NCBI GenBank assembly: GCA_032249135.1
Contig: JAVVGL010000029.1
Coordinates: 1-23,376, forward strand
Direction: 5' to 3'
DNA from: Candidatus Calescibacterium sp.
GTDB taxonomy: Bacteria; Calescibacteriota; Calescibacteriia; Calescibacteriales; Calescibacteriaceae
Length of the DNA: 23,376 nt
The position numbers were made by a program, and so were the translations under genes. The notes beneath the pieces are model-generated. The model did no database searches. It saw only the letters and a list, made by a program, of their open reading frames with translations, and was not told the DNA's origin. This document shows, piece by piece, positions 1-23,376 of the stretch (its first letter is position 1; every line of letters starts with the position of its first letter).

Positions 1-407
1 CGGTTCTTTCTCTTCTTTTGTTCTTGCCAAAGCATGCAACTGCTGAATCCGGAAAAGATATATTCCTCAAATATAAATGCAACAAATGTCACGCAATAAA
101 AGCTCAAAACATAGAACCTATACTCAAAGAGGAAAAAGGAGAAGAGGAAGAAGAGGAAAAGGAAGAGAAGGGAAAAAAGAAGATAAAGGACCTTTCGGGA
201 GTTGGTCTTGAAAGAAATGCGGAATGGATAAAGGGTTGGCTACTCAAAAAAGAGAAAAATGAAGAAGGCAAAAAACACAAACCAAAGTGGAAAGGAACTG
301 ATGATGAGCTAAAAACTGTTGCTGAGTGGTTAGCTCAACAGAAAACAAAAATAGATGAGAGCGAAATCAAAAAATGGCTTGAAGAAATCATGAAAAAATC
401 AAAGTAA
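1..407 (+). CDS. Monoheme class I cytochrome c, 5'-truncated by the window edge
   Basis: Frame is open from position 3 (VLSLLLFLPKHATAES, signal-peptide-like). One CxxCH (CNKCH) preceded by GKDIF; DLSGVG...WIKGWL and a C-terminal ELKTVAEWL helix typical of class I cytochromes c. TAA at 405-407. Confidence 0.85.
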   Translation, partial: VLSLLLFLPKHATAESGKDIFLKYKCNKCHAIKAQNIEPILKEEKGEEEEEEKEEKGKKKIKDLSGVGLERNAEWIKGWLLKKEKNEEGKKHKPKWKGTDDELKTVAEWLAQQKTKIDESEIKKWLEEIMKKSK

Positions 408-450
408 AGAAAAAAAGAAGTGAAAAAAAGAATACAAGAGGTGCTGAAAT

Positions 451-1023
451 ATGCGGAACATGTTCAAAATATCAGGTAGCTATAGAAAAAATCTACTTGT
501 TCTTTTATTTTTCCTTTCTTTTTCTCTTTTTACTTTTGGTTTTACTTTGGGCGAGGTAAATAGGTTCCTGAATGCTTTTCGCAAAGTAAAACAGCCAATA
601 TTTTTCAGTCATAAAATACATATAGAAGTTGAAGAGCTGGAATGTCAAGATTGCCATAAGTTAGCGGAAAAAAGCCGGTGGGCAGGTATTCCAAAAATAT
701 CCGAATGTGCAGATTGTCACTCAGAACCACCAGATGAGTTCAAATATCCTCAATTCAAAAATGAAGAAGCCCGAGTAAGAGAATATGTTGAAAATGACAA
801 GGAAATACCTTGGGTTCGGGTGAATAAACTCCCAGGGCATGTTTATTTCAGCCACAAAGCTCATGTTGTGTGGGCAGAAATGAGCTGTGAGGATTGCCAT
901 AAAGGTGCAAAAGACCAGTTTGAACCATATCAAAAATCTGGAATTGCTCATCTCACTATGGGAAAGTGCATGAGTTGCCACGAGAAAAAAGGTGCATCTT
1001 TGGATTGTATAACTTGCCACTGA
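451..1023 (+). CDS. Membrane-anchored pentaheme cytochrome c (QrcA/ActA-like, cytochrome c3 family)
   Basis: Five CxxCH motifs (CQDCH, CADCH, CEDCH, CMSCH, CITCH), N-terminal TM helix, QPIFFSHKIH, IPWVRV..LP.HVYFSH and LTMGKC motifs of ActA/QrcA. SD GAGGTG at 438-443. Confidence 0.9.
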   Translation: MRNMFKISGSYRKNLLVLLFFLSFSLFTFGFTLGEVNRFLNAFRKVKQPIFFSHKIHIEVEELECQDCHKLAEKSRWAGIPKISECADCHSEPPDEFKYPQFKNEEARVREYVENDKEIPWVRVNKLPGHVYFSHKAHVVWAEMSCEDCHKGAKDQFEPYQKSGIAHLTMGKCMSCHEKKGASLDCITCH

Positions 1024-1026
1024 AAA

Positions 1027-1035
1027 AGGAGGTGA
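1027..1035 (+). promoter_or_regulatory. Shine-Dalgarno AGGAGGTGA
   Basis: Strong SD consensus, 7 nt before ATG 1043 but only 1 nt before GTG 1037, so 1043 is the more likely start. Confidence 0.75.
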
Positions 1036-1042
1036 TGTGAAA

Positions 1043-3250
1043 ATGCTCACTGATAAAATAAAGAAAAAAATAGGCAAAAAGAAAGAAGAAATTAATAAAA
1101 AAGTTGATGGTAGCGGTAGAGATGTTGATCTGAAAAAAAGGGAATTGATCAAAAATTCTGTAAAAGTTGCTCCATTTTTATCTCTGCTGACTACGGCTTG
1201 CGAAGAAAAAGACCCATTCTCTCTCCCCGCAGAAAAACCCTACATTCCAGGTGCCGAAAAATGGTATGAAGGAGAAGAAAAATTCTTGAAAACCACATGC
1301 GGTCAGTGTCAGATCAATTGCGGAATAATAGTAAGAGTTGTTGAAGGAAGAGCAGTTAATGTTTCAGGGAATCCAAAATCCTCACCGAACAGAGGAGTTG
1401 TTGGACCAAAAGGGCTAACATCGGCTTTCGCTCTTTATGACCCAGATAGAATAAAAGCTCCCCTTTTGAGAAAAGGAACCAGAGGTGAAGGGAAATGGGA
1501 AGAGGTAAGCTATGAGGATGCCATCAATATTATCTCCGAAAAATTAAAAGAAAAGTTGAATTCTCCAGGTAAAATTGCTATTTTGTGTGGAAGGCAGAAA
1601 GGATTCACAAAAGAGCTTTTTGAAAGATTTGCAAAAGTTATCGGAACTCCAAATTTTTACGACTTTTCTGAAAAGTCTTACTCACCCAGAGCTATTTTTT
1701 TAGCCATGAAAGAATCATTCGGAATTTATGATTTACCCGGATTTGACCTTGAAAATACAAGATATATTTTGAGTGTAGGAACCGCAATTTTTGAGACAAC
1801 TTGTCATGGTCTGATGTTTTCAAGGTCTTCTTATAAAATAAAATTCAGTGTTCCAACTCAAAGAGCTAAAATCTTACATGTTGATCATTTTTACTCTCAC
1901 AGCGCATCTCAGGCGGACGAATTTATTCAAATAAGGTTCGGCAAATTTCACATTTTCCTTTGTGGATTAGCCCATCAGCTCATAAAAGAAGGAATGTACG
2001 ATAAAGAATTTATCAAAAATAAAACACAAGGCTTTGATGATTTTGCAGATTTTGTCAAAAATTTTGAGCCCGAAAAAGTAGAAGAAGAAACAGGAATTAA
2101 AGCAAAAGAAATAGTAAGAATAGCGAGGGAACTTTGGCTTTCGCGTCCAGCGGTTGTGGTTGTTGATGAGCGCTCAACACTATATACCAACGGACTCCTT
2201 ATAGCTTCACTCTCTTTATCTCTTAACGCTTTGCTGGGAAATATAAATAAACCCGGCGGACTTTTCATAAGAAGAGATATACCATTTTCACCATGGAAAG
2301 AAATCAGCAAATATCAAATCTCCGGGAAAAAAATAGACTTCTCAGATCTCCCAGAATCAGAAGTTGATACTCTCTTCGTTTATTACTTTAACCCAGTATA
2401 TTCTGAAACAGAAAATATGAGATGGAGAAAATTCTTTGAAAGAGCCGATTTTGTTGTGTCTTTCTCTCCTTTTATGGATGAAACCTCTGCTCTTGCAGAT
2501 ATAATCATACCAGATCATACACCTCTTGAAAGATTTGAAGATGCTCAATCTTTATCATCTATACCCTACGCAGGATTTGGTTTGAGAAAACCAGTAGTTG
2601 CTCCCCTTTACAAGACTAAAAATACCGGAGATGTGATTTTAGACATAGCGAAAAAGCTCGGATTTGAAGAAGATTTTTACTTTGAGAACTTCAAAGAGGC
2701 AGTTCTGGAAAGACTTAAAAACTTTGATTTAGAGCAGTTAGAGAAAGATGGCTGGTGGGAAGAACCAGAGAAAAAACCAAAAGATTTTGACAAGTTCAAA
2801 TTTACTTCTCCGAAAATCTTTGAGGAGCCAAAATGGATAGGTGATGGTGAATTTTACCTTTTCCCATATAAATCAATTGCTTATGCAGAAGGCTCAGGAG
2901 CAAACATCCCATTTTTGATGGAACTTTCCGCAAGGCTAAAAGGCATCCCAGCTTATTTATCATATGAGACTTTCTGTGAAATTTCTCCATCTGCTGCTGA
3001 AAAACTCGGGCTCAAAAACTTTGAAAATGTGTATATTTCAACTGAAAAAGGAAAAATCAAAGCAAAAGTTCTTATAAAGCAAGGAATTCCAGACGATGTT
3101 ATATTAGTTGAACTTGGAAAGGGACATACTGAGTTTGGAAGGTTCGCAAAAGGCAAAGGTTCAAATCCACGCGACATAATACCTTATGTAAAGTCGCAAG
3201 CAGGAAATTCAGCTTTATATGTTGCCCGGGTAAAAATTGAAAAAGCCTGA
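1043..3250 (+). CDS. Molybdopterin oxidoreductase-family subunit (QrcB/ActB1-like), probably non-catalytic
   Basis: TTCGQCQINCG...GNP..S.NRG...PKG...LYDPDRIKAPL.R.G.RGEGKW N-terminal domain; FMDETSALADIIIPD; C-terminal GSGANIPFLME and GKGHTEFGRFAKGKGSNP resembling ActB/QrcB. Tat-like KRELIK followed by a lipobox-like LTTAC. Confidence 0.88.
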   Translation: MLTDKIKKKIGKKKEEINKKVDGSGRDVDLKKRELIKNSVKVAPFLSLLTTACEEKDPFSLPAEKPYIPGAEKWYEGEEKFLKTTCGQCQINCGIIVRVVEGRAVNVSGNPKSSPNRGVVGPKGLTSAFALYDPDRIKAPLLRKGTRGEGKWEEVSYEDAINIISEKLKEKLNSPGKIAILCGRQKGFTKELFERFAKVIGTPNFYDFSEKSYSPRAIFLAMKESFGIYDLPGFDLENTRYILSVGTAIFETTCHGLMFSRSSYKIKFSVPTQRAKILHVDHFYSHSASQADEFIQIRFGKFHIFLCGLAHQLIKEGMYDKEFIKNKTQGFDDFADFVKNFEPEKVEEETGIKAKEIVRIARELWLSRPAVVVVDERSTLYTNGLLIASLSLSLNALLGNINKPGGLFIRRDIPFSPWKEISKYQISGKKIDFSDLPESEVDTLFVYYFNPVYSETENMRWRKFFERADFVVSFSPFMDETSALADIIIPDHTPLERFEDAQSLSSIPYAGFGLRKPVVAPLYKTKNTGDVILDIAKKLGFEEDFYFENFKEAVLERLKNFDLEQLEKDGWWEEPEKKPKDFDKFKFTSPKIFEEPKWIGDGEFYLFPYKSIAYAEGSGANIPFLMELSARLKGIPAYLSYETFCEISPSAAEKLGLKNFENVYISTEKGKIKAKVLIKQGIPDDVILVELGKGHTEFGRFAKGKGSNPRDIIPYVKSQAGNSALYVARVKIEKA

Positions 3251-3295
3251 AAGAAATAAGAGAGTGAAATAAGAAAATGAAAAGGAGGTAAGAAA

Positions 3296-4234
3296 ATGAA
3301 AATGAAATCAAAAAATACGAGCAAAGATAAAGAAAAAGAGAAAGCGGAAGAGAAAAGAAGAAAATTTTTAAAGGCAGCCTCAAAGCTTGCAATCTCCATA
3401 GGACTTACATCACCAGCTATTCCATTTCTGGTCAAAGGAGAAAATAAGAAAAATTCAAAAGATGAAAATAATCAAAGCAAGAAAGAGAAAAAAGTAAAAT
3501 GGGGAATGGTCATAGATTTAGATTTGTGTACAGGATGTGGAGCATGTGTTGTTGCCTGCAAAGTTGAAAATAACATTCCAATAACAGGATATGAAAAGAA
3601 AGACTGGGGAACAGAAATAGAGTGGATGACCCTGATACCATATCCTTTGGAAGAAGGTGAAGAGAAAACTCACCAATTCATTATTCCAATTCCATGCCTT
3701 CACTGTGATAATCCGCCTTGTACCAAGGTTTGTCCGGTTAATGCAACTTACATAAACGAGGAGGGGCTTGTTGCTCAGATATACGACCGATGTATCGGAT
3801 GTAGGTACTGTCAGGTTGCCTGTCCTTATTCAAGAAAATATTTTACATGGGAAAAACCTGAATTTCCAGAGACTTATGTGCAGGCTCTCAACCCAGATGT
3901 GCCTGTTCGTCCAAAAGGCGTAGTTGAAAAATGCACATTCTGCTATCACAGAATAAGAAAATTAAAAGAGAAAGCAAAAGATGAAGAAAGAGAAATATCA
4001 GATGAGGAACTTAGAAAATTACCTGCATGTGCCCAAGCTTGTCCGACCGGTGCCATTACTTTTGGAAATCTTGCCGACCCAGACTCTTTGGTCTCAAAAC
4101 TTGCCCGTTCCCCAAGAGCTTTCACACTATTACCTCATCTTGGAACCAAACCAAAAGTTATTTACCTTTCAAAGTTCAAACAAATTTCATTATTAGAAGA
4201 AGTGAAAGGAGGTAGTTCAGAAAATGAAGAGTAA
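3296..4234 (+). CDS. Four-cluster [4Fe-4S] electron-transfer subunit (QrcC/NrfC/ActB2-like)
   Basis: 16 Cys in CTGCGACVVAC, CLHCDNPPCTKVCP, CIGCRYCQVACP and CTFC...CAQACP; WGMVIDLD and RPKGVVEKC motifs; twin-arginine KRRKFLK; SD AGGAGG at 3283-3288. Confidence 0.93.
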   Translation: MKMKSKNTSKDKEKEKAEEKRRKFLKAASKLAISIGLTSPAIPFLVKGENKKNSKDENNQSKKEKKVKWGMVIDLDLCTGCGACVVACKVENNIPITGYEKKDWGTEIEWMTLIPYPLEEGEEKTHQFIIPIPCLHCDNPPCTKVCPVNATYINEEGLVAQIYDRCIGCRYCQVACPYSRKYFTWEKPEFPETYVQALNPDVPVRPKGVVEKCTFCYHRIRKLKEKAKDEEREISDEELRKLPACAQACPTGAITFGNLADPDSLVSKLARSPRAFTLLPHLGTKPKVIYLSKFKQISLLEEVKGGSSENEE

Positions 4235-5756
4235 AGAAGTTTTGCTAAAAAAACTTTGGCGACCTACAAAAGGATTTCTACTGATCTCCACTTTATCAAT
4301 AATACTTATCGGTCTCGGTGTTTTCTGGTTTATTCAGAAAGAAATATATGGAGATATTATTACTTCGCTTCGCAATCCGGGTACAGGTGGAGTCGCGTGG
4401 GGATTATGGGTTATGTTTATTATATATTTTATAGGAATATCTTTTGCTGGTATAACTTTATCTGCTCTTGTGAGACTTTTTGGGATGAATGAATTGAAAC
4501 CTCTAACCAGACCCGCTGAACTTATAACAATAATATCTCTTATCCTTGGAGCTCTATGTGTCCTTGCAGACCAAGGAAGAGTTTTTTATGCGCTTTTAAA
4601 TTTGCCTCGTTATGCAAGACCTATGTCGCCCATGTTTGGAACTTTCACGCTTGTTATATCTGGTTATCTTTCTGCAAGTTTGATATACTTTTATCTTTCA
4701 TCTCGCAAAGATGCTTTTGAACTTTCAAAATATTTTGAGAACTCAAAGTTAAAAAGGTTGCTCTATAAGGTGTGGGCTGCTGGATGGAAGGGAGATTTGT
4801 CACAGGAAAAAAGACATGAGACGAGTTCATTCTGGCTTGCTATATTCATTTTACCTTTGCTTGTTACTGCACATTCAACTCTGGGGTTCATATTCGGAAT
4901 TCAAGCTGGGCGTCCTGGTTGGTTTTCCGCTTTGCAAGCTCCGGGATTTGTTATTATGGCTGGGATTTCTGGAACAGGATTAATAATTCTGGTAGCTTAT
5001 ATTTTGAAAAAAATTTATAGATTAGATGAAGTCATAGGAGAGAAGGCTTTTTATACTTTGGGTTTTATGTTGTTCGTTTTGTGCATAATCTATCTATATT
5101 TTACGATAGTTGAAGAACTTACGGCTCATTATGCAGCTCCAGAAAAAGATAGGTATATTGCTCATCAAATAACCACAGGAAAATTCGCTCCCGTATTTTG
5201 GATAAATGTTCTCTGTCTGATTTTGCCCGCAATCTTTCTTTTTTACCAAACAGTTTCAAGAAAAGTCAATATTGCCTTAACTGCTCTTGCAGGAGTTATA
5301 GTTAATGTTTCAGCAGTTTTGAAAAGGTTCCTGATTGTTGTTCCTTCTCAAACTCACGGTTTATATCTACCGTATCAAGAAGGAAGTTATTTTCCAGCTT
5401 TGAGCGAAATAATGATTCTTTTGGGAATAATTGGATTTGGAATTCTATTATTTGTTCTTTTTGCAAAAATTTTCCCTATCATTCCCCTTGAAGTTTTGGA
5501 AGAGAAAAAAATTGAGGAGAGGAAAGAAGAAGTTTTGTATGCTCCATCCTTTACAAGACTTATTTTTACTTTTGGAACTCTTGCGTTGGGATTTTTCCTT
5601 ATGTTTGTTGGCTTTATTTTATCTGCACGCTTTGGAACAAAACCTTATCTTGACCCAATTTTACCTTTTTCCCCAGTTGTATTCATAGTTGGTGTTATTG
5701 TTGCTTTCCTTTCCGCTGTTGTATATGAAATTTTCCCCTCAAAAAGAAAAATTTAG
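4224..5756 (+). CDS. NrfD/PsrC-family integral membrane quinone-interacting subunit (QrcD/ActC-like) with C-terminal extension
   Basis: Many hydrophobic helices; WGLWV..IYFIGIS.AG, R.AE, ADQGR, HSTLG...RPGW and KRFLIVVP motifs. Overlaps the upstream gene by 11 bp; SD AGGAGGT at 4207-4213. Confidence 0.92.
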   Translation: MKSKEVLLKKLWRPTKGFLLISTLSIILIGLGVFWFIQKEIYGDIITSLRNPGTGGVAWGLWVMFIIYFIGISFAGITLSALVRLFGMNELKPLTRPAELITIISLILGALCVLADQGRVFYALLNLPRYARPMSPMFGTFTLVISGYLSASLIYFYLSSRKDAFELSKYFENSKLKRLLYKVWAAGWKGDLSQEKRHETSSFWLAIFILPLLVTAHSTLGFIFGIQAGRPGWFSALQAPGFVIMAGISGTGLIILVAYILKKIYRLDEVIGEKAFYTLGFMLFVLCIIYLYFTIVEELTAHYAAPEKDRYIAHQITTGKFAPVFWINVLCLILPAIFLFYQTVSRKVNIALTALAGVIVNVSAVLKRFLIVVPSQTHGLYLPYQEGSYFPALSEIMILLGIIGFGILLFVLFAKIFPIIPLEVLEEKKIEERKEEVLYAPSFTRLIFTFGTLALGFFLMFVGFILSARFGTKPYLDPILPFSPVVFIVGVIVAFLSAVVYEIFPSKRKI

Positions 5757-5790
5757 CTTAAAAAAATTTAGCTTAAAAAAATTTAGCTTA
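5746..5790. repeat. 15-bp tandem repeat x3 (AAAAAATTTAGCTTA)
   Basis: Units at 5746-5760 (one mismatch at the first base), 5761-5775 and 5776-5790. The first unit contains the NrfD-family gene stop codon. Confidence 0.95.
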
Positions 5791-5803
5791 CCTTTCTTCT
5801 TCT

Positions 5804-6424
5804 TCAAAATCTATGAGATATTCCGGCAGATATTAAGTTTTGTCCAAAGGAATGGAGTTCAACAGTGATGTATGTTTTTGGATTGAGGTAATAGTCTCCT
5901 CCCACGGCGACAAAAAATCTATTTTGTGGTCTGCTTTTTAAAACTACTCCATCTTCAAGTTCTATTATGAAATCTTTATATCCTCCACCAACATATACTA
6001 ATGAGTTAGCAAACTTAAATGATATAGTGGGAGAAAGTTGCCAAAATAGATTATTTGGGAAACCACCTTTTGTTTTTTCAATGAAAGGATAATATTCAAA
6101 GTGAGCATCAAAATTGAAGTTTATGTCTCTTTCTTTGGATAAAAGAGAAACTTTTGCACCAGCACCAAACTGGTTCAAGGTCGGCAAAGGTGAAAGGGGA
6201 ACCAAGTTCTTTATTCCAACAATAACATAAGGAAAAAATTCTTCTACGGGAGCATATCCAAACCTTGCAGAAAGATACAAAGATGATAAAGGGGTTTTTT
6301 CTTTCACATTAGTTTCATACATAGAAAAAGAAACAAATCCTCCGAGGTCAAACATATTCATTTGAGGAGTAATCACTCCACCTCCCACCAAAAATCCAAA
6401 AATTATTATACCACCAAGTAGCAT
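5804..6424 (-). CDS. Putative outer-membrane beta-barrel protein
   Basis: Hydrophobic N-terminus from ATG 6424 (MLLGGIIIFGFLV; the track start at 6460 is a TTG). Alternating aromatic/Gly strands (FGAGAKVSL, VYVGGGY, FVAVGGDYY) and C-terminal Phe (ISAGISHRF), a BamA-type signal. Confidence 0.65.
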   Translation of the reverse strand: MLLGGIIIFGFLVGGGVITPQMNMFDLGGFVSFSMYETNVKEKTPLSSLYLSARFGYAPVEEFFPYVIVGIKNLVPLSPLPTLNQFGAGAKVSLLSKERDINFNFDAHFEYYPFIEKTKGGFPNNLFWQLSPTISFKFANSLVYVGGGYKDFIIELEDGVVLKSRPQNRFFVAVGGDYYLNPKTYITVELHSFGQNLISAGISHRF

Positions 6425-6498
6425 ATAGTAAATTTTACAATTTCCGCTCAGAGGTTTCAATAAAGAATATCTTCAATCATCTTCAATATAAAATACCC

Positions 6499-7137
6499 TT
6501 AATTTTTTGTGTTTGAAAAGAACGTGTTTGAGATGCCTTTCACGATAAAATCAACCGAGATTCCAGCTATCATAATGCTCATAAGCCTTGAAATGACTAC
6601 CGAACCCGATTTTCCCATAAATTTGTAAATAGAGTCTATCTTTTTCAGAACAAAATAGTTTATTATTGAGACAAGCAAAATAGATATAAAAGTTATCAGA
6701 AAACCGTATTGTTTTGTTGATATTATTACTTGCGTTATGGCACCGGGACCTGCGAGAAGAGGAAAAGCAATTGGGACAACCCCGGAACTTTCTGGGTCAA
6801 TTTGTTTTTCTTCCCATGTTCCAACCAAAAGTATTTTGAGCGAGATAACGAGCAGCAGAATTCCTCCTGCAATTCTGAAACTATCTAAACTCACACCGAA
6901 GAACTTGAAGAAGAAATCTCCCAAAAGTGTGAAAGTAATAAGAAGCCAGAAAGAAGCGAAAACCGCTCTTGTAAGCATTTTTTGTCTTTGAGTCTTCGTC
7001 ATACGAGCCGAAATGGAAAGGAATATTGGTATATTTCCCAAGACATCAACTATTATGAATAGAGCAAGAAAAGATTTCCAAAAAGCCAAAATATATTCAC
7101 TCAAATCCAAATTCAATTCGCCAAACAAAAATCTCAT
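6499..7137 (-). CDS. MarC family integral membrane protein
   Basis: LFIIVDVLGNIPIF, FRIAGGILL, VVPIAFPLLAGPGAI and SRLMSI signature motifs; about 6 TM helices. Confidence 0.93.
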   Translation of the reverse strand: MRFLFGELNLDLSEYILAFWKSFLALFIIVDVLGNIPIFLSISARMTKTQRQKMLTRAVFASFWLLITFTLLGDFFFKFFGVSLDSFRIAGGILLLVISLKILLVGTWEEKQIDPESSGVVPIAFPLLAGPGAITQVIISTKQYGFLITFISILLVSIINYFVLKKIDSIYKFMGKSGSVVISRLMSIMIAGISVDFIVKGISNTFFSNTKN

Positions 7138-7201
7138 TCAAAAGTATATTTTGTTTAGCCTTTCCCAATTACTAAATTACAAAAAATAATAAAATGAAAA
7201 T

Positions 7202-7266
7202 TAAGTAAGTAAGTGAGTAAGGAGAAAAGTCTAAAACTAAAACTAAATCTAAAACCAAAACAAAAA
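7202..7266. repeat. Two adjacent microsatellites: (TAAG)x5 at 7202-7221 and (CTAAAA)x6 at 7231-7266, both imperfect
   Basis: taag taag taag tgag taag; ctaaaa ctaaaa ctaaat ctaaaa ccaaaa caaaaa, in the divergent intergenic region. Confidence 0.7.
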
Positions 7267-7316
7267 TTTGCTTATTTTTCCCAAAAAGTAAAAAATATGT
7301 ATTAAAAATAAAAATT

Positions 7317-8204
7317 ATGGCAGACCTTTTTGAAACAAAAAAAGAATTATCAGGGAACTTGGAAGATATAAGGAAACTCCTTCAGAACACCTATATTATG
7401 AAAGAGCCATATAAGGGATATGACCTTGTAGTAGCTGAAATACCGGTTGATAAGCTTGAAGTAGTTGTATATCAGAGGAAACCATCAAAACCTCATGTGA
7501 AAAACCTTGCAAAATCAATCTCAACAATAGGTTTTGTTGTTCCTTTGGTCGTAGCTAAAAAACCTGATGAAGATAAATTTATAATCCTTGATGGACAACA
7601 TAGATACCTTGCATGTCTTGATTTGGGCATAAAAAAAATACCATCTGTCATAATTCCGTGGGATTATGCAACTTTGATGATAAACCTCAATATAGAGAAA
7701 CAACCAAACATAAAAGAAAAAGCGTATGTTGCTTTGAGAATTTATAATGAGCTCGTTGATATGTACCCAGATAAACCAGAAACAGATGATGAAGTTCTCC
7801 AATCTGTTGAGGAAATCCATTATGTGACTATGGGAATGGTTTATGAGCGAGAGGAAAAATTTTCAGGTTCAGCTTGGGACCCAATACTAAAAAAGACGGA
7901 TTGGCCTTTCGATATTTCCTTAAAAGAAGCAAAACCAAAAAGGGAAGAAAGAGCAAAAGTATTAGAAGAACTACACATTATAGTAAAAGAAATAGTGCAG
8001 AAACTCAAGGAGTTAGGAGTTCAGCATCCTTTTGTTTATAAAGAAGTCGTATCTCATGCAAACCCGATAAAGAGGAAAAGAGTAATTGTTGAATTTGATG
8101 AAGTTTTTTCACAAATTAGAGAGAACCTTGAAAAAATGAGAGAAAATCCAGAAGAGTTCAAAGAAGTTGTTGCTGCCCAAATTGAATCTGAATACCTTGA
8201 ATAA
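7317..8204 (+). CDS. ParB/sulfiredoxin-fold N-terminal domain protein (DGQHR-type)
   Basis: IPVDKL...YQR...HVKNLAKSI...GFVVPLVV...FIILDGQHRYLA...LGIKKIP.V...NLN matches the ParB/Srx N-terminal pattern. Confidence 0.8.
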   Translation: MADLFETKKELSGNLEDIRKLLQNTYIMKEPYKGYDLVVAEIPVDKLEVVVYQRKPSKPHVKNLAKSISTIGFVVPLVVAKKPDEDKFIILDGQHRYLACLDLGIKKIPSVIIPWDYATLMINLNIEKQPNIKEKAYVALRIYNELVDMYPDKPETDDEVLQSVEEIHYVTMGMVYEREEKFSGSAWDPILKKTDWPFDISLKEAKPKREERAKVLEELHIIVKEIVQKLKELGVQHPFVYKEVVSHANPIKRKRVIVEFDEVFSQIRENLEKMRENPEEFKEVVAAQIESEYLE

Positions 8205-10665
8205 TAGCATCTCGAATAGCATCTTTGAGAGCCTCACATTGCTCATCAAGAAGTTTTTTACCAGTAGCTCTATCTCTTATGTAGAAAATATCCGCAACCT
8301 TATCTTCACGGGTTGAGATTTTTGCAACCGAGATCTCATATCCCATAAAAGATATCGCACAAGATATATCAAAAAGAAGTCCCGGTCTATCATAGCAGTA
8401 AACTTCAACAATTGTATAATTTTGAGATGTTGTATTATCAAAGATAACTTTCACAGAATCTCTGGAATTCTTTTTAACGCTAAACTGCCATCCTCCGAAT
8501 TGAGAATTCTCTCTCTTCTTTCTGATTTGCTCAATAATCTTTTCAAGATTTCTTGTTCTGAAAATTCTAACGAAATTTTGGGCTCTAACCTTATCTTGCG
8601 GTTGAACCCAAAATACATTTATAGATAAACCCAGAACTCCCCCCTCTGAGTAAAGCGATAGTATATTGAAACCTGAAAGAAATAAAAGCCCAGCACATTC
8701 ACTTATAAGAGACCAACTATCTTTATCTATTGCTATAACTTCAATTACACCTTCTTTTCTTGTAGTATAAGTTGCAACTCCCCTACCATCCATATAAGCT
8801 TTCAGAAGAAGACAAGAATACCTGAAAAGCCTATCATAGCTGAAAAATGAAATGAATTTATCTGAAAGAGAAGATATATATGATGAAACTATCTTTTCAG
8901 GAAAAATCTGAGAAAGTTCTTCTCTTAAAATATTGGTATCTATATGCTCTTCTTCAACATACTCTAATCCTTTTCTCATCTCCTCGTCAACCTTCCCATA
9001 AATTTCACCAAGAAGATGAGCCTTCCACTGGTTCCAGTTATTAGGATTTGTTGCCAATGCATCAGCAATAGATACCAAATAAAGGGTATTGAGTGTAATA
9101 TGGTCTGGAAAAGACGAGGCTAATTTTTCTATTGTTTCCCTTTCGTGTAAATCTCTTCTTTGTGAAAAATGAGCTAAAATCAGATGATTTCTGACGATAA
9201 ACTTCAACCTATCAAGACTTTCACCAGCTAAACCTAACCTTTTTCCTATTCTTTCAGCTAATACCTCCCCTACCTCTGAATGATCTTTTTTTGAACCCTT
9301 TCCTATATCATGTAGAAAAGAAGATAACAAAGCCACATTTTTGTCTATCTCATCTAACCCTGGCATTATATCTACAAATTTTGGCTTTATTCCTGAAAGT
9401 ATTTTTTCCATCTCTCCTACGCACTTTATAAGATGGGTACCGACGGGATATATGTGAGGAGGATAAATTTGATATAAATTTGAAACTCTCCCAAACTCTG
9501 GAATAACATTTTCAAGAACTCCGAGCTCTTTCATACGCATAAGAGTTTTCTCTATTCCACCAAGATCTGTTATTATCTCAAAAAATATCTTGTTTGCCTG
9601 AACATCTTTGCTCAAATCAACATTTCTTACCTTCAATATGTAGTATGAAATTTCTGGAGATATTTCAAGGTTATTAGATTTTGCAATTTTGAATATCTCA
9701 ACAAGTCTCCAAGGTTCTTTTTTAAAAAGTTCAATATCAGCATGTAAAAACTCACCATCCGAAATATAAGGTCCAAGATAAGATATAAGTGAAGGATTTG
9801 GGGGATAAATTTTTCTTTTCACAAAGTTTTGCGATATATCTGCATAAACCTTTATTCTCTGCATAGATGATATGACTTTCGTTATAAATTCAACTACTCC
9901 GTATCTCTTTCCCGTCTTTGATTTTATGAAATTGAGTATCTCGTCAATCAAACCGAGGTAAAGTGAATTATTATTTCTTCTGGTCAGAATGTGTAAGATA
10001 AACCTTACTTCAAGAATTCTCAAAAAATCCTGTTCAATTTCTTTTAGAGACACAAGAATATCTTCTGAAACAAGATTTTGAAGAACTTTCATAAAGAAAA
10101 AATCTTCAAGTCCCCCCGGTGACTTTTTAACATCTGGTTCAACAAGATTCTGATATTTTGATATGCGTGCACTTCTATCTTGAACAAGTGTAGAAAAAAT
10201 TTTCATAGAGTGAGTATGTTTTAGTTGATTTACAAGGTACAAAAGATGGTTAAAAACTTTCTTATCTCCTGCTACATATCTTATATCAGCAAGGTATGTG
10301 AGGACTTTTTCATCTTCAAGAGCAAGATTTATCGTCTCTTCCGGAGTTCTCACAGAATATTCAGCTTTTGAAACTATGTCCCAAACATGATGAATAAAAG
10401 ATGATATTTTATTATTTTCCTTCTCAGCAACCGACTTTGATGAAGTTAATATAACAAAATCTAAATCTGAACATGGAGCCATAAGTTTTCTTCCAAAGCT
10501 TCCAAAGCCAACAAGGCAAACACCATCCACATCCCCTAAAAACCTTCTATATATCTCTAAAATCTCCTCATCGTAGATTTTTGCTATGCTTTCTGAAAGA
10601 TAAAGAATATTATCTTTGAAAATTCTTTCCTCTGCTAATGCTAAAACCTTATTTTCAAGCTTCAT
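8158..10665 (-). CDS. glnD: Bifunctional PII uridylyltransferase/uridylyl-removing enzyme
   Basis: NTase GSFGR...APCSDLD, EPDVKKSPGGLED, HD domain (HIYPVGTH, FLHDIGKG, DHSEVG, VRNHL), C-terminal ACT (TIVEVYCYDRPGLL, AKIST...VADIFY). ATG 10665 chosen; the 40 upstream codons in the track look non-coding. Confidence 0.9.
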   Translation of the reverse strand: MKLENKVLALAEERIFKDNILYLSESIAKIYDEEILEIYRRFLGDVDGVCLVGFGSFGRKLMAPCSDLDFVILTSSKSVAEKENNKISSFIHHVWDIVSKAEYSVRTPEETINLALEDEKVLTYLADIRYVAGDKKVFNHLLYLVNQLKHTHSMKIFSTLVQDRSARISKYQNLVEPDVKKSPGGLEDFFFMKVLQNLVSEDILVSLKEIEQDFLRILEVRFILHILTRRNNNSLYLGLIDEILNFIKSKTGKRYGVVEFITKVISSMQRIKVYADISQNFVKRKIYPPNPSLISYLGPYISDGEFLHADIELFKKEPWRLVEIFKIAKSNNLEISPEISYYILKVRNVDLSKDVQANKIFFEIITDLGGIEKTLMRMKELGVLENVIPEFGRVSNLYQIYPPHIYPVGTHLIKCVGEMEKILSGIKPKFVDIMPGLDEIDKNVALLSSFLHDIGKGSKKDHSEVGEVLAERIGKRLGLAGESLDRLKFIVRNHLILAHFSQRRDLHERETIEKLASSFPDHITLNTLYLVSIADALATNPNNWNQWKAHLLGEIYGKVDEEMRKGLEYVEEEHIDTNILREELSQIFPEKIVSSYISSLSDKFISFFSYDRLFRYSCLLLKAYMDGRGVATYTTRKEGVIEVIAIDKDSWSLISECAGLLFLSGFNILSLYSEGGVLGLSINVFWVQPQDKVRAQNFVRIFRTRNLEKIIEQIRKKRENSQFGGWQFSVKKNSRDSVKVIFDNTTSQNYTIVEVYCYDRPGLLFDISCAISFMGYEISVAKISTREDKVADIFYIRDRATGKKLLDEQCEALKDAIRDAIIQGIQIQFGQQQLL

Positions 10666-10865
10666 ATAAATGAAATTATAGTATCCTACCGAATTTTTAT
10701 AAAAAAGTATAAATTGATATATGCACTTGAAAAATCTTCTGATTTTCCTTTGAAATGTCAGGAAACATCCCCCATAACCAAACAAAACAAAAAAGTAAAA
10801 TATAAGTTATGACAACTTTATTTTGTACCAATACGCATACATAAAATGCAAACTGAAAATTTAAG

Positions 10866-11777
10866 ATGAAAAAAATAAGAAAAAAAACAACAAAGAAAAA
10901 GAAAAGAAAAAGAAGAAAAAGAAAGCAAATACAAAAAAGAACTCAAAAGGTTTGATCTTGTCTTAAAAGAAATCTTCTCACGAGCAGCAAAGAAAATTAT
11001 CTCCATAGCAACTGGTGAAAAAATAGAGGAAAAACTTGAAGATATAAATCAGGAGGTAAAGCTCCTCAAATCTCTCAGACCTGATATGCTCTTTAAAGCC
11101 GGTGATAAAATTTTCCATATTGAAATCCAAGCTCAACAAGATAAGACCTTACCTAAAAGAATGTTGCTTTATTCTGTTGGGATTGAAGAAAAATTTGGTA
11201 AAGAACCTGTGCAGATTGTTTTATTTGTGGGAAAAGGGAATCCCCCTCCTTCTTATTTCAAGTCAGAATTCAAAACTCTCAAATTCAGAGTTGTTGATTG
11301 GAAGAAAATAGACCCTGATGAGTTTTTAAGAAGTGATAAGCCAGAAGAAGTTGTATTAGGAGTTTTAGCTGAAAAATATAGAGAAAAACCAGAGGTATTC
11401 AAAAAAGTGATAAGAAAGATTTCAAAAATTATCAAAAACAAAAAACAACTTTTAAAATATATGGAAGATATAAGTTTTTTAGGTAGTTTATTTGATGTTG
11501 AGATAAAATTAGAGCCTATGCCAATACAAATAGATATAAGAAAAACTCTTTTTTATAAATGGGGAGGGAAAGAAGGTGAAAAAGGGGGAAACAAGAAGGA
11601 TTGAAAGAAGCGATTTTATTGGATGTTCAAATCAAGTTTGGTAAATCAAAGGTAAAAGAGATAAAAACTATTTTGGAAAAAGTAGATGATGTAAATCACC
11701 TAAAAAAAATAAAGAGAAAAATAATAGAAGCAAAAACATGGGATGATTTTGTCAAAGTTTTCAGAAACCATAAGTGA
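10866..11777 (+). pseudogene. Rpn/YhgA-like PD-(D/E)XK nuclease with two frameshifts (near 10869-10887 and near 11579-11592)
   Basis: Frame 1 is open 10879-11604: FDLVLKEIF...LRPDMLFK...IFHIEIQ...RMLLY...PVQIVLFVG. ATG 10866 is in frame 3. The C-terminal tail (QEGLKEAILLDVQIKFG...WDDFVKVFRNHK) continues in frame 3 to TGA 11775-11777. Confidence 0.8.
11519..11564 (+). repeat. 46-bp perfect direct repeat, copy 1
   Basis: tgccaatacaaatagatataagaaaaactcttttttataaatgggg, identical to 11795-11840. Confidence 0.95.
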
Positions 11778-11793
11778 AATAAATTTAAAGCGC

Positions 11794-12141
11794 GTGCCAA
11801 TACAAATAGATATAAGAAAAACTCTTTTTTATAAATGGGGGGAAAGAGAGGGAGAAAAAAGAGGAATTGTAAAAGGTCTGAAAGAAGGAGAAAAAAGAGG
11901 TCTTGTAAAAGGTCTAAAAGAAGGTCTAAAAGAAGGTCTTAAAAAAGCAATCCTGTTGGATGTTAAGTTGAAGTTTGGTAGCCAAAAAGCAGAGCAAATC
12001 AAAAGCCTTTTAGATAAAATAAATGATATAAACCGCTTGGAAAAAATAAAAAAAGAAGTAATAAGGGCAGAAAAGTGGGATGATTCCTTCAAAGCTCTCA
12101 AAAACCTAAACTCAAAAAACAAAAATTCAAAAAATAAATAG
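11794..12141 (+). CDS. Stand-alone Rpn C-terminal module (candidate RpnS-like antitoxin or alternative tail cassette), 115 aa
   Basis: GTG 11794 aligns exactly with internal ATG 11518 of the upstream gene. PIQIDIRKTLFYKW, then nine Gxxx tetrapeptides, then a helical tail paralogous to the upstream tail. The track start at 11743 lies inside the upstream gene's tail. Confidence 0.7.
   Translation: MPIQIDIRKTLFYKWGEREGEKRGIVKGLKEGEKRGLVKGLKEGLKEGLKKAILLDVKLKFGSQKAEQIKSLLDKINDINRLEKIKKEVIRAEKWDDSFKALKNLNSKNKNSKNK
11795..11840 (+). repeat. 46-bp perfect direct repeat, copy 2
   Basis: Identical to 11519-11564, 276 bp downstream and in the same reading frame. Confidence 0.95.
11839..11946 (+). repeat. 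Nine 12-bp coding repeats (GERE GEKR GIVK GLKE GEKR GLVK GLKE GLKE GLKK)
   Basis: Includes a near-identical 36-bp duplication (11851-11886 vs 11887-11922) and tandem ggtctaaaagaa units. Confidence 0.85.
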
Positions 12142-12244
12142 TAAAACTTGAACCACAATTTTCAAACTACTTCCGGAAAGGTTTTTAAGCCACAAGAAAT
12201 CCTGAAAAATTTTCCCTGACACAAAAAAGTTGATAAGTTAAAAG

Positions 12245-12274
12245 TGAGCTGAGACCCGAAAGGGCTCAGACTTA
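12245..12274 (+). promoter_or_regulatory. GC-rich hairpin with two bulged A residues in the panB leader; candidate pan RNA motif
   Basis: TGAG-CTGAG-(A)-CCC-GAAA-GGG-CTCAG-(A)-CTTA: 12 bp including one G-U pair, GNRA loop, ending 3 nt before the panB ATG. Confidence 0.65.
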
Positions 12275-12277
12275 TAT

Positions 12278-13054
12278 ATGAAAACGGTACAAGATATAAT
12301 AAATCTCAAAGGGAAGAAAAAGATAATCTGTCTTACATCATATACTTACCTTTTCGCAAAAATAGTAGATGAGACAGGTCTTGTTGATGTAATACTTGTT
12401 GGAGACTCAATGAACGAGGTGCTTTTTGGTGAAAGAAATACAACAACTATACCTTTGGATATTATGATATGGTGTGCAAGAAGCGTAAGAAAAGCCGTAA
12501 AAAATGCAATCGTTGTTTTTGACATGCCTTTCGGAACTTTTCACACACCCGAAAAAGCTCTTGAAAGCGTAGTCAAAATAGTAAAGGAGTGCGACCCAGA
12601 TGCAGTAAAACTTGAAGGCGGAAAAAACATCGCAGAAACAATAAAAAAGATAGTAAACATGGGAATACCTGTAATGGGACATGTTGGACTCTTACCTCAA
12701 AGAGTAAGAATTACAGGATATAAAAAACAAGGAAAAACAGAACAGTCAGCAAAGGAAATTTTTGAAGATGCAAAGGCAGTTGAAGAAAGTGGAGCCTTCT
12801 CCGTTGTTCTTGAATCTGTTGAAGAGAACCTCGCCAAAAAAATCACAGAAACCCTAAAAATTCCAACAATAGGAATAGCTTCCGGTGAGTTCTGCGACGG
12901 GAAAATAGCCGTTCTTGAAGACATTTTAGGACTTACTCAACCTCCACCAAAACATATAAAACCTTACGACAATCTCGCTCAAAGAATATATGAAGCAGTC
13001 TTGAAATTTGCAAAAGATGGAATAGAAAATGAAAACAAAAACGAAAATAGATAA
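12278..13054 (+). CDS. panB: 3-methyl-2-oxobutanoate hydroxymethyltransferase
   Basis: ILVGDS, VFDMPF, AVKLEGG, PVMGHVGLLPQ, GAFSVVLE, IPTIGI motifs; first gene of a panBCD cluster. Confidence 0.96.
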   Translation: MKTVQDIINLKGKKKIICLTSYTYLFAKIVDETGLVDVILVGDSMNEVLFGERNTTTIPLDIMIWCARSVRKAVKNAIVVFDMPFGTFHTPEKALESVVKIVKECDPDAVKLEGGKNIAETIKKIVNMGIPVMGHVGLLPQRVRITGYKKQGKTEQSAKEIFEDAKAVEESGAFSVVLESVEENLAKKITETLKIPTIGIASGEFCDGKIAVLEDILGLTQPPPKHIKPYDNLAQRIYEAVLKFAKDGIENENKNENR

Positions 13055-13096
13055 TAGCAAAAGACCAAAAAAATAAAATAAAAACAGCTTCAGAAA

Positions 13097-14017
13097 ATGG
13101 AAGTTATAAGAAAAATAAGTTTGATGCAAAAGAAAATGGAGGATTTGAGGAGAAAAGGAAAAAAGATAGGTTTCGTTCCAACTATGGGATACTTGCACGA
13201 CGGACATCTGAAACTTGTGAGAGAAGCTAAAAGATTCTCAGATGTTGTAGTCGTAAGCATATTCGTAAATCCTATTCAGTTTGCAAAAGGAGAAGATTAC
13301 GAAAGCTATCCACGAGATGAAAAAAGAGATTTGGAAATGCTGAAAAAAGAAAAAGTAAATTTCGTTTTTATTCCAGATGTCAAGGAAATGTACAAAGAAG
13401 ATTTCAAAACATATGTAGAAGTTATGGAATTCCAAGATGAACTTTGCGGAAAATTCAGACCTGGACACTTCAGAGGAGTTGCCACTGTTGTCGCAAAACT
13501 TTTCAACATAGTAAAACCACATATAGCCTTCTTTGGTCTCAAAGACTACCAGCAATATGTAATCTTGAAAAAAATGGTAGAAGACCTAAATTTTGACATC
13601 AAAATAAAACCCGTTGAAACCGTAAGAGATAAAGACGGAGTTGCCTTGTCTTCAAGGAACACTTATCTTTCTGAAGATGAAAGAAAATTAGCCACTTTAA
13701 TTCCAAGGTCTTTAATTTTAGCAAAAGATATGATACTCGGTGGAGAAGAAGATGCAGAGAAAATAAAAAACGCTGCAAAAGATTTCTTGAAATCACAAGG
13801 TATAACGAATATAGATTATTTTGAAATAGCAGATCCAGACACTTTACATCCTATAAAAAAAATAGATAGAAATAGAAAAAATTGCCTTATTGCTGTCGCG
13901 GTGAGAATAGGAAAAGCAAGATTGATAGATAATATAGTTATAAGGAACGGTAAAATTTTTAACCTTCCAAAAATAAAAGAAGAAAAAGAAAAGAAAAATA
14001 AAAAAGATTTGAATTAA
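13097..14017 (+). CDS. panC: Pantoate--beta-alanine ligase
   Basis: GFVPTMGYLHDGH, SIFVNPIQF, RPGHFRGVATVV.KLFN, FGLKDYQQ, DGVALSSRN, ARLIDN. Confidence 0.98.
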   Translation: MEVIRKISLMQKKMEDLRRKGKKIGFVPTMGYLHDGHLKLVREAKRFSDVVVVSIFVNPIQFAKGEDYESYPRDEKRDLEMLKKEKVNFVFIPDVKEMYKEDFKTYVEVMEFQDELCGKFRPGHFRGVATVVAKLFNIVKPHIAFFGLKDYQQYVILKKMVEDLNFDIKIKPVETVRDKDGVALSSRNTYLSEDERKLATLIPRSLILAKDMILGGEEDAEKIKNAAKDFLKSQGITNIDYFEIADPDTLHPIKKIDRNRKNCLIAVAVRIGKARLIDNIVIRNGKIFNLPKIKEEKEKKNKKDLN

Positions 14018-14034
14018 AAAGGAGGTGAATTGAT

Positions 14035-14397
14035 ATGGCAATGAGGATACTTTTGAAATCAAAAATACATAATGCGGTTGTGAAAGATGCAAATCCAGAG
14101 TATCAAGGTTCAATAACAATACCTAAAAAACTTATGGAGGAGGCAGATATTATTGAAGGTGAGCAAGTTCATGTATATAACATAACGAACGGGAACCGTC
14201 TGATAACCTATGCGATAGAGGGTACCGATGATACAACAATAACAATAAATGGAGCTGCTGCAAAACTTTGCTTCCCAGGAGACAGAATAATAATAGCGGC
14301 ATACGGAATATACACAGAAGAAGAAGCAAAAACTCATAAAGCCAAAATAATAATAGTTGATAGCGAAAACAGAATTATCTCAAAGCACGGAAGATAA
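14035..14397 (+). CDS. panD: Aspartate 1-decarboxylase (pyruvoyl-dependent)
   Basis: LKSKIH, YQGSITI with intact Gly-Ser autocleavage site, NGNRLITYAI, INGAAA. SD GGAGGTG at 14021-14027. Confidence 0.98.
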   Translation: MAMRILLKSKIHNAVVKDANPEYQGSITIPKKLMEEADIIEGEQVHVYNITNGNRLITYAIEGTDDTTITINGAAAKLCFPGDRIIIAAYGIYTEEEAKTHKAKIIIVDSENRIISKHGR

Positions 14398-14436
14398 ATA
14401 ATAAAAAAAGAAAGAAGAAAGAAATTAAAATCTAAT

Positions 14437-15366
14437 CTAAAAACTGAAATTTTCTGAGTTGAGGTAAAAATCAACTGCAAAGCTTATAAGTTTTTCTTCC
14501 TCATCAAACCATAAAGTTCCCTCACGCGAAAAAACTTTGACCTGATATTTTGAATATCTGAAATTCCTCTTTATCATAAGATTTATCATATCTTCAAAAG
14601 AAATTTTTCCGGTTATATAAAGATAAGGCTCCCAATAAGCTATTGATTTGAGCAAAGGAGTGGTTTCTCCAAATTTTTCATACAGCATTTTTGTCTCTTC
14701 AATAAGTCCGCGCTCTATTTGTTTGAGCACCCTTGACTTTATCCTCTCAAGTATTTCTTCTTTGTTTCTGAAAATTGCAACTTTCAAAATAGGGAACCTT
14801 TGTCCAATATCTTCTTTGAAACGCGCGTCTAAAATAGATTTACCAGTTTTGAGTTTGAATTCCAAAGCTCTTCTTACTCTATATGAATCAGACGGATGAA
14901 TTTTTTCTGCCGCTTTTGGGTCTAAATTTTTGAGAAGGTTCCAAAGTCCCATCTTTCCCTCTTTTTTTAAAATATCTTCTAACTGATTTCTTATATTCTC
15001 ATCTTCTGGTTCGTCTTCAAATCCCCTTTCAAGAGCTCTTATATAGAGCCATGTTCCACCAACAACAATTGGAATTTTCCCAGCTGATTTTATCTCTTTT
15101 ATTATTTTTCTTCCCTCCTTTTCAAATCTTTTTGCGGAGAAATTTTGGTCAGGTTCTATAACATCTATAAAGTGCCACCTGAATTCTTGAAGAAATTGAG
15201 TGGGTTTTGCAGTTCCGATATCAAAGTATTTATAAACCTTTCTTGAATCGCAAGAAATGAGCTCAACTTCTTTTCCTCTTTCACGGAGTATTCTTGAGAT
15301 TTTCACTGCAATTTCGGCTTTACCCGAAGCAGTTTGCCCAACTATTGCGATTGCCTCAAATTTCAT
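14437..15366 (-). CDS. miaA: tRNA (adenosine(37)-N6)-dimethylallyltransferase, divergent
   Basis: GQTASGK, ELISCDSR.VY..FDIGTAKP, VVGGT.LY, DP.AA.KIHP.D..RVRRALE. Confidence 0.9.
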   Translation of the reverse strand: MKFEAIAIVGQTASGKAEIAVKISRILRERGKEVELISCDSRKVYKYFDIGTAKPTQFLQEFRWHFIDVIEPDQNFSAKRFEKEGRKIIKEIKSAGKIPIVVGGTWLYIRALERGFEDEPEDENIRNQLEDILKKEGKMGLWNLLKNLDPKAAEKIHPSDSYRVRRALEFKLKTGKSILDARFKEDIGQRFPILKVAIFRNKEEILERIKSRVLKQIERGLIEETKMLYEKFGETTPLLKSIAYWEPYLYITGKISFEDMINLMIKRNFRYSKYQVKVFSREGTLWFDEEEKLISFAVDFYLNSENFSF

Positions 15367-15466
15367 TTTGTTCTAAAAATAGTGTTCTTTAAAAATTAAC
15401 AGCCTAATGCTGAAAATTTACTAAAATTGATAAAATTATCTCTACCAACAACAAAGAAAAATTACG

Positions 15467-16438
15467 ATGATTCAGATAGTAGCATCAAATTTCGTGGTAA
15501 TCTTATTATTACTCATTATCGTAAATAATGGATGCAGCAACAAAAAGTCAGTAAATCCTAATGAAACCTCATTAATATCTTGGAACTCCGTAAACGATTT
15601 TGTTTATCAGTTAAAAAACATAGATTTAGTAGCAATAGGAAATACAAAGTTTGATCTGGTCATAATAGATTACTCTCGTGATGGAACAGAAGAAGGTAGA
15701 TTTACTTATGAAGAAATTAATGCTCTCAAAAAAAGTCCAGGTGGTCCTAAACTCGTACTATCTTATATGAGTATAGGTGAAGCAGAAAACTATAGATGGT
15801 ACTGGAATAATAGTTGGGATGCAGATAATGATGGTAATCCTGATCCAGGAGCTCCCTCTTGGCTTGGTCCCGAAAATCCCGAATGGCCAGGAAATTATAA
15901 GGTTAAATACTGGGAAAAAGATTGGCAATCTATTATATTTCAGTATCTTGATAAAATTATTGAAGTCGGTTTTGACGGAGTATATCTTGATATTATTGAT
16001 GCTTATGAATATTGGGGACCTGGAGGGGAAAGCGGATTGAATAGGGAAACTGCTGAGCAGGAGATGGTTGATTTTGTAAAATCTATTGCAAAATATGCAC
16101 GAGTAAATAGAGGTAAAAAAAATTTCGGAGTATTTGTTCAAAATGGAGAAAGATTAGCGTCTCACTTAGACTATGTTCAAACAGTAGATGGAATTGGAAG
16201 AGAAGACGTATGGTACAATGATAATACACCTAATCCGCCATCATTGGTTAATTCAGTCACATCGTATCTTGATATTTTCAAAAAAGCTGGGAAGCTCGTA
16301 TTAGTAATAGATTATGTAACGGAACCAACCTTAATTGATGATTTTTATTCGAAAGCAAAAGAAAAAGGTTACATCCCTTATGCTACGGTCAGAAGTTTGG
16401 ATAAACTCACAATAAATCCCGGTCATGAACCCGATTAA
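15467..16438 (+). CDS. GH114-like / TM1410-MJ1477 family putative endo-alpha-1,4-polygalactosaminidase, probable lipoprotein
   Basis: FVYQL, DLVIIDYS, LSYMSIGEAENYRWYW, ENPEWPGNYKVKYW, GFDGVYLDIIDAY, QNG, GIGRED; hydrophobic signal followed by NNGC. Confidence 0.88.
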   Translation: MIQIVASNFVVILLLLIIVNNGCSNKKSVNPNETSLISWNSVNDFVYQLKNIDLVAIGNTKFDLVIIDYSRDGTEEGRFTYEEINALKKSPGGPKLVLSYMSIGEAENYRWYWNNSWDADNDGNPDPGAPSWLGPENPEWPGNYKVKYWEKDWQSIIFQYLDKIIEVGFDGVYLDIIDAYEYWGPGGESGLNRETAEQEMVDFVKSIAKYARVNRGKKNFGVFVQNGERLASHLDYVQTVDGIGREDVWYNDNTPNPPSLVNSVTSYLDIFKKAGKLVLVIDYVTEPTLIDDFYSKAKEKGYIPYATVRSLDKLTINPGHEPD

Positions 16439-16503
16439 TTATGATACCAACTCACTAACTATGTAATAAATAGAATTTTCTAATGACAAAGATTTGCTTC
16501 CTT

Positions 16504-19500
16504 TTATTCTTCTACATTGACATATTTGAGGAGAGGGGGTATGAGAAGCAATATAAGTAATCCTGTGATCAGCATACCTCCCAGTACTACAATAGCAAGA
16601 GGCTTTTGTATCTGAGTTCCAACTCCGTGAGACAGCGCAGCTGGTAAAAATCCTAAGGATGCCGTAAAACTACTTAAAAGTACGGCTCTGAATTTTTCTT
16701 TTGCTGCCTTCTTTGCCGCTTCATAAGTTGGCATACCATTTATTATATTTTCTCTATACGCTGCAATTATAAATGAAATGTTGAGAATAGATATTCCAAG
16801 AATAGAAACAAATCCGACAATTGCTGAAAGGCTGAGCGGAAATCCAGCAACAAGAAGGCTTAAAGCCCCGCCAAATGAGGCAAAGAGTAATCCTGACATA
16901 GCTATGAATGCATTTTTGACCGACCTATATACTATGTAAAGGAAAAGAAATAATCCAAATGAAGATAAAATACCTGAAAATGTGATACGCCTTAGAGCTT
17001 CTTGTAAGTTTTTGAACCTTCCAGACCACTCCAAAAAGTACCCTTCCGGAAGCTTTATTTCACTTTCTATAATTTTTTGTGCTTTACGAACAGTTCCAGC
17101 AAGATCTCCTGATACAACAGAGAATTTGACTGGAACATACCTTTTGTAATTTTCTCTATAGATAAAAGAAGCTCCTGTACTAAAATAAATTTTTGCCACT
17201 TGATTCAATCTGACAAAAGAACCATTTGGGAGTATTATAGGTATTCCTCCTATTTCTGATGGATTCTTTCTTACATCTTCTGGGAATATCACAAGTAAAG
17301 AAAATCTTTTATCTTTCTCTATGACCTGGGTAACTTCTTTTCCTCCAAGCGCTGCGGAAACGGTATCCATAACTTCTTCAACGGTTAATCCATAAACCAA
17401 AAGTTGCTCCCTATCAACTTCTATTATAAGGTTAGGTTGTCCAACTTCTCTGAGTATTCCCACATCTTCAATCCCAGGAACATTCTTTATTTTTTCTGCT
17501 ACTTTATTTGCAAGCTCATCTAACTTGAATATATCGTCTCCAAAAATTTTTACAGCATTTTCACCTTTGACTCCCGTCATAACTTCATCAAGATTGTCTT
17601 GAATGTACTGGGATATACTTATATCTACATGAGGGAAAATTTTTCGCACCTCTTGTCTTATCTTTTCTTCAAGTTCTTCTTTTCTTTTAAATCTTTTCCA
17701 TTCCGAATAAGGTTTTATATCTATAAAGTATTCAGAATTAAATGGTCCTGAAGGATCTGTTCCATCTTCTGGTCTTCCAACTTTAAAACTTACAGTTTTT
17801 ATCTCCGGAAATGTCAGGAGTAAATCTCTGACCTTCTTTGCGTTCTCATAGGCGTGAGATAAAGAAATAGAGTAAGGGAATAATATACGCATATAGATAT
17901 TTCCTTCATCCATTTTTGGAATAAATTCAAGACCGATCACCCTGAAAATAATAATAGTAACTATTGCAAGAGATATTAGAGCTGGAGCTACAAATTTGCC
18001 TTTTAGATTTACAAGTTTATTTAAAATCTTCTCATAAAGATTTTCCAAAGCTCTTACAAAAAGAGTTTCTCTTTTTTCTGCTTTCACAAAAATAAGCAGA
18101 GCCGCCACAGAAAAGGTAAAAGTAATGATTATTATAGATGATATAGCATAAAGGTAAGTTTTCACCATAGGTGCAAATATTCTTTTCTCAGCACCTTCCA
18201 TAAGAAAAATAGGAATAAATGATATTCCAATCAATACAACTGAAAGTATCAAAAGTTTCCCAACTTCCTCAGTTGAATAAATCATAGCACGCCTACCGGG
18301 ACCGTACTCTCTGGTTTTTCTGAGATAATTTTCAATAAAAAGAAGAGAAATATCTGCAATTATACCAAAATCAATCGCAGCTATTGAAAGGAAATTAGCA
18401 GATTCTCCACGAATAGCCATTATTCCCAAAGCTGATATAAGGCTCATAGGAACAGCCAAAGCCGCAATAAAAGCTACCTTTAAATCTCCTAAAAAGATAA
18501 ATATGGAAAGAAAAACTAAAATTATTCCCATTGCTGCTATTTCAGATACTTTATGTATTACCGTATCTACGAGCTTTCCTCTTTCATAAAATGGAACTAC
18601 TTTGACATCAGGTGGTAGTATATGAGTGTTTAGCTCTTTTATTTTTTCTCTGATAGATCTTATAGAAGGTATGCTCTTTGCATCACGACGCAATATTACT
18701 ATTCCCATAACGATCTCATCGTTGTTATTAAGTCCAACTATTCCAGTTCGTGGGATATTATCTAATCTAACCTCGCCCAAATCTTTCACAAGAATCGGGA
18801 AACCATTTTTATTATCAACAACAATATTCTGTATATCTTCAAGGTTTTGTATGAGACCAATTCCTCTTATGAAAAAGTTTTGAGAGCCAAAATCTATCGG
18901 TCTCCCTCCCGCGTTTATATTAGATTTAGAAATCGCATCCAAAACTTGTGAAAGTGAAACTTTATATTTTATGAGATTTTCTGGATTTATTTCTACTGTA
19001 TAAGCTTTTATAAATCCGCCATAACTTGCAACATCTTCTACTCCATCTGCTGTTTTGAGATATCTTGCAACAATCCAATCTTGAATAGTTCTGAGATCCA
19101 TAAGATTCCTGTTACCCATTACAGCGTAGCGAACAACCTCACCTATTGGATTGGGAATTATTCTTGGTTGAACTCCATCAGGTAGACTCACAATAGAAAT
19201 TCTATTTATTACCTCCTGTCTTGCTTCTTTATAAGGTATATCATAAGAAAATGTACATTTTATATCAGAAAGACCATACAGAGAAATAGAGTTTATCCTG
19301 CGAAGCTCTCTCATGCCAGCAAGCGCTATTTCCAAAGGAATAGTTATCTGCCTTTCTACTTCCTCTGCTGATCTTCCTGGGTATAAAGTCACTATTTCTA
19401 TGACAGGCGGAGATGGATCTGGGAAAGCCTCAACATTAAGATTCTTCAAAAATATACCAAATACTAATGTAAAAATAAGTCCAAACAGCAAAAAAACAAT

Positions 19501-19536
19501 TGAATTATCTGCTACAAAATTTATCCAGCTTCTCAT
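16504..19536 (-). CDS. CusA/CzcA-family heavy-metal efflux RND permease
   Basis: VEAFPD, PGRSAEEVERQITIPLE, DLRTIQDW, TM4 AIDFGIIAD......EN (CzcA-type acidic triad), FIPKMDEG, GRPEDGTD, QKPLAIVVLGG. Confidence 0.95.
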   Translation of the reverse strand: MRSWINFVADNSIVFLLFGLIFTLVFGIFLKNLNVEAFPDPSPPVIEIVTLYPGRSAEEVERQITIPLEIALAGMRELRRINSISLYGLSDIKCTFSYDIPYKEARQEVINRISIVSLPDGVQPRIIPNPIGEVVRYAVMGNRNLMDLRTIQDWIVARYLKTADGVEDVASYGGFIKAYTVEINPENLIKYKVSLSQVLDAISKSNINAGGRPIDFGSQNFFIRGIGLIQNLEDIQNIVVDNKNGFPILVKDLGEVRLDNIPRTGIVGLNNNDEIVMGIVILRRDAKSIPSIRSIREKIKELNTHILPPDVKVVPFYERGKLVDTVIHKVSEIAAMGIILVFLSIFIFLGDLKVAFIAALAVPMSLISALGIMAIRGESANFLSIAAIDFGIIADISLLFIENYLRKTREYGPGRRAMIYSTEEVGKLLILSVVLIGISFIPIFLMEGAEKRIFAPMVKTYLYAISSIIIITFTFSVAALLIFVKAEKRETLFVRALENLYEKILNKLVNLKGKFVAPALISLAIVTIIIFRVIGLEFIPKMDEGNIYMRILFPYSISLSHAYENAKKVRDLLLTFPEIKTVSFKVGRPEDGTDPSGPFNSEYFIDIKPYSEWKRFKRKEELEEKIRQEVRKIFPHVDISISQYIQDNLDEVMTGVKGENAVKIFGDDIFKLDELANKVAEKIKNVPGIEDVGILREVGQPNLIIEVDREQLLVYGLTVEEVMDTVSAALGGKEVTQVIEKDKRFSLLVIFPEDVRKNPSEIGGIPIILPNGSFVRLNQVAKIYFSTGASFIYRENYKRYVPVKFSVVSGDLAGTVRKAQKIIESEIKLPEGYFLEWSGRFKNLQEALRRITFSGILSSFGLFLFLYIVYRSVKNAFIAMSGLLFASFGGALSLLVAGFPLSLSAIVGFVSILGISILNISFIIAAYRENIINGMPTYEAAKKAAKEKFRAVLLSSFTASLGFLPAALSHGVGTQIQKPLAIVVLGGMLITGLLILLLIPPLLKYVNVEE

Positions 19537-20675
19537 GGCTGCATTTCTCTTAGTGGATTCAAGATTATTTCTTCTCCTTCTTTAACACCTAAAATAGCAA
19601 CCTTATCGTTTTCAAGCTCTTTGATAAAGCTTACTTCCTTTTCTACGGGTTTCCCTCCGTCAATTGCGTAGACATAAAATTTACCGTTTCGGTAAACAAG
19701 AGCTTTTTGAGGAAGCACAGCATAAATTTGCTCCCCCAATATCAATTTTACCTCAAAGAACATATTTATTTTGAAAAGTTCTTTTTCAACTGGTTCAATA
19801 TAAACTTTTACCTTTCGTGTATCTGGATCTACAACATCGCTTATATATTTGATGATTCCCTTGAATTCCTTTTCCGGATATACACTTACATAAAAGCTAA
19901 TTGTATCGCCAACTTTGAATTTCTGCAAAGCATCTGGACGCACCAAAGCAACTATCAAAATCTTACCCGGACGAACGATATTGAGTATTTCTGTACTTTG
20001 ATCAACTAAATCTCCCACATGAGCATTTATTTGATAAACAATACCGTCAAGTGGAGCAACTATGGTAATTTGCCCCATGCCTCCTCCCAGGAGTTTAAGT
20101 TTTTGCTCAACTCCTTTGAGTTGAGCTTCTAGTACTTTGTAGTTAGTTTCAGCTTCAATAAGATCACTTTTTGGAATTGCTCCTATTTCATAAAGTTCTT
20201 TTTTCATTTTATAAAGCCTCATCGCTTGTTCAAGCTGAGCTGAAAGATAAATCTTTTGTGAGTAAAGATCAGTAGTATCTGGCGTTTTTATTACTGCTAA
20301 AACTTGACCCTTTTTAACAAAATCTCCTAATTTAACATTTATGCTTTGAACTGTTCCTGGAAGACGCGATGTTATTTTAACTACCCCCTCCCTATCTGGT
20401 TGAACATAAGCCACTGCCTTTATAAAATCTTTAACCTTCTCAAAAACTGCCTCTACCGTTTGGACTCCATCTGACACCGATGGATTTTCAACTTTCTTTT
20501 TATTCTTCCCACATGAGAAAAATAGGGTAGAAGAACCAAAAGTAAAAAATAAAGTAAAGAAAATCACGGAAAACATAGGTAGTTGATGCAATACAAATTT
20601 GAACTTTGTTTTTTCCAAAGCCATAAATTTTTCCTTGAAACTTTTTCTCAAATCACATTTTTTGGTGTCATTCAT
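19533..20675 (-). CDS. RND periplasmic adaptor / membrane fusion protein (CzcB-like); start uncertain (20675, 20624 or 20576)
   Basis: Lipoyl halves ITSRLPGTV...GDFVKKGQVL and IVAPLDGIV...GDLV, VDPDTRKVKV, lipobox-like LFFSC; ATGA overlap with the permease gene. Confidence 0.92.
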   Translation of the reverse strand: MNDTKKCDLRKSFKEKFMALEKTKFKFVLHQLPMFSVIFFTLFFTFGSSTLFFSCGKNKKKVENPSVSDGVQTVEAVFEKVKDFIKAVAYVQPDREGVVKITSRLPGTVQSINVKLGDFVKKGQVLAVIKTPDTTDLYSQKIYLSAQLEQAMRLYKMKKELYEIGAIPKSDLIEAETNYKVLEAQLKGVEQKLKLLGGGMGQITIVAPLDGIVYQINAHVGDLVDQSTEILNIVRPGKILIVALVRPDALQKFKVGDTISFYVSVYPEKEFKGIIKYISDVVDPDTRKVKVYIEPVEKELFKINMFFEVKLILGEQIYAVLPQKALVYRNGKFYVYAIDGGKPVEKEVSFIKELENDKVAILGVKEGEEIILNPLREMQP

Positions 20676-20725
20676 TTTTGTTCTTTATTCATTTTTGTTT
20701 TTGTTCTCAAACTTGTTTTTTGCTT

Positions 20726-22000
20726 TTAAAATTCTGCTCCCCCCAATATTTTCAAAATATAATAACTTGCAATATATTGATACTTAGCTCTAAAAAATGC
20801 GCTCATGAAAGCCCTGTAAGTGCGTAGAGTATCTATGAACTCAATAGTAGATATTCCTCCAATAGAATGAGCCTTTTTAGTTCTTTCCAAGAGTTCATCC
20901 ATAATACTTTTCTTTTCAGCATAAGAAAAATATATATTTTTTGAAGCTTGGTAGTCATCAAAAGCTTGGAGAATTTCTTTTTTTATTCTTTCTTCCTCTC
21001 GCTTCAAAGTCGCTGAAATCTGCTCTCTTTCAGATATTGCAGATATAAGGTCTCCCTGTCTGCGATCAAAAATAGGTAAGCTTACAAAAACTCCGAAACC
21101 AATCCCGGGTTTGTATTTAAAAGAGCCTCCAAATGAGTCATATTCCACACCCAAAGAAATATCTGGTATAGAATAGGCTTTTAGCAATCTTATCTTGTAA
21201 TCTACGGATTTTTCTTGTTCTTTAAGTGATTTCAAAATTTCACGCTTTTCCACAGAATCTTGAATTAAGTTTTCAACAAAAATTTCATCTTGGGGTTCTT
21301 GAACTTCCTCTGGTTCATAGTTTCCGCCTCCCAAAAAAAAGTTGAAGTCTTTCAGGTCTTTTTTATATGTAGAAACAGCCTGAGTTAGGGCATTTTCAAG
21401 TTCCAGCTTATATAATTGAAGTTTCATAAAATCTATAAGACTTAAAAAACCTTCTTTTTGTCTCTTTTCCTGTATTTTTAAAATCTCATCAAAGTCATCA
21501 ATATCCCGCCGCAAATATTCAGCATATAACCTATCGGCCAAAGCACGAAAGTAAGAGATTATAAGCCCAACCGCAAGCTCTCTTGATATTTCTTTTGTTT
21601 GAAAATCAACCGCCCTCAACTGATAAAAAGCTGAAAGCCTCCTTAATCCTCTTTTTCCTCCAAGCTCCACCGGTTGCTCAAATCTTGCAGAAAGTAAAGT
21701 GCTATCCGTATCATAAAGGAAACTTTTCCCAAATAAAAGTCCAGTATAATTTATTGAAATTGCTGGATTTAGTAAAAGTCCGGATTGAATATATGCTCCT
21801 TCACTCTTTTTTATCTCGTAAGCAGCTATTTTGACATCATAGTTTTTCTCTTTAAAAATCCTTACAGCTTCGCTCAAACCTATTTTTGAATAGTTTACTT
21901 CATCAGAGGAACCTAATTTACCAAAAAAAAGTAAAAAGAAAGAAAAAAGAGCAAACACCAGAAATTTTTCATACGCAATCTTAATCCCCCGTCTCAACAT
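20726..22000 (-). CDS. TolC-family outer membrane efflux protein (CzcC-like)
   Basis: Signal peptide; NPAIS, QPVELGGKRGLR, IPDISLG, VSLPIFDRRQG motifs; position upstream of the adaptor and permease. Confidence 0.93.
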   Translation of the reverse strand: MLRRGIKIAYEKFLVFALFSFFLLFFGKLGSSDEVNYSKIGLSEAVRIFKEKNYDVKIAAYEIKKSEGAYIQSGLLLNPAISINYTGLLFGKSFLYDTDSTLLSARFEQPVELGGKRGLRRLSAFYQLRAVDFQTKEISRELAVGLIISYFRALADRLYAEYLRRDIDDFDEILKIQEKRQKEGFLSLIDFMKLQLYKLELENALTQAVSTYKKDLKDFNFFLGGGNYEPEEVQEPQDEIFVENLIQDSVEKREILKSLKEQEKSVDYKIRLLKAYSIPDISLGVEYDSFGGSFKYKPGIGFGVFVSLPIFDRRQGDLISAISEREQISATLKREEERIKKEILQAFDDYQASKNIYFSYAEKKSIMDELLERTKKAHSIGGISTIEFIDTLRTYRAFMSAFFRAKYQYIASYYILKILGGAEF

Positions 22001-22035
22001 ATTATAAAATTTTAATTTTTAAAACTCTACCCTAC

Positions 22036-22257
22036 TCATTCTTTTTTTTCGCTTTTCTTTCTTGATAGAATTTTTTCAAGTAGTTCAATAGAGAATTTTG
22101 CGGCTTCTTGGGCTCTTTTTGCATCACTTTCTTTATATTCTTCGGAAGGTAAGAAATCAATATCTGCATAACTTTTTTCCTCGTAAAGTAATTCGAGAGC
22201 TTTTAGTCTCTTCTTACATCTTTCAAGATATTCTTTTGCAAGAGCCTTTGAGTTCAT
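22036..22257 (-). pseudogene. HEPN-domain toxin with apparent in-frame internal deletion (73 aa)
   Basis: N-terminal HEPN helix (LAKEYLERCKKRLKALELLYEEKSYAD) joined directly to the C-terminal segment (DFLPSEEYKESDAKRAQEAAKF); the central ELxLK, H-containing loop and Rx4-6 motif regions are absent. ATGA overlap with the MNT gene. Confidence 0.75.
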
Positions 22258-22745
22258 AGTTCAACACCTTCTTTGAGGTCAATCTTATCTTTCAGAATCC
22301 AATAATATCCTCCTTTTTTATAAATTTTCTTTGCACCATATTTTTTCAATTTCCTCTTGAGCTCTGATAAATAATTTCTGAAAAAATCATTTTTATCGTA
22401 GAGGATAACCGCATCTTCAATCATATCAAGGAACAAAAAACTTCCCATCTTAACCTCGTCTGGTCTCTTGATTACCGGTGAAAGTTCAGTGAATATATTT
22501 TTCTTTCTCAGATTTTTAATGTAATCTTCAACCTTAACTTCAACATTTTCAATAAAATCAATGATTCTTTTTGCTCTTCCATCCGGCAAATTTTCACAAA
22601 TTATAAGAAAATCAATATCAGAACAAGGGGAGAAAGTATTTCTCGCAACCGAACCAAAAATGACAAAACTTACGAGATTTTTCCCATAGTATTTTTTAAC
22701 CTCCCGGAAAACTTTACCTACCAGAACTTTAAATTTTCTATGCAT
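22254..22745 (-). CDS. Minimal nucleotidyltransferase (MNT) antitoxin of an MNT-HEPN pair
   Basis: VIFGSVAR......SDIDFL (GS-x10-DxD), LFLDMIEDAVILYD, YYWILK; translationally coupled to the HEPN gene. Confidence 0.9.
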   Translation of the reverse strand: MHRKFKVLVGKVFREVKKYYGKNLVSFVIFGSVARNTFSPCSDIDFLIICENLPDGRAKRIIDFIENVEVKVEDYIKNLRKKNIFTELSPVIKRPDEVKMGSFLFLDMIEDAVILYDKNDFFRNYLSELKRKLKKYGAKKIYKKGGYYWILKDKIDLKEGVEL

Positions 22746-22814
22746 AATAATTTTCTTTTGATTTTTCCTTTTCCAGATTCAAATAATTTTTCTCTTTCTT
22801 CCAAATTCAAAAAG

Positions 22815-23376
22815 CTAATTTTGAGTTAAGAAGTTATGAATTTCTTTATTTACTTTATCTGGGATTTCCGGAGTAAAAATATGCGGAGCTTCCTCAAATA
22901 TAACAAGCTTTGAGTTCTTTATTCTTTCTTTCATTTTATATGACTCTTTTATTGGAACTGCTAAGTCTTGATCTCCTGCCATAATCAGAGTTGGTTTATC
23001 TATGTTTTTGATTTGTTCAAGAACGCTATCTCTTTCTATTATTGCCTTTGAGACATAAATTGCTCCTTTCCCTTGAAATTTTAAAGCCTCAGATAACCAA
23101 AAATCAAAATTTTTTTCAAGATAGCTCTGAGAAAAACAAAGTCTTACAACATATTCAGCAGCATTTCTGAAATTTTCTTGCAAAACCCTCTCATCCTTTT
23201 CTTTTTCAACTAATTCAAGAAGGTTATTTATCATCACAGAATACCTTTCTTTATTTGGATCCTCATCAGCTGATGTTCCCATCAAGATAAGTTTATCTGC
23301 TATATCTTTGTTTCTTATAAAAAGTCTCATAGAAATCATCCCCCCCATCGATATTCCACCAATTGCTGCAAATTTT
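22815..23376 (-). CDS. Alpha/beta-fold hydrolase, 5'-truncated by the window edge
   Basis: Frame is open to the window end: KFAAIGGISMGG gives the GxSxG elbow upstream of the track's Met; PTLIMAGDQD (acid) and EEAPH (His). Confidence 0.9.
   Translation of the reverse strand, partial: KFAAIGGISMGGMISMRLFIRNKDIADKLILMGTSADEDPNKERYSVMINNLLELVEKEKDERVLQENFRNAAEYVVRLCFSQSYLEKNFDFWLSEALKFQGKGAIYVSKAIIERDSVLEQIKNIDKPTLIMAGDQDLAVPIKESYKMKERIKNSKLVIFEEAPHIFTPEIPDKVNKEIHNFLTQN

Follow-up and report, generated by a model that had tools for sequence, protein, structure and literature searches.

Probable exchange of C-terminal tails between paralogues at an Rpn-like nuclease locus of Candidatus Calescibacterium sp.

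A 23,376-nt stretch of contig JAVVGL010000029.1 (GCA_032249135.1, Candidatus Calescibacterium sp.), referred to here as the window, carries within positions 10866-12141 an Rpn-like nuclease gene followed by a second copy of its C-terminal module. The two copies begin alike and end unlike, which raises the question of where each tail came from and what the second copy represents. An earlier note on this DNA had proposed a crossover point for exchanging tails, an independently translated antitoxin, or both. The features of the locus are as follows:

10866-10955, plus strand: N-terminal region with start ATG 10866 and a Lys/Arg-rich coding region, from three-frame translation and paralogue alignment.
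10877-11517, plus strand: PD-(D/E)XK nuclease domain, Rpn-like, of paralogue clade N1, with the motifs RPD and HIEIQ.
11518-11565, plus strand: head 1, the conserved Met (candidate internal start) and PIQIDIRKTLFYKWG, with the exact 46-mer at 11519-11564.
11565-11777, plus strand: putatively imported A-type module, comprising a short xxxG region, helical tail 1 and stop TGA 11775-11777; out of the nuclease frame here.
11576-11588, plus strand: 3' frameshift site GTG-A5-G5, GTGAAAAAGGGGG, just past the switch from X to A type.
11775-11794, plus strand: junction, where the tail-1 stop codon abuts head-region position 6.
11794-11841, plus strand: head 2, a GTG start and VPIQIDIRKTLFYKWG, with the exact 46-mer at 11795-11840.
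11842-11949, plus strand: cassette 2 repeat region, eight xxxG units plus LKKA; the number of units depends on the allele.
11938-12141, plus strand: helical tail 2, of the X type as in the nearest paralogues; stop TAG 12139-12141.

A direct-repeat search recovered a 92-nt repeat (11499-11590 and 11775-11866, 85% identical, spacing 276), and its core, TGCC...TGGGG, showed 46 matches and 0 mismatches between 11519-11564 and 11795-11840, in agreement with the perfect 46-bp repeat reported before. The start codons named for the two heads, ATG 11518 and GTG 11794, were likewise found. Both heads share the nuclease frame (11518-10867 = 651 and 11794-10867 = 927, each a multiple of 3), and loss of 276 nt would therefore fuse the nuclease in frame to tail 2; the predicted geometry, including removal of the 3' frameshift, was confirmed. 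From 11794 to 12141, the whole of cassette 2 reads as one open frame of 115 codons. The tails, aligned by hand at 29 of 56 aa in the earlier note, were 52.8% identical over 53 aa by tblastn, and the repeat numbers given there as 4 and 9 correspond to three xxxG units plus LKEA in the frame-corrected tail 1 and eight plus LKKA in cassette 2. The locus is flanked by glnD and panB/panC, with no recombinase gene adjacent to it. The suggestion of an antitoxin array did not hold, because just one spare cassette is present.

Apparent membership of the gene family in the Rpn nucleases rests on matches below curated cut-offs. The window copy scored 23.8 bits against TIGR01784 (curated cut-off 52.1; E 3.4e-5) and gave E 0.03 against PDDEXK_2. 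At the scan's own E-value limits, not the curated cut-off, TIGR01784 was matched by 13 of the 15 full-length family members (best E 2e-9) and PF04754 by seven of the 15 (best E 1.6e-8); the first of these members also fell below the curated cut-off. Alignment of the family profile with E. coli RpnE by hhalign gave a probability of 69% and E 4.5e-5 over 164 columns, and it paired the stretch with the catalytic motif with the corresponding part of RpnE. The PD-(D/E)XK catalytic motif (Asp, then Glu-x-Gln/Lys) was present, as RPD and HIEIQ in the window, and the catalytic residues D68, E81 and Q83 were invariant in family alignment A1. A PDB sequence search with the family profile returned nothing at E up to 1.

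About 25 Rpn-like copies with a nuclease domain were counted in the 2.1-Mb hot-spring genome, following a common plan of PD-(D/E)XK nuclease, conserved head with Met, variable xxxG four-residue repeats and small helical tail. The head Met is encoded by ATG in 34 of the 37 heads aligned. The earlier note had proposed asking whether the 46-mer stands before other tails; exact or near copies of it did so at four further places in the genome, and a control pattern gave 0 genome matches. Head cores without a mismatch were found in three of 300 between-locus pairs (median 7 mismatches) and, within loci, at three of the nine loci with two heads. The same stop/head junction was present at seven loci of the genome, and by nhmmer the second heads of C29, C5_73k, C38, C9, C4_33k, C4_101k and C49 all started at profile position 6. 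Second cassettes in paralogues were frameshifted or truncated in seven cases of nine, and the orphan cassettes C11 and C44 were open frames. When nuclease-clade labels were placed on the tail tree, 16 changes were counted, equal to the shuffled mean of 16.0, and forcing the carriers of A-type tails into one nuclease clade was rejected (p 1.9e-46). By these comparisons the nuclease and tail trees are fully decoupled within the genome, the incongruence for which a check had been proposed.

In the related genomes G001-G006, a head remnant after the C-terminus was found in one of 17 examined C-termini (L007), and two full genes stood in tandem at L019. No Rpn gene was found within 1.5 kb upstream of panB in G002-G005; the G001 contig stops 215 nt upstream of panB, in unrelated DNA. 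A search for related loci with one protein returned four loci, all on contigs titled Candidatus Calescibacterium nevadense.

The origin of the two tails was then read from their best matches and trees. Positions 10950-11549 matched clade N1 (support 100*) best, positions 11550-11790 matched A-type tails, and from 11790 onward the best matches were again of N1/X type. The closest relatives of the A-type module were the A-type tails of C9, C38, C49, C5_73k and C36; the A-type tail clade was supported at 99/96*, and the nucleases of its other members belong to other clades. Tail 2 was the sister of the orphan cassette C11 (94/84). At head 2, the query segment 11790-11849 was identical to paralogue C3_114k at 55 of 55 positions, the identity being placed from 11795 on by reading of the alignment. 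In AU tests, whose groups were named after the trees had been seen, a sister relationship of tail 1 and tail 2 was rejected (p 1.4e-5), as was placement of tail 1 with the tails of the N1 nuclease sisters (p 0.001), and placement of tail 2 with those tails was not rejected (p 0.18). The comparisons thus support a change of sequence type at about both ends of the 46-mer, and the proposed exchange of tails was borne out: the type of tail 1 is foreign to the gene, whereas cassette 2 has the type found in its nearest paralogues.

These results bear on another account of the layout, in which the gene's C-terminal module was simply duplicated in tandem on the spot and the two copies then diverged, the origin inferred for E. 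coli RpnESs and RpnCSs. Identical 46-nt heads and in-frame spacing would fit it, and in the article text of Zhong et al. (2023, PMC10400941) the E. coli downstream copies cluster with their own upstream copy, so local duplication is indicated there. Descent of the downstream copy from its own upstream copy was not found here, given the rejected sisterhood of the two tails; it is the origin that differs from the E. coli pattern, not the architecture. Tail 1 falls inside the A clade, with tails of other nuclease clades, and dS is about 1.6 for the pair of tails, whose heads are identical. We consider a plain duplication very unlikely.

Ten public metagenome contigs were fetched for the orthologous glnD-rpn-panB locus, and the cassette state was assigned in eight. 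Four carried a single cassette (L037, with an open frame of 338 aa; L039 and L040, each of 334 aa; and L042, partial), and four carried two (L041, L043, L044 and L045). In L039 and L040 the nuclease is fused to an X-type tail; the predicted fusion, nuclease in frame with a tail of cassette-2 type, exists in four metagenome contigs. In L043 both the 306-aa frame of nuclease and tail A and the frame of cassette 2 are open. In L046 an X cassette precedes a 3.2-kb insert, and L038 begins too late to reveal its state. Natural strains carry either the two-cassette or the single-cassette form at the same site. Repeat number also differs between strains at the locus: among eight alleles the X cassette had seven xxxG units in L046, eight in five two-cassette alleles and nine in L039 and L040, and in L037 it had more units than the nine-unit alleles. 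Alleles of different states differed by 4-13% in the nuclease region. Two N-terminal sequence types each occurred with both cassette states, which points to recombination between alleles or to more than one event. The allele tree had a basal polytomy, and the tree of the panB side was unsupported.

The same contigs speak to whether the arrangement could be an assembly chimera of paralogues joined at the common 46-mer, a mis-assembly that the earlier note had named as fatal to its proposal. This family is repetitive and disrupts assembly; several contigs of this genome end inside family copies, and the Logan contigs are fragmented at the locus. Against this, L041, L043, L044 and L045, four independent metagenome contigs with four different id prefixes, have the same order of parts, and in run X4 one contig reads across the joint of X head and A tail (11538-11642). 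A chimera is hardly credible.

The nuclease of the window is a pseudogene with two homopolymer frameshifts, at A8 10880-10887 and A5 11579-11583. The second is the 3' frameshift reported before, which was confirmed at 11576-11588. The first was absent from the earlier note; it places ATG 10866 in another frame than the nuclease. Allele L037 has A7 at the 5' run and one open frame of 338 aa, and in runs X1-X3 the contigs had the same length across the 5' A-run stretch. At the 3' run, an in-frame A6 allele accounted for the entire depth in run X4 (342.8 of 342.8) and for a minority in run X1 (40.2 of 169.2), where A5 also occurred; it was not seen in runs X2 and X3, and it was present in L043, L044 and L045. 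The frameshifts are real alleles, and in-frame versions exist elsewhere.

Could the locus then be built for programmed switching of tails, with homogenised heads and spare cassettes allowing the tail, and with it the antitoxin specificity, to change at high frequency and A-run frameshifts serving as on/off switches? Both states occur under one contig prefix, Ga0209669 (L037 and L043), A5 and A6 alleles coexist in run X1, the geometry is in frame, and the nine two-head loci, three of them with identical heads, would suit such a system. However, the 4-13% divergence between alleles of different states argues for old haplotypes and not for rapid flips. Each locus has one spare cassette, no recombinase is associated with the glnD and panB/panC flanks, most spare cassettes elsewhere are degenerate, and A5 and A8 runs are short for phase variation. 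The 276-bp deletion junction or circle that the earlier note had proposed to look for did not appear: no joint skipping or jumping back by 276 nt was found in the Logan contigs of four runs over 10300-12700, a null that says nothing on rare events because such contigs drop rare variants. Four joints that were listed in the Logan contigs (e.g., 11909 to 11598) carry paralogue sequence such as that of C49. Programmed switching is improbable.

The product of cassette 2 was considered from its start, its predicted structure and its pattern of change. GAGGT was enriched before crude gene starts across the genome (141 versus 21 in the control; the 16S 3' end is absent from the assembly), and it precedes the internal ATG of several first heads in paralogues. 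In clade N1 the internal ATG was not seen to have it, and no Shine-Dalgarno motif of the GAGGT type was seen by reading the sequence before the GTG of cassette 2; the pattern at internal starts is suggestive only. Promoter-like sites (9 versus 5.0 +/- 2.4 expected) and terminator-like sites (1 versus 1.0) were not above chance. The conserved Met was present in 12 of 12 rows of alignment A2, a count that is not independent because the rows were picked with a pattern beginning at Met. The four-residue repeats start 16 residues past the head Met, and those of RpnS start 8-20 residues after the Met according to the article text (PMC10400941).

An AF2 model of cassette 2 predicted a long helix (residues 11-61) and three short helices, with pLDDT 71.7. 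A parallel, in-register homodimer was predicted with a score of 0.63, compared with 0.00 for the best of three controls; of 30 proteins solved as pairs, 20 attained this mark, as did one of 23 solved as single chains. Prediction runs agreed in at least 96% of contacts with partner pLDDT of at least 80, and the predicted contacts paired each residue with its own counterpart at 16, 20, ... 44, the glycines of the repeats. This prediction may have benefited from the solved RpnA-S dimer (7TH0). A PDB sequence search with the tail profile gave chance-level matches (E 0.12 or worse), Foldseek against the PDB gave no match for the cassette 2 fold at E up to 0.001 with 7TH0 unlisted, and VIA-align wide, queried with this small helical protein, gave Z up to 7.8, all to generic or designed helical bundles, with 7TH0 again unlisted. 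In hhalign of the tail profile with E. coli YpaA only the repeats aligned (probability 7.8%), and PF14261 (DUF4351) matched neither tail 1 nor cassette 2 at E up to 1.

These data were weighed for the possibility that cassette 2 is a working, separately translated antitoxin, of the RpnSs type and analogous to orphan immunity, kept to silence an Rpn nuclease whose tail matches, be it a paralogue elsewhere or an incoming one. Cassette 2 is open in all five two-cassette alleles although the nuclease is broken in three of the four where it is visible, the orphan cassettes C11 and C44 are likewise open, and the helical fold and homodimer predicted for the product would suit an inhibitor of this kind. 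The E. coli counterpart ypaA (RpnESs) is reported as translated (PMC10400941). For cassette 2, dN/dS against related tails is 0.10-0.25, but such low values may date from when the tail was still part of a gene. The two haplotypes of cassette 2 differ by two synonymous and five non-synonymous codons, which carry little power on selection after displacement. The GTG start with no GAGGT-type motif seen upstream and the degenerate state of seven of nine second cassettes in paralogues speak against a made product. Cassette 2 differs from tail 1 in both tail type and repeat number, and none of seven counted X-type tails elsewhere in the genome has eight xxxG units (the second tail of C49 was left out); in E. 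coli Rpn proteins, a mismatch of tail type or of one repeat abolishes inhibition, as described in the text of PMC10400941. A working antitoxin is possible, and we regard it as somewhat doubtful.

The explanation we favor, with fair confidence, is that the window holds a copy, decaying in this strain, of a lineage-specific Rpn expansion into which the tail module of a paralogue was swapped, leaving an X-type spare downstream. Sequence comparison shows a 276-nt module from another paralogue lineage that is flanked on either side by the gene's own head in identical copies; the module consists of a repeat region and a tail, both of A type, together with a stop codon and the 20-nt junction. The nuclease is thereby joined to a foreign tail, and the X-type tail is left as a free-standing cassette. 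The exchange would have occurred by homologous recombination or gene conversion between paralogues, with end points in the head, and the two heads would later have been made alike, or kept alike. Parsimony points to insertion as the direction; a deletion fusing the nuclease to cassette 2 would give the same pair of alleles. The tail module may be an RpnS-like self-inhibitor that pairs through the glycine stripe of its repeat helix, by analogy with E. coli Rpn, in which case a swap would alter the choice of small protein able to silence the nuclease. In the window's strain, single-base frameshifts at two A runs have since inactivated the nuclease. Most likely cassette 2 is a leftover, although a small protein of the RpnSs kind may still be produced from it.

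Two observations sit uneasily with parts of this account. Gap repair or circle integration in one event would not suffice to leave both heads fully of the recipient type, and an extra homogenising step is therefore assumed. The open frame of cassette 2 beside mostly broken nucleases could also mean that selection keeps the cassette.

A further idea concerns the driver of the exchange. Rpn-like nucleases might diversify their own inhibitor tails by cutting at or near the conserved head of their own or a sister gene, so that a paralogue used as repair template would bring in a new tail and push the old one aside. The text of Zhong et al. (2023, PMC10400941) leaves the origin of Rpn tails and downstream small copies open and considers that the nucleases might themselves start recombination. 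We hold self-driven diversification to be unlikely here. If it occurred, the roughly 25 copies would be a lasting source of new toxin/antitoxin specificities and of orphan antitoxins, unmatched products would be silenced by homopolymer frameshifts, and the family would amount to a gene-conversion variation system for a defence toxin, with a logic comparable to antigenic variation.

Much of the layout was already known. At the E. coli loci rpnE-ypaA (RpnESs) and rpnC-rpnCSs, a duplicate of the small C-terminal RpnS module lies downstream of the Rpn gene; according to the article text (Zhong et al., 2023, PMC10400941), this duplicate can disappear through deletion or when the N-terminal domain becomes fused to it. 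As at rpnE-ypaA, the copy seen here comprises the C-terminal module alone, lies closely 3' of the nuclease gene, belongs to a repeat that begins at the start of the small protein, and differs from the first copy in repeat number (in K-12 by one extra repeat). The head is better conserved than the tail in both cases; in K-12 rpnE-ypaA the 72-nt head is 97% and the tails 84% identical, whereas the tails here are only 53% identical, with 4 versus 9 repeats. Unlike the E. coli RpnSs loci, the upstream tail here is the foreign one and the downstream tail is of the nearest paralogues' type. The present family also differs in being a distant branch below curated thresholds, in having about 25 paralogues in one small genome with nine loci bearing a second head, and in the frameshifted nuclease of the window's strain.

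Resemblance to the wider RpnL/RpnS intragenic toxin-antitoxin design (RpnA, RpnB, RpnC and RpnP2) lies in a PD-(D/E)XK nuclease followed by a C-terminal module. That module shares with RpnS a conserved Met, variable four-residue repeats and, as predicted, a small helical bundle and a repeat-helix dimer, features read here from sequence and a model, and its repeat number likewise differs between alleles. It departs from RpnL/RpnS in that PF14261 was unmatched and 7TH0 unlisted in the fold searches.

A comparable displacement occurs in Rhs and CDI toxins, where an incoming C-terminal module recombines at a conserved site just upstream of the variable part, and the old C-terminal toxin/immunity cassette is pushed downstream and persists without the main gene body. 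Unlike in those systems, the variable module here is the presumed inhibitor or dimerisation part of an intracellular nuclease; there is no delivered toxin tip with a separate immunity gene, and one spare cassette takes the place of an array. The single cassette and the lack of an adjacent recombinase also set the locus apart from silent-cassette gene conversion and shufflons.

What appears to be new is the exchange of unlike tails between paralogues together with before-and-after alleles in nature. The layout and its loss by fusion are already in print for E. coli rpnE-ypaA (Zhong et al., 2023, PMC10400941), and as a discovery of kind the finding is modest. A full-text literature search returned only that article and its commentary (PMC10400984) on Rpn tails; the supplements of PMC10400941 may hold exchanges of unlike tails.

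The locus provides a natural before-and-after pair at one chromosomal site, at which tail swapping is directly visible, the junctions can be placed near the ends of the 46-nt head and the donor type can be identified, in a genome where the tails of about 25 paralogues have been reshuffled independently of the nucleases. The Rpn L/S design and the RpnSs arrangement would also reach into an uncultured hot-spring lineage that is deep-branching. If, as in E. coli, silencing pairs are set by tail identity and repeat number, such swaps would rewire toxin-antitoxin pairs and create orphan antitoxins.

The nuclease gene lies between glnD and panB/panC, and its nuclease domain is followed by two C-terminal modules in tandem. 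The features of the locus, in window coordinates, are as follows.

8158-10785, minus strand: glnD, the gene on one side of the nuclease gene
Plus strand, read in the frame of base 10867: nuclease gene, PD-(D/E)XK-type domain with motifs RPD and HIEIQ
From ATG 11518: head 1, MPIQIDIRKTLFYKWG, directly after the nuclease domain
After head 1: short run of xxxG repeats, ending at stop 11602-11604 in the nuclease frame
11601-11777: helical tail 1, in a frame other than that of the nuclease
GTG 11794 to TAG 12141: second module (cassette 2, comprising head 2, repeats and tail 2), back in the nuclease frame
12278-14017: panB/panC

A repeat search of the window detected a 92-nt direct repeat with a spacing of 276, and its core was identical at 46 of 46 nt (11519-11564 and 11795-11840). 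Both heads were in the frame of the nuclease, while tails 1 and 2 shared 53% identity across 53 residues; tail 1 had three xxxG repeats and LKEA, and cassette 2 had eight and LKKA. All items observed in the earlier note (the repeat, its spacing, the diverged tails, the unequal repeat counts and the in-frame heads) were recovered.

The window copy matched TIGR01784 (Rpn family, E 3.4e-5) and PDDEXK_2 (E 0.03) below the curated cut-offs, and was not a strict Rpn member by model threshold. Fifteen full-length members, taken from this genome and from relatives, were compared with family models: 13 matched TIGR01784 (best E 2e-9) and seven matched PF04754 (best E 1.6e-8), the YhgA-like family to which the E. 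coli Rpn proteins belong. An alignment of the family profile to E. coli RpnE spanned 164 columns (69% probability, E 4.5e-5), and the nuclease-motif residues D, E and Q were invariant in the family alignment. In the C-terminal module the four-residue repeats varied in number and the end was helical, with Met in 12 of 12 aligned rows, which were picked by a pattern starting at Met. The family was treated as a putative distant branch of the Rpn family. The xxxG region (11842-11949) also matched FliH models, though below threshold (best E 6.6e-12 among the 15 members); FliH too has glycine-spaced helical repeats, and the match was read as repeat likeness, not homology. A search of 30 relatives found the family in all six genomes that share this genome's taxonomic family and in none of the 24 others. 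The nearest named records were contigs titled Candidatus Calescibacterium nevadense, and the runs with the locus were hot-spring and sediment metagenomes.

Orthologous sites were found through the 24-nt hairpin just upstream of panB, which retrieved 10 metagenome contigs, and the locus state was visible in eight of them. The other two were L046, given in the last row of the table, and L038, which begins too late to show it.

Table. Locus state in metagenome contigs at the glnD-rpn-panB site
Contig; state; identity; reading frame
L041; two cassettes; 99.97% to window; window's two frameshifts and a third
L043; two cassettes; 95.7% to window; open 306-residue frame, Met-nuclease-tail A; cassette 2 open
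L044; two cassettes; 97% to window; contig begins at head 1; in-frame tail A
L045; two cassettes; 94% to window; different frameshift within nuclease, tail A in frame
L037; single cassette; ~93% in nuclease region; 338 aa open, in-frame fusion of nuclease and X-type tail
L039; single cassette; ~87% in nuclease region; 334 aa open, same fusion
L040; single cassette; ~93% in nuclease region; 334 aa open, same fusion
L042; single cassette; ~93% in nuclease region; partial, same fusion
L046; X cassette, then a 3.2-kb insert

Single-cassette contigs had at least nine repeats in their X-type tail. The form predicted in the earlier note, in which a deletion between the repeats fuses the nuclease to a tail of the second type, thus exists in nature, and a contig-id prefix was common to L037 (single) and L043 (two cassettes). 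At this one locus, some strains have tail X on the nuclease and others have tail A there, with tail X as a spare; the presence of both states at one site is the decisive result. The alleles clustered together to the exclusion of the paralogues (100/99), and within this clade the window, L041 and L043 were a supported subclade (96/94) and the remaining alleles a polytomy. Since the X tail sits directly on the nuclease in the two nearest paralogues and in all single-cassette alleles, insertion of an A module would require fewer events than repeated fusion and is tentatively favoured as the direction. The N-terminal region, rich in Lys and Arg, and the adjoining upstream DNA (window 10840-10950; L037, L040, L043 and L045) occurred as two unrelated sequence types, each with both cassette states, which points to recombination between alleles or more than one event.

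The best paralogue match was scored in 60-nt windows along the locus. It was of the type of the window copy's own nuclease clade (N1) up to 11549, of A type at 11550-11790, and of N1/X type again from 11790, where 55 of 55 aligned bases (11790-11849) were identical to paralogue C3_114k; further downstream it was an X tail like that of contig C11. The foreign segment is thus about 230 nt long, roughly 11565-11794, and is bounded approximately by the two 46-mers. Its right end is a junction of the TGA stop of the tail against position 6 of the head region; this junction was common to seven loci of the genome and is thus older than this locus. Head cores were identical within three of nine two-head loci (the window, C4_101k and C49, the last apart from a 2-nt insertion), compared to a median of seven mismatches and three identical pairs out of 300 between loci, in keeping with the idea of the earlier note that the two heads of a locus are homogenised or conserved together.

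The 2.10-Mb assembly contained 33 loci with family parts. The nuclease domain was full or nearly full in 25, and 18 of these were single open frames of 292-331 residues with nuclease, head, repeats and tail. A head-profile search yielded 39 head sequences, and the genome-wide check of the 46-mer proposed in the earlier note found it, exact or with up to three mismatches, at six places versus none for a control. Several contigs end in or beside family copies (C49:3581-4312, C20:35319-35834, C47:137 and C34:332); such copies help fragment the assembly, so the number of copies counted is a minimum.

The nuclease tree (20 rows) contained six supported clades, and the window copy clustered with C3_114k and C2_103k (support 100). 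In the tail tree (32 rows), nuclease-clade labels changed 16 times compared to a shuffled mean of 16.0; tails are thus spread over nuclease clades as if at random, and the two trees, whose comparison had also been proposed, are decoupled. Tail 1 fell within the A clade (99/96) alongside tails of three other nuclease clades, and cassette 2 among X tails, as did the tails of both its nuclease sisters. AU tests, with groups named after the trees were seen, rejected a single nuclease clade of A-tail carriers (p 1.9e-46), a grouping of tail 1 with its nuclease sisters' tails (p 0.001), and tails 1 and 2 together (p 1.4e-5); cassette 2 with the sisters' tails was not rejected (p 0.18). The mosaic match types, the tail tree and the two locus states support tail exchange at the head, as the earlier note had interpreted the repeat. 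That interpretation is thus supported in part, with an antitoxin role, defence and programmed switching as hypothetical further features.

Free-standing head-plus-tail cassettes with open frames and no upstream nuclease domain were observed at C11:42035-42482 and C44:1523-1861; at C11, just the last 20 residues of such a domain are left, and this cassette is the closest relative of cassette 2. A more distant relative (L019, G006:C115:4000-8100) carries a same-strand tandem of two full-length Rpn-like genes that belong to different subtypes.

The window allele has a second, 5' break that was absent from the earlier note. ATG 10866, the sole upstream start, is out of the nuclease frame, and three-frame translation and paralogue alignment located the shift in an A-rich stretch, with an A8 run (10880-10887) in the window and L041 versus A7 in L037. 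Contigs of metagenome runs X1-X3 had the window's length across this run, the stretch being masked in that comparison. The 3' break, just within the left end of the foreign segment, is an A5 run (11579-11583) in the window and L041 versus A6 in L043, L044 and L045. The extra A was found in Logan contigs of X4 (depth 342.8/342.8) and as a minority in X1 (40.2/169.2), and was not seen in those of X2 (0/46.9) or X3 (0/330.6). These A-run variants across contigs and runs indicate that the frameshifts are genuine segregating alleles, ruling out assembly errors. The nuclease in the window's strain is a pseudogene; it was broken in three of the four two-cassette alleles showing it, with two independent histories.

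Cassette 2 was open in five of five two-cassette alleles, as would be expected if it had a separate function. An AF2 model (pLDDT 71.7) showed a long repeat-bearing helix (11-61) and three short helices, and the predicted homodimer was parallel and in register, with repeat glycines 16, 20, ... 44 facing each other. The homodimer scored 0.63 versus 0.00 for the best of three controls, at least 96% of contacts agreed between runs, and partner pLDDT was at least 80. Of proteins solved as pairs, 20 of 30 attained this mark, as did one of 23 solved as single chains; the solved RpnA-S dimer may have aided the pass. Such a glycine stripe would explain repeat-number matching between partners, as reported for E. 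coli. However, cassette 2 starts with GTG, no GAGGT-type motif was seen upstream, and its repeat number was unlike that of any X-type tail counted in the genome. Only two of the genome's nine second cassettes were open (the window and C4_101k), whereas three were frameshifted (C49, C38 and C36) and four truncated (C9, C5_73k, C4_33k and C1_65k). Its dN/dS against related tails (0.10-0.25) was similar to that of intact genes' tails among themselves (0.06-0.15), but this constraint may be older than the displacement. A separate function of cassette 2 appears rather unlikely.

Next to the locus, the stem-loop GCTGAGACCC GAAA GGGCTCAGAC (12247-12270) ends 7 nt upstream of the panB start codon. It was exact in the 10 metagenome contigs, and its pairing was kept in a genome of the same genus (G001) through two-sided changes (CTGGG...CCCAG). 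With no T run behind it, the stem-loop may act as a regulatory hairpin in the leader of panBC. The insert between the Rpn cassette and panB in L046 (500-3400) holds two RCC1-repeat protein genes with lipoprotein-like N-termini, whose relatives adjoin other Rpn paralogues of this genome (C34:1289-2521, C3:22941-23471 and C2:102031-102240). In two further genomes of the genus (L028 in G003 and L029 in G002), panB is preceded by homologues of genes on other contigs of this genome (C5:70515-71012 and C9:6360-6776), one about 2 kb from Rpn paralogue C5_73k. Rpn copies may lie at the break points of rearrangements.

According to the article of Zhong et al. (2023; PMC10400941), rpn genes produce, from an internal start, a small C-terminal protein, RpnS, that inhibits the full-length nuclease, and its specificity hinges on the four-residue repeat number. 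A second small copy follows some rpn genes (ypaA after rpnE, and also after rpnC), is translated, clusters with its own upstream copy, and can disappear through deletion or through fusion to the N-terminal domain. Beside the main text of this article, no paper on Rpn tails was found in the literature searched. In E. coli K-12, we found that rpnE-ypaA has a 72-nt repeat, 97% identical, spanning the ribosome-binding site, ATG and head; the two tails share 84% identity, and ypaA has one repeat more. The window locus has the same anatomy, and neither the arrangement nor the fusion is new relative to that article. Unlike in E. coli, the upstream tail here is foreign and the downstream tail is of the type of the nearest paralogues, tail exchange among paralogues is pervasive, and both locus states were observed at one natural site, in a deep-branching thermophile with about 25 copies.
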